A DNA stretch of 64,000 nucleotides from Planctomycetota bacterium (GTDB lineage: Bacteria; Planctomycetota; UBA1135; UBA2386). The position numbers and the translations under genes are program-made. The notes below the pieces were generated by a model. It did not search any database and was not told the origin of the DNA. It saw nothing but the letters and a program-made list of their open reading frames with translations. The stretch covers positions 3,712,001 through 3,776,000 of the forward strand of contig OZ245006.1 in NCBI GenBank assembly GCA_965223545.1, in the 5' to 3' direction. This document shows, piece after piece, positions 1 to 64,000 of this stretch (position 1 is its first letter; each line of letters opens with the position of its first letter).

Positions 1-30
1 AGCGAGAAAATCGAGTCAGACTCCGTACTT
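1..30. repeat. Short REP-like palindromic repeat, copy A
   Basis: AGCGAGAAAATCGAGTCAGACTCCGTACTT matches 57856-57885 at 29/30 nt. Contains the palindrome GAGTC-A-GACTC followed by CGTACT. May extend left of the window. Confidence 0.7.
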
Positions 31-33
31 CCG

Positions 34-996
34 TTAGAGCCGGACGACGGCAGGGTTTGAGATCAGCACTGGTCCACCCGACGGATCGAGCGCGATCGCC
101 TGGGCGATACCGAGGCCGTCCGCCGTGGTGGGGAGCGGCAGGCGGAGCGCGGCGGTGCCGCTGCCGTCGACCGAGAAGCCCAGGGCAGCGAGCAGGGGTA
201 GGCCGACACGCAGGGTGCCGATCGAAGTGTTCAGGGGGCCGGGGCTGGCGGACAGCAGCACGTAGCCCGTCGAAGCCGGCGGCGCGTCGACGTCGAGGGA
301 GAGGCTGGTTCCGGCGCGTTCGCCGACGCGAAGCGCGGCGTAGCGGCCGACTCCGTGGGGGCAGGAGGATGGAGTGTAGGCGAGGTCGTCGATGACGAGC
401 CAAGTGGCGGAGGTGTCGACGACGATGCGCGAAATGCAGCTGCCGCTGACCGTCAGTGGCTGCATCGCCGTGCCGAGCGTGACCGAAGCGGTATCGACGA
501 CCTGTCCGCCCACCGCATAGGCGACGGCAGTGACCGGCTGTCCGATGCCGGATCCGGTGCCGACCAAGAACTGCACCGAATCCACCGCGGGTCGAAACCA
601 GATCTCCTCGGGGGGCCGGGGGATCGCCCCGGACGAGAGATTGGCGGTGATGTTGAAGGCGAAGAAGTTGGGCGGGCTGTAGCCCGACACACCGAAGCCC
701 CCCGCTTCGTTGAGCACCGCGCCACCTTCAGCCAAGGTGGGCCCCAAGAAGGTCACGCCGAGGTTCTGATAGAAGTTCTGCAGCGGTCGGGTCAGGAGAA
801 ACAACGACGGCTGCGAGTGATCGTCGAAATCGATGAACCCAGTTCCACGCGCCTGCGACGCGTGATGCGTGGGTCGCCACTCACTGTTCGGCGCGGCGGC
901 CGCGCCGTTCGCCACTCCACCGGCGACCGCTGGCTGCTGCGCCCCGAGGCAAGGAGTGAGGGAAAGGACGAGCGCCATCGTGCTGAGTCGTTGCAT
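34..996 (-). CDS. Secreted protein with a lectin/PEP-CTERM-passenger-like N-terminal domain and the shared C-terminal domain
   Basis: Start re-set to ATG 996 (MQRLSTMALVLSLTPCLGA|Q) with upstream CCAGGAGA RBS. IDFDD...IDDL beta-sandwich-type segment. C-terminus LPLP...AQAIALDP...ISNPAVVRL. Confidence 0.75.
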   Translation of the reverse strand: MQRLSTMALVLSLTPCLGAQQPAVAGGVANGAAAAPNSEWRPTHHASQARGTGFIDFDDHSQPSLFLLTRPLQNFYQNLGVTFLGPTLAEGGAVLNEAGGFGVSGYSPPNFFAFNITANLSSGAIPRPPEEIWFRPAVDSVQFLVGTGSGIGQPVTAVAYAVGGQVVDTASVTLGTAMQPLTVSGSCISRIVVDTSATWLVIDDLAYTPSSCPHGVGRYAALRVGERAGTSLSLDVDAPPASTGYVLLSASPGPLNTSIGTLRVGLPLLAALGFSVDGSGTAALRLPLPTTADGLGIAQAIALDPSGGPVLISNPAVVRL

Positions 997-1094
997 CAGT
1001 TCTCCTGGAGGTTGCGCTGAAGCAGCCGCGATGCGAACACACCGCCGCCGCTGGGGTCGAGTCGATTGTGGCACAAGCGGGCGAGCGCTGCTCT

Positions 1095-1619
1095 TCACCG
1101 ACCGACGACGCCGTGGCCCGAGGCGCTCAGCGCGTATGCGTTGAACGGCGGACCGAATGCGGAAAACTCCGCCGACAGCACCTGCTGGTAGAACGACACG
1201 CCGAGCATCGAAGCACTGCTCGGCACGCGGAACACGATGCGCACGGGCGTCTGGTAGTAGCCCAACGGCACCGGGAGGCGGACCTCCATCGAAGTGCGCA
1301 GCAGACCACACATCGGCACCTGAGCGCTCCCCAGCGTGCCGATATCGAAGGGCAGCGGCACTCCGCCCACGCTCGTGTTGGACGAACCCGTGAACAGCAC
1401 CACGTTGCGGCGGTTGCCCCACGGGTAGGTCGTGCTCGATTCGGTCTCGACCGTAAACGTGGCGCCGAGCTGCGGCGTGCCCAGCACGTTGAACGGGACC
1501 GGGCCGATCGGGGATATCCTCCCGGTCGTGCACGAGCTGCCGACGATGGTGTAGCTGGCGGTCTGCGCGGGCAGCGCGACCGAGAACAGGAGAGCGCAAC
1601 CGGCCAGGAGGGTGCGCAT
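1095..1619 (-). CDS. Small secreted protein made up essentially of the shared C-terminal domain
   Basis: Signal MRTLLAGCALLFSVALPA|Q (alternative start 1643). Motifs VGSSC, LPFDIGTLG...CGLL and VPSSASMLGVSFYQQ. Confidence 0.75.
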   Translation of the reverse strand: MRTLLAGCALLFSVALPAQTASYTIVGSSCTTGRISPIGPVPFNVLGTPQLGATFTVETESSTTYPWGNRRNVVLFTGSSNTSVGGVPLPFDIGTLGSAQVPMCGLLRTSMEVRLPVPLGYYQTPVRIVFRVPSSASMLGVSFYQQVLSAEFSAFGPPFNAYALSASGHGVVGR

Positions 1620-1797
1620 GGCAGACGGATTCGGGTAGGTCATGGCGAGCGGAAGCCGCGAGGGAGGCGCGGGAGTGAGGCGTGGGGTTTCGGGGCGCAC
1701 GAGGACAGCAAGCCCGGTACCAAGACGCCTGAGCGGCCCGTGATGGCGACAGTGTCCCTCGCGTTTCGCGCGCGGAACAACAGGGCGGCCCGAACGC

Positions 1798-2295
1798 TCA
1801 GCCGTCCGCGCGCGTGTACCGATACGTGAACATCTTGTGCTCGTCGGCCCCGGGCGGCGTGACGAACATCTCGAACCGGTGCTCCCCGTCCGCCAGCCAC
1901 TCGATCGTCGATCGGAACGGACAAACCCCGCCGTAGAGCGCCATGAATCCCTCGCCGCGCATGTCGAGGACCTTGGTGTCGGCGCTGTAGGCGCCGCGGT
2001 AGGAGAACATCACGGTACTCATGCAATCGATCCACGTCCCCACCCACTGCTTCGCGTGGGTGTCGTAGCCGAGAGTGGCGCGGCCGACGAAGGGCGTGCC
2101 CGTGAACTCGCTCTCGAACTTGCTGACCGTCCAGAACTGCCCGACCGCTTCGATGGTCTCGACCGCGGTGGCCTCCATCGGCGGCTGCGACGGGTCCATG
2201 TAGTACGTGCACTGCACGTTCCACTTGCCGACCTGCTCCAGCAGCAGACGGTGCTCGTCGGTCGGCGTGGGAAGGGTGAATTCTTGCTCGCTCAT
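1798..2295 (-). CDS. DUF1579 family protein
   Basis: PTDEHRLL..VGKW, F.GRATLGYD...KQWVGTWIDCMST motifs. Start re-set to ATG 2295. Confidence 0.85.
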   Translation of the reverse strand: MSEQEFTLPTPTDEHRLLLEQVGKWNVQCTYYMDPSQPPMEATAVETIEAVGQFWTVSKFESEFTGTPFVGRATLGYDTHAKQWVGTWIDCMSTVMFSYRGAYSADTKVLDMRGEGFMALYGGVCPFRSTIEWLADGEHRFEMFVTPPGADEHKMFTYRYTRADG

Positions 2296-2434
2296 CGGTT
2301 TGCTCCACCGTCGACCATAGCGCGGGGGCGGTGCAACGGGGCAGCGGCAACTCAGGCGAGTCTCCCCGAAGAATGCGCGACGAATCCGCGACCGCATTCC
2401 GCTCCGGATTCCCGATCCCCCTCGGAGAAACCGC

Positions 2435-3355
2435 ATGAACCCGACGCTCGCTTCCGCCAGCCCCTGGCTGGCGATCGGTGCCCTGGTCGCGACGACCGGG
2501 CTGGCCACCTGCACTCTGGACCTGCACCGTCAGCTGCGCGCGCAGTCGAGCCAGCTGACGGTCATGCATCGAGACGATGCCGCGGCAGGCGACGGCGCCG
2601 CGACGCTCGCGGTCACCGATCTGCGCCGCTCGACCGACGCCCTCGCGGAACGCCTGGCAGAGGTGGAGGACGCGCTCGCGCGCTACGCGGCACGCCCCGC
2701 CCCGTCCCCGCCGACGGCCGTGGCACCGTCCGACCCGGCGGCGGACCCGGTTGTGGCAGCACCCGGCGCCGCGGACACCGAGGCCAAACAACGGCTCTTG
2801 TCCCAGCTCGCCGTGGTCACCGCGCCCGACTTCGATTGGCAGGCCGGGGCGGGCGCGCTGCAGGAGTTCTTCGCTCTGGCCCGCGGTTCGACCGTGCTCG
2901 ACGATCACCTGCGGGCCCTCGAGGACACCGTCGAGACGTCGCCCGAGGACAACGACGCGCGCATGGAGCTCGCCACCGCCTACTTGGGCAAGCTCTTCAC
3001 CGTGCAGGGGCCCGAGCAGGGACTGTGGGGCAGTCGCGCCGAACAGCAGTGGAACGCCGTGCGTGCGCAGGCGCCGGAACACTGGGAGTCGCGGTTTCGG
3101 CTCGGCACGAACTACGCGTTCTATCCCGATGCGATGGGCAAGACCGGCGACGCCATCGCCCTGCTCACCGAGGCCCGCGAGATCCAGGAGCGGGCTCCGG
3201 CGGCGCGGCCCGAGCACGCCCAGACCTACGCCACGCTCGCACGTCTGCACCAACGCGAAGGACACCACGAGCAGGCCCGCCAGACGCTGCGCGAAGGCCT
3301 GCGCTTTTTTCCGGATGACGACACCCTGCGCGCGGCGCTCGACCGACTGCGGTGA
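2435..3355 (+). CDS. Membrane-anchored coiled-coil/TPR protein
   Basis: N-terminal hydrophobic helix, coiled-coil segment and C-terminal TPR-like helices (YATLARLHQREGHHEQARQTLREGLRFFPDD). Confidence 0.75.
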   Translation: MNPTLASASPWLAIGALVATTGLATCTLDLHRQLRAQSSQLTVMHRDDAAAGDGAATLAVTDLRRSTDALAERLAEVEDALARYAARPAPSPPTAVAPSDPAADPVVAAPGAADTEAKQRLLSQLAVVTAPDFDWQAGAGALQEFFALARGSTVLDDHLRALEDTVETSPEDNDARMELATAYLGKLFTVQGPEQGLWGSRAEQQWNAVRAQAPEHWESRFRLGTNYAFYPDAMGKTGDAIALLTEAREIQERAPAARPEHAQTYATLARLHQREGHHEQARQTLREGLRFFPDDDTLRAALDRLR

Positions 3356-3417
3356 GTTCGCCCAGGAGATCGGAGGCAGCGGTGCGCGGGAGCAGCCCAT
3401 AGAGTGGGAATTCCTCG

Positions 3418-4668
3418 ATGACGAGACACCGCCTGCACTCTGCCGTCGCCCGCGCGGGCGCGATCGCGTTCACGGGTAGCACGGCTGTGCTGGCCGCGGT
3501 CTCGCCGCAGGAAGCGAGAGAATCGAGCCGGACACCGTACTTTCGCGGGGCGCTGGAGGCGCTGGCCGAGTTTCCTTCGCCCGAGCGCTTTCGGGTGTCG
3601 AGCAAAGTCGCGCAGGGGTTCGTCGATGGCGACTCGCTGTGGCGTGTCGTCTACGATCCCGTCCGCCAGCGCCCCGCCGCGTTCGGCATCGACGGCGTCA
3701 AGCGGTTGCTCGAGCCGGTGTTGGCGGCGGTGGACCGGCGGACGATCCGGCTGACGCGACGCCGGGTCGCCGACACCGCGGCGGCATACGCCGAGCTCGA
3801 CGTCGACGGAGAGTCGCCGATCCGACTGGTGACCCGGCATTTCGATCTGCAGCTCGACCCGAGTGGGGCCACGCCGCCTCGCTGGCTGCACCCCGGCGCG
3901 ATGCAACGGTGGTCGTTCGCCGACGCACTCGGGCTTCCGCTGCTGCGGGGCAGGCCGCGCGCGCTGTTCGAAGGGACCCGCTGGCAAACGCTGGACACGC
4001 CAGCGGAGCCGGGGATGGCCGCCCGCGCAACGGCCGACGGCGCGGTGTTCTTTCTCGGCTGGCGCGCCCCGTCCCCGCGGGCACATCGCGCGAGCCAAGT
4101 GTTGCCGAGCTTGTACGGCCGATGCGACGCCACGGGTGGAGTGCTCTCGTACATCGGAGTGGACCCGGCCGGCGATCGCTTCGAGGCCGTACGGATCGCT
4201 TTCGTCGGTGGTGAGTACCGAGTCCATTGGGTGACGATCGAGGTCGAGCGGCAGCCGGTGCGCCCCCACCACCTGCGGCCACGGGTCACGCTGCCCGTTT
4301 GGGTCACGCTCACCGGCGACCATGGCGCCACGATCCGCGCCGCCGTCGACGACCCGTCCCGATTGCCGCCCCACGTCCGTCCGTGGCTGGTCGTCGGCGA
4401 GGGTCGCGACTGGACCGAGGCCCCGAGCCCCGACCGCGCGCGCCAGCTGCTCGAGCTGGCGCAACGCCGCGATCCGGGCGCGTTCGCGCAGCTGGCGCTG
4501 TCCGCCTACGACGAGGATCGGGCAGTGGCACGCATGGCACTCAACGGCCTGGGCCTGTTGGGTGGCGAAGCGGCGCTCGCGGTCTTGCGCGCTTTCTCGA
4601 GGGGGGTCGATCCGGAGCTGGCGGCCACCGCCAGAGCGGCGAGCCGGAGTCGGCCTCCCGGCCGGTAG
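3418..4668 (+). CDS. Hypothetical protein, possibly secreted, with a C-terminal HEAT-like repeat
   Basis: 416-aa ORF filling the gap between neighbouring genes. DEDRAVARMALNGLGLLGGEAALAVL...DPELAATARAA resembles a HEAT repeat. Confidence 0.55.
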   Translation: MTRHRLHSAVARAGAIAFTGSTAVLAAVSPQEARESSRTPYFRGALEALAEFPSPERFRVSSKVAQGFVDGDSLWRVVYDPVRQRPAAFGIDGVKRLLEPVLAAVDRRTIRLTRRRVADTAAAYAELDVDGESPIRLVTRHFDLQLDPSGATPPRWLHPGAMQRWSFADALGLPLLRGRPRALFEGTRWQTLDTPAEPGMAARATADGAVFFLGWRAPSPRAHRASQVLPSLYGRCDATGGVLSYIGVDPAGDRFEAVRIAFVGGEYRVHWVTIEVERQPVRPHHLRPRVTLPVWVTLTGDHGATIRAAVDDPSRLPPHVRPWLVVGEGRDWTEAPSPDRARQLLELAQRRDPGAFAQLALSAYDEDRAVARMALNGLGLLGGEAALAVLRAFSRGVDPELAATARAASRSRPPGR

Positions 4669-4709
4669 CACCGTGTCGAGGCGAGTTGGACCGGCCCCGC
4701 CGAACGGCC

Positions 4710-4745
4710 TTGCGCCAAAATTCGAATCCGGTTCTAATTCTAAAA
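4710..4745 (+). promoter_or_regulatory. Sigma70-type promoter with an overlapping imperfect palindrome (candidate TetR operator); probably leaderless
   Basis: TTGCGC (4710-15), 17 bp spacer, TCTAAT (4733-38), then ATG at 4745. AATTCGAATCCGGTTCTAATT is an imperfect inverted repeat in an AT-rich patch. Confidence 0.55.
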
Positions 4746-5434
4746 TGCGCAGCGACACCACCTGCCCGAGCACCCCCTGGCGCCGCGCGACCTCCCAGCC
4801 ACGCTCCACGGATACGGCGCAACGGATTTTGGACGAGGCCTTGCGGCGCTTCGCGGCCGGCACCCTCGAGACGTCGCCGGTCGCTGAGATCGCGCGCGCG
4901 GCCGGGGTCTCGGTCGGCGGCTTCTACGGCCGCTACCGGACCAAATCCGACCTCCAGCGCGCGGTGGTGCAGACGCTGATGGATGAACACCTGGCCCCAT
5001 TTCGCGAGTTGCTCGATCCGGAGGCACTGCGCGGCACTGGCGCGGGCGAGCGCGTCCGCCGCTACGCCCGCGCGCTGGTGAACACCTTCGGGGGAGAGCG
5101 CGACGTGCTCCGGCGCCTGGTACTGCTGGTGCGCAGCGACCCGAGCCTGCCGTACTCGGCACCGATCCGCGCTCTCAACCGGGACGTCCAGGAACGCTGG
5201 ACGAGGGCGCTGTTGGACTGCCGAGACGAGATCGGCCATCCCGATCCGGAAGCCGCCCTGCAGCTGGTCGAGCTCACCATCAGCGCCGCCGCGCGCGAGG
5301 CGCTGCTGCACGCCGGCACCGGGGTCGCTTTGACCGACGAGCAGCGGGCCACCTTGGTCGACGAGCTTTGCGATCTCGCCTGCCGCTATCTCAGAATCCC
5401 AGCCCCCGACACACGAGAGCCAACTTGCCGATGA
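4745..5434 (+). CDS. TetR/AcrR family transcriptional regulator
   Basis: RILDEALRRF...VAEIARAAGVSVGGFYGRYRTKSDL HTH. ATGA overlap with the next gene. Confidence 0.9.
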   Translation: MRSDTTCPSTPWRRATSQPRSTDTAQRILDEALRRFAAGTLETSPVAEIARAAGVSVGGFYGRYRTKSDLQRAVVQTLMDEHLAPFRELLDPEALRGTGAGERVRRYARALVNTFGGERDVLRRLVLLVRSDPSLPYSAPIRALNRDVQERWTRALLDCRDEIGHPDPEAALQLVELTISAAAREALLHAGTGVALTDEQRATLVDELCDLACRYLRIPAPDTREPTCR

Positions 5435-6936
5435 ACACACTCCTCCATCCCGCGCGGCTCGCACTCGCCGCGCTCGCGGCCGCGGCCCCGGCGCCAGGCC
5501 AGTCCCCCACACCCGATCCGCTGCTCGGATCCTGGCAGGGCACGCTCTCGGTGGCCAACACCGAGCTCGAAGTCGCCATGCACATCACGGTGGAAGGCGA
5601 TGGCTACGCGGCGACGTTCGATTCGATCACGCAGGGAGCCGAGGGGATCCCGGTGACCACGCTGACCGTTGACGGGACCCACCTGGTCGCCGAGCTCCGC
5701 TCGATCGGTGGGCGCTACGAAGCGGAACTCGAACAAGACGGCGACGACCGGCAACTGGTCGGGCAGTGGAGCCAGGGCGGCGCGACGTTCGACCTGGACC
5801 TGGTGGCCGTCGCCGAAGTGGTCAAGCCGGTGCGCAACCGCCCGCAGACACCGCAGCCGCCGTTTCCGTACCGCGTCGAGGAGGTCGTCTTCAGCCACCG
5901 ACCCGCAGAGAGCCTCGACGACGGCTTCGCGCCACGGGCCTCCGACGCCGAAGACGCCATCAACCTGGCCGGCACTCTGACTCTGCCCGAGGGCGAAGGA
6001 CCGTTTCCCGCCGCGGTCATGATCACCGGCTCCGGCCGCCAGGACCGGGACGAGACGGTGTTCGAGCACAAGCCGTTTTGGGTGATCGCCGATCACCTCA
6101 CGCGCGAAGGCCTCGCAGTGCTGCGCTGTGACGACCGCGGTGCCGGCCAATCCACCGGCGACTTCGCCGCCGCGAACAGCGCCGACTTCGCTACTGACGC
6201 GCGCGCCGCAGTGCGCTGGCTGCGGACGCGCACCGACATCGATCCGCAACGCATCGGGTTGATCGGCCACAGCGAAGGTGGCGTGATCGCCCCGATGGTC
6301 GCCGCCGGCGACGACAAGGACTGGATTCACTTCAGCGTGTTGCTGGCGCCGCCGGCAGTCAACATTGCCGATGTCATCCGCCATCAGTCCGCGCTGATCG
6401 CGAAGGCAGAGGGGGCGGACAGCGCCGACGTCGAGGCCAACGACCGTTTGCTCGCCGCAGTGTTCGGTGCGCTCACCGACCCCGATGCGGCGGAGGCCCG
6501 CGACGCGGTGATCGATCGCGCGATCAACGAGGCGTGGGACACGCTCAGCGAGGCTGCCAAAGCCGAGGTCGGCGGCAACCGCGGACAGCTCCAACAACAG
6601 ATCGCGCGAATGGATCGGCCGTGGATGCGCTATCTGCTGCAGTACGACCCGCTGCCGGCGCTGCGCGAGATGCGCGGGCACGTGCTGGCGGTTCTCGGCG
6701 GCAAGGACTTGCAGGTCGACCCGGAGCAGAATCTCGAACCCTTGCGGAGCGCGCTCTTGACCCGCGACGCCGGCGACCACGACACGACGATCCGCGTGCT
6801 CGACAACCACAACCACTTGCTCCAGCGCTGCGAGACGGGCTCGCCCACGGAGTACATCGACATCGAAGAGACCGTCTCTCCCGAGGCGCTAGCTCTGCTG
6901 GCCGATTGGCTGCGCCGACACGTGTTGCAGCCCTGA
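5431..6936 (+). CDS. Secreted alpha/beta hydrolase (S9/S15-like serine hydrolase)
   Basis: Signal peptide, LAGTLTLP, ITGSG.QDRDE, GHSEGG nucleophile elbow, GGKDLQV and NHLLQ catalytic motifs. Confidence 0.9.
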   Translation: MNTLLHPARLALAALAAAAPAPGQSPTPDPLLGSWQGTLSVANTELEVAMHITVEGDGYAATFDSITQGAEGIPVTTLTVDGTHLVAELRSIGGRYEAELEQDGDDRQLVGQWSQGGATFDLDLVAVAEVVKPVRNRPQTPQPPFPYRVEEVVFSHRPAESLDDGFAPRASDAEDAINLAGTLTLPEGEGPFPAAVMITGSGRQDRDETVFEHKPFWVIADHLTREGLAVLRCDDRGAGQSTGDFAAANSADFATDARAAVRWLRTRTDIDPQRIGLIGHSEGGVIAPMVAAGDDKDWIHFSVLLAPPAVNIADVIRHQSALIAKAEGADSADVEANDRLLAAVFGALTDPDAAEARDAVIDRAINEAWDTLSEAAKAEVGGNRGQLQQQIARMDRPWMRYLLQYDPLPALREMRGHVLAVLGGKDLQVDPEQNLEPLRSALLTRDAGDHDTTIRVLDNHNHLLQRCETGSPTEYIDIEETVSPEALALLADWLRRHVLQP

Positions 6937-6961
6937 TCGAAGCCCGTCTCGGGGCCCGGAA

Positions 6962-7156
6962 GCGCGGCCGAGGCCGCAACCAAACTCGGATGCCGCTTTT
7001 CCCGGAGCGCTTTGGAAGGTCCGACCCATCCGCCGCCGCGCTGAGCCAGGAGGCACTGTCTCTCCGAGCCTCCGACGCGGCGGCGACGTTGCCATGTCAG
7101 CGGCGTCGCCTCGAAAATGTTGTCGAAGCTCGAAGATTCGAGGCGCCGGAGGCTCA
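6962..7156. mobile_element. MITE-like structured element, copy 1 (195 bp, between convergent genes)
   Basis: Aligns end to end with 10495-10690. Its terminal TCA supplies the TGA stop of the 7154..7972 gene. Contains multiple inverted repeats. Confidence 0.8.
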
Positions 7157-7972
7157 CCGGCCCCCGCGCGGGGTCGCACGCCGCGGCGCGGTCGCACGAT
7201 CCAGTGCATCACTGCGGATGTCGTCGTCGGTGCCGTCGTCACCGTCGGGGCCGAAAGAGCGGACCACCGCCTTGGCCGGAACGTTCGGGTCCTCGCCAAT
7301 GACGTACTCGTTGCCCCACGGGTCGCGCAGTGGTTCGGTCGCATCGAAGTAGCAGTGCCCGCGCTCATCCGGCGTGATCAGCCACTGCCAGAGCGGGATC
7401 TCACGCCGGTTGTTGAGCTGGAACAAGCGCACCGCGTTGAGCACGTCGCGGATCTCGCGGCGCGCCCGTCCGACCTCCGCGCTCATGGGTGGAGCTGGCC
7501 TTGCACTACCGTCATCGGCGACGGGGGTGACCGGGAGCTCGAGCGCGTGGTCGCCGAACGCGACGCGCAGCAGACCGTGTCCCGCATCGGCCCCCGAGGT
7601 CAACGTGCACTCCAGCCATGGCGCGTGCTCGGGCGATGCCTCGAACTCGAGGTCCCAGGACTCGTCGTTGCCCACGTCGCGGCAGAGCAGCAGCCACGTT
7701 TCGCCGCGGCGAAGCATGAGGAGGCGGTAGCCCCCCGCCTCCAGAGTCCGACCCGCCACGCGGACCGAGCCGCGGACATCCAGCGCGGCGAGCCGAGTTG
7801 CGGCCGCACTGGCGGTCCACGGCCGCGCAAGGTAGTCCAGATTCAACGCGGAGCCGCCCGCGAAGCGGATCGACTGACGGAGGAGCGGCGCGGCGTCCAG
7901 CTGTTGGGCCAAGCCTTGCTGGCTGGTGAGTTGCCAGAGCAGGACGGCAACTACGAGATGAATGCGATTCAT
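7154..7972 (-). CDS. Secreted protein: DUF2911-like N-terminal domain fused to a T2SS GspG-like C-terminal domain
   Basis: VAGRTLEAGGYRLL...W.L.L (DUF2911-like). DPWGNEY...VRSFGPDGDDGTDDDI (GspG Ca-binding signature). No prepilin G|FTLxE motif. Confidence 0.7.
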   Translation of the reverse strand: MNRIHLVVAVLLWQLTSQQGLAQQLDAAPLLRQSIRFAGGSALNLDYLARPWTASAAATRLAALDVRGSVRVAGRTLEAGGYRLLMLRRGETWLLLCRDVGNDESWDLEFEASPEHAPWLECTLTSGADAGHGLLRVAFGDHALELPVTPVADDGSARPAPPMSAEVGRARREIRDVLNAVRLFQLNNRREIPLWQWLITPDERGHCYFDATEPLRDPWGNEYVIGEDPNVPAKAVVRSFGPDGDDGTDDDIRSDALDRATAPRRATPRGGR

Positions 7973-8211
7973 GATGGACTCCTGCCGGTGCCGAGACCGA
8001 ACACCGACGCCGACTCTACCGGCGCACCGCGGGTGTCTTCAGCCGCTTTCGATGTGGTGATCGACCGAGTGGTGGTCTGCTCGAAGGGCTCCGATTTGCG
8101 GATTCTTGACGAATCGGGAGCGTCCTTCCCGCTGTTGGATCCATAGGTCTCCGGTCGGGTGACTGCGTGAGGCCGACCGTGTTCCAACCGCAATCCGACT
8201 CAAGAGGCAAC

Positions 8212-9114
8212 ATGCACGACTCCACATACCGCCCTCTCGCTATCGCCTGTTTGTCAGCGATGGCTCTTGGCCTCGCCGCGACGCTCGACGCACAAACACC
8301 GCCAGGCGCGTGTACGCAGGAGAGCACCGCGTTTGCCACCGCCGAGGGTGGTTGCAAGGATCTCGGCTCCGGATTGGTCTGGAGCGCCAGCACCTACAAC
8401 GCCGCAGGGCGCATCCACACGTGGCCAGAAGCCGACTCCTATTGCGCAAACCTGGTCGAGGGCGGATTCGACGATTGGCGGCTGCCGACGATCGACGAGC
8501 ACCTCGAGTCGCTTACGAACGGCATCAAGAGCCACGTCGCCTGGGCGCCCTACGACCGCCCCTGGGCTGCCAAGACCCAGGGGAACTGGGCGTTCTACGT
8601 CGATTGGGGCACGGAGGAGGCCGTGCGGACTCTACAGCGCAGCACGTTCGTCCACTTCTGCGTCCGCGGAGCCTCGGGCGGGGGCAAAGGCGGGGGGAAG
8701 GGCGGCGGAAAGCCCAAGTCCACACAACGGCTGCAGGCCGGCACGTGGTCCTTCGACGTCGCCGCCCCGGAACATGCCGGCCGCGAGTTCTTGCTGCTGG
8801 TAGGGCTGCCGACGCAATCCCCGAACACCGCCGCCGCGCCGCCGATTGGCCAAATGCCCATCGCGCAGGGGAATGTGGTCCGGCGCCTCGACGGCGCCGG
8901 CCGCGCGCGCATCGATCTCGGCCTGGCGGGTCTGCCGGCAGACCGCGCGCCGGAGCAGACGTGGGTGGGGTTGGTGGTTCTTGCTCCCGACCTTCCCGGG
9001 GGCGTCGCCGAAGTCTTGACTCTGGCCCGACCCCGCGACGGGCGGGCGGAGAGTTCGGACGGGGAACGCAGCCAACTCGAAGCCGATCGGAGCCAATCGA
9101 TCCAGAGTCGTTGA
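8212..9114 (+). CDS. Secreted DUF1566 (Lcl C-terminal-like) domain protein
   Basis: D..SGLVW, TWPEADSYCANL..GGFDDWRLPTIDE and FCVRG motifs. GGGK x3 linker. Start ATG 8212 after GAGG. Confidence 0.85.
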   Translation: MHDSTYRPLAIACLSAMALGLAATLDAQTPPGACTQESTAFATAEGGCKDLGSGLVWSASTYNAAGRIHTWPEADSYCANLVEGGFDDWRLPTIDEHLESLTNGIKSHVAWAPYDRPWAAKTQGNWAFYVDWGTEEAVRTLQRSTFVHFCVRGASGGGKGGGKGGGKPKSTQRLQAGTWSFDVAAPEHAGREFLLLVGLPTQSPNTAAAPPIGQMPIAQGNVVRRLDGAGRARIDLGLAGLPADRAPEQTWVGLVVLAPDLPGGVAEVLTLARPRDGRAESSDGERSQLEADRSQSIQSR

Positions 9115-9165
9115 CCCTGCAGCGGACCACCGCGTGAGATCCTCGCGCCGCGCGCCGAGTGTCCA

Positions 9166-9206
9166 CTTGCACGCGCCTTGCACGCCCCGGGGTCCACCGA
9201 TAGCAT
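9166..9206 (+). promoter_or_regulatory. Candidate sigma70 promoter with a tandem 9-bp direct repeat
   Basis: TTGCAC (9178-83), 17 bp spacer, TAGCAT (9201-06). CTTGCACGC occurs at 9166-74 and 9177-85. Confidence 0.45.
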
Positions 9207-9216
9207 CGGCGGAGAG

Positions 9217-9672
9217 GTGTCAGGTGGATTCTCAAGCCAGCGTGAGACGCAGGCCCAAGCGCTGCGTGAACGCGAGCGCGTCGCCCGACGCCGCATGCTG
9301 CTCACTGCGGCCGGGACCCTGGTGGCCGGCAGCGGCTTGGGCTTCCTCGGCGGCCGCTCTTGGGCCCCGGCGGCACCAGACGTTCAGCGCAAGCGAGTCA
9401 CGACCCCGACTGCGCTCGCCGGTCTCGCGGTCGGGCCCCTAGCCGAACTCTTGCGCGCCTCGCCGACGTATCTGAGTCTGCTCGTGCAGCACGAGCAGGT
9501 CGCGGACGCGGAGTGGTTCGGTGTCGCCCGACTCACGACCGCCGCTCTCGAAGACCACCCCGACGCCCCGGCCTCGCTGGCGCGCGGCCTACTGCGCTTC
9601 GCGCGGGCACGCGACGGAATCCCGGGCCCCATTCGCCAAGGCCTCGACCTCTTGGCCCAGCGCACGCGATGA
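9217..9672 (+). CDS. Hypothetical membrane-anchored or Tat-like protein
   Basis: In-frame GTG at 9217. RRRMLLTAAGTLVAGSGLGFLGG segment. ATGA overlap with the next ORF. Confidence 0.6.
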   Translation: MSGGFSSQRETQAQALRERERVARRRMLLTAAGTLVAGSGLGFLGGRSWAPAAPDVQRKRVTTPTALAGLAVGPLAELLRASPTYLSLLVQHEQVADAEWFGVARLTTAALEDHPDAPASLARGLLRFARARDGIPGPIRQGLDLLAQRTR

Positions 9673-9929
9673 GCAGCACACTGCAGTCTTCGCTGTCGGC
9701 CGAACCGGATCCAGCGGTCCAGGGCGAAGATCTGTGTGTGACCTATACGGGCAACGACTCACTCTACTACTCGGTGGACGACGGCCCCTTCCAGGAGCTG
9801 CCGCTCGACGGCGACGGCAACGGCACGATCCAGGTGCCGGCGGGCGCCGAGTCCATCGTGCTCTCCAACTTGAAGCTCCCGGACCCCACCAACCTCGACG
9901 TCGAGGTCATCAGCACCCGCGGTCCGTGA
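9669..9929 (+). CDS. Small acidic beta-rich hypothetical protein (86 aa)
   Basis: ATG overlaps the upstream TGA. Protein-like composition (MSSTLQ...LPLDGDGNGTIQVPAG). Confidence 0.65.
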   Translation: MSSTLQSSLSAEPDPAVQGEDLCVTYTGNDSLYYSVDDGPFQELPLDGDGNGTIQVPAGAESIVLSNLKLPDPTNLDVEVISTRGP

Positions 9930-9956
9930 GCACCGGGTGAAAGGACCGACCACGCC

Positions 9957-11232
9957 ATGCCACGCTGCCTCGTTCCCGTCTTGCTGCTCTTGCCCGCGCT
10001 CGCGTCGGGGCAGTCGGTGGTGGTACCCGCGGCCTACGCCAACGCAGAGGCGCGCTCGCTCGGTGAAGTTCCGGGCTTCACCGGCCGCTTCCGCATGCAG
10101 GTCGTGGTCGATGGATCGACGCTTTCGAGCCTGGCGGGGCGAAGCCTGGACGGCATCTGGTTGCGCCGCGACCGCCAGTTCGACCGCGCCTACCCGGCTT
10201 CTTGGGCACAGCTGCGCGTCGGCGTGTCCCACGCGCGCACGACACCCTCGACCGCGTCGCCCGCGTTCATCGCAAACCATGCAGCAGTGCCCAGTATCGT
10301 CTTCGACGGCAACTTGACGCTGCCCAGCTCGCTGCCGACGCCGCCACCCTATCCCTGGCAGAGTCCGTTCGCGGTGCGCATCCCCTTCACACCGACGTTC
10401 GCTTACGCGGGCGGCCCGCTGTGCCTGGAGTTCGAGGGCGAGGTCGGCGCCCCGCAAGGAACCTTGTGGCCTGTCGACTTCTTCCAAGAGCTCAGCGCGG
10501 CCACGGCCGCAACCAAACTCGGATGCCGCTTGTTGGCGGAACAGCTCGGAAGGCCTGACACATCCGCCGCCGCGCTGAGCCAGGAGGCACTGTCTCTCCG
10601 AGCCTCCGGCGCGGCCGCGTCGCTGCCAGGGCAGCGGCGTCGCCTCGAAAGTGTTGTCGAAGCTCGAAGATTCGAGGCGCCGGAGGCTCATTGGCAGCAC
10701 GGTGCAGAAAGTCGGCGTGCCGTGTGGTGACACCACCTCCCGCATCGGTGTGACCGCGAACACGCGCGCACGAAACCTCGCGCCGGGGAGCTCGCTTCTG
10801 GTCTCCACGTTCGGCGAACCCGGGACTTCGGGGTTGTTGGCGCTCGGCTCGACGGCGACTCAAGTGCCTCTAGCCGCATTCGGGGCGCCGGGCTGCACGC
10901 TGTACCTACAGCCCGTCGCGACGCTGCCGTTCGCCTTCCCGCTCACTGGCACCCTCGACGCCGAACACACGATCGCGCTGGCGTTGCCTGGCAGCACGGG
11001 CCTACTCAATGCGGTCTTCTTCGCACAGGCGATCAACCTCGAGACACCCGGCCGCAGCAATCCCGCCGGCCTCACGACGACGAACGCGCTGCGGCTGCAA
11101 GTGGGGTCGGTGCCGCCACCCGCCACAATGACCGTCGTCGCCACACGAGCCGTCGCCGCTGGTGCGCCTTGGCCGGCGACTGGCGACGTGTTCGTTTCCC
11201 GTGGCCCGGTGCTGCGCTTCGACGCGCGTTGA
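9957..11232 (+). pseudogene. Secreted protein gene with the shared C-terminal domain, split by a 196-bp insertion
   Basis: The 5' half (9957..10730 frame) and 3' half (10651..11232 frame) rejoin in frame as ...VDFFQEL-IGSTVQKVGVPCG... when 10495-10690 is removed. Confidence 0.85.
10495..10690. mobile_element. MITE-like structured element, copy 2 (196 bp including one GCTCA repeat)
   Basis: GCTCA direct repeat at 10490-94 and 10686-90. Inverted repeats 10490-10501/10569-10580 (12 bp) and 10600-10612/10677-10689 (13 bp). Second copy at 6962-7156. Confidence 0.85.
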
Positions 11233-11258
11233 CCGGTAACGCGATCGGGTGATGAACA

Positions 11259-11276
11259 GGAGCCTGGCTCCGTACT
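11259..11276. repeat. Short REP-like palindromic repeat, variant copy
   Basis: GGAGCC-T-GGCTCC-GTACT has the same architecture as GAGTC-A-GACTC-CGTACT. Lies between convergent genes. Confidence 0.5.
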
Positions 11277-11280
11277 ATCG

Positions 11281-12573
11281 CTAGTCGTATTGCTCGAGGA
11301 AGCGCGCAAGGAGGTGGAAGTCGCTGCTTGGCTCGATCAAGCGCACGCGGGCGCGCAAAGTGTCTTGATCGATCAGCTGATCGAACGGGACGTAGCAGAG
11401 TTCGAGCTGGCCTCGCGTCGACACCATGACGCGATCCAGGCCTTGCTCGGCGAGGGCCCGGTAGGCGCCGACGCCGAGCTGGGAACCGAGGACAACATCG
11501 AAGGCGTGCGGTCGGGCGCAGCGCGCCTCGTAGCCGAGCTGCACGCCGCGCACCTTGCGCTTCTTGCCGGTGCGCGCAGCGTACGCGGCGGTCACGCGGC
11601 GCTCGAACAGCTGCGCGGTGTTGAGTGAGCCGATGCGGATGTGGCCGTGGTCGTCGCGCGGCACGTCGCGCAACGCCTCGTCGGGCAGCATGCCGGCCAG
11701 CCCCTCGGCGATGACTACGACTCCGAAGGGCTTGCCCTCACGGTCACGCGCCACCATCTTGTCGACGATGCGCTCGACCACTCGGTCGATCACCATGACG
11801 GCGTGCTCGCGTGGCTCGCCGTGCTCGTCGGTGACGGTCTCGGTGCCGCGCAGCTCGCCGACGATGTCTTCCACGCCGATCACCAAGCTGGCCTCGCCGG
11901 CAATGGCGGCGCCGTACGCCAGCCAACCGGCGCTGCGCCCCATCGTCTCGGCGATGAAGTAGGCCCGCGTCGCCTCGGCGTCGTAGAGGAGATTGCGCAG
12001 CTCGGTGGCGAGCGTCTCGACGGCGGTGAAGTAGCCGAACGTGAAGTCGATGCCGTTGTAGTCGTTGTCGATCGTCTTGGGCACGTGGACCACGCGCACC
12101 CGCGGCTTCTCCTTCGGCAACCGCGTCTGATACGCCGCGAACAGACTCGCCGTCTTCAGCGTGTCGTCCCCGCCGATCGACACCAGCGCCTCCACTTGCA
12201 GCGAGCGCAGCGCTTCATACACGATGCGCAGGGGTTGGCAGCGCTCGGCGTCATCGAGATCCTCGGCGCAACGGATCGCCTTGCCCGGGTTGGCGCGGGC
12301 CGTGCCGAGCAGGATGCCTTGCCGGCTGCGCGAACGACGCAGCGTCGCGTGACCGAGCAAGAGATAGTCGTCGCCTTCGGCGAGCGGTCGCTGTGGACCG
12401 TACTCGAGCAATCGCGCATAGCCATGGCGGCAGCCGATCACGCCGATGCCGTTGCGAAGGAACGACACGGCAGCTGCGGAGATCACGGCGTTGGCAGCCG
12501 GCGCGGGCCCGCCGCTGAAGAGGATCGCGACGCGGGTGAAGAGCGTGGTGGGGTGCGGGGGACGGTCGACCAA
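11281..12573 (-). CDS. pfp: Pyrophosphate-dependent 6-phosphofructokinase
   Basis: SGGPAPAAN, GGDDT, PKTIDND and MGRSAGW motifs; GGDD plus PKTIDND indicate PPi use. Start uncertain (TTG 12573 chosen; the ORF is open to 12678). Confidence 0.9.
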   Translation of the reverse strand: MVDRPPHPTTLFTRVAILFSGGPAPAANAVISAAAVSFLRNGIGVIGCRHGYARLLEYGPQRPLAEGDDYLLLGHATLRRSRSRQGILLGTARANPGKAIRCAEDLDDAERCQPLRIVYEALRSLQVEALVSIGGDDTLKTASLFAAYQTRLPKEKPRVRVVHVPKTIDNDYNGIDFTFGYFTAVETLATELRNLLYDAEATRAYFIAETMGRSAGWLAYGAAIAGEASLVIGVEDIVGELRGTETVTDEHGEPREHAVMVIDRVVERIVDKMVARDREGKPFGVVVIAEGLAGMLPDEALRDVPRDDHGHIRIGSLNTAQLFERRVTAAYAARTGKKRKVRGVQLGYEARCARPHAFDVVLGSQLGVGAYRALAEQGLDRVMVSTRGQLELCYVPFDQLIDQDTLRARVRLIEPSSDFHLLARFLEQYD

Positions 12574-12752
12574 AGGACGTATCCGGGATGGGAGCCAGCG
12601 AGTTCGGCGAAGGACGCGTTTTAAGCGGATCGTGACCCCGACGGCAATCGGGCGGAAGGTACCGAACGGTAGTGTCAAGCGATATCAGCAATACTAGCAC
12701 GGCAGAGCAAGCTTCCATAGAGGCCGGGCGCCTTTGTTCTGACACTAGTCAT

Positions 12753-13100
12753 TCACTCTAGATGCAGCCGACCAGCCCTCCACTCTTGCAATACCATCTT
12801 GGCAGAGAAACCCGTGAGGTCCGGCCGTTCCGCGACTCTCTCCAACACCGTTTCCGCCTCCTTTGCCTGTGAGGCCTCTGCCAACAAGTATGTTGCGGCT
12901 AGGTACTTGACATGGTCGTCGTCATTTTCCAAGAACGGTGTGAGGGCTTCTGCCGTAACCTGCATCTCGCGCGCTCGCCTAACGAGCAGCACTAGTTTGT
13001 GGTATTCCCCGTTCGCCGCCTCACTGTTGCCGACCTCGAGAGCTTCCCCCTGTCGGCGAGCCGACCGAACAAAACTCTCTCGCAATTCATGCATATTCAT
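12753..13100 (-). CDS. DUF2019-like immunity protein
   Basis: F...A..QGEALE.GN...AN..Y, L..FLE.DD.HVKY.AA..LL and FSAKMVLQEWRAG.L motifs. Visibly lower GC than the flanks. Confidence 0.75.
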   Translation of the reverse strand: MNMHELRESFVRSARRQGEALEVGNSEAANGEYHKLVLLVRRAREMQVTAEALTPFLENDDDHVKYLAATYLLAEASQAKEAETVLERVAERPDLTGFSAKMVLQEWRAGRLHLE

Positions 13101-13438
13101 TGGGTTACTCCGAACTGTCGCAGCGCAAACGCGTGTTGCTGGGTGAGCGGCTCCCTTTTCATCCAGCTCTCCACATTGGGCCCATTGGGAGACGGCTGTA
13201 TGCTGCTATAAGATCCAGAAACTTGTCTGTCCACGGGCAAGGGTTCCGCAACAATGTTGTTTGTGTTCAGTATCGCGTTCGCGCCGAACTGGCCAATCTT
13301 ACTCTGCACGGCCATCCATCCCACCATCGCTTGCCCGACTCGGACACGTGTTTCCAGCGATCGGCTAAGCGGACGCAACTCGAGCGCCGACCGGGGGGCC
13401 AAGGGCGAAGAGCGGGCGAGTGGCAGCCGCTCGCTCAT
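13097..13438 (-). pseudogene. Truncated/degenerate polymorphic-toxin C-terminal (putative nuclease) fragment
   Basis: IGQFGANAILNTNNI...VSGSYSSIQP...VESWM...QQHAFAL resembles toxin tips found upstream of DUF2019. ATGA overlap with the immunity gene. No Rhs or delivery domain. Confidence 0.55.
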
Positions 13439-13503
13439 TTCTCAACTCTGACCCGCCCAGAAATCGGTCGACACGAGCGGCGCCCGGTCGCGACGATGGG
13501 CCC

Positions 13504-15036
13504 GTGACTCGATCCAACGGCAACTGCGCGAGCGCGTCGGCTCTTCTCACCACCGTGCTGCTGTCCTGCGCGCCGCATACGGTCGCGGATGGAACGCAGA
13601 GCCAGCGTCCGAACATCGTCGTCATCCTGGCAGACGACATGGGCTACGGCGACGTCGGCGCGCTGAACTCGGCGTCGTCGATCCCGACCCCGAACCTCGA
13701 CCGGCTGGCCCGAGAGGGGATGACCTTTACCGACGGCCACTCGCCCTCCGCGGTGTGCACGCCGACCCGCTACGCGATGCTGACCGGGCGCTACTGCTGG
13801 CGCACCCGGCTGAAGAGCGGCGTCCTCGGTGGCTACAGCCCGCCGTTGCTGGAGCCCGGCAGACGCACCTTTGCCGACCTTCTCGCCGGGAACGGCTACG
13901 CGACCGCGGCGATCGGCAAGTGGCACCTCGGCATGCGGATGCCGGTGCTGGCCGATGACGCCAACCGCAACCAGTGGCAGGGTGACCCGGGCATCGACTG
14001 GGACGGCAGGATCGAAGCCGGCCCGACCACCCACGGCTTCGGCTACTACTTCGGAATCAGCGCGTCGCTGGACATGGCGCCCTATGTCTACATCCGCGAC
14101 GACCGCTTCACGATGGCGCCAACGGAGCAGCAGCCCGCGGTTGCGTTTCCGCATTTCGTCCGCCAGGGGCCACGCGCAGCGGACTTCACGCCCGACACCG
14201 TTCTCGACCGCCTCACCGAAGAGGCCGTCGCGTTCGTGCAAAGGGCAGCGGCCCAGTCCGCACCGTTCCTGCTCTATTTGCCGCTGAGCGCACCACACAA
14301 GCCGACGCAGCCGCACGAGCGGTTCCGCGGCAATACCGGTCTCGGCGAGTACGGAGACTTCGTCGCGCAGGTCGACTGGAGCGTCGGCGCCGTGATGGAC
14401 AGCCTCGAGGCAGCAGGAGTGCTGGATGACACTCTGTTGATCTACACCTCCGACAACGGATCGTACATGCGCCGGCTCGCCGGCACCGAGAAAGACCACG
14501 TCGACGACCCGAAGGTGCAGGCCTATCGCACCGACCGGCACCGACCCAACGGGAACCTGCGCGGCACCAAGGCGGACATTTGGGAAGCCGGTCATCGTGT
14601 GCCCCTGCTGGTGCGGTGGCCCGGCGTCGTGGCGAAGGGAAGCCGGTGCGCGACGACCGTGTGCACCGTCGATCTGTTCGCCACGTTCGCCGAGATCGTC
14701 GGTGCGGAAGTCGGCGCGGACGAGGCCGAAGACAGCCTCTCCATGCTGTCCCTGCTGCGCGGAGGCGACACTCCACGGGCAGCGCCCGTCGTCCATCACT
14801 CGGCGTCCGGCATGTTCGCGGTGCGCGAAGGCCGCTGGAAGCTCGTGCTCGGCAACGGCTCGGGTGGTCGCGAGGCCCCCAAGGGAAAACCGTTCGAGCC
14901 GCCGTTCTCGCTGTTCGACCTGGAGGCCGATCCGGGCGAGACCCAGGATCTCGCGGCCGAACGCCCCGAAATCGTCGAGCACCTGACCGCGGTGTTGGAC
15001 CAACTGCGCAAGCGCGGCCGCAGCGTGGCACGATAG
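13504..15036 (+). CDS. Arylsulfatase (formylglycine-dependent, Cys-type)
   Basis: RPNIVVILADDMGYGD, CTPTRYAMLTGR, GKWHLG, TSDNG and WEAGHRVP motifs. Start uncertain (GTG 13504); possible lipobox LLSC. Confidence 0.95.
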   Translation: MTRSNGNCASASALLTTVLLSCAPHTVADGTQSQRPNIVVILADDMGYGDVGALNSASSIPTPNLDRLAREGMTFTDGHSPSAVCTPTRYAMLTGRYCWRTRLKSGVLGGYSPPLLEPGRRTFADLLAGNGYATAAIGKWHLGMRMPVLADDANRNQWQGDPGIDWDGRIEAGPTTHGFGYYFGISASLDMAPYVYIRDDRFTMAPTEQQPAVAFPHFVRQGPRAADFTPDTVLDRLTEEAVAFVQRAAAQSAPFLLYLPLSAPHKPTQPHERFRGNTGLGEYGDFVAQVDWSVGAVMDSLEAAGVLDDTLLIYTSDNGSYMRRLAGTEKDHVDDPKVQAYRTDRHRPNGNLRGTKADIWEAGHRVPLLVRWPGVVAKGSRCATTVCTVDLFATFAEIVGAEVGADEAEDSLSMLSLLRGGDTPRAAPVVHHSASGMFAVREGRWKLVLGNGSGGREAPKGKPFEPPFSLFDLEADPGETQDLAAERPEIVEHLTAVLDQLRKRGRSVAR

Positions 15037-15057
15037 CGGCACCCGCTCCGCCATCGC

Positions 15058-15918
15058 ATGCGCAATCATCCAGACACGCCTCTGCCTCGATTGCACCGGC
15101 CGACGGCGGCCGCGTTCCGCCGCTTCGAATCCGCCGGCCAGCCCTGCGTGATCACCGGTGTCGCCACCGAGTGGCCAGCGATGCAGCGCTGGGACGTGCC
15201 GTATCTCGTTGACGCCGCTGGCGACGCCTGGCTCGATGCCCACTTCCGAGAAGACGGTGATTTCCGGCTGTACTACACGCCCCTCGGTCGCGACGATCGG
15301 CGCATTCGGTTGCGCGATCTGCTGACGATTCTCACAGCCGAACCGCCCGATCGACGCTACTTCGTCACCGAGACCGACCTCGACTTGTTGTCGGATGCGT
15401 TGGTACACGACGTCGACGCCCATCCCTACACCGATGGGTCGCCGCGGCTGTTCCTCGGGCGCGACACGTGCATGCCACTTCACTTCCATGCCACGACCGA
15501 GGCGCTGCTGTGCCAGCTGCGGGGCGAGAAGGAGGTCGTGCTCTACTCACCGGCTCAGTACGGCAACCTGTACCCGAACTCGTGGCGGTCGCCGTCGTGG
15601 CTGTTCAGCAGGATCGAGACGGCGCGGCAGGTGCAGGCCTTCGACGGCCCGACCGCGCATCTCCGCTTGGCAGACAGGCCCGATGCCGCCTATCCACGGT
15701 TCGACCGAGCGCAGCCGCTCAGGGTGCGGCTGCGACCCGGAGAGATGCTGTACCTGCCGGTGCAATGGTGGCACCTGACGACCTGCGCCGGTTTTCAGTA
15801 CAACGTGACCTTCTTCTGGCGCTCGCAACGCCGGCGCTACTGCTACCCACAGCCCGGCTTCCAAGTGCTGCTGCGCGAAGTCTGGGCCAGGACACGAGGG
15901 CGACGGCCGCGGACGTGA
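15058..15918 (+). CDS. JmjC/Cupin_8-like domain protein
   Basis: QPCVITGVATEWPAMQRW, PLHFH, GEKEVVLYSP and LRPGEMLYLPVQWWH motifs. Confidence 0.85.
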   Translation: MRNHPDTPLPRLHRPTAAAFRRFESAGQPCVITGVATEWPAMQRWDVPYLVDAAGDAWLDAHFREDGDFRLYYTPLGRDDRRIRLRDLLTILTAEPPDRRYFVTETDLDLLSDALVHDVDAHPYTDGSPRLFLGRDTCMPLHFHATTEALLCQLRGEKEVVLYSPAQYGNLYPNSWRSPSWLFSRIETARQVQAFDGPTAHLRLADRPDAAYPRFDRAQPLRVRLRPGEMLYLPVQWWHLTTCAGFQYNVTFFWRSQRRRYCYPQPGFQVLLREVWARTRGRRPRT

Positions 15919-15937
15919 CCCGCCGGCCCGGCGGTCG
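15917..15937. terminator. GC-rich hairpin between convergent genes
   Basis: GACCCGCCGG-C-CCGGCGGTC imperfect inverted repeat. No U-tract. Confidence 0.3.
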
Positions 15938-15942
15938 ACACC

Positions 15943-17445
15943 TCACTCCCCTTTCCAGCGAGCGACATAGGCATCCACGACGGCCTTGGCGATCGCCTCG
16001 CCCTCGAAGCCCACGTTGGTCATCACCACGACTGCCCGGTTGGCGTCGGGGTGCAGCTCGACATGCGCGTAGAACGTGCCACCCGATCCCGCGTGCCAGT
16101 GCACGCGCTCCCCCTCCTGCTGGGCGAGGATCCAACCGGCCGCGTAGGTCGACCCGTCGAACCCCGGGGCGTGCAGCGTGCGCACGACATCGGCAGCCAA
16201 CGGCCCCTCCTCGCCACGCAGCGCGGCAAGGTGTGCGGAGGCATACCGCGCGAGGTCGCGTGCCGAGCAACAGACGTCACCTGCCGGCGCGAAGAAGGGA
16301 CCGACTTGATACTCGCCGAACCCCAGAGCTCGACGCGACCCCGGCGACCCGTCATGACCGCGCGGCTGGCCGCGGCGCGCCGCGGTCGCCGGCCAGCCAA
16401 TGTCAGCCGTCGCCATGCCCAAGGGTGCGAACAAACGCTTTCGCAACAGCTCCGCCCACGGGGTCTCGGTCGCAACCTCGGCGACATGGCCGGCGATGGT
16501 GTAGCCCGCGTTGGAGTAGGCGTAGTGCTCGCCCGGTGTGCCCAACGGCTCCTCGCCGAGCACCCGCGCGACGAAGAACGCCCGCTGCGCGACCTCGCCC
16601 TCGGCCCGAGCCATCAACTCGGCCTCCAACGAATCGTCCATCGTGAGGTACTGCCGCACGCCGGCGCGGTGACGCACGAGGTGCGCGAGGGTCACCTCGC
16701 GATACGCGTCGAGCATGTCGATGCCCGGCAGAAGCTCGGCCAAGGGCGCATCCCAGCGGAGCACCCCCTCGGCAACGAGACCGCCGATCACGGTCGCCGT
16801 CATCGATTTGGTGATCGAGCCGAGATGGAAGCGATCATCGATCTCACAGGGAGCCTCCTCCCCTGCGACGCGGTGGCCTGCGACCCCGGCGTCGACGATC
16901 GCTCCCCCTTCGACGACTGCGGCGGCAACCGCCGGGACGCGGGCGTCGGCAACCACCCGTTCGAGCAGGTCCGACAGAGATTCGAAGTCGCGATACGGAC
17001 CGAGCGGGGTCTGGTTTTCGACGAACGGCCGGATGCTCAAGCCGCGCAGGCGGGAGGGACTGTCGTCGGTCAGATCGAGCTGCACCCGCAACGGCACCGG
17101 GACGACATCGGAGCGCGCCAGCACGGCGATCGATGCCGGCTCGGTGGCGAGGACGCGCACCGGTGTCAGGTTGCCGATCTGCCGGCGCATGCCCTGCCAG
17201 TTCTCGACCCTGTCGGCCGCCGACTTTTCGGCGAGCTTCTCGGCGGAACGCCACCGCGCTTCGAAGGCGACGATGGCGTCATCGCCGCCGTCCGCGATGG
17301 TGTCGAACCATGCCTTGGCGATCGTTCCAGCCGTCGTGCCGGGCCAAGTCAGAGGTGGCGCAGGAGTTTCCTGGCCGATAGCGGGCGACCCTAGCGCAGC
17401 CAAGACAGCAGCGGCGAGGAGAGAAAGTGATGGGCGACGATCCAT
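15943..17445 (-). CDS. Secreted serine hydrolase (beta-lactamase/PBP family)
   Basis: Signal peptide, SITK (SxxK), YSN and WHAGS motifs. Confidence 0.9.
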   Translation of the reverse strand: MDRRPSLSLLAAAVLAALGSPAIGQETPAPPLTWPGTTAGTIAKAWFDTIADGGDDAIVAFEARWRSAEKLAEKSAADRVENWQGMRRQIGNLTPVRVLATEPASIAVLARSDVVPVPLRVQLDLTDDSPSRLRGLSIRPFVENQTPLGPYRDFESLSDLLERVVADARVPAVAAAVVEGGAIVDAGVAGHRVAGEEAPCEIDDRFHLGSITKSMTATVIGGLVAEGVLRWDAPLAELLPGIDMLDAYREVTLAHLVRHRAGVRQYLTMDDSLEAELMARAEGEVAQRAFFVARVLGEEPLGTPGEHYAYSNAGYTIAGHVAEVATETPWAELLRKRLFAPLGMATADIGWPATAARRGQPRGHDGSPGSRRALGFGEYQVGPFFAPAGDVCCSARDLARYASAHLAALRGEEGPLAADVVRTLHAPGFDGSTYAAGWILAQQEGERVHWHAGSGGTFYAHVELHPDANRAVVVMTNVGFEGEAIAKAVVDAYVARWKGE

Positions 17446-17476
17446 GCGATCCAGTCCGACTCGGGTGCCGCACTAT

Positions 17477-17502
17477 ACTAAAATTCTCGCGTATTTTTTA
17501 GT
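17477..17502. promoter_or_regulatory. Candidate operator in the divergent promoter region
   Basis: ACTAAAA (17477-83) and TTTTAGT (17496-502) form an inverted repeat in an AT-rich patch between the hydrolase and the regulator. Confidence 0.55.
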
Positions 17503-17525
17503 TATCGCCAACGTATTCTGTCGCG

Positions 17526-18092
17526 ATGCCGCGCCGGGACGTGCACTACATCCGCGACACCGAACAGCTCGCGGCGATCGTGTCCCCGCCGCGCCAACGC
17601 GTCATCGCGGCGCTGCGTGAGCGCGGCGAGGCGACCGTCGCCGAGCTCGCCGACGACCTCGGTGAGAAGGCCGAGGCGCTCTACTACCACGTGCACAAGC
17701 TGGTCGACGCCGGCCTGGTCATCGAGCTCGATCCGCGTCCAGGCCTGCGCCGGCCGCAGTCCGTCTACCGCCTGATACGCCCCGGGCTGATGGTCGACCC
17801 CAAGTGTCGCGACGAGGGGTTTCTCGACACGCTAGGCCAGCTCTACGCGAGCGCGGTGCGCGAAGCACAGCGCAACCTCGAGCGCGCGCTCGAACGCGAA
17901 CGCGAGCGCTCCCCTCGGCGGGACCGCGACACCGGAGTCCTGGTGCTGCAGGCGCGGCTCGCGCCAGCGCACGTGGCGCAGCTGCGCGAGCTTCTGCTGC
18001 AAGCCTGCGACTTCATGGTCGCCCACGACGATCCAACCCAGCAGCGCTACTCGATGACGGCGATCGCCTCTCCCGTGGTCCGCCGCCGTTGA
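17526..18092 (+). CDS. ArsR-like winged-helix transcriptional regulator
   Basis: SPPRQRVIAAL...ATVAELADDLG....LYYHVHKLVDAGLV. Confidence 0.85.
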   Translation: MPRRDVHYIRDTEQLAAIVSPPRQRVIAALRERGEATVAELADDLGEKAEALYYHVHKLVDAGLVIELDPRPGLRRPQSVYRLIRPGLMVDPKCRDEGFLDTLGQLYASAVREAQRNLERALERERERSPRRDRDTGVLVLQARLAPAHVAQLRELLLQACDFMVAHDDPTQQRYSMTAIASPVVRRR

Positions 18093-18103
18093 CGTTCTGG
18101 CTG

Positions 18104-19024
18104 TCAGAACCGCTGGATCTCGATCTTCTGGCCGCCGTTCCAGCGCTGGTGCATCTCGAGGCTCTCGGCCAAGGTCTGCATGCCGAGTTCGGCACGGCGC
18201 TGATCGACGGTCTCGGCATCCTCGAGTGGGAACACCAACGTGCGTCCCTTTGCGTCTTGCACGATCTGCGTGCCATAGCGCTGGCGACGCCCATCGAACA
18301 TCAACACGCGGTCGAGCAGGTTGGCGTAGTCCTCGCCGTTGGGGAGTCGCTTCGCGTCGACGTCGGCCTTGATCGCCGGCAAGGCCGCGCGCATCAACGA
18401 GAGATCCGTGCTGTGCACCACCAACTCCCAGGCGGCGCGGGCGGACTCGATCCCGAACCGCTCGACGTCGACCCAGCCGAAACGCCCGACCAATCCCGCG
18501 AGATACGCAGTGTTCTCGGCATCGATCTTCTGCATCTTCTTCTCGTTCACGGTGCCGGTCCGCACCGCGCGGTCTTTGGCCACTCGCTTGGCGAGCTCGT
18601 TGTTGGCGCGTCGGACATCCCTGCGATCCGGCGGGTCAGCCCCCAATTCGAACGGGGTGTGTTCGAACTCGGGGAGCGGCTCGGCGGCGCGCCGGTAGCG
18701 CCGCGGCTTCCGCTCGCCCGGAATCGTGACCGCCAGCTCTTCGCCGACCAATTCGAACTGGAGAGGTAGCACGGTGCCGTGAACGTTGAGCTCGAGACCC
18801 TGCCCCTGCGTGCGGGCGAGAAACGCGCGGAGCTCGCCGCCGCGGGCGGTCCACACGCATCGGTCGGCCTCGAGCCGCAAGACCTGTCGCTTCTTGCCCT
18901 CGCCGGCCTCCCAATCGCCAACCCATGCCTGTTGGTCGCCATCACTCTGGCCACTCACACTCGCCGACAGAACCAGCCATGCGCTGGCGACGAGGAGGAT
19001 CCTTGCCAATCTTCGAGTTCGCAT
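18104..19024 (-). CDS. Secreted DUF6624-like protein
   Basis: ID..NT..L...V...GW, AW.LV.H, YA.LLDR.....GRRQRYGTQ and ED...VD.RRAELG motifs. Confidence 0.75.
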   Translation of the reverse strand: MRTRRLARILLVASAWLVLSASVSGQSDGDQQAWVGDWEAGEGKKRQVLRLEADRCVWTARGGELRAFLARTQGQGLELNVHGTVLPLQFELVGEELAVTIPGERKPRRYRRAAEPLPEFEHTPFELGADPPDRRDVRRANNELAKRVAKDRAVRTGTVNEKKMQKIDAENTAYLAGLVGRFGWVDVERFGIESARAAWELVVHSTDLSLMRAALPAIKADVDAKRLPNGEDYANLLDRVLMFDGRRQRYGTQIVQDAKGRTLVFPLEDAETVDQRRAELGMQTLAESLEMHQRWNGGQKIEIQRF

Positions 19025-19112
19025 CGGTGTTGCTCTTCTGGTTGAAGGCAGAGGGGCCGCCGCATGCTATCCGACCGCGTCTACGCTCTCTTGACGACGA
19101 CCGCCCACCGCC

Positions 19113-20231
19113 ATGACCGACCCGACCCCCACCGTGACCCCTCCGCAGCGCGTGTCGCTCCTGTTGCTCGCCGCGTTCGCCACCGCGTGCTCGCTGGCAA
19201 CCCGCCCGGCGCAGCGACCGACAGCGGTTGACGATGCGGCGATCCGGGAATTCTGGCGCATCCAGGACGCTCTTGCCGAGGGCGTGGAGTTGGCGGACGA
19301 CGCCTGGCAACCCATGTTCGACACCACTGCCTACCGGTGGCTCGCCGCTCGCGCGGACCAACAACAGCGAATCCGGCAACGCATGCGCATCGCGTTTCAG
19401 CCCGATCGATCCCAAGTGCTCGACTGGGTCGCTGCCGCCGATGGCTACGAGGCGGTGTTGCGCGGGCACTACCTGCGCATGCGCGACGAGCGACGGGAGC
19501 TCGAGGCGTGGGTGTCGGCGATGGCGCAGCGTTCTACGATGACCGAGGCCATGGCGCTGGCGCGACAACACCTGCCCGCGGAAGTGCCGCCCGAGGGCAC
19601 GCCGCCGCCGCCGGTGTACCTGGCGCTTTGGGGCCCGGACGCGTTCGGGGACGACGCCGTTTACGTGGATGCTCTCAAGGCGCGCGATCTCGGCGAGCAC
19701 TTGCCACTGCTGGTCGCCCACGAGTTCCATCACGTCTTCTACACAGGAGCGAGTCCGCTACCCGAGCTGCCACAGGAGCACGAGTCCTATTGGTTGCTGC
19801 ACACTCTGCGCCAGCTGCACTTGGAGGGGTTGGCGGATCGCATCGACAAGAAGAGCTATCCGATCGCGAGCTCACCCGGCGACACGGCGGGCTACGCCGC
19901 CAACTTCAATCGCTACTACGACACGGCGCCGCGCACGCTGCGCAGCTTCGACGCCGCGTTGCGCACGATGGCCCGGGAGCCGGAACGAGTCGCCGACCTC
20001 GCGCGCAAGGCGTGGGGGTTGTTTCACTACGGCGCGCATCCGGAGGGCTTCTTCATGGCAAATACGGTTGCTGCGGCCTTGGGACCACGCGCCCTGCTCG
20101 CCGACGTTGGCGATCCGTTCGCGTTCGTGCGTCGCTTTCACTCCGTCACCGCCTCGGATCCTGTGTTCTCGGACGAGGCGATGGAGTTCTTGGCGCGAAT
20201 CGAGGCATCGCTGCGGGACGCGCAGGACTGA
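19113..20231 (+). CDS. Putative Zn-dependent protease lipoprotein (DUF5700-like gluzincin)
   Basis: Lipobox-like ATAC, HEFHH, downstream LEGLAD and HPEGFFMA. Confidence 0.75.
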   Translation: MTDPTPTVTPPQRVSLLLLAAFATACSLATRPAQRPTAVDDAAIREFWRIQDALAEGVELADDAWQPMFDTTAYRWLAARADQQQRIRQRMRIAFQPDRSQVLDWVAAADGYEAVLRGHYLRMRDERRELEAWVSAMAQRSTMTEAMALARQHLPAEVPPEGTPPPPVYLALWGPDAFGDDAVYVDALKARDLGEHLPLLVAHEFHHVFYTGASPLPELPQEHESYWLLHTLRQLHLEGLADRIDKKSYPIASSPGDTAGYAANFNRYYDTAPRTLRSFDAALRTMAREPERVADLARKAWGLFHYGAHPEGFFMANTVAAALGPRALLADVGDPFAFVRRFHSVTASDPVFSDEAMEFLARIEASLRDAQD

Positions 20232-20351
20232 CGGCCGACTCGCCGCGCAGCGACCTCGGGCTCGCCCGAGCCGTAACGCTCTCCCACTCGCGCACGACCC
20301 TTTTGGTGAGCCACGCCGTGGCGTCTACCAGGAATCCGAAAGGAGATCGTG

Positions 20352-20906
20352 ATGAGAGTTCGAGTTCTCGCGGCCGCCGCGACGGCTTTGGCCGCGCATG
20401 CCGCTACTTACCTGAGCGTGCCGACCGCGGTCGGCGGCCCGGTGACCAGCGTGGTGCATGCGCAGTTGTCACCCCAACCCTTCGACCGCTACGCCAGCGA
20501 CGCCGTTGATGTCGTCCTCGGCCGCGTAATCCACACGCGCGCCATGGACACTGCGCGCGGCATCGTCACCTCCGAGCACACGATCCAAGTGCTGCACTCG
20601 GTGCGCGGTCGGGCCACCGGCTCGATCGCGGTACGGATGATCGGCGGCAGGACTGCGACGCAACGCACGATCATGCGTGGGGCGCCCACGCTGCGCGCAG
20701 GCGAGGACGTCGTGCTCTTTCTGTGCCAAGCGCCCGGCACCGACCACTTCGGAATCCTCGGGCTCGAGTCGGGCACCTACCGCGTCACTGACCTGGCCGG
20801 CCGCCCCCGCGTCGACGGGAGGTACTCGCAGGCCGAGGATCTCGGCGTCTTCTTGGACCGCGTTGCGCGCACGGACTGGCTGTTCGCCGGGGAGGAAGGG
20901 CGATGA
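20352..20906 (+). CDS. Secreted partner protein upstream of the matrixin-like protease
   Basis: Signal peptide. V.GRV, GG...GAPTL..GE.V.LFL pattern. ATGA overlap with the protease gene. Confidence 0.75.
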   Translation: MRVRVLAAAATALAAHAATYLSVPTAVGGPVTSVVHAQLSPQPFDRYASDAVDVVLGRVIHTRAMDTARGIVTSEHTIQVLHSVRGRATGSIAVRMIGGRTATQRTIMRGAPTLRAGEDVVLFLCQAPGTDHFGILGLESGTYRVTDLAGRPRVDGRYSQAEDLGVFLDRVARTDWLFAGEEGR

Positions 20907-22702
20907 AGGGGCACCGCTTCGGAACTCACACCGTCACGCTCGCGCTGGCAGCAGCCACCGGTCTCTCGCTGCCCCGCTTCGGCGGAGGTGAGGTCTACTG
21001 CAATGGCGGGACGCCGCCAGAGGTCGTCGAACGGTGGCCGAGCATTCCGCCGACCGGAGTGCCGTGGTCCGTCGCCACCGGATGGGCGACGCCGCGAGCC
21101 ATGCCGGGCTACCCATCGACCTCGTGCTACTCGGGTCCCGCGGAGCAGCTGCCGGGAGTGCAGAGCGTGGCGGCGGCGGCAGCGGCCTGGACCGACGTGC
21201 GGGCGCCGTTGCCTGGCGCCAATCCACCGATCGTCTCGGCGTTCCGTTTCAGCCCGACGATGGCGGGGTGGGGGTCGTCGTCGGCAACCCAGTCCCGAGT
21301 GGTGCAGGACGGCGTCAACTTGGTCAGCGGCTGGGAGATCCCCGCGACCTTCCAGAATGGCGGGGGCCAATTCACGCTGGGGATTGCCGCCGTCTTCATC
21401 GACGCGGCCACCGGCGACATCCTCGAGACCGACATCGCGCTCAACTCGCTGTGGGAAGTGACTCCGGGGTCCGGCCAGAACTGGTGGAGCTTCGTCGAGA
21501 AGAACACCGCCGATGGCCTTTTCTACGCGTCCTGGTGGGACTCCGCCGGCACGCCGACGTTCAACGAACCACAGTTGGGATACGTGGACCTGCAGTCCGT
21601 GCTCACCCATGAGTTCGGTCATTTCGCGGGCCTCGGACACTCGCTGCTCGACAGCGCTCACCGACACCCCTTCCAAGAGTCGGAGTTTCCGACGATGTTC
21701 CCGATCGCGCAGGCCGGCAACATGCCCAACGCCTGGCTGCCGCTCCACTACGTCACCGACACGTGCACGCCGACCGCGTACTACCCCGCCGGCGGCCGTG
21801 CCTACTGGGCGATCGAGGCCGACAGCCTCGAAGAAGACGACATCGCGGCGATCGCCGCGCTGTATCCGTTGCCGGCGTTCCAGACCGAGCTCGGAAAGAT
21901 CTCCGGCACGGTCTGGCGTGACTCCGAAGCCACCGTCGAGCTGGGCGCTCACGTCGTCGCCATCCGCGCCGACGATCCGGACACCGGCCGGGTGAGTACG
22001 CTCTGCCGGAGCGGCGGCTACACCATCGAGGGGTTGTCGGCGGGTTGGTACTACGTGTACGTCGAGCCCATCGACCAACCCGCCGTCGGTTCCGGCGCCG
22101 AGCAGTTCTACTTCCGCACCGGCGACCCGCCGAACTACGCCGATCTGTCGACGTCTTCTTGTGTGTCGGTGCCGACCTACTTCGTCACCGAGTTTTGGAA
22201 TCAGCACGAGGAGTTCGGCGAGAGCGAGCCGATGCGCTGCAGCCGCATCTACGTCTCCGCAGGCCACACGCGCAGCGGCATCAACTTCCGCGTCGACACC
22301 ACCGGCGCAACGGTCGCCGATCGCATGGGCGTGCGCGCGGATGGAACCAGCCAGCGGCTGTCACCGCGCGGCATCTTCATGTCGGGAATCGCAGGCACAC
22401 GCACCGACGTCGAAGTCGTCATCAGCCTGCCCCCGTCCCTGGCGGGAGCAACGGTCGAGCTGTGGTCCGACCGCTCCCGGCAAGCTTCGATGCTCGACCA
22501 CCAGATGTGGACGATCGACACGACCGTGGGCAGTGTGCTGACCCAGACCGTACCGGCCTCCGGCGTCGTGTCGTTCTCGTGCTCGATCGCGTGCGGCTTC
22601 GGTAGCGCCGGGTTCACGAACTACTTCTGCCAAGCTCGGGTGCCGGACGGGGCTGGGGGCTTCATCGTCACCAACCCACTGAACATCTGGATCGTCGACT
22701 GA
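20903..22702 (+). CDS. Matrixin-family (metzincin) metalloprotease with carboxypeptidase-regulatory-like and shared C-terminal domains
   Basis: ETDIALN, HEFGHFAGLGHS, Met-turn PTMFP, LEEDDIAAIAALYP and ISGTV...GGYTIEGLSAGWYYVYVEP. Confidence 0.9.
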   Translation: MKGHRFGTHTVTLALAAATGLSLPRFGGGEVYCNGGTPPEVVERWPSIPPTGVPWSVATGWATPRAMPGYPSTSCYSGPAEQLPGVQSVAAAAAAWTDVRAPLPGANPPIVSAFRFSPTMAGWGSSSATQSRVVQDGVNLVSGWEIPATFQNGGGQFTLGIAAVFIDAATGDILETDIALNSLWEVTPGSGQNWWSFVEKNTADGLFYASWWDSAGTPTFNEPQLGYVDLQSVLTHEFGHFAGLGHSLLDSAHRHPFQESEFPTMFPIAQAGNMPNAWLPLHYVTDTCTPTAYYPAGGRAYWAIEADSLEEDDIAAIAALYPLPAFQTELGKISGTVWRDSEATVELGAHVVAIRADDPDTGRVSTLCRSGGYTIEGLSAGWYYVYVEPIDQPAVGSGAEQFYFRTGDPPNYADLSTSSCVSVPTYFVTEFWNQHEEFGESEPMRCSRIYVSAGHTRSGINFRVDTTGATVADRMGVRADGTSQRLSPRGIFMSGIAGTRTDVEVVISLPPSLAGATVELWSDRSRQASMLDHQMWTIDTTVGSVLTQTVPASGVVSFSCSIACGFGSAGFTNYFCQARVPDGAGGFIVTNPLNIWIVD

Positions 22703-22814
22703 CCGAGGGGCCGGGCACCAAAAAATGCTGGGGGTTCCGCCCCGTTGGCGGCGCACTGTAGTCGAGCGGGCGATCCGAAGCCCGCCGACACCCCCCAGTC
22801 AGCCCCGTCCGCCC

Positions 22815-23375
22815 ATGCCCACTCCCGACCAACAGACCCAGTCGATGATCGCCAACCTCGAGGCCAAGACCGGCAAGACCTTGCCACAGTGGGTCGCCAT
22901 CGCGCGGGCCTGCGGCCTCGACAAGCACGGCAAGATCGTCAGCCACCTCAAGAGCGAGCACGGCCTCACCCACGGCTACGCCAATCTCGTCGCCCACACT
23001 CTGCTGCGCTCGGACGCCGGATCGAGCGCCGACGACGACCTCCTCGCCGGCCAGTACGCGGGGGCGAAAACGGTGCTCCGGCCGATCTACGACGCGATCG
23101 TCGCCGCCTGTCGCGGCTTTGGCGACGATGTCGAGCTGTCGCCCAAGAAGGCCTATGTCAGCCTCCGGCGCAGCAAACAGTTCGCCCTGGTGCAGCCATC
23201 GACCAAGACGCGCGTCGACCTCGGTCTCAACCTCAAGGGTGTCGAGCCGGATGGTCGGCTGGAGGCCTCCGGATCGTTCAATGCGATGTGCTCCCACCGC
23301 GTGCGGTTGGCGGACGTCAGCGATGTCGACGCCGCGGTGGTCGGCTGGCTCGAGCAAGCGTACGAACGGGCGTGA
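22815..23375 (+). CDS. DUF4287/DUF5655 domain protein
   Basis: NLEAKTGK, LKSEHGLTHGYANL, KKAYVSLRR.KQFA and WL.QAYE motifs. Start re-set to ATG 22815. Confidence 0.9.
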   Translation: MPTPDQQTQSMIANLEAKTGKTLPQWVAIARACGLDKHGKIVSHLKSEHGLTHGYANLVAHTLLRSDAGSSADDDLLAGQYAGAKTVLRPIYDAIVAACRGFGDDVELSPKKAYVSLRRSKQFALVQPSTKTRVDLGLNLKGVEPDGRLEASGSFNAMCSHRVRLADVSDVDAAVVGWLEQAYERA

Positions 23376-23419
23376 GCGGCCCTCGAGGAAGCGCGAGCAT
23401 CGAGTCGGGCTGCGCACGT

Positions 23420-23516
23420 TCGATTCGTGGTGCGAATCGATTGAGTAAGTTGTATTAGACCCAACGAATCATCAGTCGGCGCTAGGTTCGGTCGAGTCAA
23501 CGGTTGGGACCGAACC
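23420..23516 (+). promoter_or_regulatory. Structured intergenic/leader region of the ynb operon
   Basis: TCGATTCG/CGAATCGA (23420-27/23433-40) and GGTTCGGTC/GACCGAACC (23485-93/23508-16) inverted repeats, the second abutting the AGAGGAG RBS. Confidence 0.4.
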
Positions 23517-23529
23517 AGAGGAGCTGACG

Positions 23530-25323
23530 ATGATCGCTACGCAACGCACGACACACCGCACGACCGAGGTCGCCACGGGGCGCGTCGCCCTGTCGGACGG
23601 GGCCCGCCTGTTCTACCGCCACTGGCAGCCCGCGGTTCCAGCGCGCCACGCGCTGGTGCTGCTCCACCGCGGGCACGAGCACTCTGGCCGGCTCGAGGAC
23701 GTCGTGACCGCGCTCGGCTTGGCAGACGTAGCGGTGTTCGCGTGGGATGCGCGTGGCCATGGGCACTCCGACGGCGCGCGAGGGCAGACCCCGAGCTTCG
23801 CCCGCCTGGTGCGCGACCTGGAGGAGTTCACCCGACACATCCGCGATCGGCACGGGTTTCAGCACGATCAGCTCACCGTGCTCGGTCACAGCGTCGGCGC
23901 GGTGATCGCCACGACTTGGGTGCACGACTACGCGCCGCGCATCGCCGGGCTCGTGCTGGTGACGCCGGCGTTCGCGATCCGGCTGTACGTGCCGTTCGCG
24001 ATTCCCGGCCTGCGCGCGCTGACGCGCCTGCGCCGCGGCAGGCCGACGTTCATCAAGAGCTTCGTCAGCGGACGCTTGCTGACCCACGATCGCGCCCAAG
24101 CCGCGCGCTACGACACCGACCCGCTGATCAGTCGCGATATCCCGGCACATGTCTTGGTGCAGATGCGCGACGCGGCGCAGCGCGTGGTCGATGACGCGGC
24201 CGTGATCCGCGTCCCGACGCTCGTGCTGACTGGCGGCGCGGACTGGGTGGTGCGCCTCGATGCCCAACGGAGGTTCTTCGGCATGCTCGGTGCCAGCGAC
24301 AAGCACATGCGGGTGTTCGATGGGCTCTACCACGATCTGCTGCACGAGCGCGACCGCGCAGCGGTGCTGGGCGAGATTCGCAGCTTCGTCGACCGAGCCG
24401 GCGACCGCCAACGACCGGCTCCGCTGCTCGACGCCGACTGCGCCGGCCCGACGCACGACGAACACGCCGCTCTGTGCCTGCCGTTGCCGGTCTGGCAGCC
24501 GCGGCGCTGGGGTTTCGCGCTGCAATCGCTCGCGCTGCGGACGGTCGGCCGCCTCAGCACGGGAATCCGGCTGGGGCTGGAGACGGGCTTCGACTCGGGT
24601 CAAACCCTCGATTACGTCTACGCCGACCGACCGCGCGGAGCCCTCGGCATCGGCCGCTGGATCGACCGCGCCTACCTGAACTCGATCGGCTGGCGCGGGA
24701 TTCGCGAGCGCAAACGCAACATCGATACGCTGCTCGAGCAGACCATCGCCGCGATCCTCGGCCGCGGTGAGACCGTGCGCATTCTCGACATCGCCACCGG
24801 CGTCGGACGCGCCGTGCTCGACGCAATGCGGCACCACGACGGCGCGCCGATCGAAGCCGTGCTCCGCGACAACGTGGAGGCAAACCTGGCGCGCGGCCGC
24901 GCAATGGCGGCCGCGCGCAACCTGACGGGGGTTCGGTTCGATCGGGGCGACGCCTTCGACCCGCGCTCGTTGGCGGCAGTCGACCCGGCGCCCAATCTCG
25001 CGCTGGTCTCCGGCCTGTACGAGCTGTTCCCCGCAAACGAACCGGTGCGGCGATCTCTGCGCGGCGTCGCGGCCGCGTTGCGCCGCGGCACGACGGACCG
25101 CGGCCCGGCGTTCTTGGTCTACACCGGACAACCGTGGCACCCGCAACTCGAGACCATCGCCAGGGTCCTCGACAACCGGGATGGCGAGGCCTGGTGCATG
25201 CGCCGCCGCAGTCAGGAGGAGCTCGACGATCTGGTCGCCGACGCGGGCTTCGAGAAGATCGACACCCGCATCGACGACGACGGCATCTTCACGGTCTCCC
25301 TCGCGCGTTTGGTCCGGCCATGA
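23530..25323 (+). CDS. ynbC: Bifunctional alpha/beta hydrolase / class I SAM-dependent methyltransferase
   Basis: LLHRGHEHSGR, WDARGHG, GHSVG, GFDSG.TLDYVY, LDIATG.G, VSGLYELF and YTGQPWHPQLE motifs. Confidence 0.92.
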   Translation: MIATQRTTHRTTEVATGRVALSDGARLFYRHWQPAVPARHALVLLHRGHEHSGRLEDVVTALGLADVAVFAWDARGHGHSDGARGQTPSFARLVRDLEEFTRHIRDRHGFQHDQLTVLGHSVGAVIATTWVHDYAPRIAGLVLVTPAFAIRLYVPFAIPGLRALTRLRRGRPTFIKSFVSGRLLTHDRAQAARYDTDPLISRDIPAHVLVQMRDAAQRVVDDAAVIRVPTLVLTGGADWVVRLDAQRRFFGMLGASDKHMRVFDGLYHDLLHERDRAAVLGEIRSFVDRAGDRQRPAPLLDADCAGPTHDEHAALCLPLPVWQPRRWGFALQSLALRTVGRLSTGIRLGLETGFDSGQTLDYVYADRPRGALGIGRWIDRAYLNSIGWRGIRERKRNIDTLLEQTIAAILGRGETVRILDIATGVGRAVLDAMRHHDGAPIEAVLRDNVEANLARGRAMAAARNLTGVRFDRGDAFDPRSLAAVDPAPNLALVSGLYELFPANEPVRRSLRGVAAALRRGTTDRGPAFLVYTGQPWHPQLETIARVLDNRDGEAWCMRRRSQEELDDLVADAGFEKIDTRIDDDGIFTVSLARLVRP

Positions 25324-26630
25324 GTGTCGTCGCTCACTCGTCGCAGACGCCGGGCTGGCGCGCGCGCGCGCTGGTGGCCGCGGCGTGCTCCGCGCTGTTC
25401 CTGGCGGTCTACACCGTCACCCAGACGCTGGCCTCCGCGCGATCGGTACCGCCGCCCATCATCGCCGCCGACTGGGAATACGCCATTCCGGTCGTGCCGT
25501 GGACGATCGTTCCGTACGTATCGATCGACGCGCTGTTCGTGTTGGCGCCGTTCGTGGTCTCCACTGCGCGTGAGCTACGGTGCTTCGCCCTGCGGGTCGT
25601 CACAGCGATCGGCATCGCCGCGGCCTGGTTCACCTGCTGGCCGCTGCAGCTCGGGTTCGCGCGCGCTCCCGTCGACGGCGTATTCGGACCGTGGTTCGAC
25701 GCGCTGCACGCCTTCGACGGCCCGCACAATCTGTTTCCCAGCCTGCACATCGCGTTCGCAGTCATCCTGCGCTGGACCTACCACCGCCACCTCCGCGGCA
25801 GCGCGCGTGGGCTGATGCATCTCTGGCTCGCGACAGTATCGATCTCGACGCTGACCACCCACCAGCACCACGCGATCGACGTCGCCGGGGGTGCCGTGCT
25901 CGGTATCGCGGTGGTGTACTTGCATCCGACCGGGGCGCTCGCCCGGCCGATGCAACGCGCAGGCCGCGCACCGCACCGAGGTCTGGCTGCACTGTATGCG
26001 ACTGCCGCCGGCGCCGCGTTGCTCGTCGCCACTCGTGGCTTGTCCACCGCAGGCACGATCGCGTGCCTGTGGATGGGCCTCGCGCTGGCCTTGGTCGGCG
26101 CCGGCTACGCCGGTGCCGGTCCGCGCGTCTTTCGGAAGTCTCGCGGCTATCTGTCGTACCCCGCTCGCTTCTTGCTGGCTCCATACCTGATCGGATTGCA
26201 CTGCACGCGGCGCTGGTATCGCCGGCGCGACGCCCAAGCGTTTGCCAGCATCGGCGACGGCGTCCACTTCGGCCAGCTGCCCGACGCGCACCTGACCGCA
26301 CGGCTCGAGGCCCTGGGCGTGCGCGGCCTCGTCGACCTCACCGCCGAACACTCCGCGCCGCGCGCTGTCCGCCACTGGTGCTACGCGAATCCGCAGCTGT
26401 TGGATCTCGCACCCCCGACCGAGGCCGAGCTCGACACAGTCGTTGCCGCCATCGAGTCGATGCGCAGGCGTGGCGAAGTCTACGTCTGCTGCGCGCTCGG
26501 CTTCGGCCGGGCGCGAGCCGCCGTGGCCCACTGGCTCTGGCGCACGGGACGTGCTGCGGATCGGCAAGCCGCGCGGGCGCGCGTCGCTGCGGCGCGCCCC
26601 CTCCCCGAGGCAAGGAGGATCGCCGCATGA
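25320..26630 (+). CDS. ynbD: PAP2 / dual-specificity phosphatase membrane protein
   Basis: WE..IP.VPWTIVPY.S, FPSLH, STLTTHQHH.IDV, VDLTAE and CX5R (CALGFGR) motifs. ATGA-coupled to ynbC. Confidence 0.9.
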   Translation: MSVVAHSSQTPGWRARALVAAACSALFLAVYTVTQTLASARSVPPPIIAADWEYAIPVVPWTIVPYVSIDALFVLAPFVVSTARELRCFALRVVTAIGIAAAWFTCWPLQLGFARAPVDGVFGPWFDALHAFDGPHNLFPSLHIAFAVILRWTYHRHLRGSARGLMHLWLATVSISTLTTHQHHAIDVAGGAVLGIAVVYLHPTGALARPMQRAGRAPHRGLAALYATAAGAALLVATRGLSTAGTIACLWMGLALALVGAGYAGAGPRVFRKSRGYLSYPARFLLAPYLIGLHCTRRWYRRRDAQAFASIGDGVHFGQLPDAHLTARLEALGVRGLVDLTAEHSAPRAVRHWCYANPQLLDLAPPTEAELDTVVAAIESMRRRGEVYVCCALGFGRARAAVAHWLWRTGRAADRQAARARVAAARPLPEARRIAA

Positions 26631-27304
26631 CGACGCTACGCGCTCCGGCAGCCCGCCGGCCGATCGCGGCGCTCTTCCGCCGCACCGCCGACCGCAGCGT
26701 GGCGTTCTGCGTTCGCCACGGCGTGCATCCCGACGCCATCTCGATCGCCTCGGTCGTGGTCGCCGCTGCCGGCGCCGCGTGCTTCGCGCTGGCCGGCGAC
26801 CGCCCGGGTTTGCTACTGCCCGCTACCGGCCTGATCTACCTGCGCCTGTGGCTCAACATGCTCGACGGCATGGTCGCGCTCGCCGCCGGCAAGGCCACCC
26901 GCTGGGGAGAGGTGATGAACGACCTGCCCGATCGGGTCTCGGACGTCCTGTTGTTCACCGGCGTCGCGCTCAGCGGTCTGGCCGCACCCGCGCACGCCTA
27001 CGGCGCCGCCATTGCCGCCGTGCTGATCGCCTACGTCGGCGTTCTCGGCCAAGCAGTTGGCGGTGCACGCGGCTTTGCCGGGCCGATGTCGAAGCCCTGG
27101 CGCATGGTGGTGCTGCACGCCGGGGCTTGGATCACGCTGTACGACCTGCGCGACGGAACCCCCGAGTGCCTGATCGGGCAGGCCGGAATGACCTGGCTCG
27201 ACGCTGCGTGCTGCATCATCGTCACCGGCGGCATCTGGACCATCGCGCGGCGGCTGCGCATTCTCCACGCCTGGACGCGACGGGTTTCCGCCGATGTTGG
27301 CTGA
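26627..27304 (+). CDS. ynbA: CDP-alcohol phosphatidyltransferase family protein
   Basis: NMLDGMVA...GEVMNDLPDRVSD motif and GPMSKP.R. RBS AAGGAGG. Confidence 0.88.
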   Translation: MTTLRAPAARRPIAALFRRTADRSVAFCVRHGVHPDAISIASVVVAAAGAACFALAGDRPGLLLPATGLIYLRLWLNMLDGMVALAAGKATRWGEVMNDLPDRVSDVLLFTGVALSGLAAPAHAYGAAIAAVLIAYVGVLGQAVGGARGFAGPMSKPWRMVVLHAGAWITLYDLRDGTPECLIGQAGMTWLDAACCIIVTGGIWTIARRLRILHAWTRRVSADVG

Positions 27305-28250
27305 GCTGACACCGGGCGAGATCCGCACGACGTTCACCGTGCTGATCGGCGCCGCGCTCGTGTTTGCCGGGGTCGTGCTCGCTGCCCTGCACCAGTGGTC
27401 GCGGCGCGACGTCGGCGCCGCGGTGCGCGCATACGGCGGATGGTGCTGGATGGTGCCTCCGTTCCTGGCCGCAGCCTGGGTCGGACGCACCGCGATGCTC
27501 CCGCTGCTGGGAGTGGTGAGCACGCTCGCGTTCAAGGAATTCGCCAAGGCCACCGGCCTCTACCGCGACTGGCAAATGACGCTGGTCGGCTATGCCGGGA
27601 TCGCCGCCCTGGTCATCACGGCCGCGGTCGCCGATCCGACGACCGGAGCTCCCGGTTGGTTCGGGCTGTACTGGGCACTGCCGGCATTCTTCGTCGCGGC
27701 CGTGCTCCTCGTGCCGATCCTCCGCGACCGGACCGAGCAGCAGCTGCAAGTGATGGCGCTCGCCACCATCGGGTTCGTCACGACCGGGTGGATGTTCGGC
27801 CACCTGCTGCTGTTCGCCACCACGCCGCATGGCATTGGCGCGCTGTTGTTCATCGTGGTCGCCGTCGAAGCCAACGACGTCGCCGCCTTCGTCAGTGGAC
27901 GGTGGTTCGGGCACCGCCCGCTGCGACCCAGGATCAGTGCCCGGAAGACGATCGGCGGCGCGTTGGGAGCGCTCGCGGTTTCGTTGATCATGCCTTTCGC
28001 CCTCCAGTTCGCGCTGCCGCGATTCGACACGGCACTGCTGCTGCTCACCGGAGCGCTGGTCGGCATCGGCGGCCAACTGGGCGACCTGGCGATCAGCGTG
28101 ATCAAGCGCGACCTCGGCATCAAGGACATGGGCGCGCTGATTCCGGGACACGGCGGTGTGCTCGACCGCATCGACAGCTTGATCTTCGTGGCCCCGCTCT
28201 TCTTCCACTTGGTGCACTTTGCACAACCCGCCCAGGTGCCGCTGCCATGA
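27294..28250 (+). CDS. ynbB: Phosphatidate cytidylyltransferase (CdsA/YnbB family)
   Basis: NDVAAF..G..FG, IS..KT..G and GDL..S.IKRDLGIKDMG.LIPGHGG.LDRIDSL motifs. Confidence 0.92.
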   Translation: MLAELTPGEIRTTFTVLIGAALVFAGVVLAALHQWSRRDVGAAVRAYGGWCWMVPPFLAAAWVGRTAMLPLLGVVSTLAFKEFAKATGLYRDWQMTLVGYAGIAALVITAAVADPTTGAPGWFGLYWALPAFFVAAVLLVPILRDRTEQQLQVMALATIGFVTTGWMFGHLLLFATTPHGIGALLFIVVAVEANDVAAFVSGRWFGHRPLRPRISARKTIGGALGALAVSLIMPFALQFALPRFDTALLLLTGALVGIGGQLGDLAISVIKRDLGIKDMGALIPGHGGVLDRIDSLIFVAPLFFHLVHFAQPAQVPLP

Positions 28251-29050
28251 ACCGAGAATCGCACGGACCACTGCCCTGGCATTACGCCACCATCCGCGGC
28301 CACGACCGACCACTGCTGCAGCAGCTGCGGCAGTTCCCGCGCCGCACGGACCTGTTGCAGACCGGGCTTCGCACGGCTGCGGCCATCGCACAACGCGCAT
28401 GGCTCCGGTCGTACCACGGCCTGCGCGTCGTTGGCCGCGCGCATCTGCCAGCCGGACCGTGCGTCATCATCGCCAACCATCAGAGCCACCTCGACGCCCC
28501 TGCCGTTCTCGCCGCGCTTCCCCTGCGCAGAGTGCACCGGGCCTACCCAGCAGCAGCAGAGGACCACTTCTTTCGCAGCTTGCCACGTGCCTTTGGAGCA
28601 GTGATCACGACCAACGCGATGCCAATGCACCGCAATGGCGGCGGCCGCACGTCGCTGCGGTCATGCCGCGCGGCTCTGCGCCAGCCAGCGGCAGTCGTGA
28701 TCTTGTTCCCGGAGGGCACGCGCTCGGTCGACGGCGAGATCGGTGCGTTCCGTAGGGGGATCGGCTGGTTGTTGGCGGGCACCGACATTCCCATCGTCCC
28801 GTGCCACATCGCCGGCGCCGGCGCAGCCTGGCCCAAGGGCACGCGTTGGCCGCGCCCCCGCCGCGTGCGCTTGCGATTCGGGCCACCGCGCACGCTGGCG
28901 GACGTGGCACGCGAACCCGCCGCCATCGCCCGCGCGGTCGACGGCCTGCGGCGCGCGGTGATCGCGCTCGGGAACGGCCCCCAAGGCGCTCAAAAGACCA
29001 GGAGGCACACCGTCTGGGGAGGCACTGGAAACGACATCCCCAAAGTGTGA
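28247..29050 (+). CDS. Lysophospholipid acyltransferase (PlsC-like)
   Basis: ANHQSHLD and FPEGTRS motifs. ATGA-coupled. The 3' end overlaps the convergent gene by 61 bp. Confidence 0.9.
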   Translation: MNRESHGPLPWHYATIRGHDRPLLQQLRQFPRRTDLLQTGLRTAAAIAQRAWLRSYHGLRVVGRAHLPAGPCVIIANHQSHLDAPAVLAALPLRRVHRAYPAAAEDHFFRSLPRAFGAVITTNAMPMHRNGGGRTSLRSCRAALRQPAAVVILFPEGTRSVDGEIGAFRRGIGWLLAGTDIPIVPCHIAGAGAAWPKGTRWPRPRRVRLRFGPPRTLADVAREPAAIARAVDGLRRAVIALGNGPQGAQKTRRHTVWGGTGNDIPKV

Positions 29051-32000
29051 GCAGTGGCCACGGCGCCTCCGCCATCCGTGTGGAGATCGAAGCTGGTGTG
29101 GGTCGCGAGCGACTGGCCGCCCAGTGCGGTGGGGAGGATGACGTTCACCGTCGTGGTCAGATCGACGTTGGCCAGCAACAGCGCCACGGAGCCGGGCAGC
29201 TCGAAAGCAGCATGGTGCACCACCGGTTGGTCCACGAGAGCCAGTGTTTGAGCACCGGGCGGCCCCTCGACCAGCTTGACCTGCATCGAGCCGAGGCCCT
29301 GCAGCCCCGGAGCTTGGACCATCTTTCCGTGGTTGAGAAAGTCGCGACCCGGTCCCTGGTTCGTCCGCACGCACGCGGTGAGGAAGTTGAGCAGGGTCGG
29401 GTCCATCACGGACTGAGGCTGCATGTCGGCCCCGAGGATGCCGCACGTGTGAGTTGGGTTGTGCTGCTCGACCAACATCCAAAGGTTGATCCCCACGGTC
29501 ATGAACGACGCGGCGGTCAGGGTGCGTGCCATCTCCGTGAGGTGCCACCTGCGCACATCGTCCTTCGAGTAGCCAGCAGGCGACTGCGGCCAATTGGTGG
29601 AGTTCAAAAAGTGGTTTGTCGGCAGCAGCTGATCCCAGGTGGTGGTCGCCACGACTTCGTTGAAGATGTACGCGAAGATTGGGGCCGACTCGGCGTCACC
29701 GTACGCAGGAGCAGGTCGAACGCGGATGTTGTCCGGTCGAGTTCCTTGGACAGCCAAAATGTCGATCGCGATCTCGGTCGGGTCCTCGATGCAGACTTCA
29801 AACTGCATCGTCGCGCTCTGCGCCCGGCCCGCACCGAGAGTTGCTTCCATCAGGTTGCGCGCCGCATGAGCCTTCCATGATCCAGCACCGTAATCTTGGG
29901 GCGCAGCATCCGGGTCGAAGTTGTCTGGCACACTCGCCCCCAACCATTGATCAAACTGGTACAGTTGCACTCCGGCGGCAGCACCCTTGGCAGCCAGGCT
30001 CATGTGCGTTCCGACCGTGAACGGATGGCGTGGGTCCATCTCATAGTGGGAGAATTGCCACCCGCCGAGCCCGGCCGGAAACAGGCGAGGTGCCCCGTTG
30101 CGGTCCTCAACTACAATGCCATCCCATGGGGTTCCAGCGACCACATTGCTGACGTCATACGTGTAGTTCCAGAATGACACACTCCCGGGGAGCCCCGGGC
30201 TGAATCGGTCGCATGCTGGACGCTCACCAGTGCGCACAGAAGCCCATCGGTTTCCCGCTACCATCATCATGGGGAAGAAGCTCCTTCCATCGAGGTCTTG
30301 CCATTGCGAGAGGATCGCCACCTCCCCGTGCAGAGGTTGGTAGCGCTTGGTAGCCGGGTCGAAATCGGTCGACAGGACGGCCAAAGGCTCATAGAACGGT
30401 CCCATGTAGGTACCGTGCTGCTCGAAGGCGCGAAACAGAGGTTGAATGTTTCCACTGGCCATCCCGCTGGAGAAATGCGCGCGCCACCCTTCCAGAAGCG
30501 CTCCCCAGGTGCCCAGCGCAACTAGCTCGGCTCCGATGCCTAGCGGTCGCAGGTTGGCTTCGAATACACAAGGCCGCTCCTCGACCCAGGCAGACGTGGG
30601 TCGAGCAGACGCAGCAGCCCATAGCGATGTACCTCGAATCCATTCGCGGTAGCTCTCCGCCGCGCCACGCCACCCTCCAACGAATGGGGCAATGACTCGA
30701 GTGAAACTCTGTGTGTCTGGACCAATCGTGGCCCCATTGCTGGATGGCAGCCGGTGATCAATGCCGAGCATCACACCGAGCACCCCCGTTCTTCTCGAGT
30801 GCACGTCCACCCGGAGGCTCTTGTTTTGAAAGCTATCGTCGCGAGCCTGTAGGGCCACGCCGAACTGCTCCGGGTCCTGATCGGGATCCGTCCTGTACAA
30901 CGCCGTCATTTGGTAAGCGGCGGTGCCTGGATACTCCGCCGCCTGGAACGCGATCCCGGGGAACTGACTTCCCGCCGTCGCTGCATTCACGTCAGCGAAG
31001 TACTCGTCGTCGAGCGGATGGAGGACACCACCGGCAAACGGCGAGACGAGCATCATGTCGTCCGCAGTGCCATCGAGATCGTGGTCGGCTTTGAACAGGA
31101 GTTGCGGACACTCGAACCGCTCGAGCAAGAGGTTCGCCGGACGTTGAACATCGGGCTCGAGAAAGAGCTCGGGCTGCCCGGGTAGAGAATACAAATCGAC
31201 GCTGACGTCGAACAAACTCGACGGGTCACTCTGGATGTTCCATCCCGATGCGCCGGCCACAGTCGTAGGAGTCACTACGAGATTGAATGCGGGATCGGCT
31301 GAGTTTCTGTATTGCTCTTCCGCGCTCACGCTTGGACGATGGATCGTGCGGAAGAGGTGGTTGGATCCCTGGCCGGCAACAAGCCAATCAGCGCCGACGG
31401 CGACGATATCACCGTCGCCGTCGTCACCTATCCGACGCAGCTCACGGATCCGCTGGCTGTCCTCGTCATAGACGAGGCTCAGCATCGTGCTCATCACCTG
31501 CTTGGCGTTGCTCTCTTCGAACGTCCCGGCGGCCACCGACCCATACGCGGGTCCAGACCCGGAAAAATCGACCGAGTCGAGGATGTATGAGTCGCCGGAT
31601 CCGTTTCGGAGCACCAGCCAGAAGCGGACCAGCGTGTTGCCGTTATGGGGGAGCCTAGGCCGGTAGCTGAGCACGAACTCCTGCCAATGCGGAGACGCGA
31701 CGATCGCCGTGGTTTCAGACCCGCCGAGCGGGGGCCTGGGCCAACCCGTCAGCGCACCGTCGTATGCCTCGCAGAAGGCCTCCAGAGTTGCGCCGGTGGT
31801 CAAACTCTCGCACTTGATTCGAAACCGAACGGTCAGCGTGTCGGCCGGACCGTTGTTGAACCACCACTGCTTGCCAAACTCGGACCAGTTCGATCCCGCA
31901 GTGACGCTCGCCGCACCGCTGCCACAGTGGGCACTCGAGGTCTGCACCACCGACGTCGGGGTGTTGACCAACCCCCAGTGGTCCGGTGCGGGGCCCGCCC

Positions 32001-32094
32001 CCCAAGTCTCGAAGTCACCGTTGAGCAGGTTGCCTTGCGCGGTGGTGACCGTCGATAGAGTCGCGATCAAGAGAAGGTGCCGGGAACGAACCAT
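28990..32094 (-). CDS. Large secreted CBM-like + DUF6259-like (putative glycoside hydrolase) protein
   Basis: Start ATG 32094 after AAGGAG. Signal ...TTA|QGNLLNGDFE (CBM4/9-like). YPG.A.YQM.ALY, W..AA..YR.W and Y.FDQ motifs. Lower GC than the flanks. Confidence 0.7.
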   Translation of the reverse strand: MVRSRHLLLIATLSTVTTAQGNLLNGDFETWGAGPAPDHWGLVNTPTSVVQTSSAHCGSGAASVTAGSNWSEFGKQWWFNNGPADTLTVRFRIKCESLTTGATLEAFCEAYDGALTGWPRPPLGGSETTAIVASPHWQEFVLSYRPRLPHNGNTLVRFWLVLRNGSGDSYILDSVDFSGSGPAYGSVAAGTFEESNAKQVMSTMLSLVYDEDSQRIRELRRIGDDGDGDIVAVGADWLVAGQGSNHLFRTIHRPSVSAEEQYRNSADPAFNLVVTPTTVAGASGWNIQSDPSSLFDVSVDLYSLPGQPELFLEPDVQRPANLLLERFECPQLLFKADHDLDGTADDMMLVSPFAGGVLHPLDDEYFADVNAATAGSQFPGIAFQAAEYPGTAAYQMTALYRTDPDQDPEQFGVALQARDDSFQNKSLRVDVHSRRTGVLGVMLGIDHRLPSSNGATIGPDTQSFTRVIAPFVGGWRGAAESYREWIRGTSLWAAASARPTSAWVEERPCVFEANLRPLGIGAELVALGTWGALLEGWRAHFSSGMASGNIQPLFRAFEQHGTYMGPFYEPLAVLSTDFDPATKRYQPLHGEVAILSQWQDLDGRSFFPMMMVAGNRWASVRTGERPACDRFSPGLPGSVSFWNYTYDVSNVVAGTPWDGIVVEDRNGAPRLFPAGLGGWQFSHYEMDPRHPFTVGTHMSLAAKGAAAGVQLYQFDQWLGASVPDNFDPDAAPQDYGAGSWKAHAARNLMEATLGAGRAQSATMQFEVCIEDPTEIAIDILAVQGTRPDNIRVRPAPAYGDAESAPIFAYIFNEVVATTTWDQLLPTNHFLNSTNWPQSPAGYSKDDVRRWHLTEMARTLTAASFMTVGINLWMLVEQHNPTHTCGILGADMQPQSVMDPTLLNFLTACVRTNQGPGRDFLNHGKMVQAPGLQGLGSMQVKLVEGPPGAQTLALVDQPVVHHAAFELPGSVALLLANVDLTTTVNVILPTALGGQSLATHTSFDLHTDGGGAVATAHTLGMSFPVPPQTVCLLVF

Positions 32095-32367
32095 GCTCCT
32101 TCTTCCGTTGGAGGAAGAACGGACCGGAACCAGTTCCTGGGGAATGTTCGGTCTCCCGGTCCCCACGGGTTCTGTCACCGACAACCCAGAATTCGGCACG
32201 GCGAAACCTCACTCACCCGCGGTATCTGCCGGGCCCTGGAGCTGTCGACAGACCAATCGGCGGCGCGGGGACGGGATCCAAGGCCAACCGCACTCCCGGA
32301 ACACACCTCGTCTCGACCTCGGCACAGACTAGGCTTGGGGCCAGGGCCCCGAGTCCCGAGAAGCGCC

Positions 32368-34545
32368 ATGAAGTCGAAGCTCACGCTCGTCACACTCGCC
32401 ACTCTGTCGGGAACGCCGACGGTCAAAGCACAGGTCGATTGGCACCACGACGGTCTCGGCACGCGCCGCGAGCACGCGATCGCGGCCGCCCCGACGACGT
32501 CGCCGGCGACCGTGGTCCTGTTCGGCGGTCGGGACGACGGCGGCGAGCTGTTCGGCGACACGTGGACTTGGCGCGCGAGCGCCTGGCAAGAGGAGCATCC
32601 GGCCCGCTCCCCCGCGCCGCGCGCCGGCCACTCCATGGTCTTCGACCCGCGGCGCAACGTCACCGTGCTGCACGGCGGGCACGGCCGCAACGACACCTGG
32701 GAGTGGGACGGCAGCCAGTGGCGACAGGCGGTCACCGCCAACACACCGCCGGCGCTGACCGGCCCGGCGATGGCGTACGATCCCGTCGGGCGCGCCGTTC
32801 TTCTCTTCGGCGCCGCGCTGGGCGCTCCCTCGGTCGCCGAGCTCTGGCGCTACGACAGCAACGACTGGACCCGCCTGACCCTGCCGGGACCATCGCCGCG
32901 CGTCGGCGCGCGGATGGCGACTGACAGCCAGCGCCAGCGCGTGGTCTTGTTCGGCGGCACCGACCTCGGCTCGGGTGCGATCCTGGCGGAGACCTGGGAG
33001 TGGAACGGTTCGAGCTGGCAGCGGCATTCTCCGGCCAATGCGCCGGCCCCGCGGACCGGTCACGTGCTGGCCGACGCGAACGGCTCCGTGATCCTGATCG
33101 GCGGCGGCGGCAGCCCCCTGGAAACCCGGGAGACGTGGTGGTGGGACGGCAGCACCTGGACCCGAGGCGCCGACGGCCCGGGACTCGTCGACACCGCTGC
33201 CGTCGGCGAAGGCCCCAACGGGGTGCTGGTCCACGGCGGCGCGTCGATGGCGTTCACTCCGGCCGGCACCAGCCTCGGCGACACCTGGCACACATCGCCG
33301 GCCGGCTGGTTGCAGGTCCATGCATTCGCCACCCCGGACGGCCTCGGCCGCCACGCGATGGCCTACGACCCCCACCGTGACGTCCTGCTGGTCTGCGGCG
33401 GCCAAGACCAGAGCTCGATCCCCTACTTTCCGACTTGGGAGTGGGATGGCGCGGCTTGGGCCCGCGTCGGTGGCTCACCGCCGCCGTTCCGCATCGATGC
33501 CGCGATGGCCTACGACGCCGCGCGGCGGCGCATGGTCTTGTTCGGCGGCCGGGGCTTCTCGGCCCCGATGGGGGACACCTGGCTCTGGGACGGCATCGCG
33601 TGGATTGCGGTCGCGAGCAGCCCACCGCCGGCGCGCGAGGGAGCCGCCATGGTGTGGGATGCCGCGCGCAAACAGATCGTGATGTTCGGCGGAGTCGGCC
33701 TTGCCGATACGTGGCTGTGGGACGGCACCAGCTGGAACGCAGCGACCCCACCAGTGAGCCCTCCGTCGGGCGCGCACCCGATGCTGTTCGACACCTGGGC
33801 CGGCGTCGGCGTGCTGTTCACCAAGACCGACTGGTGGATCTGGAACGGGGGTTCTTGGAGCCGTGTGCCCGGCCGCGGCCTGCCACCGATCTCCGCCTCG
33901 ACCACTCCGTCCGAGCTGCACGCGGTGCACGACATCGAGCGAGACCGCTACCTGATCTGGGACGAGAGCGACCTGTGGGAGTTCGACGGCAGTTCCTGGG
34001 TCCAGCGCGTGGTTTCCGCCAGCCCACGGGCCACGAGCCAAGCGCGCATCGCCTATGACAGTAAGCGCGCGCGCACGATCAAGTTCGGCGGCAGGGGCAA
34101 CAACGCGTTCAGCAATTCGCTCTGGTCCTACGGACCGGTCGCCCGCGCGGCCCACGTCAAGATCGGCACCGGCTGCGCCGGCAGCGGAGGCACTCCAAAC
34201 CTGACTCCGTCGGGCCTGCCGTGGCTGGGCGACCGGCCGCGGTTGCTGCTGTCCAACATGCCGGCGGGCCCCAACCTGATCGGCTTCGGCATGTCGGCCA
34301 GCCAGTGGGCCGGCCAACCGCTGCCGCGCTCACTCGCGTCGATCGGGCGACCCGCCTGCCAGGTCTGGAGCTCGTGGGATGTGGTGTTTCCGATCGTCGC
34401 GCCAGGCGGCGCGACGGCCATTCCCGTGCCGATCCCCAACCGACCGAGCTTGCTCGGTCAGACCTTCTTCAGCCAAGCAGCCGGCGTCGACAGCGCCGGC
34501 GTCGTGGTCAGCGCCAGCGTGGGCAGCACCGTCGGCGGCAAGTGA
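32368..34545 (+). CDS. Secreted Kelch/galactose-oxidase-like beta-propeller repeat protein with the shared C-terminal domain
   Basis: About 12 repeats of MAYD...VLFGG...DTWEWDG..W. C-terminal GTGCAGSGG...PIPNRPSLLGQTFFSQA. Confidence 0.9.
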   Translation: MKSKLTLVTLATLSGTPTVKAQVDWHHDGLGTRREHAIAAAPTTSPATVVLFGGRDDGGELFGDTWTWRASAWQEEHPARSPAPRAGHSMVFDPRRNVTVLHGGHGRNDTWEWDGSQWRQAVTANTPPALTGPAMAYDPVGRAVLLFGAALGAPSVAELWRYDSNDWTRLTLPGPSPRVGARMATDSQRQRVVLFGGTDLGSGAILAETWEWNGSSWQRHSPANAPAPRTGHVLADANGSVILIGGGGSPLETRETWWWDGSTWTRGADGPGLVDTAAVGEGPNGVLVHGGASMAFTPAGTSLGDTWHTSPAGWLQVHAFATPDGLGRHAMAYDPHRDVLLVCGGQDQSSIPYFPTWEWDGAAWARVGGSPPPFRIDAAMAYDAARRRMVLFGGRGFSAPMGDTWLWDGIAWIAVASSPPPAREGAAMVWDAARKQIVMFGGVGLADTWLWDGTSWNAATPPVSPPSGAHPMLFDTWAGVGVLFTKTDWWIWNGGSWSRVPGRGLPPISASTTPSELHAVHDIERDRYLIWDESDLWEFDGSSWVQRVVSASPRATSQARIAYDSKRARTIKFGGRGNNAFSNSLWSYGPVARAAHVKIGTGCAGSGGTPNLTPSGLPWLGDRPRLLLSNMPAGPNLIGFGMSASQWAGQPLPRSLASIGRPACQVWSSWDVVFPIVAPGGATAIPVPIPNRPSLLGQTFFSQAAGVDSAGVVVSASVGSTVGGK

Positions 34546-34573
34546 AGGTCCGCGCGGCGGGGCCGACGCCGCA

Positions 34574-36598
34574 CTACTCGTGCACGAACGGCGCGCGCGA
34601 ACGCGGTCCGTTGCGCAGGAAGTTGTCGACGCCGATGCGCATGTCCTTGGTGGCACACACTTCGCCAAAGCACTGCGCCTCGAACGCGATGCCGTCGCGC
34701 AGCGACTGGCGCGCACCCTCGGTGATCGCCTTGCACAGGATCGCATCCACCGCGCGACTGAGGTGACCGATGTCGACCGCGGGCAGCTCGGCCGGCACGT
34801 CGACGAGCGGCTCGCGCTGGATCGGTGCACACTCCACGGCCCCATCGGCGATGCCGCGCGCGAGCTCGATCGCCGCCGGCACCAGCTCGCCCTCGACCTC
34901 GGCGCGCACCAGACCGAGCTCGGCGGCGCGCGCCGACGAGATCGGCTTGCCGGTCCGCAGCAGCTCGGCAGCGGCCTGCATCCCGATCAGCCGCGGCAGC
35001 CGCTGCGTTCCACCGGCGCCCGGGATGATGCCCAGATTGGGCTCGGGCTGGGCGGCAAACACGGCGATCCCCGCCTTCGCCAGCCGCGCGGTGCAGGCCA
35101 TCGCGAGCTCGTTGCCGCCACCGAACGCGAGGCCGTTCATCGCGCACACCACCGGCTTGGCGGTGTCCTCGATGAAATCGAGCACGCGCTGTGAGCCGCG
35201 CGACGTCGCCTCGCCGTGCGCGGCGTTCTCGATGCCCGCGAGAAAGCGCACGTCGGCGCCCGACACGAACGCCTTCTTGCCGAAGCCGGTCAGCACGACG
35301 GCGCGGATCGCCGCGTCGGCCTCGGTCTCGCGGAAGCGTTGCTCGAGCTCGTCGAACACCGCCTCGCTCAGGGCATTGAGCACCTTGGGCCGGCGGATCG
35401 TGAGCACCGCGACGTCACCGTGATCCTCACGCATCACCACCGGCACGGCGAAGGGGCGGTTGTCCGTGCCGTGCTCGGCGAGGCAGCGCGGCACCGGAAA
35501 GCCCGGATGGTCCGCGGCGTATGCCCGGACCAAGCGCAGGGCCTCGGCCGTGCCCAGTTCGTTCATGAAGCGAAACGCCGGCTTCAGGTCGAGCGCCAAC
35601 TCCGTCGCCATGTCCAGGTCGGCGACGCTGGCGAGCCCCGCGTCGACGATCTCGCCACACAGACCGAAGTAGGCCCCGCGCAGCGCCGCGGTGACCGCTG
35701 CCCGCGTCTCGGCCGACACCTCGACGGTTTCGCCGCGGCGCGGCACGTCCCACGGCTCGCCGGTCTCGACGCGCTCCTTCAGCGACGCCGGGGTGCGGAA
35801 CCACGAGTGGATCTTGGTGGTGTAGTGGTCGAGCCCGACCGCGGTGATCGGGTTGCCGCCGGTGAGGTTCATCGCGGTGAACGAGCCGACCGTCAGCCCG
35901 AGCGCCTCGGTCGCCACCTGGTCGATCTGCGCCGTGGTCGCCACGCCGCTCTCGGCCAACAATGCCGAGGCGAGGAACAGGCCTTCGAACACGGGATCCA
36001 ACGCGTAGCCGTAGCGGGACCGCACCTGGATCGGCACCTTGCCGATCGCCTCGTAGAACGACATCAGCCACCGCGCCACGTCCGGATCGGTGGCCTCGCT
36101 GGGCACGACCTCGACCATCAGATTGCGCTCGGCCGGGAAGAAGTAATGGATCACACAGGTGCGGCCAGCGTGCTTTGCCTCGGCGAAGATGACTTCGGGC
36201 TCGAGGTGCGACGAGTTGCTGGCCAGGATCGCATCGGCAGAGACCAGCTGCTCGACCTGCGCGAAGATCCGCCCCTTGAGCGCGCGATCCTCGGTCGCTG
36301 CCTCGACGACCAAGTCGGCGCCGCGGATCGCGTCGTAGTCGGTGGTGAACTCGACGTGCGACAGCATCGCCGCCTGCTGGTCGGTCGAGAACGCGCCGGT
36401 CTCGACGCCCTTCGCCACCTTCTTCTCGAGCTTGGCCCGCCCGCGCGCCAGCGCCTCGTCAGCGACGTCGACGACGACGGTGGACACGCCGAACGGCGAC
36501 AGCACCTTGGTGAAGTACAGCGCGATATCGGGACCGATCTGTCCCGAGCCGATGACCGCGACCTTGGTCAGCGTGCGCCCGGCGTGAGTGAACGTCAT
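34574..36598 (-). CDS. 3-hydroxyacyl-CoA dehydrogenase / enoyl-CoA hydratase fusion (HADH N-terminal)
   Basis: VAVIGSGQIG, VVEAATE and ASNSS, followed by RPKVLNAL, AFVSGAD, AFGGGNELAMAC and PE.NLGIIPGAGGTQRLPR. Confidence 0.92.
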   Translation of the reverse strand: MTFTHAGRTLTKVAVIGSGQIGPDIALYFTKVLSPFGVSTVVVDVADEALARGRAKLEKKVAKGVETGAFSTDQQAAMLSHVEFTTDYDAIRGADLVVEAATEDRALKGRIFAQVEQLVSADAILASNSSHLEPEVIFAEAKHAGRTCVIHYFFPAERNLMVEVVPSEATDPDVARWLMSFYEAIGKVPIQVRSRYGYALDPVFEGLFLASALLAESGVATTAQIDQVATEALGLTVGSFTAMNLTGGNPITAVGLDHYTTKIHSWFRTPASLKERVETGEPWDVPRRGETVEVSAETRAAVTAALRGAYFGLCGEIVDAGLASVADLDMATELALDLKPAFRFMNELGTAEALRLVRAYAADHPGFPVPRCLAEHGTDNRPFAVPVVMREDHGDVAVLTIRRPKVLNALSEAVFDELEQRFRETEADAAIRAVVLTGFGKKAFVSGADVRFLAGIENAAHGEATSRGSQRVLDFIEDTAKPVVCAMNGLAFGGGNELAMACTARLAKAGIAVFAAQPEPNLGIIPGAGGTQRLPRLIGMQAAAELLRTGKPISSARAAELGLVRAEVEGELVPAAIELARGIADGAVECAPIQREPLVDVPAELPAVDIGHLSRAVDAILCKAITEGARQSLRDGIAFEAQCFGEVCATKDMRIGVDNFLRNGPRSRAPFVHE

Positions 36599-36744
36599 TT
36601 GCAGTCCGAGGGGTTCGAAAGTGGGTCGAGAGTGGGAAATTCGCGGCGGAGTATAGGGACGGTCTTGCGGCGACCGGAGGTTTTCTGCCCGGGTCACCAG
36701 TTCTGCGGGAGACTCGCCGGTGGCCGACGAATAGAGGAACAAAG

Positions 36745-37614
36745 ATGCTCGCCCACAGCCTCGCTCTCATGCTCTGTGCCGCATTCACCGGGGCCGCGCC
36801 GGTCTCGGCACAAACCGATGCCAGCGCCCGGCATGAGCCCGCCCGACCGGCGGGTGATCTCATCGGGCTGCGGCGATGGCGCGACCGGGCGGCGCGCGAC
36901 GGCCTCGTCCGGCGGCTACGGGCGCTGCCAGTCCGCGCGGACTTCGACGCGATGGGGCCGATCGAGCTGGCGCGCTTCCTGGGCGCGGCGACGGGCGACA
37001 CGACGTTCGTCGTGAAGGACAAAGCAGAGATCGAGCCGCTGACCCTCGAGGCGGGCAAGATCCCGATGACGGCCCTGATCGACCAGGTCCAGCGCGCCCT
37101 CGAGGTGCGCTTCGTCTACCACAGCCCCGGCGTCGTCGTGCTCTCGCCGCGCGCGAACGCGAGAGAAGCACGGCGCACGGTGATGTACGACGTCCGCGCC
37201 GCGACCACGGTGCTTCCCGACCGCCCGGGGCCGGAGCTGCGGCTGACCCGCCCGGGCGACGAAGACGAGGTCTGGCAAGACGAAGACGCGGAGGGCACCT
37301 CCATCAGCGGGTTCGACACCGACAAGCTGATCGATCTCGTGACGACGTACGTCCTGCCCGACACTTGGGACGTCGACGGCAACTCGATTCAGGCCGTGCG
37401 CGGCGTGCTCTGGGTCCGGCAGACCGAACAGGGACACGCGCAGGTGCGCCGGCTGCTGGAGACCCTGGGCGTGATCCCGCGCCCGATCCGGGTCAACGCG
37501 TCTCGTCTTCCCAGTCCTGCGCTTCGCGCAGCCGGGCGCCGGGCGACCCCATCGACCAAAACTCCTCGCTCCGCCGAGGCTTCCCCAAGACGCGCGCCAG
37601 AGCGCGGAAGCTGA
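36745..37614 (+). CDS. Secreted protein with secretin/STN N-domain-like segments
   Basis: Signal ...VSA|Q. YDVR...LIDLV....PDTW.....I....G.L.VRQT...H.QV..LL..L pattern. The 3' tail overlaps the convergent gene. Confidence 0.65.
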   Translation: MLAHSLALMLCAAFTGAAPVSAQTDASARHEPARPAGDLIGLRRWRDRAARDGLVRRLRALPVRADFDAMGPIELARFLGAATGDTTFVVKDKAEIEPLTLEAGKIPMTALIDQVQRALEVRFVYHSPGVVVLSPRANAREARRTVMYDVRAATTVLPDRPGPELRLTRPGDEDEVWQDEDAEGTSISGFDTDKLIDLVTTYVLPDTWDVDGNSIQAVRGVLWVRQTEQGHAQVRRLLETLGVIPRPIRVNASRLPSPALRAAGRRATPSTKTPRSAEASPRRAPERGS

Positions 37615-38698
37615 ACACGCGCACCTGTGGATCCAGATCTCCCAACAGCTCGAACAACGCTCCCCGACTGCGCCACGTCGCGGTGTCGGCCAAGACGCGC
37701 GCCGCGCGGCGCCGCGGCACGCGCTGCTCTTCTGCATCCATCTCCGCCAAGAACTCGACCAGCACGTTCTCCGCACACGCACTCGCGCGGCGCAGGGCCT
37801 CTTCCGCCATCTCGGCCGCGTCCGGCATCGTCAGCATCTCGACGAGCGGCGCGGTGATCTTGCGCACCGCGTAGGGATCGCGCATCCCGCACAGCAAACC
37901 GAGCTGCCACTCCATCACCGAGAACGTCCAGTAGATCCGCTCGCGATCGCGCAGGATGCCGGACTCGATCGCACACGTGGTCATCGGCGGCAGCCGCCGG
38001 CGCGTGCGGTCCATGCTGATCAACATCGCGGTGCCGTCGATGGTCGTCGCCCGGAACCGCTCGCCTTCGGCCCACAGATCCAGGGTGAATCCCTCTTCGC
38101 CTTCGAGCACTCCTTGAGAATGCACGACGCGACGCGCGAGCGGCTCGGGTGCCGCCCACCACGCGCGGCCGCGATCCAACGAAAGCTCCGCCGGCGACAC
38201 GATCGTCAAACGGGTCCGCTCGCTGATTCGCATGACGCTACCGTCACGGAGCTCGAGCTCGACGAACGCGGCGGCGGCCGTCTCGATCGAAGCGCCGCCG
38301 GCAAACACGCTCCCCGCCTCGAGGCCGCGCCTGCCGGCCTCGGCCGACTCGGCGATCACGTCGCCGACCAGCATCCGCACGCGCCCCAACGGCGGTGCCT
38401 CCGGCGGTGGCGCATCGGGCGGTGGCGCATCGGGCGGGCCATCGGGCGGGCCATCGGGAACGGGGTCCGTCCGGACCGTCTGCACGCCGGGCTCGACCGC
38501 GCCACTTCCCAACCCCGACATCCAGGCCACCGCCAAGCCGATCAACACACCGGCAGCCGCGGCGGCCGGCACCGGCCACCGGCGCACCGGACGGTACGGT
38601 TCCGCCGGCAGCTGCGGCGCCAGCTGGCGCCACACTTCCCGACTGTCCCCGGCCAATGGCCGCAACGCTGCGCGGAGGTCGTCGTCGAAAGAGTTCAC
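37493..38698 (-). CDS. FecR-domain anti-sigma factor with a C-terminal HEAT-like region
   Basis: GTG 38698 overlaps the sigma stop. TM helix, Pro-rich linker and LELRDGS.MRI...T.L...L.LDRGRAW FecR pattern. Confidence 0.8.
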   Translation of the reverse strand: MNSFDDDLRAALRPLAGDSREVWRQLAPQLPAEPYRPVRRWPVPAAAAAGVLIGLAVAWMSGLGSGAVEPGVQTVRTDPVPDGPPDGPPDAPPPDAPPPEAPPLGRVRMLVGDVIAESAEAGRRGLEAGSVFAGGASIETAAAAFVELELRDGSVMRISERTRLTIVSPAELSLDRGRAWWAAPEPLARRVVHSQGVLEGEEGFTLDLWAEGERFRATTIDGTAMLISMDRTRRRLPPMTTCAIESGILRDRERIYWTFSVMEWQLGLLCGMRDPYAVRKITAPLVEMLTMPDAAEMAEEALRRASACAENVLVEFLAEMDAEEQRVPRRRAARVLADTATWRSRGALFELLGDLDPQVRVFSFRALARVLGKPRRSEEFWSMGSPGARLREAQDWEDETR

Positions 38699-39270
38699 GA
38701 TCCGTGCTCCGTCCCGACGCCCATGCCCGAGCGCAGCCGACGGCGGGCGCGGCTGAGCCGCTGGTTCACCGCCGCCTCGGTGATGCCGAGGCGCTTCGCC
38801 ATTCCGGCGTAGCTCATCTCCTCGAAGTAGAACAACAACACGGCCTCGCGGAGAGCCTCGGGCAACTTGCCCACCATCGACCGCAGCCGATGGCGGCGCT
38901 CGTCCTCGGGAGTCCCCGCCGGCCCGGCGTCGGCCACCTCCGGCTCGAGCCGGACCTCGTCGAGCGACACCGTGCTCTTGCCACGCTTGCGCAATCGGTC
39001 GACCGCAAGGTTTTGCGCGATGCGGTGCACGTACGGCCCGAACCGGCGTGGGTCCTTGAGCCGGGCGAGACCGTGATAGGCGCGCAACAGCGTTTCCTGA
39101 ACCATGTCGTCGAGGTCGCGGTGCTGTCCAAGACGGGCCAGGATGGTACCGCGCACCGTCTTTGCATAACGGACCACCAGAACGCCAAAGGCGTCCCGGG
39201 ACCCTTGCAGACTCAGCCGGACGAGTTCGGCGTCCGCAGGCTGCGGATCTTGGACGTGCACGCGATCCAA
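38695..39270 (-). CDS. ECF RNA polymerase sigma factor
   Basis: DAELV...G.RDAFG.LV.RY, DD.VQET.LRAY, L.YFEEMSY..MA..LG and V..RL.RARR.L motifs. Confidence 0.92.
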   Translation of the reverse strand: MDRVHVQDPQPADAELVRLSLQGSRDAFGVLVVRYAKTVRGTILARLGQHRDLDDMVQETLLRAYHGLARLKDPRRFGPYVHRIAQNLAVDRLRKRGKSTVSLDEVRLEPEVADAGPAGTPEDERRHRLRSMVGKLPEALREAVLLFYFEEMSYAGMAKRLGITEAAVNQRLSRARRRLRSGMGVGTEHGS

Positions 39271-39343
39271 TGAATCGAAGTGCGGTTCTAGTCGCCCGTG
39301 GGGCCGCGGCTCTCACCCGGATTCGAGAAAATTCCCAACCGCC

Positions 39344-41392
39344 CTACTGCCCGCGGAGTTCGGCCAGGATCCGGTCGCCGCCGTAGACCCCGAGCGCCTG
39401 GACGATCGCATCGACGTGCACGGAGACCGCCCGCGGCACGCTGTCGGTATAGACGAACCGGTTCGGCAGCATCTCGATGTTGCCGTCGAAGACCAGGCCG
39501 ACGACCTCCAGCTGCCGGTTGACGATGCCACTGCCCGAGTTGCCACCGATGATGTCGTTGGTGCTGACGAAGTCGACGGCCGCGCTCATGTCGATCCGCT
39601 CCGCGGCGTCGATCCAGATCTGCGGCAGGCTGAACGGGTACTTGCCGTCGAACTCGGCGTGGCGCGCGTAGAGTCCGTAGAACGACGTGCGGTACGGCGC
39701 GATCGTGCCATTGAACGGAAAGCCGCGGACAACGCCGTCGCTGAAGCGCAGCGAGAAGGTCGCGTCCGGCGAGATCTTGTTGCCGTAGACCGCGAACAGC
39801 GCCCGGCCGACCTGCTCGCCGAGCGCCTCTTCCTGCTCGGCGAGCCAAGACTGCACTCGCTCCACGCCGCGCACCAGCCGATCGAGCACCAAGGCAATGC
39901 GCAGCGCCAGGTCGTCACTCTGCGCCAATGCGACCTCGTCCTGCGCCAACGCCTGGTCGACGAACGCCGCGTCCGCCATCCCGCCGCGTTCCAGCGCCTG
40001 CGCGATGTCCTCGGGTTCGCGCCCGTCGAGCAAGACGGCGCGGTACGGGTCGCTGCGCGGCAACCAGTCGGCGGCCCGCGCCAGGTGATCGATGAACGAA
40101 GCCCGCTCGTAGGCCGACATCTCCACCTGCATCTCGCGGGCGCTCACGGCGTGGGCCTCCCTGCGCGCGGCGGTGGGGGCGCGCACCGCGCGGACAATCT
40201 CGAGCGCGCGCGCCAGATGCTTGGAGCCACCCGGCGTGTGGAACCGCCGCTGCGGCTCGAGCGCGGTCTTCGCCGCGGCCACCTCTTCCAGGCGCTCCCA
40301 GAGCTGTCCGAACCGCTGCCGCAGACCGTCATCGGCGAACACGTGGCGGCGGAACTCGGCCTCGGCTTCGACCTTCGCTTGCATCAAGCGCTCGTCCAGC
40401 AGCCCGCCGTGGTAGCCGGCGTAGGCTTTCTGCGCGTTCTCGTAGTTGAGGATCTGCGGCCGCAGCGCGCGCTCTTGCTCCTCGTCGTCGGAAGCGAGCT
40501 GTCGCATCACTGCCAACCGGTTGTCGATCAGCTGGCGCACCATCGGGTAGGCGGCGTCGGCCAAGAAGTCCATCTGCGCTTTGGTCTTCAGCCGCTCGGT
40601 CGAACCCGGGTTGCCGGTGACGAACACAACCTCGCCCTCGATCGGGCCCGTGCTGCTCCAGCGAAAGTAGTGCGCCGCAGTGTCGGCGGGGGCGCCGTTC
40701 TCATAGGCGCGGCAAAAGGCGAAGTCGATGCTGTAGCGCGGGTAGGTGAAGTTGTCGGGATCGCCGCCGAAGTGCGCGATCTGCAGGTGTGGCGCGCACA
40801 CCAACCGCACGTCGGCGAACACCTTGTAGAGATACAGCTGATAGACCGCGCCCTGGTGCAGCGAGATGATCTCCGGTGTCAACTCGGGCTGCGCCGCCGA
40901 CGCCTCGGCTTCGATGCGCGCCCGGTTCTCCGCGCGCCGCGCGGCGGCATCGGCCGCCGGCATCTCGGACGTGATTCCGGCATTGATCTGGTCGGTGATG
41001 TCGCGCATCGAGACGAGCTGCTGCACGGTCAGGTCGGGGATCGGCACCTCCTCACCGAGGGCGGTGGCGTAGAACCCCGTCTTGACCCAGTCCTCGGCCG
41101 GCGGCGACACGGCGGCGATCTGACCACGCACGCAGTGGTGGTTGGTCATGATCAATCCCTTGGGCGAGACGAACGACGCCGAGCAGCCATCACCGAACCG
41201 CAGCGACGCGAGCCGCAGTGCGTCCAGCCATTCCTGGCTGGGCTTGAAGCCGTACTCCTTCTCCAGGTACGCCAGCGGTGGATTCTCGAAGGTCCACATC
41301 TTGCCCAGCTCGAGCTTGCCCTGGGCCGGCGCCGTGGCCGCGGAAAGGACGAGGACAGCGAGCGCGGAAGAACGAAGAGCGAGTCCTGTCAT
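39344..41392 (-). CDS. S46 family dipeptidyl peptidase (copy 1)
   Basis: GKMWT, CSASFVS..GL..TNHHC, FGGDPDNF.YPR, PDATFSLR, DIIGGNSGS and FDGN motifs. Confidence 0.93.
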   Translation of the reverse strand: MTGLALRSSALAVLVLSAATAPAQGKLELGKMWTFENPPLAYLEKEYGFKPSQEWLDALRLASLRFGDGCSASFVSPKGLIMTNHHCVRGQIAAVSPPAEDWVKTGFYATALGEEVPIPDLTVQQLVSMRDITDQINAGITSEMPAADAAARRAENRARIEAEASAAQPELTPEIISLHQGAVYQLYLYKVFADVRLVCAPHLQIAHFGGDPDNFTYPRYSIDFAFCRAYENGAPADTAAHYFRWSSTGPIEGEVVFVTGNPGSTERLKTKAQMDFLADAAYPMVRQLIDNRLAVMRQLASDDEEQERALRPQILNYENAQKAYAGYHGGLLDERLMQAKVEAEAEFRRHVFADDGLRQRFGQLWERLEEVAAAKTALEPQRRFHTPGGSKHLARALEIVRAVRAPTAARREAHAVSAREMQVEMSAYERASFIDHLARAADWLPRSDPYRAVLLDGREPEDIAQALERGGMADAAFVDQALAQDEVALAQSDDLALRIALVLDRLVRGVERVQSWLAEQEEALGEQVGRALFAVYGNKISPDATFSLRFSDGVVRGFPFNGTIAPYRTSFYGLYARHAEFDGKYPFSLPQIWIDAAERIDMSAAVDFVSTNDIIGGNSGSGIVNRQLEVVGLVFDGNIEMLPNRFVYTDSVPRAVSVHVDAIVQALGVYGGDRILAELRGQ

Positions 41393-41437
41393 GGCTGTTG
41401 GAGGGGCGGGGGACGACCCGGCAACGGGTCGTCGGAT

Positions 41438-42424
41438 TCAGTCGTAGGCGATCGCGCTGTAGCGCATCAGCTTCTCGAGACGGTGGCGGGATTCGATGTA
41501 GCGCACCGTGCCCGAGCGCCCGCGCATCACCAGCGAGTGGGTGATGGCGCCGGACCGCGTGTAGCTGACGCCGCGCAAGAAGGTGCCGCCGGAGATGCCG
41601 GTGGCGGCAAGGAACGTGTCGTCGCTGCCGACCAGGCGGTCCAGGTCGAGGATCTCGTCGACATCGGTCCCCGCTTCGGCGAGCTGCGTCCGCTCGGCGT
41701 CACTCTGTGGATCGAGACGGGCCAGCATCTCGCCGCCGATCGAACGGATCGCCGTCGCCGCCAGCACGCCCTCCGGAGTGCCGCCCGTGCCCATCATCAC
41801 GTCGACTTCGGACGTCGGGTCGACGGCCATCAGCGCACCCGCGACGTCGCCGTCGGTGTGCAGCTGGATGCGCGCGCCGCTCGCGCGGATCCGACCGATC
41901 AGCTCGCGGTGCCGTGGCTTGTCCAAGACGAAGACGACCAGGTCGTCGACGTCCTTGCCCAACGCCTGCGCCACGCTGGCGAGATTGGTCTCCACCGAAG
42001 CATCGAGGTCGACCGTACCGGCGGCGGCCGCCGGCACGACCAGCTTCTGCATGTAGTAGCTGGGCCCAGGATCGTACATCGTGCCCGCCGGCGCGATGCC
42101 GACGACCGCGATGGCGTTCGGCCGGCCCAGCGCCAGCAGATTGGTGCCTTCCACCGGGTCGACGGCGACGTCGACCGCGGGCCCGTCGCCGGTACCGACG
42201 TCCTCGCCGTTGAACAGCATCGGCGCCTCGTCTTTCTCGCCTTCGCCGATGATGACCCGGCCGCGGATCTCAAGGCTGCCGAACATGAAGCGCATCGCCT
42301 CGACCGCGGCCCGATCACCGTCGTTCTTGGCGCCCTTGCCGAGCCATCGCCCGGCACTGAGTGCCGCGGACTCGGTCACGCGAACGAGGTCGAGGGCGAG
42401 ATTGCGGTCTGGGGCAAGGCTCAT
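41438..42424 (-). CDS. glpX: Class II fructose-1,6-bisphosphatase
   Basis: DRNLALDLVRVTE.AAL, IGEGEKDEAPML, DPVEGT, DGDVAG, GGTPEGV and ATGI motifs. Confidence 0.95.
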   Translation of the reverse strand: MSLAPDRNLALDLVRVTESAALSAGRWLGKGAKNDGDRAAVEAMRFMFGSLEIRGRVIIGEGEKDEAPMLFNGEDVGTGDGPAVDVAVDPVEGTNLLALGRPNAIAVVGIAPAGTMYDPGPSYYMQKLVVPAAAAGTVDLDASVETNLASVAQALGKDVDDLVVFVLDKPRHRELIGRIRASGARIQLHTDGDVAGALMAVDPTSEVDVMMGTGGTPEGVLAATAIRSIGGEMLARLDPQSDAERTQLAEAGTDVDEILDLDRLVGSDDTFLAATGISGGTFLRGVSYTRSGAITHSLVMRGRSGTVRYIESRHRLEKLMRYSAIAYD

Positions 42425-42455
42425 GACGGGCTATCGGGGCGGTGGGCGAAGGCCG

Positions 42456-44519
42456 TCAGTTTGCGGCGCCGGCGCGTAGCTCGTCCAGCACCCGCTGCGC
42501 CTCATAGATCACCTGCAGCGATTCTTCGATCGCCTCGACGTGCACCGACACCGACCGCTGGCTGTCACTGCGAAAGACGAAGCGGTTGGCGAGCTGCTCG
42601 ATGTTCCCATCGAAGATCAAGCCGACGACGCGGAGCTCCGTATCCACCACCGGGCTGCCGGAGTTGCCGCCGATGATGTCGTTGGTGCTGACGAAGTTGA
42701 CCGCCTTGCGCATGTCGACGCGGTCTTGGCGTTCGAGCCACAGCTCCGGCAGGTGGAACGGGTCCTGATTGCCGAACTCGGTATTGCGTGCGAACAAGCC
42801 GTAGAACGTGGTGCGGTAGGGAGCCAGCGTCCCGTTGTAGGGGTAGCGCAGCACGCGGCCGTCGCTGAAGCGCAACGTCATCGTCGCATCCGGGCTGATC
42901 GAGTCCCCGTACACGGCATACAAGGCCTGGCCGACGAGCTGCTCCTGCGAAGCCTCGCGCGCCGCGATCTCCTCGGAACGCCGCAGGTTCTCCGCCATCA
43001 TCGGCACCAGCTGGCGCGCGACGACGACAGCGTGGTCTTCCGACGCGTTCACCGCCTCCATCCCGCCTCCGAGCAGCGCTTGCACCAGCTCCGGATCGCC
43101 GATCTTGCTACCGGCCAGCAGCACCGAGGCCATCGCCGCCGGACCATTGCCGGTCAACAACGCCACGTACGGGTCCTCCTCGCCGAGCCAACGCACCGCC
43201 AAGTTGACGTGATCGATGAACAGCGCCTGCTGCAACGGGCTCATGCCCACCTCGATCTCACCGACCATTTCGCGCGCGATCTCGCGCTCTTCCTCACTGG
43301 TCTGCGGATCGACGGCCTGCACGATGGCGACCGCCTTTGCCAGGTGCGGCGAATAGCTCGGCACTTGCAGCTGCAGCTTGGCCTCGAGCGCAGTCTTCTC
43401 GGCGGCGAGATCGGCCAGCGACGACCAGACTCCACCGAAACGCTCGGCCAGCGCGGGCTCGGCCTCGACGGCGGCGCGGAACTCCCCCTCGAACGCGCGC
43501 TTCTGCTGCATCAGGGTCTCGTCCTGCAGACCACCGAGATAACCGTCCAGCGCCTTCACCGAGTTTTCGTCGCCGAGAATGATCGTGCGCAGCTGCTCCT
43601 CGAGCACCGGAAACCGCCGGACGAAGTCGCGCAGGATCGCCAACCGGCTGCGCAACAAACCCAGCGTCACCGGGTAGTTCGCATCCCGCATGTACTCCAT
43701 CTGTGCCGTGGTCAGCAGCCGCCCGGTCGAGCCCGGATTGCCGGTGACGAACACCAAGTCCCCCTCGCCCGCACCGGCCGAGTTCCACCGGAAGTAGTGC
43801 GCGCCAGTGTCGGCGGGCTCGCCGTCGACGTAGGCCCGGCAGAAAGCGAAATCGATGCTGTAGCGCGGGTAGGTGAAGTTGTCGGGATCGCCACCGAAGT
43901 GCGCGGTCTGCAGATGCGGGGCACACACCAGCCGCACGTCGTCATAGACGTTGTAGAGGTAGAGGTGGTACGCGGCGCCTTGGTGCAGCTTGACGATCTC
44001 CGGCTTGAGGCCCGGGTGGTCCGCCTTGGCAGCGGCGAGGATCGCCTTCTGATTGGCATCCCGCTGCTCGGCCGCGGCCGCGTCGTCCAACCCCTCGGTG
44101 GCTTCGAGCATTGCTTGGGTGACGTCGCGGGTCGACGCCAGCTGCTGCACGGTCAGCCCCGGAATCCGCACCTCGTCTTCGAGCGATCGCGCGTAGAAGC
44201 CGTGCTTGACCCAGTCCTCCCCCGGCGGTGACACCTCGGCGATGTTGTCGCGCACGCAGTGGTGGTTGGTCATGATCAACCCCTTGGGCGACACGAACGA
44301 CGCCGAGCACCAATCGCCGAAGCGCAGTGAGGCCAGGCGGAGCGCGGCCAGCCAGTCGGCATCGGCTGCAAACCCGTACTCCTCTTCGAGATAGGCGAGC
44401 GGTGGGTTTTCGAACGTCCACATCTTGCCCAGCTCGAGCTGGATCTGGGCGCGTGTCGGGGCGGCGGCCAGGGCCAGGGCGATCAGCGCCGCGGGCCCAC
44501 GCAGAACGGTCATGTGCAT
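42456..44519 (-). CDS. S46 family dipeptidyl peptidase (copy 2)
   Basis: Same motifs as copy 1 (TNHHC, DIIGGNSGSPV, FDGN). Start ATG 44519 or 44513. Confidence 0.93.
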   Translation of the reverse strand: MHMTVLRGPAALIALALAAAPTRAQIQLELGKMWTFENPPLAYLEEEYGFAADADWLAALRLASLRFGDWCSASFVSPKGLIMTNHHCVRDNIAEVSPPGEDWVKHGFYARSLEDEVRIPGLTVQQLASTRDVTQAMLEATEGLDDAAAAEQRDANQKAILAAAKADHPGLKPEIVKLHQGAAYHLYLYNVYDDVRLVCAPHLQTAHFGGDPDNFTYPRYSIDFAFCRAYVDGEPADTGAHYFRWNSAGAGEGDLVFVTGNPGSTGRLLTTAQMEYMRDANYPVTLGLLRSRLAILRDFVRRFPVLEEQLRTIILGDENSVKALDGYLGGLQDETLMQQKRAFEGEFRAAVEAEPALAERFGGVWSSLADLAAEKTALEAKLQLQVPSYSPHLAKAVAIVQAVDPQTSEEEREIAREMVGEIEVGMSPLQQALFIDHVNLAVRWLGEEDPYVALLTGNGPAAMASVLLAGSKIGDPELVQALLGGGMEAVNASEDHAVVVARQLVPMMAENLRRSEEIAAREASQEQLVGQALYAVYGDSISPDATMTLRFSDGRVLRYPYNGTLAPYRTTFYGLFARNTEFGNQDPFHLPELWLERQDRVDMRKAVNFVSTNDIIGGNSGSPVVDTELRVVGLIFDGNIEQLANRFVFRSDSQRSVSVHVEAIEESLQVIYEAQRVLDELRAGAAN

Positions 44520-44613
44520 GTCGCGAGTGGGTTGCCTGAAGGGATGGACCGCGAACAATACGCACGCTCCGGCGCCGGCGCGTGCGCAACTTCACCGTTC
44601 TGTCGGCGCGGAT

Positions 44614-45924
44614 TCAGGGCTGCACGCGCACGTGCACTCCGTTGCTCAAGATCGTCCCCACCAGGGCCTGGACGTAGACATCGATCCCGATCAGCGGGGT
44701 CAACGGCGAGCCGGGCAAGCTGACCACCGATCGGCCGGCTGCATCGAGGACGCCACCGGCGATCGGCGCCCACGGCGGTGCCAAGAACAGCCAGCCGAAC
44801 GGCGGCAGCGTCATGGTCGACTGGTTGAGGGCGGCCACCGCCGCATACGGGGCACCGGCACGGCCGCGCAGGTGCAGGTCCAGCGGACCGCCACCGCTCG
44901 GCCAGACCGGCACATCGACGGCCACCGGAGCACCGAAGCTCGCGGCACCGGCGAGCACCGTGCGCTCGATCGCCTCCCGGCCCAATTGGGTCAGCACCAG
45001 CGAGTGCGGCGTCGCGGGCACGAAGTCGTACAGCTTCTCGCCGGTCACGGCGTTGTAGAAGAGCAAGCCCGAGGTCACCGAGCCGGTGCAGTCCTGCGCG
45101 CCAAACAACAAGTGCACGCGCGTGTTCGGGTAGTGAGTGTCGGCGGCCGGGTGCAGGATGCTCTCTTCGAGATGCTCTCGTGGCGTCGGATTGGGCGAAC
45201 ACTTGATGCACAACGCCGGGCCGAAGATGCCGGACTGCGCACTGCACGACGGCTGGCCGCACTCGATCACGAAGGGTGGAAACAGCTGCGCGCACTGCGC
45301 AGGCCAAGACGCCGGCGGCGGCTGCGGACACATGAGGTCGTAGCGCGCCATCGGCGGTCCGCCGCTGAAGACCGCCAGATCGAGATACCGCTCCGCATTC
45401 CAGGTGCTCAGCGCGTAGCCGAGAACACCTGCCCCCGACGAGGTGCCGAGCGCGGCGAACATGCCCTCGGTGTGATACCGGTCGTGCACCCACGCCAACA
45501 GCGTCGCGAACCGGCACGACTGCTTGCGCACCGACAGCGGGTCGGAGAACCAACCCGGCGTCATCGCGTGGTCGACGACGCGAAAGCCGTGCGCCTGCAG
45601 CGCGAGCAACACCGGCAAGCCACCCGACTCCGAGCTGTAGAGGGCCTGCCCGGCACCGCCGTTGGCGAGGAGCAGCGTGCCCAAGAACGGCACTCCGGGC
45701 GGCGGCTCACTGATCTGCACGTGCGCCTGCACCGTCGGCAAGCCGGCGCAGTCGATCTGCAGCCCATCGTTCGTGGTGCGCGGGATGGGCTGCAAGCCGG
45801 GCACGCCGGTGAACAAGACCGTGACCGACCCCAGCGTCGTCGGCGGCCCCTCGGTGCACAGGGTCTGCGCGGAGGGCATCGCGGCGAGCGCGAGCACCCA
45901 AACAACGGGCCAGGTCGTCTTCAT
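44614..45924 (-). CDS. Secreted alpha/beta-hydrolase-like protein with the shared C-terminal domain
   Basis: MKTTWPVVWVLALAAMPSA|Q with GGGGAG RBS. GTSSG elbow, FGAQD, TPHS and a Cys-rich insert. C-terminus PLIGIDVYVQAL...LSNGV. Confidence 0.75.
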   Translation of the reverse strand: MKTTWPVVWVLALAAMPSAQTLCTEGPPTTLGSVTVLFTGVPGLQPIPRTTNDGLQIDCAGLPTVQAHVQISEPPPGVPFLGTLLLANGGAGQALYSSESGGLPVLLALQAHGFRVVDHAMTPGWFSDPLSVRKQSCRFATLLAWVHDRYHTEGMFAALGTSSGAGVLGYALSTWNAERYLDLAVFSGGPPMARYDLMCPQPPPASWPAQCAQLFPPFVIECGQPSCSAQSGIFGPALCIKCSPNPTPREHLEESILHPAADTHYPNTRVHLLFGAQDCTGSVTSGLLFYNAVTGEKLYDFVPATPHSLVLTQLGREAIERTVLAGAASFGAPVAVDVPVWPSGGGPLDLHLRGRAGAPYAAVAALNQSTMTLPPFGWLFLAPPWAPIAGGVLDAAGRSVVSLPGSPLTPLIGIDVYVQALVGTILSNGVHVRVQP

Positions 45925-46028
45925 GAACATCTCTCCCCAGAGAAAGCCGCGTTGACAACGCGACTTCCATGGTACTTGGGCCGGCTGCAAGGCCAACCCC
46001 CTGGCCCCCTGGGACCACGGGCTCGCAG

Positions 46029-47831
46029 CTACTTGCCAGGCCGCAACGCCATCGCCGCGAATCCGCACACCGCGGCCACGACCAAGCACACCCCCGCTTG
46101 ACCGTACTCGCCGAAGATCAGTGCGCCGGTGCCCGGCAGAGTCGCGTAGACCAGCCCCGCGCCGCAGAGCGCGGCGAGCACTGCGCGGCCGAGATCGCGA
46201 TCGACTTCGACTTCCGGACAACCCGCGGCGATCGGCCGCCAGCCCGGCCCGCCGGGCCGCACCTTGCGGAAGAAGCGCCGCAGATGGTCCCGGTCGTTGG
46301 CCGGCGTGGCGAAGGTCACCAAGAGCCACGCGGCGATGGTCAACGCCGCCACCATCGCCATCCGGTACTCGTCGCGGCGCAGGTCGGCGGGCAGCGCCTG
46401 GGTGAAACCATCGCGGCTCACCAACCAGTAGAAGCCGAGCGAGGCGACCATGGCCACGATCTCGGTCCACGCGTTGATGCGCCACCAGAACCAGCGCAGC
46501 ATGAAGACCGCGCCGGTGCCGGCGCCGAGCGCGGCCAAGAACTTCCACGCCTCGTCGACCGAGAGTCCGGCTCGGTTCATCCAGTAGGCCACGCCGGCGC
46601 CCACGGCGAGCACGAGCACCGACGCTGCTCGGGAGACCCGCGCCAGCTGACGATCCGAGGCGCCCGGTCGGGAGAAGCGGTGATACACGTCGTTGACCAG
46701 GTAGCTCGCCCCCCAGTTCATCTGCGTGCTGATCGTCGACATGAACGCCGCGAAGAACGTCACCAGCATCAAGCCGCGCAGGCCCTCCGGCGCCAGCTCG
46801 GCCATCACCCTGGGAAAGCCGACGCCCGGGTCGGTGTCGGCGCTGGTGTCGGTCGCCCAGGTGCGCAACTCCGGATACATCGCCAGCGCGGCGAACGCCA
46901 CCATCAGCCACGGCCACGGCCGCACGCAGTAATGCGCGACCTGGTACCAGAGCGTCGCCAACGTCGCGTGGCGCTCGTCCCGACAAGCGGCCATCCGCTG
47001 CACTACGTAGCCACCGCCACCGGGCTCGGCGCCCGGATACCACGTCGCCCACCACTGCACGAACAGCATCACGGAGAACACGCCGACCGGCATCCACGGA
47101 TCCTGCGCGGTGAAGTCGGGGAGGAAGTGGAACGCCTGGTCGCTGCCGAAGTTGGTGGTCACCCGTTCGCGCAGCGCGTCGATGCCGCCGACGTGGTCGA
47201 CCGCGAGCCATGCCAGGGCGATGCAACCGCCCATCGCCAAGAAGAACTGGATGAAATCGGTGACCGCGACCCCCCACATGCCGGACAGCACGCTGTAGAT
47301 GCCGACGATCGCCAGCAGACCGACGATCAGCCACAAGTCGGTGGAGTCGTCCGCCGGCAGGTCGGCAAGCACCGTGTAGCGCAGCACCTTGACCATGGCG
47401 CCGGTGACCCAGCCGATGATGATCGAGTTGATCAACAGAGCGACGTAGATCGAGCGGAAGCCGCGCAGGAACGCCGCCGCCCGGCCGCTGTAGCGCAGCT
47501 CGATCAGCTCGACGTCGGTCATCACCTCGGCGCGGCGCCACAACCGCGCGTAGACGAAGACGGTGAACATGCCGCCCAGCGCAAACGCCCACCAGAACCA
47601 GTTGCCGGCCAATCCGTCCTTGGCCACGATCCCGGTCACCGCCAAGGGCGTGTCGGCGGCGAACGTGGTCGCCACCATCGAGGTGCCCGCCAGCCACCAC
47701 GGCATGGCGCGGCCGGAGACGAAGAACTCCGCCGCGCTCGAGCCCGCGCGGCGCGACAGCGCGGCGCCGATGCCGAGCACGACGGCGAAGTAGCCGGCGA
47801 TGATCGCCCAATCGAGGGTGCTGAGCTGCAT
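46029..47831 (-). CDS. Sodium:solute symporter family protein
   Basis: LDW.II..YF, FFVSGR.MPWWLAGTSMVATTFAADTPL, YVVQRM and AAFMST motifs, plus many TM helices. Confidence 0.95.
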   Translation of the reverse strand: MQLSTLDWAIIAGYFAVVLGIGAALSRRAGSSAAEFFVSGRAMPWWLAGTSMVATTFAADTPLAVTGIVAKDGLAGNWFWWAFALGGMFTVFVYARLWRRAEVMTDVELIELRYSGRAAAFLRGFRSIYVALLINSIIIGWVTGAMVKVLRYTVLADLPADDSTDLWLIVGLLAIVGIYSVLSGMWGVAVTDFIQFFLAMGGCIALAWLAVDHVGGIDALRERVTTNFGSDQAFHFLPDFTAQDPWMPVGVFSVMLFVQWWATWYPGAEPGGGGYVVQRMAACRDERHATLATLWYQVAHYCVRPWPWLMVAFAALAMYPELRTWATDTSADTDPGVGFPRVMAELAPEGLRGLMLVTFFAAFMSTISTQMNWGASYLVNDVYHRFSRPGASDRQLARVSRAASVLVLAVGAGVAYWMNRAGLSVDEAWKFLAALGAGTGAVFMLRWFWWRINAWTEIVAMVASLGFYWLVSRDGFTQALPADLRRDEYRMAMVAALTIAAWLLVTFATPANDRDHLRRFFRKVRPGGPGWRPIAAGCPEVEVDRDLGRAVLAALCGAGLVYATLPGTGALIFGEYGQAGVCLVVAAVCGFAAMALRPGK

Positions 47832-47936
47832 CGGCGCCCAGTCAACGCGGCCGGCCGGGCCCGCGCATCAGGAATCATGGAATCCATGCTCGACCAGCCT
47901 GCGGGGCGGGCGGTAACCGCGTATGACTGACCACAC

Positions 47937-49235
47937 ATGAACCGCCTCAGGCTTCCACTGTTGTTGTGCTGCGCGCTCGCCGGCGAGGGCCTCGCCCAAG
48001 AGCGACCCGTGGCGCTGGTCGGCGCCCGCATCCTGCCGGTGACCGGACCGGCGATCGACGCGGGCGTCCTGGTCGTGCAGGACGGGGTGATCGCCGCGAT
48101 CGGTGACCGGGACACCGCGGTCCCCGCCGACGCCGAGCGCATCGACGCCAGCGGCAAGACGATCATCCCCGGTCTCGTCTGCACCCACAGCCACGTCGGC
48201 GGGCCGGGCGGCGCCGACTCGAGCGCGCCTCTGCAGCCCGAGTGCCGCGTGCTGGACAGCATCAACGTGCGCGACGCCGGACTGCACAAGGCGCGCGCCG
48301 GTGGGCTGACGACGCTCAACATCATGCCGGGCTCGGGCCACTTGCTGAGCGGTCAAACGGTCTACGTCAAGCTGCGAGCTGGCGACACGATCGAGGAGCT
48401 GGCGCTGCGCCTCGACGACGGCTCCTTCGCCGGTGGCATCAAGATGGCCAACGGCACCAATCCGATGCGCGCGGCGCCGTTTCCCGGCACCCGCGGCAAG
48501 TCGGCGGCGCTGGTTCGCGCGCTGTTCACCAAGGCGCGCCGCTACGCCGAGAAGCTCGCCGCCGCCGATGAGGGCGCCCAGCCCGACCGCGATCTGGCAC
48601 TCGAGCCGCTGGTCGAAGTGCTCGCCGGCAAGCGCGTCGTGCACCACCACACCCACCGCCACGACGACATCCTCACCGTGCTGCGCATCGCCGATGAGTT
48701 CGGCTTCCGCGTCGTGCTGCACCACGTCAGCGATGCGTGGAAGGTCGCCGACGAGATCGCCGCGGCCGGAGTGCCGTGCTCGGTGATCCTCGTCGACAGC
48801 CCCGGCGGCAAGCTGGAGGCGATGGACATCGCGCTGGAGAACGGCGCGGTGCTGGAGCGCGCCGGCGTCGACACCGCATTCCACACCGACGACGGCATCA
48901 CCGACTCGCGGGTGTTCTTGCGCATGGCCGCGCTCGCGGTGCGCGCCGGCATGTCGCGGCAGAAAGCGCTGGAGGCGTTGACTCTGGTCGGCGCGCGCAT
49001 TCTCGAGCTGGAGGACCGCATCGGCAGCCTGGAGGTCGGCAAGGATGCGGACCTCGCGGTGCTGTCGGGCGACCCTTTCAGCGTCTACACCAAAGTCGAG
49101 CAAACCTGGGTCGACGGGCAGCTCGTGTTCGACCGCAGTCGGCCCGAGGACCGGCTGGCGGCCGAGGGCGGCATGGGAGCGAGCGACGACCAGGCTTGGT
49201 ATCTGTGCTGCGCCCAAAAGGGCGCGCAGGAGTAG
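47937..49235 (+). CDS. Secreted amidohydrolase family protein (1)
   Basis: IDASGK.IIPGLV.THSH, KMANGTNP and RIGSLEVGKDAD motifs. Confidence 0.9.
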   Translation: MNRLRLPLLLCCALAGEGLAQERPVALVGARILPVTGPAIDAGVLVVQDGVIAAIGDRDTAVPADAERIDASGKTIIPGLVCTHSHVGGPGGADSSAPLQPECRVLDSINVRDAGLHKARAGGLTTLNIMPGSGHLLSGQTVYVKLRAGDTIEELALRLDDGSFAGGIKMANGTNPMRAAPFPGTRGKSAALVRALFTKARRYAEKLAAADEGAQPDRDLALEPLVEVLAGKRVVHHHTHRHDDILTVLRIADEFGFRVVLHHVSDAWKVADEIAAAGVPCSVILVDSPGGKLEAMDIALENGAVLERAGVDTAFHTDDGITDSRVFLRMAALAVRAGMSRQKALEALTLVGARILELEDRIGSLEVGKDADLAVLSGDPFSVYTKVEQTWVDGQLVFDRSRPEDRLAAEGGMGASDDQAWYLCCAQKGAQE

Positions 49236-49239
49236 GGCG

Positions 49240-50466
49240 ATGTCGAGATTCGATGCGATCGTCGGACGGGCCTGTCTCGCAATCCTGCCGGTCCTCCTGA
49301 GCACTGCGCCCGCACAGGTCGCGGTCCGCGGCGACACCGTCCACCCGGTGTCTGGACCACCGATCACCGACGGGGTCGTGGTGGTGCAGGACGGCCGGAT
49401 CACCGCGATCGGTCCGGCCGCCTCGACGCCGATCCCCGAGGGGTTGCGCGTGCTTCGCGCCGCGGTCGTCACGCCCGGCTTGATCGACGCGCATTCGGTG
49501 ATCGGTCTCGCCGGCTACCTCAACCAAGATCAAGATCAGGACCAGCTAGAGCGGAGTGCCGCCACGCAGCCCGAGCTGCGCGCGCTGGATGCCTACAACC
49601 CGCGGGAGCGCCTGGTCGAATGGGTGCGCGGCTTCGGTGTCACGACCCTGCACACGGGCCACGCCCCCGGCGCGCTGGTTCCCGGCCAGACCATCGTGGT
49701 CAAGACGCGCGGCAACAGCGTCGAGGCCGCACTGCTCGACGACTACGCCGCCCTGGCGGTGACGCTCGGCAGCGGCGGCCTCGGCCGCGAGGGCAAGTCG
49801 CCCGGCACGCGCGGCAAGGACGTCGCCATGCTGCGCTCGCTGCTCACCAAGGCCCGCGGCTACGCCGCCAAGCGCGACGCCGCCGATGGCGACAAGCAGC
49901 CCGACGTCGACCTTCGCCTCGAGGCCCTGCTGCCCGTGCTCGCCGGCGAGGTCCCGCTGCTGGTCACCGCCCACCGCCAGCTGGACATCCAGTCGGCGCT
50001 CCGGCTGCGCGAGGAGTTCGGCTTCAAGCTGCTGCTCGACGGTGGCGCCGAGGCCCACCAGATGCTCGACGCGCTGCGGGCGGCCGAAGTGCCGGTGATC
50101 GCCCACGCCCCCCTGGCTCGCCACCGCGGCGACCTGCAAAACGCGACGTTCGAGCTCGGCGCGCTGCTCGAGGGCGCCGACATTCCGTTCGCCTACCAGA
50201 GCGGCTACGAGAGCTACGTGCCCAAGACGCGGGTAGTGCTGTTCGAAGCCGCGATCGGCGCCGCCCACGGGCTGGGCTTCGACGGCGCGCTGCGCGCGAT
50301 CACGCTGGCGCCGGCGCGGATTCTGGGGCTGGCGGACCGCATCGGCAGCCTCGAAGTGGGCAAGGATGGCGACCTGGCGCTCTACGACGGCGACCCGTTC
50401 GAGTACACGTCGCACTGCGTGGCGACGGTGATCGAGGGGGAGGTGGTGTTCGAGGGTCGCCGTTAG
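49240..50466 (+). CDS. Secreted amidohydrolase family protein (2)
   Basis: VTPGLIDAHS, AITL.PARILG and RIGSLEVGKDGD motifs. ATG 49240 after AGGAG. Confidence 0.9.
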   Translation: MSRFDAIVGRACLAILPVLLSTAPAQVAVRGDTVHPVSGPPITDGVVVVQDGRITAIGPAASTPIPEGLRVLRAAVVTPGLIDAHSVIGLAGYLNQDQDQDQLERSAATQPELRALDAYNPRERLVEWVRGFGVTTLHTGHAPGALVPGQTIVVKTRGNSVEAALLDDYAALAVTLGSGGLGREGKSPGTRGKDVAMLRSLLTKARGYAAKRDAADGDKQPDVDLRLEALLPVLAGEVPLLVTAHRQLDIQSALRLREEFGFKLLLDGGAEAHQMLDALRAAEVPVIAHAPLARHRGDLQNATFELGALLEGADIPFAYQSGYESYVPKTRVVLFEAAIGAAHGLGFDGALRAITLAPARILGLADRIGSLEVGKDGDLALYDGDPFEYTSHCVATVIEGEVVFEGRR

Positions 50467-50589
50467 CGGCCGGATCGACGCTCAGCCCCGACCCCGGCCA
50501 GCGCCCCAGCGAGGTCCATTTTGCTGAAACTATCGGGCGGGGGGCCGACACTCACTCCACCCCCAGCTCTGGCTCGAAGACGCAACAGA

Positions 50590-52209
50590 ATGAGAATCGC
50601 TCACCTCGTCACTTGGTGCACCCTGGTCTCCGTTCTCCCGTCGCAGGGCGGGATCCCCCTGTTCGGCGCCAAGTACCTCGGCGGTGAGTTCGAGGAAGAT
50701 GCCGCCGCGCACCCCGTGAGCCGCGCTTGGCCTTCGAGCCTGCCGCGGGCGGGCGCGTTCCGCCAGGTGGTCGCCGCACGATGGACCGCGCAGGTGAGAC
50801 CCGACGCCATCGCGTTGACCGGCGATGAGCTGGTGATCTTCGCGGCGCCCGGGATCCACTCCCACATCGGCACCGTCCCGGGCACGGATGGCCTATCCGT
50901 CCTCGATGTCGCCACCGTGCGCGGCCGCGGGACTCCGGACGACTCCAATCCCGCCCACGACGCCCTGGCACTGGCGTGTGCCAGCGGGCTGAGCATCCTG
51001 CGCTTCGACCCTCTGACCGAAGCTGCTTCCGTGGAGACCGTCTCGAGCTCGACGTGGAGCGGAGCGACACGAATCGCGGTGCATCCCACCGACCCGACGG
51101 CGATCTTCGGCATCAGCGCGGACAACGAGCTGCTCGTCGCGCTGGACAACGGCTCGGGCTACGCCGATGCGTCACTCATCACGCCCCTGTCACAGAACGT
51201 CTTTGCGATCGAGTGCTGCGATTGGGAGGGCGATGGACAGTCCGAGGTGGCGGTACTGACCGACCAGGGCTTGACCGTGTACGACCGGCTGGGCGGCATC
51301 CGCGCCGCGTTCGCCGAGGACACCGGCGCGGGCGCATTGGCCCTTCTGTCGGGCCCCACTGCCGAAGATCAGTTGGCGTGGCTGCGATCGGTCGACAACT
51401 CGCCAGAAGTCGCCGTGGTCGGCCAGATCGTCGCCGCGCCGATGGTGACGCCCCTCGCCCAGGACTACGTCGCGATCACCGCCGCGGACTGGACGCAGAG
51501 TGGCACTCCCGACCTCATGCTGTCGACCGCGGACAATCGCGCAGCGACGCTCCTGTTCAATTCTGGCAGCGAGGTGCCTCAGTACCAACACGCGCCCGGC
51601 ACAGCTGTGGACGTCGCGACGTCGGTGACTGCGACCCGGATCGCCAACACGTGTGCGCCGGTGGCCGACGACTTCGACGGCGACTCCGACATCGACGTGT
51701 TCATGCCGGTCGAGGGCTCGACCGCGCAGTCGATCGACTGCAGCTACACGTGGATTCAGTCCAAAGTCATCCACGGTCAACCGAGCTACGTGACCGGATT
51801 GCTCGCCTCGACCCCCAGCGTGACGTTGACACTCAACCACGTCCCCGGAGCCACCCACATGCAAGTCGTGTACTGGGCGGTTGACGTCACCGGACAGCTC
51901 TCTCCCAAGCCGACGCAATCTGCACTGGTCGCGCCCGAGTTCACCGAATGGACAACCGTGGTCAGTCAGGGCCACCTCGACGCCGGCGGGACTTACGTGA
52001 TCATGGTCCGCCCCGTTCTCGCCTCGAAAGGCATCGTTACCGACGCCAACCCCGCCGAGTTGATCGAGATCCAAACGGACTACACACCTCCCCCGACCCC
52101 GGCAGGCGGAGTCAAATTCTTTGTCGGAGGCACGCGAATCACCGGAGGTACCGTGACGCCCGAAGTCCCGCCCGGACCTCCGCCGGGAAATCCGCCGACC
52201 GTGGACTGA
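50590..52209 (+). CDS. Secreted FG-GAP/VCBS-like repeat protein with a Pro-rich tail
   Basis: DWEGDGQSEV, ADWTQSGTPDL and DDFDGDSDIDV motifs. Signal peptide. Ends PPGPPPGNPPTVD. Confidence 0.75.
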   Translation: MRIAHLVTWCTLVSVLPSQGGIPLFGAKYLGGEFEEDAAAHPVSRAWPSSLPRAGAFRQVVAARWTAQVRPDAIALTGDELVIFAAPGIHSHIGTVPGTDGLSVLDVATVRGRGTPDDSNPAHDALALACASGLSILRFDPLTEAASVETVSSSTWSGATRIAVHPTDPTAIFGISADNELLVALDNGSGYADASLITPLSQNVFAIECCDWEGDGQSEVAVLTDQGLTVYDRLGGIRAAFAEDTGAGALALLSGPTAEDQLAWLRSVDNSPEVAVVGQIVAAPMVTPLAQDYVAITAADWTQSGTPDLMLSTADNRAATLLFNSGSEVPQYQHAPGTAVDVATSVTATRIANTCAPVADDFDGDSDIDVFMPVEGSTAQSIDCSYTWIQSKVIHGQPSYVTGLLASTPSVTLTLNHVPGATHMQVVYWAVDVTGQLSPKPTQSALVAPEFTEWTTVVSQGHLDAGGTYVIMVRPVLASKGIVTDANPAELIEIQTDYTPPPTPAGGVKFFVGGTRITGGTVTPEVPPGPPPGNPPTVD

Positions 52210-52235
52210 CGAGGAGAGCAGCCCGGGGGCCCCAT

Positions 52236-54461
52236 TCAGCGGACGCTCCGGGTCGATCGCGGCGGGCCCGGGTCGATGCCCACGACGCGCAGCCCCGCGA
52301 AGTGATGGGGGTGCTCGCGGCCGCGGCGCCCGGCGACGAGCTCTCGACCGGCGCGCATCGCCTCGGCGATCCCCGCGCCCTGTCTCCATTCCGTCAGGCA
52401 GGCCGCCAACAGATCTTCGGTGGCGCCCACCGACAGCGCGCCGTGCGCGAGGACCACGCATTGCGCGCCCGCTCGGATGAACGCGCCACCCAGATGACCC
52501 GCCCCATCGTCGCCGATCCGGTCCGGCCCATCGGCCGCGTCGCACACCCCCAGCAAGACGAGCGGTGGCGCGCGCAGACGCTCGACGCCGTCGGCAAACA
52601 GCAGTTCGGTGCCGGTCTCGCCAGCCAGGACAATCGCTGCGGAGCGCTCGACCGCCAAGTCTTGGACTCCATGGGTGAAGAAGCACCACGCGTCTGCCCC
52701 TCGAGCGGCGGGGGTCGCGAGCACCGACGCGCGCGCGTCCGGCCCCCAGGCATCGACCCGCTCCGCGGGGCCGAACGCGCCGCCGATCGCCTCGCGGCGC
52801 CGCGCGTCCAACGCGAGCGCATCCACACCCCACCGAGCGCCAAAGTCGGCGTCGACGGGCGGATCGCCGATCAGCACCAAGCGTGACCCCGCGTTGGCGT
52901 TCGCGCCCGCCGGGCCGGCTCTCCGATCGCGGAGAGCCGTCCCCAGCGTCATCGAGGGTAGAAAGATCAGTGGCTTCGCCAACCCCAGCCAAGTGTCACC
53001 CCAGGGCAGCGCTTGCAAGACCTGCCCGTTGTCCTCGAAGCCGACGACCACGACTTGGCTCCAGCCATCGATGCGTTCTCGGAGCGCGGGCGAGAACAAC
53101 CGGTCACGGACGGCGGCCGCCCGCTGGCGGAATGCGGACACACCTGCGTGGCTGCGGCGACCCTCGTCGGGAACCTCGTCGATCTCGCGCGCCAAGGCGC
53201 GGAGGTCGCCGCGCAGTGCACGGTCGACCGGGGTCGTATGGGCATCTTGGCCGACGCCGTCGATCGCCAGCATGGTGGCGGAATGCGAGCCAACACACAG
53301 CATCAGCGCTCCGCCGCCTGGCGGGAGCAGTGCGCGGACGTCGGCAAGCTGCGCACGCGGGGCGGCAAACCGCCGCGACAGCATGCCCATGGCCAGCGCG
53401 GATTCGAGATGGTCGAACGCGGCGGCCACGCCGGCCTCGGAGTCGAGGACCATGAGGTCCAGCCGCAACAGGGTGGCCAACAAATCGCGGCGGGCGAGGA
53501 ACTGGAACAGCCCGACGCCGCCCGCGCGCTCGGGCATGTGCGCCAGCTGCGAAAACCACGTCTCGGCAGCTGCGGCGAGCTCGGCGCGCGCCGTCAGAAG
53601 AGCTTGCCGGTCCGCGCCCCGCGCGATGACCACGCGCGCGCGTTGGGCCAACGCCTCACCCGCGTGCTTGGCGTCGGACAACGTGTGGGGATCGATCTTC
53701 AGTGCCAGGTCGGCGGCGCGTTCGGCCTCGCCGGCATCCAACCACGCATCCACCGCCTCGAGGCCACAACGCCAGTGCAAATGTGGAGGTAGACCCTCGC
53801 CGAGCAGGCGCTCCAGCTGTTGCGCCACCTGCCACTGCTCTTCGAGTGGACGTTGCCGGCGCCCGGCGATGGCAGCCCTCGCCTCCAGATCCACACGCCT
53901 GTCGGCGAGCGCACCGACGAGTTGCTCGTCACCGAGCGCGGATCGAGCCCGAATCTCGGCGAGCTCGTAGTCGCCGCCCGCCAGAGCAGCATCGATCGCG
54001 AACAACGTCGCGCGCGCCCGATCTTCGACATCCTCGCTGCACGCCAAGAACGCACGTGCGTCGACCTCGGCGAGATCCGGCAAACCCAGCGCCAGATGGA
54101 CCCGCACCCGCTCTCCCAAGGCAGTGCGAAACGACCTTCGCACCAGACGGTAGTCCCGGTACTCGGGATCGGCCCGCCACTTTTCCAGCAGCCGGAACGC
54201 GGCCCGCAGGTGTCCGACGCCTTCCCACGGTCGGCCGCGCAGCCGCGCGACGGTCGAGAGCCCGGTCCAGGCCCAGGGGTGATACCACGACGTCTTCCCC
54301 GCGACGACCTCGGCAAACCGCGCCTCGGCGAGGACCAGGTCCGGCGGCTCCCCCGCCAGGGCAGCTTGGCCCTCGGTCGCCAACCGCTGCGCGTGCGGTA
54401 CGGCGTCGCTCGCTTCCTGCGCTGGCGACGTGCCGGCACCGCCGAGCACGGCCAATGTCAC
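52236..54461 (-). CDS. TPR-like + CHAT (caspase-like cysteine protease) domain protein
   Basis: LQALPW, FTHG (His), VLLGVC (Cys), AFIRAGA..VV and HPHHFAG motifs. Start GTG 54461 overlapping the upstream stop (alternative ATG 54566). Confidence 0.85.
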   Translation of the reverse strand: MTLAVLGGAGTSPAQEASDAVPHAQRLATEGQAALAGEPPDLVLAEARFAEVVAGKTSWYHPWAWTGLSTVARLRGRPWEGVGHLRAAFRLLEKWRADPEYRDYRLVRRSFRTALGERVRVHLALGLPDLAEVDARAFLACSEDVEDRARATLFAIDAALAGGDYELAEIRARSALGDEQLVGALADRRVDLEARAAIAGRRQRPLEEQWQVAQQLERLLGEGLPPHLHWRCGLEAVDAWLDAGEAERAADLALKIDPHTLSDAKHAGEALAQRARVVIARGADRQALLTARAELAAAAETWFSQLAHMPERAGGVGLFQFLARRDLLATLLRLDLMVLDSEAGVAAAFDHLESALAMGMLSRRFAAPRAQLADVRALLPPGGGALMLCVGSHSATMLAIDGVGQDAHTTPVDRALRGDLRALAREIDEVPDEGRRSHAGVSAFRQRAAAVRDRLFSPALRERIDGWSQVVVVGFEDNGQVLQALPWGDTWLGLAKPLIFLPSMTLGTALRDRRAGPAGANANAGSRLVLIGDPPVDADFGARWGVDALALDARRREAIGGAFGPAERVDAWGPDARASVLATPAARGADAWCFFTHGVQDLAVERSAAIVLAGETGTELLFADGVERLRAPPLVLLGVCDAADGPDRIGDDGAGHLGGAFIRAGAQCVVLAHGALSVGATEDLLAACLTEWRQGAGIAEAMRAGRELVAGRRGREHPHHFAGLRVVGIDPGPPRSTRSVR

Positions 54462-55114
54462 CGCAAGGGCGCATCCGCGCTGAAGCGGCGACCTCGATAC
54501 CTGGCAACCACACGCCAGCGCGTCTCTTGCGGCTGCTGCAGCACGAAATCCCGGTCCAGTGTCCATGTCGTCTCCGTCAGCTCGCCACTCTGTCCTCCCG
54601 CAATCGCGCGGTCCGGATCCTCCGGGTCGAAGAGGTGCACGGTGAACACGGCTGCCGGGACGCTGCAGCTCCACTGCAGCCGCACGATATCGCCGGAGAC
54701 GGTTGGCGCTGCCAGCTGCAGCCGCGGATCACCAAGTGAGCGCCGGTCGTCGGGCTGCGGTCCGCCGAACGCGCGGAACAGGATCACCAACAAGACCGCG
54801 GCCGCCGCCACCGCAGCCCACGCTGGCCAGCGCCGCGGCGCGGCGGGTTTGCCGGCCGCCGCCAAGCGCCGCAGCCTACTGCCCACTTCGGGGGCGTCGC
54901 CGCCGGTGCCCTCCAACGCCTCCGCCATGACGACTCGCTCTCGCTCGCCATCGGCGTCGAGGCATTCCTGCAGCGCACGCAGCTCGCGCAACGAGCTGCG
55001 AAACGCCTCGTTGCTCCGCGCGGCCGCGGCGACCTCGGCGTCGTCAACGCGCCGATCACCGGCGAGAACCTCGGTCAGAAGCCGCATGTCACGTTCGTTC
55101 AAGGGCGCGCCCAT
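54458..55114 (-). CDS. Putative transmembrane anti-sigma factor
   Basis: TGATG-coupled to the sigma gene. Helical N-terminus, one TM (WAAVAAAAVLLVILF) and a small beta-rich C-domain (LQWS..F.V...WRVVA). Confidence 0.75.
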   Translation of the reverse strand: MGAPLNERDMRLLTEVLAGDRRVDDAEVAAAARSNEAFRSSLRELRALQECLDADGERERVVMAEALEGTGGDAPEVGSRLRRLAAAGKPAAPRRWPAWAAVAAAAVLLVILFRAFGGPQPDDRRSLGDPRLQLAAPTVSGDIVRLQWSCSVPAAVFTVHLFDPEDPDRAIAGGQSGELTETTWTLDRDFVLQQPQETRWRVVARYRGRRFSADAPLR

Positions 55115-55719
55115 CACCGTTCCTCCGCCCGACGGAACCATCGGCGCAACGCCTCGAGGCCACGGTAGTAGCGCGTCTTGGCAGTGTTGGGGGAAAGCCC
55201 GAGAGTTCGCGCAATCTCGTCGAAGGTCAGCCCCTCGTAGTGCTTGAGGCGGATCACCGCCGATTCCTCCGGCGCCAGCGTCGCCAAGCCGGACACCATC
55301 TGCTCGGCGTCGAAGAGCCCCTGGATCGTGGCGGCCTCGGGTTCGGCGACCTCTGTGATCGATAGGGTCGACCGCCGTGCGCGCCGCTGCGCGTTGCGCA
55401 GCTCGAGATCACAGACGCGAAACGTCCAAGTCTCCAGCGAGGCGTCGCCGCGAAAATCGGGCAGGCGCCGCCAAACGATCGCCAGCACGTCCTGCGCCAC
55501 GTCGGACAGGGCTTGGGATCCCAGCGGGGACGCGGTACGTCGGTCCAGCGCCGCCAAGAAGCGCGGCACACACGCGAGGCGTTGGATCAGCCGGTCGAGG
55601 CCTTGCGCATCACCGCCGAGGGCCGCTTCGACGAGACGCCGGTCGTCGGCGTGGCCAGCTTTGGGCGGGGTCCCCGGGCGCGCGCCGGAAGGCTCGGTCG
55701 CTGAGTCGCGCCGGAACAT
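55114..55719 (-). CDS. ECF RNA polymerase sigma factor
   Basis: DVAQDV...VWRRL.DFRG.ASL.TW and L..YEGLTFDEIA..LG.S.NT.KTR..RG motifs. Confidence 0.92.
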   Translation of the reverse strand: MFRRDSATEPSGARPGTPPKAGHADDRRLVEAALGGDAQGLDRLIQRLACVPRFLAALDRRTASPLGSQALSDVAQDVLAIVWRRLPDFRGDASLETWTFRVCDLELRNAQRRARRSTLSITEVAEPEAATIQGLFDAEQMVSGLATLAPEESAVIRLKHYEGLTFDEIARTLGLSPNTAKTRYYRGLEALRRWFRRAEER

Positions 55720-55761
55720 CCGGAAAGATTACTTTGTGCGCGGGGGTCGATGCCATCCCCC

Positions 55762-56895
55762 TCAGTGCGCCTGCGGCGCGCCGGACGCGCCCAGCCGCCA
55801 GGCGAACCGACGCCGCGCGAACAGCCGCACCCGCTGCAGCTCCTGCCGCAAAGACCGGTGCGTGAGGCACGAGTTCGCGCAGTCCACGCTGCCAAACCGA
55901 TCACAGGCGATGGTCTCCGCGCGGATCCTCTCAGCGACCGGACCGCGCCAGATCTGGCGCGCACTGGCATCCCGCACGTTCCCCAGCGGAGGAAAGAACC
56001 AGCAGGTCTCGACGTCGCCGTTCGGCCGAATGTGATAGTCGCGCATTCCCACGCGGCAAGGTGCAGCTCCACTGAACGTGCGGTCGCCCCGGAAGTGGGC
56101 TGGCAGCGCCAACAGTTTGGCATCGCTGGTCTCCACACATCCGCCGGCCCGGCGCAGCGCCACCAACTCGGCGGCGATCTCGGCCAGCTCCGCGAGCTCG
56201 TCCGGATCGCGGATCCAGAGCTGCTGCTCGGTCTCGGAGCTCCACGGCCGCACCGGCGAGAAGTCGATGCTGTCCGCACCGATCTCCGACGCCCATCGCG
56301 CGGTTTGCACCAGCGTGCGGAAGGTCGAGCGGGTGACGACGGCCTTCAGACGAATGGGGAATCCAACCTGCTGCCGCGAACGCTCCGCGCTGAGCGATCG
56401 CACGGCCCGCTCGACCTGCGCGGTGGCCCCGCGCACACCGCGGGTCACGTCGTTGATGGATGGCTCCCAAGAGTCCACCGATACATCGATGTTGAACGGC
56501 CGCGCCGCGACCACGCGCCGCACGGTCTTTGGCCGCAGCGCCGACCCGTTGGTGATCACGCCAAAGCTCAGCCTGCGGCGGTGGCAGAACTCGAGCAAGT
56601 CCACGAACCCCCTCTTCAGAAAGGGCTCGCCGCCGGAGAACTGGATCCGATAACGCCCGATGAACTTCTGCAGACTCGCCAGCGCCGCCTTCCACTCCTC
56701 GATGGAGAGTTCGTCGCGATACTCGTCCAGACGCCAGAACCGGCAGTATTGACAGCGGTAGTTGCAGCGCTCATTGATGTGAGCGCGGATCGAGGAGGGA
56801 CGCGTCCAATCGACCCTGGTCCGCAGGCGCAAGGCTTCGGTCGTCACCGAGCGTGCGTACGCGCGCGCGGCCGCGATTGCAGAACGCGCATTCAT
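55762..56895 (-). CDS. Radical SAM protein with a SPASM/twitch domain
   Basis: CNYRCQYC, FSGGEP, TNG, and C-terminal C...I.PNGDV..C...LGNV...IW...C...C..SC. Confidence 0.92.
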   Translation of the reverse strand: MNARSAIAAARAYARSVTTEALRLRTRVDWTRPSSIRAHINERCNYRCQYCRFWRLDEYRDELSIEEWKAALASLQKFIGRYRIQFSGGEPFLKRGFVDLLEFCHRRRLSFGVITNGSALRPKTVRRVVAARPFNIDVSVDSWEPSINDVTRGVRGATAQVERAVRSLSAERSRQQVGFPIRLKAVVTRSTFRTLVQTARWASEIGADSIDFSPVRPWSSETEQQLWIRDPDELAELAEIAAELVALRRAGGCVETSDAKLLALPAHFRGDRTFSGAAPCRVGMRDYHIRPNGDVETCWFFPPLGNVRDASARQIWRGPVAERIRAETIACDRFGSVDCANSCLTHRSLRQELQRVRLFARRRFAWRLGASGAPQAH

Positions 56896-56944
56896 CCTGC
56901 TGGAAGGGTATCACACAGGGGCCGGGATCGTGTTTCTCGCCGAC

Positions 56945-57826
56945 TCAGCTCTCTCGGCTTGCGGGCTCTGCTCGACGCCCACACCTGGCGCGCATCCCCA
57001 ACATCAATGGCATGTCGGGCACACCTTCTGGCATCGCGAACCGCCGCCCCGGCAACCGCCGCATTCCCTCGAACAGCTGGCAACCATTGGTGTGCGGGTA
57101 CTCGCGCAGCTCCTCGACGACGAGCCCCGCGCCCGCCGCCGCGGTGACGATCTGCGCCACGGTCCACTGATAGCTGACACACGCGTGCGGGTTCTCGAAG
57201 GCCTCGGCGACCGCCGCCCGCTGCATCGGCACCAAGCCGTCACCGGAGCGGGCGACGTAGTCCGACACGCCGCCCTCTTCCTCGATCGGTTGGTCGAGGA
57301 AGTAGCCGTCGATCACGCGCCCCTCGCCGTTGAAGCTCCACGCAATCGGATGAAACTCCAGCAGGACAAGAGCCCCGCCGGGGGACAGCACGCCCGCGAC
57401 GCCGCGCATCCAGCGCGGGAGATCCGCGATCCAGCCGATGGCGCCATAGGTGGCGAAGGCGACATCGAAGGACTCGAAGCCCGCCACATCCTCCATCCAC
57501 GCGCAGACCTCGGCCTGGACGAACGTAGCCCCGATGCCCGCTTCGGCAGACAGCGTCTTGGCGAACGCCACGGCCTCATCGCAAAAGTCGACGCCGGTGA
57601 CCGAGGCGCCGAGGGCGGCCAAGCTCAGGGTGTCCTGGCCGGAGTTGCACTGCAGGTGCAGCACGCGGCGGCCGGAGACGTCACCGAGCAGCTCCAACTC
57701 GTCGGCGAACAGCGTGCTGCCGCCATCGCGCAGGTAGGACGCCTGGTCCAGCTTGTGCCGGTTGTGCGCCTGCGTGGCCGCGTTCCACGAGCGGCGGTTG
57801 CGGTCTTGGATCGGGTCGAGCTGCAT
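56945..57826 (-). CDS. Class I SAM-dependent methyltransferase
   Basis: NR.SWN, LHLQCNSGQDTLSLA..GA..TGVD and L.PGG.L.L.EFHP motifs. Confidence 0.9.
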   Translation of the reverse strand: MQLDPIQDRNRRSWNAATQAHNRHKLDQASYLRDGGSTLFADELELLGDVSGRRVLHLQCNSGQDTLSLAALGASVTGVDFCDEAVAFAKTLSAEAGIGATFVQAEVCAWMEDVAGFESFDVAFATYGAIGWIADLPRWMRGVAGVLSPGGALVLLEFHPIAWSFNGEGRVIDGYFLDQPIEEEGGVSDYVARSGDGLVPMQRAAVAEAFENPHACVSYQWTVAQIVTAAAGAGLVVEELREYPHTNGCQLFEGMRRLPGRRFAMPEGVPDMPLMLGMRARCGRRAEPASRES

Positions 57827-57855
57827 TGGATCAATGTTCGCGCATCGGGGAGCGA

Positions 57856-57885
57856 AGCGAGAAAATCGAGTCAGACACCGTACTT
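57856..57885. repeat. Short REP-like palindromic repeat, copy B
   Basis: 29/30 identical to 1-30. Overlaps the photolyase stop codon. Confidence 0.7.
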
Positions 57886-59343
57886 ACCGTAGTGGGTCTC
57901 GTAGTGCTTGACGCGGAGCTTGCGGCGGGTGTTTGCGGAGCTCATGTAGCGGACGCGGCCGAAGATCGGGCGCTCGGGCGCCCAGGGCCGGTCGAACCGG
58001 CCCAGGACCCAGCCGATGCCGCTGTAGGAGTTGGGGTTGCGGCCGTCCAGCGCGTAGCGGTTGTTGAGCTCGATCATGATGGCCAGCGCGGCCTCGGGCG
58101 AGCGCGACCACTCGAGGATCTTCTTGCCCCACAGCATCCGCAGGTAGTTGTGGATGCGACCCTCGCGCCGCAGCTGGTTCTGCGCCGCGTTCCACAAGCC
58201 GTCGTGCGTCGCGGCCGCGTCGAACTCGTCGAGGGAGTAGCAGTGCTCGCGTGGATCGTCGGCGTGCTGCGCGAGGGTGGCGCGCGCCCATTCCGGCAAG
58301 GCGGCGAACTCGGCGTAGTCCGGTCGGTGATCGCAGAACACGTAGCCCAGCTCGCGCCAGGTGACGACCTGATCGAGGACGGCTTCGGCCTCGGCCGACA
58401 TCCCCCACCAGCCCTCGCGCTTGCCGTTCGCCGTGGCTGCCAGCCGGTCTGGCGCCCAGTCTTCCGCATCCGTGATCCGCTGCACGATCTCGGCGGCGCC
58501 GATGTGGCCGAAGTGCAGGTGTGCCGACAGCTCGGTGCAGACCTCGACCTCGGGCTGGTTGCGGTCGGAGTAGTGTTGCAGCCGCGCGTCGACGAATCGG
58601 TCGAGCAGCGTCGCCGCGGCGCGCGCGCCGCCGCGCACCCCCGCGACGGCGGCCGGGCCGTCGGGCCGCGCGAGCTGCAACGACGCGATCAACGCGTCGA
58701 GATCGCCGCTCAGCTGCGTCCCGGTCAACTCTGGCCACCGCTGCGAGACCGCGCGCGCGACGCGCGCGCGGCCGTCGGTGAGTCGCAGCGGCCGCTCGTC
58801 GGGCGGCGACTGGAGGTGATCGCGCAGGTTGCGCTGCAAAAAGCGGCGGAAGGCGTAGGCGGTCGGAAAGGCGCGCTCCGCCGCGGCCAACGGCAGCAGA
58901 CCATTGCCGTCGACCTCCTCGAGACAGACCGGCAGCTGCTCGGCGGCGGCGGCAACCATGCCCGGCAAGAAGAAGCACGGAAACCGATCCGTCACCACCA
59001 GGCACGCGCGTTCGGCCAACGCGGCGAGCAGCCCGCGGCCCGCCCCGGGCTTCGGCTCCAGGTAGGCGTAGTAGCGCACGCCGGCCTTGGCACAGGCGCG
59101 TGCGTTGTCGGCCATGCCGTCGACGACGAAACGGTGCAGTCTAGGACTGACCCAAGGGTAGTCGCTGCGCAGCGCCTCCAGCACCAACAAGGGCACCTTC
59201 AGCGCGCGCGCGCGCTCGGCGGCGCGTTGGAGTCCGAAGTTGGACGTCGTGCGCCGCTGCGCGATCATCCAGTAGAGCACGTAGTCGCCGCCGGAGCGCA
59301 ACGGTGCCGCGTTGGCGACGGTGACGCGTTCTTCGGGAACCAT
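57871..59343 (-). CDS. phr: Deoxyribodipyrimidine photolyase (class II-like)
   Basis: YVLYWM, LSAHLHFGHI, WREL, THD.LWNAAQ, HNYLRMLWGKKILEW, LDGR.PNSY and ERPIFG.VRYM motifs. Confidence 0.92.
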   Translation of the reverse strand: MVPEERVTVANAAPLRSGGDYVLYWMIAQRRTTSNFGLQRAAERARALKVPLLVLEALRSDYPWVSPRLHRFVVDGMADNARACAKAGVRYYAYLEPKPGAGRGLLAALAERACLVVTDRFPCFFLPGMVAAAAEQLPVCLEEVDGNGLLPLAAAERAFPTAYAFRRFLQRNLRDHLQSPPDERPLRLTDGRARVARAVSQRWPELTGTQLSGDLDALIASLQLARPDGPAAVAGVRGGARAAATLLDRFVDARLQHYSDRNQPEVEVCTELSAHLHFGHIGAAEIVQRITDAEDWAPDRLAATANGKREGWWGMSAEAEAVLDQVVTWRELGYVFCDHRPDYAEFAALPEWARATLAQHADDPREHCYSLDEFDAAATHDGLWNAAQNQLRREGRIHNYLRMLWGKKILEWSRSPEAALAIMIELNNRYALDGRNPNSYSGIGWVLGRFDRPWAPERPIFGRVRYMSSANTRRKLRVKHYETHYGKYGV

Positions 59344-59352
59344 CGACCGGGC

Positions 59353-60363
59353 TCACTCCACCGCGATCAGGCCGGAATCGAACAGCGGCGGCTTCGCGCG
59401 CAGGCCGCGGTATCCCTCGGCCAGGACGACGTGCCCGACCGGCGCGCGCAAACTCTCGCCGGGTCCAACGCAGACCAACACCTCCGGACAGTACTCGCGG
59501 ATCGCGGTGCGCACCGCCGCAGTGAAGTCGAAGGTCTCCACCACCTGCGTGCGCGCGGTGTAGTGCAAGATGGCCTGCGGATCCGACGACCACGGCGAAA
59601 CGACGTCGCCGCGGCCGTCGATCATGGCGACCGCAGGGCGGCGGAAGCGCAGCGATGCCAACGCCGCCTCGGCCTCCACCGCGACCGGCTCGCACAGCGG
59701 GGTGTGGAACGGTCCGTGCCCCGCCAACCGGAACGGAAACTCGCGCTTGCCGACCGTTCGCGCCGGCAGCTCGCGCAGCAGCGCACCGACCCCCGCTTCG
59801 GTGCCGGCGATCACCTCGTGACCGCCGAGCCGGATCGACGGCCAGACGAAGTGGTCGGCGCCGCGCGCGCGGACCGCCTCGACGACCTCGCCGACGGCCC
59901 ACCGCGCCTCGGGGTCGATCCGCCAGTCCTCGCCGACACACGAAGTCAGCACCTGGCCGCCGTCGACGCGCGCCTGCAGCCGCGCCATGGTGCGCACCAG
60001 CTGCCAGCCATCCTCGACCGACAGCGCACCGGCAGCGGGCAACGCCGTGTACCAACCCAGGGAGTTGCCGGCGACCGCGACCACCTGGTAGCGCTCGCGC
60101 AACCGCTCGACGTGCGCCATGGAGCAGAAGTAGATCAGCTCGGCCGCGTTGCGCCCGTCCAGGTGCTGGCTGGCGCGAAACCGCGAGGCGCCGTCGAGCT
60201 CGCTGACCGTCGGCTCGGCGGCCTCGCGGCGCGCCGCGTCCGCCAACGCCAGGGCGGCCGCCACCTCGCCGCCGGGACGCAGCGTCGCCGCCAAGGTGCC
60301 CAGCTCCGCGCGGCCATAGCTGCCGCGCCCCGGACAGAACAACACCGCGGTGGGTCCGCTCAC
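59353..60363 (-). CDS. ACP S-malonyltransferase (FabD)-like acyltransferase
   Basis: CPGRGSY, GNSLGWY, H..FHTPL and GPG motifs. GTG 60363 overlaps the E1 stop. Confidence 0.85.
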   Translation of the reverse strand: MSGPTAVLFCPGRGSYGRAELGTLAATLRPGGEVAAALALADAARREAAEPTVSELDGASRFRASQHLDGRNAAELIYFCSMAHVERLRERYQVVAVAGNSLGWYTALPAAGALSVEDGWQLVRTMARLQARVDGGQVLTSCVGEDWRIDPEARWAVGEVVEAVRARGADHFVWPSIRLGGHEVIAGTEAGVGALLRELPARTVGKREFPFRLAGHGPFHTPLCEPVAVEAEAALASLRFRRPAVAMIDGRGDVVSPWSSDPQAILHYTARTQVVETFDFTAAVRTAIREYCPEVLVCVGPGESLRAPVGHVVLAEGYRGLRAKPPLFDSGLIAVE

Positions 60364-62585
60364 CTGTCCTCCAACAAGCCGCGCGCGCGCGCCTCGATGT
60401 CGCCGACCTGCACGAGCACGGTGTCGGCGGCCGGCCCCAGCGGCACGTAGCTGTCGGCCGCGGTGAGCCGCGCCACCGCCACGCCCCGCGTTCGCGGGCT
60501 CTCGGCGATCGCGGCCAACAGGGCCGCGCCGGGCCCCCCGCCGGTGTGTCGGCACTCGTCGACGACCAGCACCCGACCGGTCGCGGCAGCGTGTTCGAGC
60601 ACGGTCTCCTCCGGCAACGGCAAGAGCCAGCGCAGGTCGACCACCCGCACGGCGACGCCGTCGGCGCGCAGCCGCGCCGCCGCCGTCAGGCTCATGGTCA
60701 GACCGTTGGCGTAGCTGACAATGGTCAACTCGTCGCCGTCGGCTGCGTCATAGACCCGTGCCTCGCCGAGCGGCACCGCATCTTCCGGCGGTGGGTACGC
60801 AAACTGCCAGTCGCCGACCTCCGGCAGATTCTTGGTCATGTACAGCGCGATCGGCTCCAAGAACACGCACACCTTGCCGTGCTCCGCGGCGGCCGCCACG
60901 CAAGTGCGCAGCATGCCGACCGCGTCGTCGGCCCGCGCCGGCACGGCGATGATCAGCCCCGGGATGTCGAGCAGTGCACCGACGCTGTTGTCGTTGTGGA
61001 AGTGCCCGCCAAAGCCCTTCTGGTAGGCCAGTCCGGCGATCCGCACCACCATCGGGTTGCTGCAACGGCCGTCGCTGAAGAACTGCAGCGACGCAGCCTC
61101 GCCGCGGATCTGATCGAGCGCGTTGTGCACGTAGGCGAGGTACTGGATCTCCGGCAGCGGCAGGCAGCCGGCCTGCGCCATTCCCTGCGCGATGCCGAGG
61201 ATCGTGGTCTCGTCGAGGATGGTGTTGAACACCCGGCCCGTGCCGAACTCCTTGTTGAGGCCGGCGGTGACGTGGTACACGCCGCCCTTCTTGGCGACGT
61301 CCTCGCCGAACAAGAAGGTCTCCGGATAGGCCGCCATCACGTCGTGCAGCGCGCGGTTCAGCTGGAACGCGAGATGGCGCGGCCGCGGGTCGTCCTCGGG
61401 CAAGCGCCCGCCGAACACCCGCTGCCGCCGCTCCGCCGGTGCGACCCGCGGGCGCAGGTCGGCCGCCGGGGGCAGCGCCAATGGGCGCATCACATCGGCC
61501 GCCGTCTCCAGCTTTGGCCGCGACGCGGCCTCTTGGCCGGCGCGCTCGATGCGCCCCCTGAGATCACGGTGCATCGCGCGCAGCTCGTCCGCCGACACCG
61601 CACCGCAGCGCAGCAAGAGATCGGCGAACGCCAACAGGGGATCGCGCTCCTCGTTGGCCTCGATCTGGGCGGGGTCGAGATAGGTCGTCTCGACGTCGGT
61701 GCCGGCGTGCCCCATCAACCGGACGGTGCGCAGATGGAAGAACACCGGCCGCCGGGTCTTGCGGCAGTGGGCGATCGCGGCCAGCGCCTGGGTGTACGCA
61801 TCGTCGAGATCACGCCCGTCGGCGGCGAAGTAGTCGAGTCCCGGCCGCCCCCGGTAGCCGCGCCGGATGAAGTCCGGCGGCGTGCGCACCGAGATGCCGA
61901 AGCCGTTGTCCTCGCAGACGAACAGCACCGGGCACGGCAGGCGGTGCAGGATCGCCGCCGTCGCGGCCGTCAGGCCGGCCTGTGCGGTGGCGTGGTTGAC
62001 CGACGCGTCGCCGAACGAGCAGTAGACCACCGAGTCGGCCGGCAGCGGGCACGGCACGCCCACGCGCGCCATCCGCGCCAGCCCGAACGCGAGGCCGACC
62101 GCCTTGGGGAGGTGGCTGGCGATCGTGCTGGTCTGCGGCGGAACCCAGAGCGCGTGGCTGCCGAACACCTTGTGACGCCCACCGGAAACCGGATCTTCGG
62201 CAGCGGCGACGAACGACAGCATCGCGTCGAACACCGGCGTCTCGGCGCGGCCGCGGCGCTGGCGGGCGGCGACGAACGCGCCGGAGCGATAGTGCAGGAA
62301 CGCCGGATCGGTGGTGCGCAGCAGGTGACCGAAGACCGCGTTCGCCTCGTGGCCGCTGCTGCCGATCGTGTAGTAGCCGACGCCAGCGTCCTTCAGCCGA
62401 CGCGCTTCGAGATCCTGCAGCCGCGACTGCAGACCTGCTTCGAACAGCGCAACGGCGTCGCGCCGGGTCAGGGGCGAACCCGGCGCCACCGGGAGCTCCG
62501 CCGGCCCGACCAGCGCGGGATCGGGACCGGGGTGGTCTTTGAGCAGGCGTTCTAGCCGTCCGGCGACGATCGATTCGCGACGCAC
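60360..62585 (-). CDS. Fused alpha/beta 2-oxoacid dehydrogenase E1 (TPP-dependent, branched-chain-like)
   Basis: YTIGSSGHE, STIASHLP, FGDA..N...CEDN, FGEDV.KKGGVY, EIQYLAY and GGHFH motifs. Start GTG 62585 (approximate). Confidence 0.9.
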   Translation of the reverse strand: MRRESIVAGRLERLLKDHPGPDPALVGPAELPVAPGSPLTRRDAVALFEAGLQSRLQDLEARRLKDAGVGYYTIGSSGHEANAVFGHLLRTTDPAFLHYRSGAFVAARQRRGRAETPVFDAMLSFVAAAEDPVSGGRHKVFGSHALWVPPQTSTIASHLPKAVGLAFGLARMARVGVPCPLPADSVVYCSFGDASVNHATAQAGLTAATAAILHRLPCPVLFVCEDNGFGISVRTPPDFIRRGYRGRPGLDYFAADGRDLDDAYTQALAAIAHCRKTRRPVFFHLRTVRLMGHAGTDVETTYLDPAQIEANEERDPLLAFADLLLRCGAVSADELRAMHRDLRGRIERAGQEAASRPKLETAADVMRPLALPPAADLRPRVAPAERRQRVFGGRLPEDDPRPRHLAFQLNRALHDVMAAYPETFLFGEDVAKKGGVYHVTAGLNKEFGTGRVFNTILDETTILGIAQGMAQAGCLPLPEIQYLAYVHNALDQIRGEAASLQFFSDGRCSNPMVVRIAGLAYQKGFGGHFHNDNSVGALLDIPGLIIAVPARADDAVGMLRTCVAAAAEHGKVCVFLEPIALYMTKNLPEVGDWQFAYPPPEDAVPLGEARVYDAADGDELTIVSYANGLTMSLTAAARLRADGVAVRVVDLRWLLPLPEETVLEHAAATGRVLVVDECRHTGGGPGAALLAAIAESPRTRGVAVARLTAADSYVPLGPAADTVLVQVGDIEARARGLLEDR

Positions 62586-62620
62586 TGTGCTTGGGTCTCG
62601 CTTCGGCGGGGACGGGAACT

Positions 62621-64000
62621 CTACGGCTCGCGCCAGCGGCGGCCACCCCGGAGCAGGCGGCTTGTCGCCGCCGGTCCCCAGCTGCCGGCGGGATACTGCA
62701 GCGGCGCCGCGCCGTGGCTGCGCCAGCCGGCGGCGATCGAGTCGACGATCCGCCACGCTTCTTCGACCTCGTCGCAGCGGGCGAACAGGGTCGAGTCCCC
62801 GGTCATCGCGTCCAGCAGCAGGCGCTCGTAGGCGTCCGGCGACGGCCGGCCGAACGACCGGCCGTAGTCGAACTCCAGGCTCTGATCGCTGAGATCGACG
62901 TCGGGACCGGGGAGCTTGGTGGAGAACTGCAGGCGCAAGCCCTCGTCCGGCTGCACCCGCAGCACCAAGACGTTGCGCCCCATCGGCCGTTCCCCGCCGA
63001 ACAATAGGTGCGGGGGTCGACGGAAGTGGATCGCCACTTCGGTGGCGCGCCGCGGCAGCCGCTTGCCGGACCGCAGCAAGAAGGGCGTCTTCGCCCACCG
63101 CCAGTTGGCGACGCTGAGGCGCACGGCGGCAAAGGTCTCGGTCTGCGACAGCGGATCGACGCCCGCCTCGGCGCGATAGGCCGCGACCTCCTCGCCGTCG
63201 ATGATCCCGGCGTCGTACTGCCCGCGCACCGTGTGCCGTTCGACGGCGGCGGGATCGAACGTCGGGATCGCGCGCAGCACCTTGACCTTCTCGTCGCGCA
63301 CCGCGTCGGGGTGCAGCGACGCCGGCGGCTCCATCGCGATCAGCGTCAGCACTTGCAACAGGTGGTTCTGGATCATGTCGCGCAGCACGCCCGCCCGCTC
63401 GAAGTACGGCGCGCGGCTGCCGACGCCGATCGACTCGGCCACCGTGATCTGCACGTGGTCGACGTACTTCTCGTTCCACAGCGGCTCGAAGATCCGGTTG
63501 GCGAAGCGCAGCACCAGGATGTTCTGCACCGTCTCTTTGCCGAGGTAGTGATCGATGCGGAACACCTGGCGCTCGTCGAAGGCGGCCCGCACCTGCGCGT
63601 TGAGGTCGCGCGCCGAGGCCAAGTCGGTGCCGAACGGCTTCTCGACGACCGCGCGCGCCCAGCAACCCTCCGCCGCGCGCGACAGGCCCGCGCGGGCGAG
63701 CTGCGCCAAGATCGTCGGATACGCCGAGGGCGGCGTCGCCAGATAGAACAAGCGGTTGCCGCCGGTGCCCAGCTCGCGGTCCATCCGCGACAGCCGGTCG
63801 CCCAGAGCGCGGTAGCCTGCCGCGTCCTCGAAGGTCGAGCGGTGGTAGAACACGCGCTCGACCAGGGGAGCCAGATCGGCGCAGTCGGTGCGCCCGTGGC
63901 GCGCGCACGCGGCGGCGAGATCGGCGCGGAAGGCATCGTCGTCCTTGTCCCGGCGCGCGAAGCCGACCACCGCGAAGCGATCCGACAGCAGCCGGTCGCG
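62621..64000 (-). CDS. zwf: Glucose-6-phosphate 1-dehydrogenase (5' end outside the window)
   Basis: VVEKPFG.D, RIDHYLGKETVQN, RDMIQNH, RSGKRL, AYERLL.D and Y.AGSWGP motifs. Confidence 0.96.
   Translation of the reverse strand, partial: RDRLLSDRFAVVGFARRDKDDDAFRADLAAACARHGRTDCADLAPLVERVFYHRSTFEDAAGYRALGDRLSRMDRELGTGGNRLFYLATPPSAYPTILAQLARAGLSRAAEGCWARAVVEKPFGTDLASARDLNAQVRAAFDERQVFRIDHYLGKETVQNILVLRFANRIFEPLWNEKYVDHVQITVAESIGVGSRAPYFERAGVLRDMIQNHLLQVLTLIAMEPPASLHPDAVRDEKVKVLRAIPTFDPAAVERHTVRGQYDAGIIDGEEVAAYRAEAGVDPLSQTETFAAVRLSVANWRWAKTPFLLRSGKRLPRRATEVAIHFRRPPHLLFGGERPMGRNVLVLRVQPDEGLRLQFSTKLPGPDVDLSDQSLEFDYGRSFGRPSPDAYERLLLDAMTGDSTLFARCDEVEEAWRIVDSIAAGWRSHGAAPLQYPAGSWGPAATSRLLRGGRRWREP

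Follow-up and report, generated by a model that had tools for sequence, protein, structure and literature searches.

We describe a family of short mobile DNA elements, found through a copy that interrupts a gene in the 8.1-Mb genome of a Planctomycetota bacterium. The family is undescribed in Rfam and in the literature that we covered, which left out subscription papers; it resembles IS91/IS608- or REP-type units and fails membership of each. Its members are multicopy and oriented, with fixed ends, a right-hand target (CTCA(G) or CCCA) that is kept, a left-hand word of their own and a conserved structure. We give an even chance to the proposal that these elements move as single strands by means of an HUH-type enzyme acting in trans, that their arrays arise by re-insertion at the surviving target, and that a triplet at the foot of a stem aids target choice. 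Below, the window is the whole 64,000-nucleotide stretch analysed, G000 is the source genome, C1 is its contig, and G009, G017 and similar labels denote relative genomes of the same family.

The gene at 9957..11232 of the window was split by a 196-bp net insertion at 10495..10690 (+ strand), consisting of one element plus one CTCA. Its 5' half (9957..10493, +) encodes a secreted-type protein without a Pfam match and its 3' half lies at 10690..11232 (+); both were traceable to one formerly whole gene. An earlier note on this DNA had claimed that precise removal restores the reading frame, and deletion of the 196 bp indeed gave a single frame of 359 codons with FFQEL-IGS at the joint. Uninterrupted homologues agreed with this: two G000 paralogues (C1, 6.824 and 6.839 Mb) were exactly collinear with the two halves, no residues being inserted or missing where these meet, and their spacing was exactly that of the joined frame. 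Three further G000 paralogues matched both halves with small gaps, and 89 of the 91 family genomes searched contained relatives of the 5' half. These paralogue and family searches superseded a protein database search in which none of 4896 candidates was a longer protein matching the 5' half. The insert length does equal the frame offset (3n+1), as had been pointed out, but this is uninformative, because any clean insertion gives it; 196 bp is a length peculiar to this copy, the main classes of the family being 195 and 201 bp.

Short-read contigs from the source sample spanned both insert junctions without differences. The empty junction that the earlier note had proposed to look for in reads was not seen in contigs from 4 of the 13 source-sample runs, three of these four being patchily covered. 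A joint from 10690 to 10490, as expected of a circle, was present in the contigs but is explained by chromosomal tandems. The insertion landed in a coding CTCA, and the gene is best read as inactivated; a precise reversal is conceivable in principle and was unobserved.

The structural features of the insert were located where they had been reported. GCTCA occurs at 10490-94 and 10686-90, and the left arm (10490..10580, +) is closed by the stem 10490-10501/10569-10580, which includes TGAGCC at 10576-81. Within the left arm, a small end hairpin (GCGGCC-NN-GGCCGC, then AACC; 10497..10514, +) is the most conserved motif of the family. A short central hairpin (10583..10597, +) separates this arm from the right arm (10600..10689, +), which has the stem 10600-10612/10677-10689 and inner hairpins, including 10663-10676, 10 bases before the core. 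The left core CTCA lies at 10491..10494 (+) and the right core CTCA at 10687..10690 (+; TGAG on the other strand), and GAG (10600..10602, +), located at the right-arm foot, pairs with CTC of the right core. The predicted fold was strong on both strands (z = -4.88 on the + strand and -3.87 on the - strand), and none of 200 shuffles was equally stable. This copy belongs to the most diverged class, aA, with 93% identity to its nearest relative. A second copy in the window (6957..7156, +; 90%) has a degenerate left core, and its terminal TCA is the TGA stop codon of an ORF at 7154-7972 (-). The Y1, Y2 and IS110 hits of G000 all lay outside the window, in agreement, for these three families, with the earlier statement that it contains no transposase. 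Elsewhere in the window, a 1-kb stretch at 35-1045 is duplicated in another part of G000, and 39400-44400 contains two internal duplications.

Other copies in G000 were collected by BLAST and profile searches, in which end or centre motifs formed 164 clusters, and full units were then delimited with a motif parser. At least 120 full units were obtained at 80 loci: 53 single, 17 double, 9 triple and one six-fold, so that 27 of the 80 were tandem. Unit lengths were mainly 195 bp (44/120), 201 bp (40/120) and 198 bp (8/120), and the units were combinations of three left-arm and two right-arm types. Neighbouring units in tandem shared one CTCA, and in 20 of 40 cases the neighbours were of different subtypes. 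Each unit's closest match at another place had a median identity of 96%, and 6 of the 120 units reached at least 99.5%. The idea that the lengths 195, 198 and 201, as multiples of three, reflect in-frame insertion was discarded, because the periods differ in relatives and a stop codon in the phase of the interrupted gene is present in 43 of the 44 units of 195 bp.

As a rule the element is extragenic. Only one of the 80 G000 loci was called inside an intact gene, indicating that genes do not tolerate copies. Antisense positions immediately behind the stop codon of a gene account for about half of the loci. Forty loci point each way relative to replication, without a leading or lagging bias. 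These locations bear on the suggestion that the element is excised from RNA. An element spliced from mRNA, or spread through an RNA intermediate with the help of a group II intron reverse transcriptase, would explain why clean removal restores the frame; G000 has 14 group II intron copies, and many elements would be transcribed, sitting as they do behind stop codons. However, neither the window nor five relative loci matched Rfam, the copy at 10495 is oriented opposite to the usual transcribed sense, and the stems show no notable G.T excess on either strand (13 vs 21). The near-absence of copies from intact genes, the antisense position of about half of them and the lack of an empty junction in the contigs examined also speak against excision from RNA, and the element is too short to hold a group II core. 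We consider an RNA-level origin highly improbable.

Copies were also found in relatives: 5 in G009, 65 hits in G017, 67 in G018 and 47 motif hits in G050, and a 140-bp form in G069 (42 copies), G070 (4) and G071 (52). Two metagenome contigs also carry the element. This range is a lower bound, since the exact central pattern matched 2 of 301 genomes and a covariance model, applied to just 27 candidates in each genome, matched 7 of 91, and the copies in G069-71 were detectable only with the end motif. Searches with the relatives' right-end pattern gave matches at chance level, and 23 pattern matches in viral contigs included no full element. In G009, copies at L028:1426-1812, L035:1426-1624 and L046:1501-1700 lie at stop/start overlaps or at starts, where they provide the gene downstream with a new ATG; at all three complete sites the end repeats measured 8-9 bases.

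Across aligned copies the terminal stems are held while the arm interiors diverge, with 96.5% of cells paired. Four pairs showed two-sided change, and the covariation score was reached by none of 500 shuffles, a control that is inflated by sequence kinship. The covariation foreseen in the earlier note was found; the Rfam match that it proposed to look for was not.

The two ends differ in origin. In G000, the preference for a GCTCA-like site held for its CTCA part, which was present at 64 of 70 left and 66 of 72 right ends and at both ends of 52 of 63 arrays; the preceding G was not enriched elsewhere (23/57 seen vs 29 expected), and flanks beyond the core were weakly biased. G017 separated the ends: its outer right ends carried CTCA in 30 of 32 cases, followed by G in 26, whereas its outer left ends carried it in 0 of 33 and read CCTA in 20 (Fisher p 1.6e-16). 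Tandem junctions in G017 followed the left ends (CCTA 8, CCGA 3 and CTCA 2 of 15), and G018 showed the same trend (CTCA at 23/41 right vs 9/37 left ends). Moreover, with genes called by our own gene caller, the TGA read on the other strand of the right end coincided with a called stop codon at 36 of 72 G000 ends, against a background of 5.3% and a neutral-site expectation of 22%; by a looser test it did so at 15 of 28 ends in G017 and 16 of 24 in G018. Such an excess is expected if the right-end bases are those of the host. Together, the end contrast in G017 and G018 and the right-end stop codons indicate that the right word is the host target, that the left word travels with the element, and that there is no regular target duplication. 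By the G017 pattern, the CTCA at 10687..10690 would thus be host target, and that at 10491..10494 would be the element's own tetranucleotide, its first C possibly host-derived. The first core base was C at all 32 right ends and at 27 of 33 left ends in G017; being invariant on the right and less constrained on the left, it points to strand exchange at or just after this base.

These data also bear on an ordinary DDE-type MITE with a 4-bp target duplication and decayed left ends. Such an element would account for CTCA at both ends of most G000 arrays, and a few copies in G050 (18 vs 15.5 expected) and G071 (6 vs 2.7) share the same rare variant at both ends in a duplication-like manner (p about 0.01, several G071 rows being parsed with register slips); none did so in G017, G018 or G069/70. 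However, the total absence of CTCA from G017 left ends, which equal the junction core, largely refutes this reading. The element also has no classical terminal inverted repeat, as the earlier note had stated (the best 12-base end match averages 7.5 vs 5.9 for random pairs), and its orientation is fixed at a non-palindromic site. We agree with that note that the element is non-autonomous and regard a DDE MITE as very unlikely. No exact empty paralogous site was found for the 63 G000 arrays, one REP-flank case being approximate (75%). In the orthologue tests, one G050 site, of two loci, was empty in two congeners that are too diverged for the core to be read. No strain polymorphism was shown: G000 contained each of the three loose-end flanks examined.

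The segment proposed by the earlier note to pick the target was the internal TGAGC, complementary to both junctions. Its pairing with the left junction was seen, but the right junction folds instead with GAG at 10600-02. The CTCA/TGAG part of the left-arm stem was limited to G000, G009 and the two metagenome copies, one of which has a compensatory change from G-C to T-A beside TGAG; because TGAG is absent there from the copies of G017, G018, G050 and G069-71, it is not a general guide. In contrast to TGAG, the right-stem foot triplet was retained everywhere, as GAG or GGG in 103 of 112 parsed arrays. GAG arrays had a middle T in the right word in 35 of 36 cases; GGG arrays had a middle C in 50 of 67, a wobble-pairing CTC in 8 and CAC or CGC in 9. 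Within one genus, GAG went with T in 14/14 and GGG with C in 28/38; a single GCG copy ends in CGC, and a lone GAG copy among the GGG copies of G050 ends in CTCA. Target choice by base pairing is thus compatible with the GAG/CTC vs GGG/CCC covariation, whereas the segment first named for it was the wrong one, and GAG at 10600..10602, replaced by GGG in CCCA-ended lineages, becomes the candidate guide.

Because the right word is host-derived in G017, the covariation may be read as guide-directed targeting, with which it is compatible; the lineages are few and may represent only one or two switches. It may instead be an inherited stem, CCCA in GGG lineages being only putatively host-derived. Internal bases of G000 copies beyond the core did not predict flank bases. 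A bolder reading, in which the element is a self-guiding mobile DNA whose stem-foot triplet would select the site by Watson-Crick pairing and has been naturally reprogrammed (GAG to CTCA, GGG to CCCA), with a mover outside the known Y1, Y2 and IS110 partners, seems to us unlikely; the last point follows from genomes that have about 50 copies and show no Y1 gene.

IS110-type bridge recombination had been offered as another possible route. G000 contains 38 IS110 hits, and 14 of the 15 copies of families B and C lie inside the element: 10 of 11 family B copies just behind the left hairpin (after the equivalent of 10513) and 4 of 4 family C copies at the foot of the right stem. The element is thus the target of these two families and not their offspring; REPs are likewise targets of ISPpu9 (PMC12288879). 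A non-autonomous IS110-family unit of the bridge- or seek-RNA type, moved by a resident IS110 recombinase, would fit the size of about 200 nt, the two large arms, the circle-type tandem junctions and the abundance of IS110, and the described part of MITEPpu9/ISPpu9 offers a parallel in a small structured non-autonomous unit with a MITE-like small-RNA module and tandem copies (PMC12288879). However, the ends of the resident IS110s are unlike those of the element; the IS110 target comprises 11-14 bases recognised through internal loop guides, whereas the flank consensus of the element is only 4-5 bases; no internal segment tracks the flank bases; and the complementary segment is part of a stem and not of a loop. 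We therefore consider this origin decidedly unlikely.

Several observations on the IS110s stand apart from this question. At C1 6847323-6851339, families B and C, which target different points of the element, are nested at one locus. In the left non-coding region of family B, short words match both target sides and its own ends by eye, in a bridge-RNA-like manner. Units at C1 537270 and 611310 retain a 5-base remnant of the left end of family B at the insertion point, an apparent footprint of imprecise excision. A separate family of short REP-like palindromes, represented in the window at 11260-11275 (also 13, 3525 and 57868), gave about 250 matches in G000 vs 2 in a reversed control; it flanks RAYT-HTH genes and is the apparent landing site of IS110 family A, which has 23-28 copies.

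No partner enzyme was linked to the element in G000 or the relatives searched. Longer copies with their own recombinase, which the earlier note had proposed to seek, were not found in G000, where every long left-to-right span was an IS110 insertion. The Y1 genes of G000 comprise two RAYT-HTH genes and one 12-copy family, each with repeats of its own. Searches for the RAYT-HTH family found nothing in G017, G050 or G069-71, and those for the multicopy Y1 family nothing in G018 or G069-71; PF01797 was matched in none of 5 genomes, including G069-G071, though G071 (6 contigs, 88%) has about 50 copies. One copy lies behind a degenerate G017 Y1 gene, whose own repeats differ. Y2 hits occurred in 9 of 12 genomes, and none of the 25 Y2 loci shared end similarity with the element. 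TnpB (PF07282) was absent from the matches in 6 genomes, as was RRXRR, for which the positive control was equally silent, and iterated Y1/Y2 profiles recovered no further HUH gene in G000. A one-sequence profile gave seven tyrosine-recombinase hits in G000, of XerC/D and phage type by inspection and at least 8 kb from any copy. The genomes are 73-94% complete, and these negatives are failures to find and no proof of absence.

Other features of the Y1 and Y2 genes were recorded. A copy at G018 L165:1271-1462 ends 3 bases before the start codon of the only Y1 hit of G018 (a RAYT with other repeats), to which it may supply a ribosome site. The multicopy RAYT-like Y1 genes, at 12 C1 loci of G000 (e.g. 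2260094 and 6129588; L003-L010), have modular arrays of hairpins ahead of them, and the 14-copy group II intron has inserted into these arrays repeatedly, in both orientations; this Y1 protein family was present in 29 of 73 genomes searched. At L430, L431, L438 and L443 (G018, G071), the Y2 transposase of IS91-like elements has a gene for a tyrosine recombinase immediately upstream.

The oriented short target, the element's own word at the other end, the hairpin ends and the absence of duplication form a signature common to HUH single-strand transposons. IS91 has its own CTCG at terIS and a target, CTTG/GTTC, beside oriIS, and makes no duplication (PMC13181058). The element likewise has its own tetranucleotide at one end (CTCA, CCTA, CTCG or CCCA) and a target tetranucleotide at the other without duplication, and it shares with IS91 the T at position 2 in CTCA and subterminal palindromes (PMC13181058). 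This layout was found in G017, with exceptions in G050 and G071. Unlike IS91, the element has no transposase gene and no oriIS-like end, the ends of the local Y2 elements differ from its own, and its target pairs with an internal triplet.

With IS200/IS605 members (IS608, ISDra2) it shares oriented insertion by a conserved tetranucleotide, its own terminal tetranucleotide, hairpin ends and the idea of a DNA guide, which IS608 is described as using (PMC6006769, PMC8266576). Their guide lies 5' of a subterminal hairpin and acts by cross pairing, whereas the triplet of the element extends the terminal stem by plain pairing; in the alignments, no guide-type conserved word was seen by eye at a hairpin foot, the pairing observed being that of a linear triplet. 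Unlike IS200/IS605, it came with no TnpA-IS200 or TnpB, the Y1 hits being RAYT-like with other repeats, and unlike IS608 it has no replication-strand bias.

The high copy number, extragenic location, clustered tandem mosaic arrays and use as an IS110 target recall REP/BIME/REPIN units; TnpA-REP (RAYT) is reported to build tandem mosaics, and its C|T cleavage fits C|TCA (PMC8266576, PMC3333891). The class 3 REPs of Planctomycetes listed by Quentin et al. have CnGA(G) feet (PMC6006769 supplement 2), similar to CTGAG/CCGAG in the centre of the element, a feature of G000/G009-type copies only that is lost in relatives. Unlike REPs, the element has no GTAG tag and occurs as 140-205 bp units in direct orientation with exact ends; no RAYT gene was flanked by its copies, and no class 3 TnpA motif was found in G000.

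A further possibility is that the right arm has the fold of an attC site, as in integrons, and that single-strand circles are inserted at C|TCA by a tyrosine recombinase, as cassettes are by IntI at G|WT. In favour of this, the folds of G017, G018 and G050 copies show a foot stem, a short unpaired spacer, a second stem and a variable top; the first core base, fixed right and variable left in G017, fits the cut position; the arrays are of mixed units; and IS110 family C inserts at the stem foot. Integron cassettes inserted at attG are likewise described as folded single strands with a short core cut after its first base, in arrays and without strand bias (10.1101/2022.09.11.507474). However, the core is CTC/CCC rather than GTT/AAC, the copies are scattered, the G017 junction core pairs poorly with GAG, and inspection of the seven distant tyrosine recombinases of G000 recognised no integron integrase. 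We judge an attC-like substrate unlikely.

We thus favour single-strand movement by an HUH-type enzyme, in a confidence that the absence of strand bias and of a partner lowers. In this model, the non-autonomous 140-205 bp element would move as one folded DNA strand, passing through a single-strand circle whose junction consists of the right end, the element's own tetranucleotide and the left end. A Y1- or Y2-like tyrosine enzyme supplied in trans would cut and join the circle through one strand exchange, at the first core C or immediately behind it, and the triplet at the right-stem foot may pair with the target and so help to choose the site. Because the target survives insertion, later copies could land there again and so build up head-to-tail arrays in which subtypes are mixed.

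The exact ends of the element, unlike those of REPs, mean that the spread of bacterial palindromic repeats can be asked about precisely, and its natural pairs of guide triplet and end sequence allow a direct test of retargeting. With the enzyme missing from among the usual suspects, its identification might uncover either a novel single-strand transposase or a host enzyme put to a novel use. For the genomes that carry it, the element has shaped the 3' ends of genes, provided landing pads for two IS110 families and broken at least one gene.
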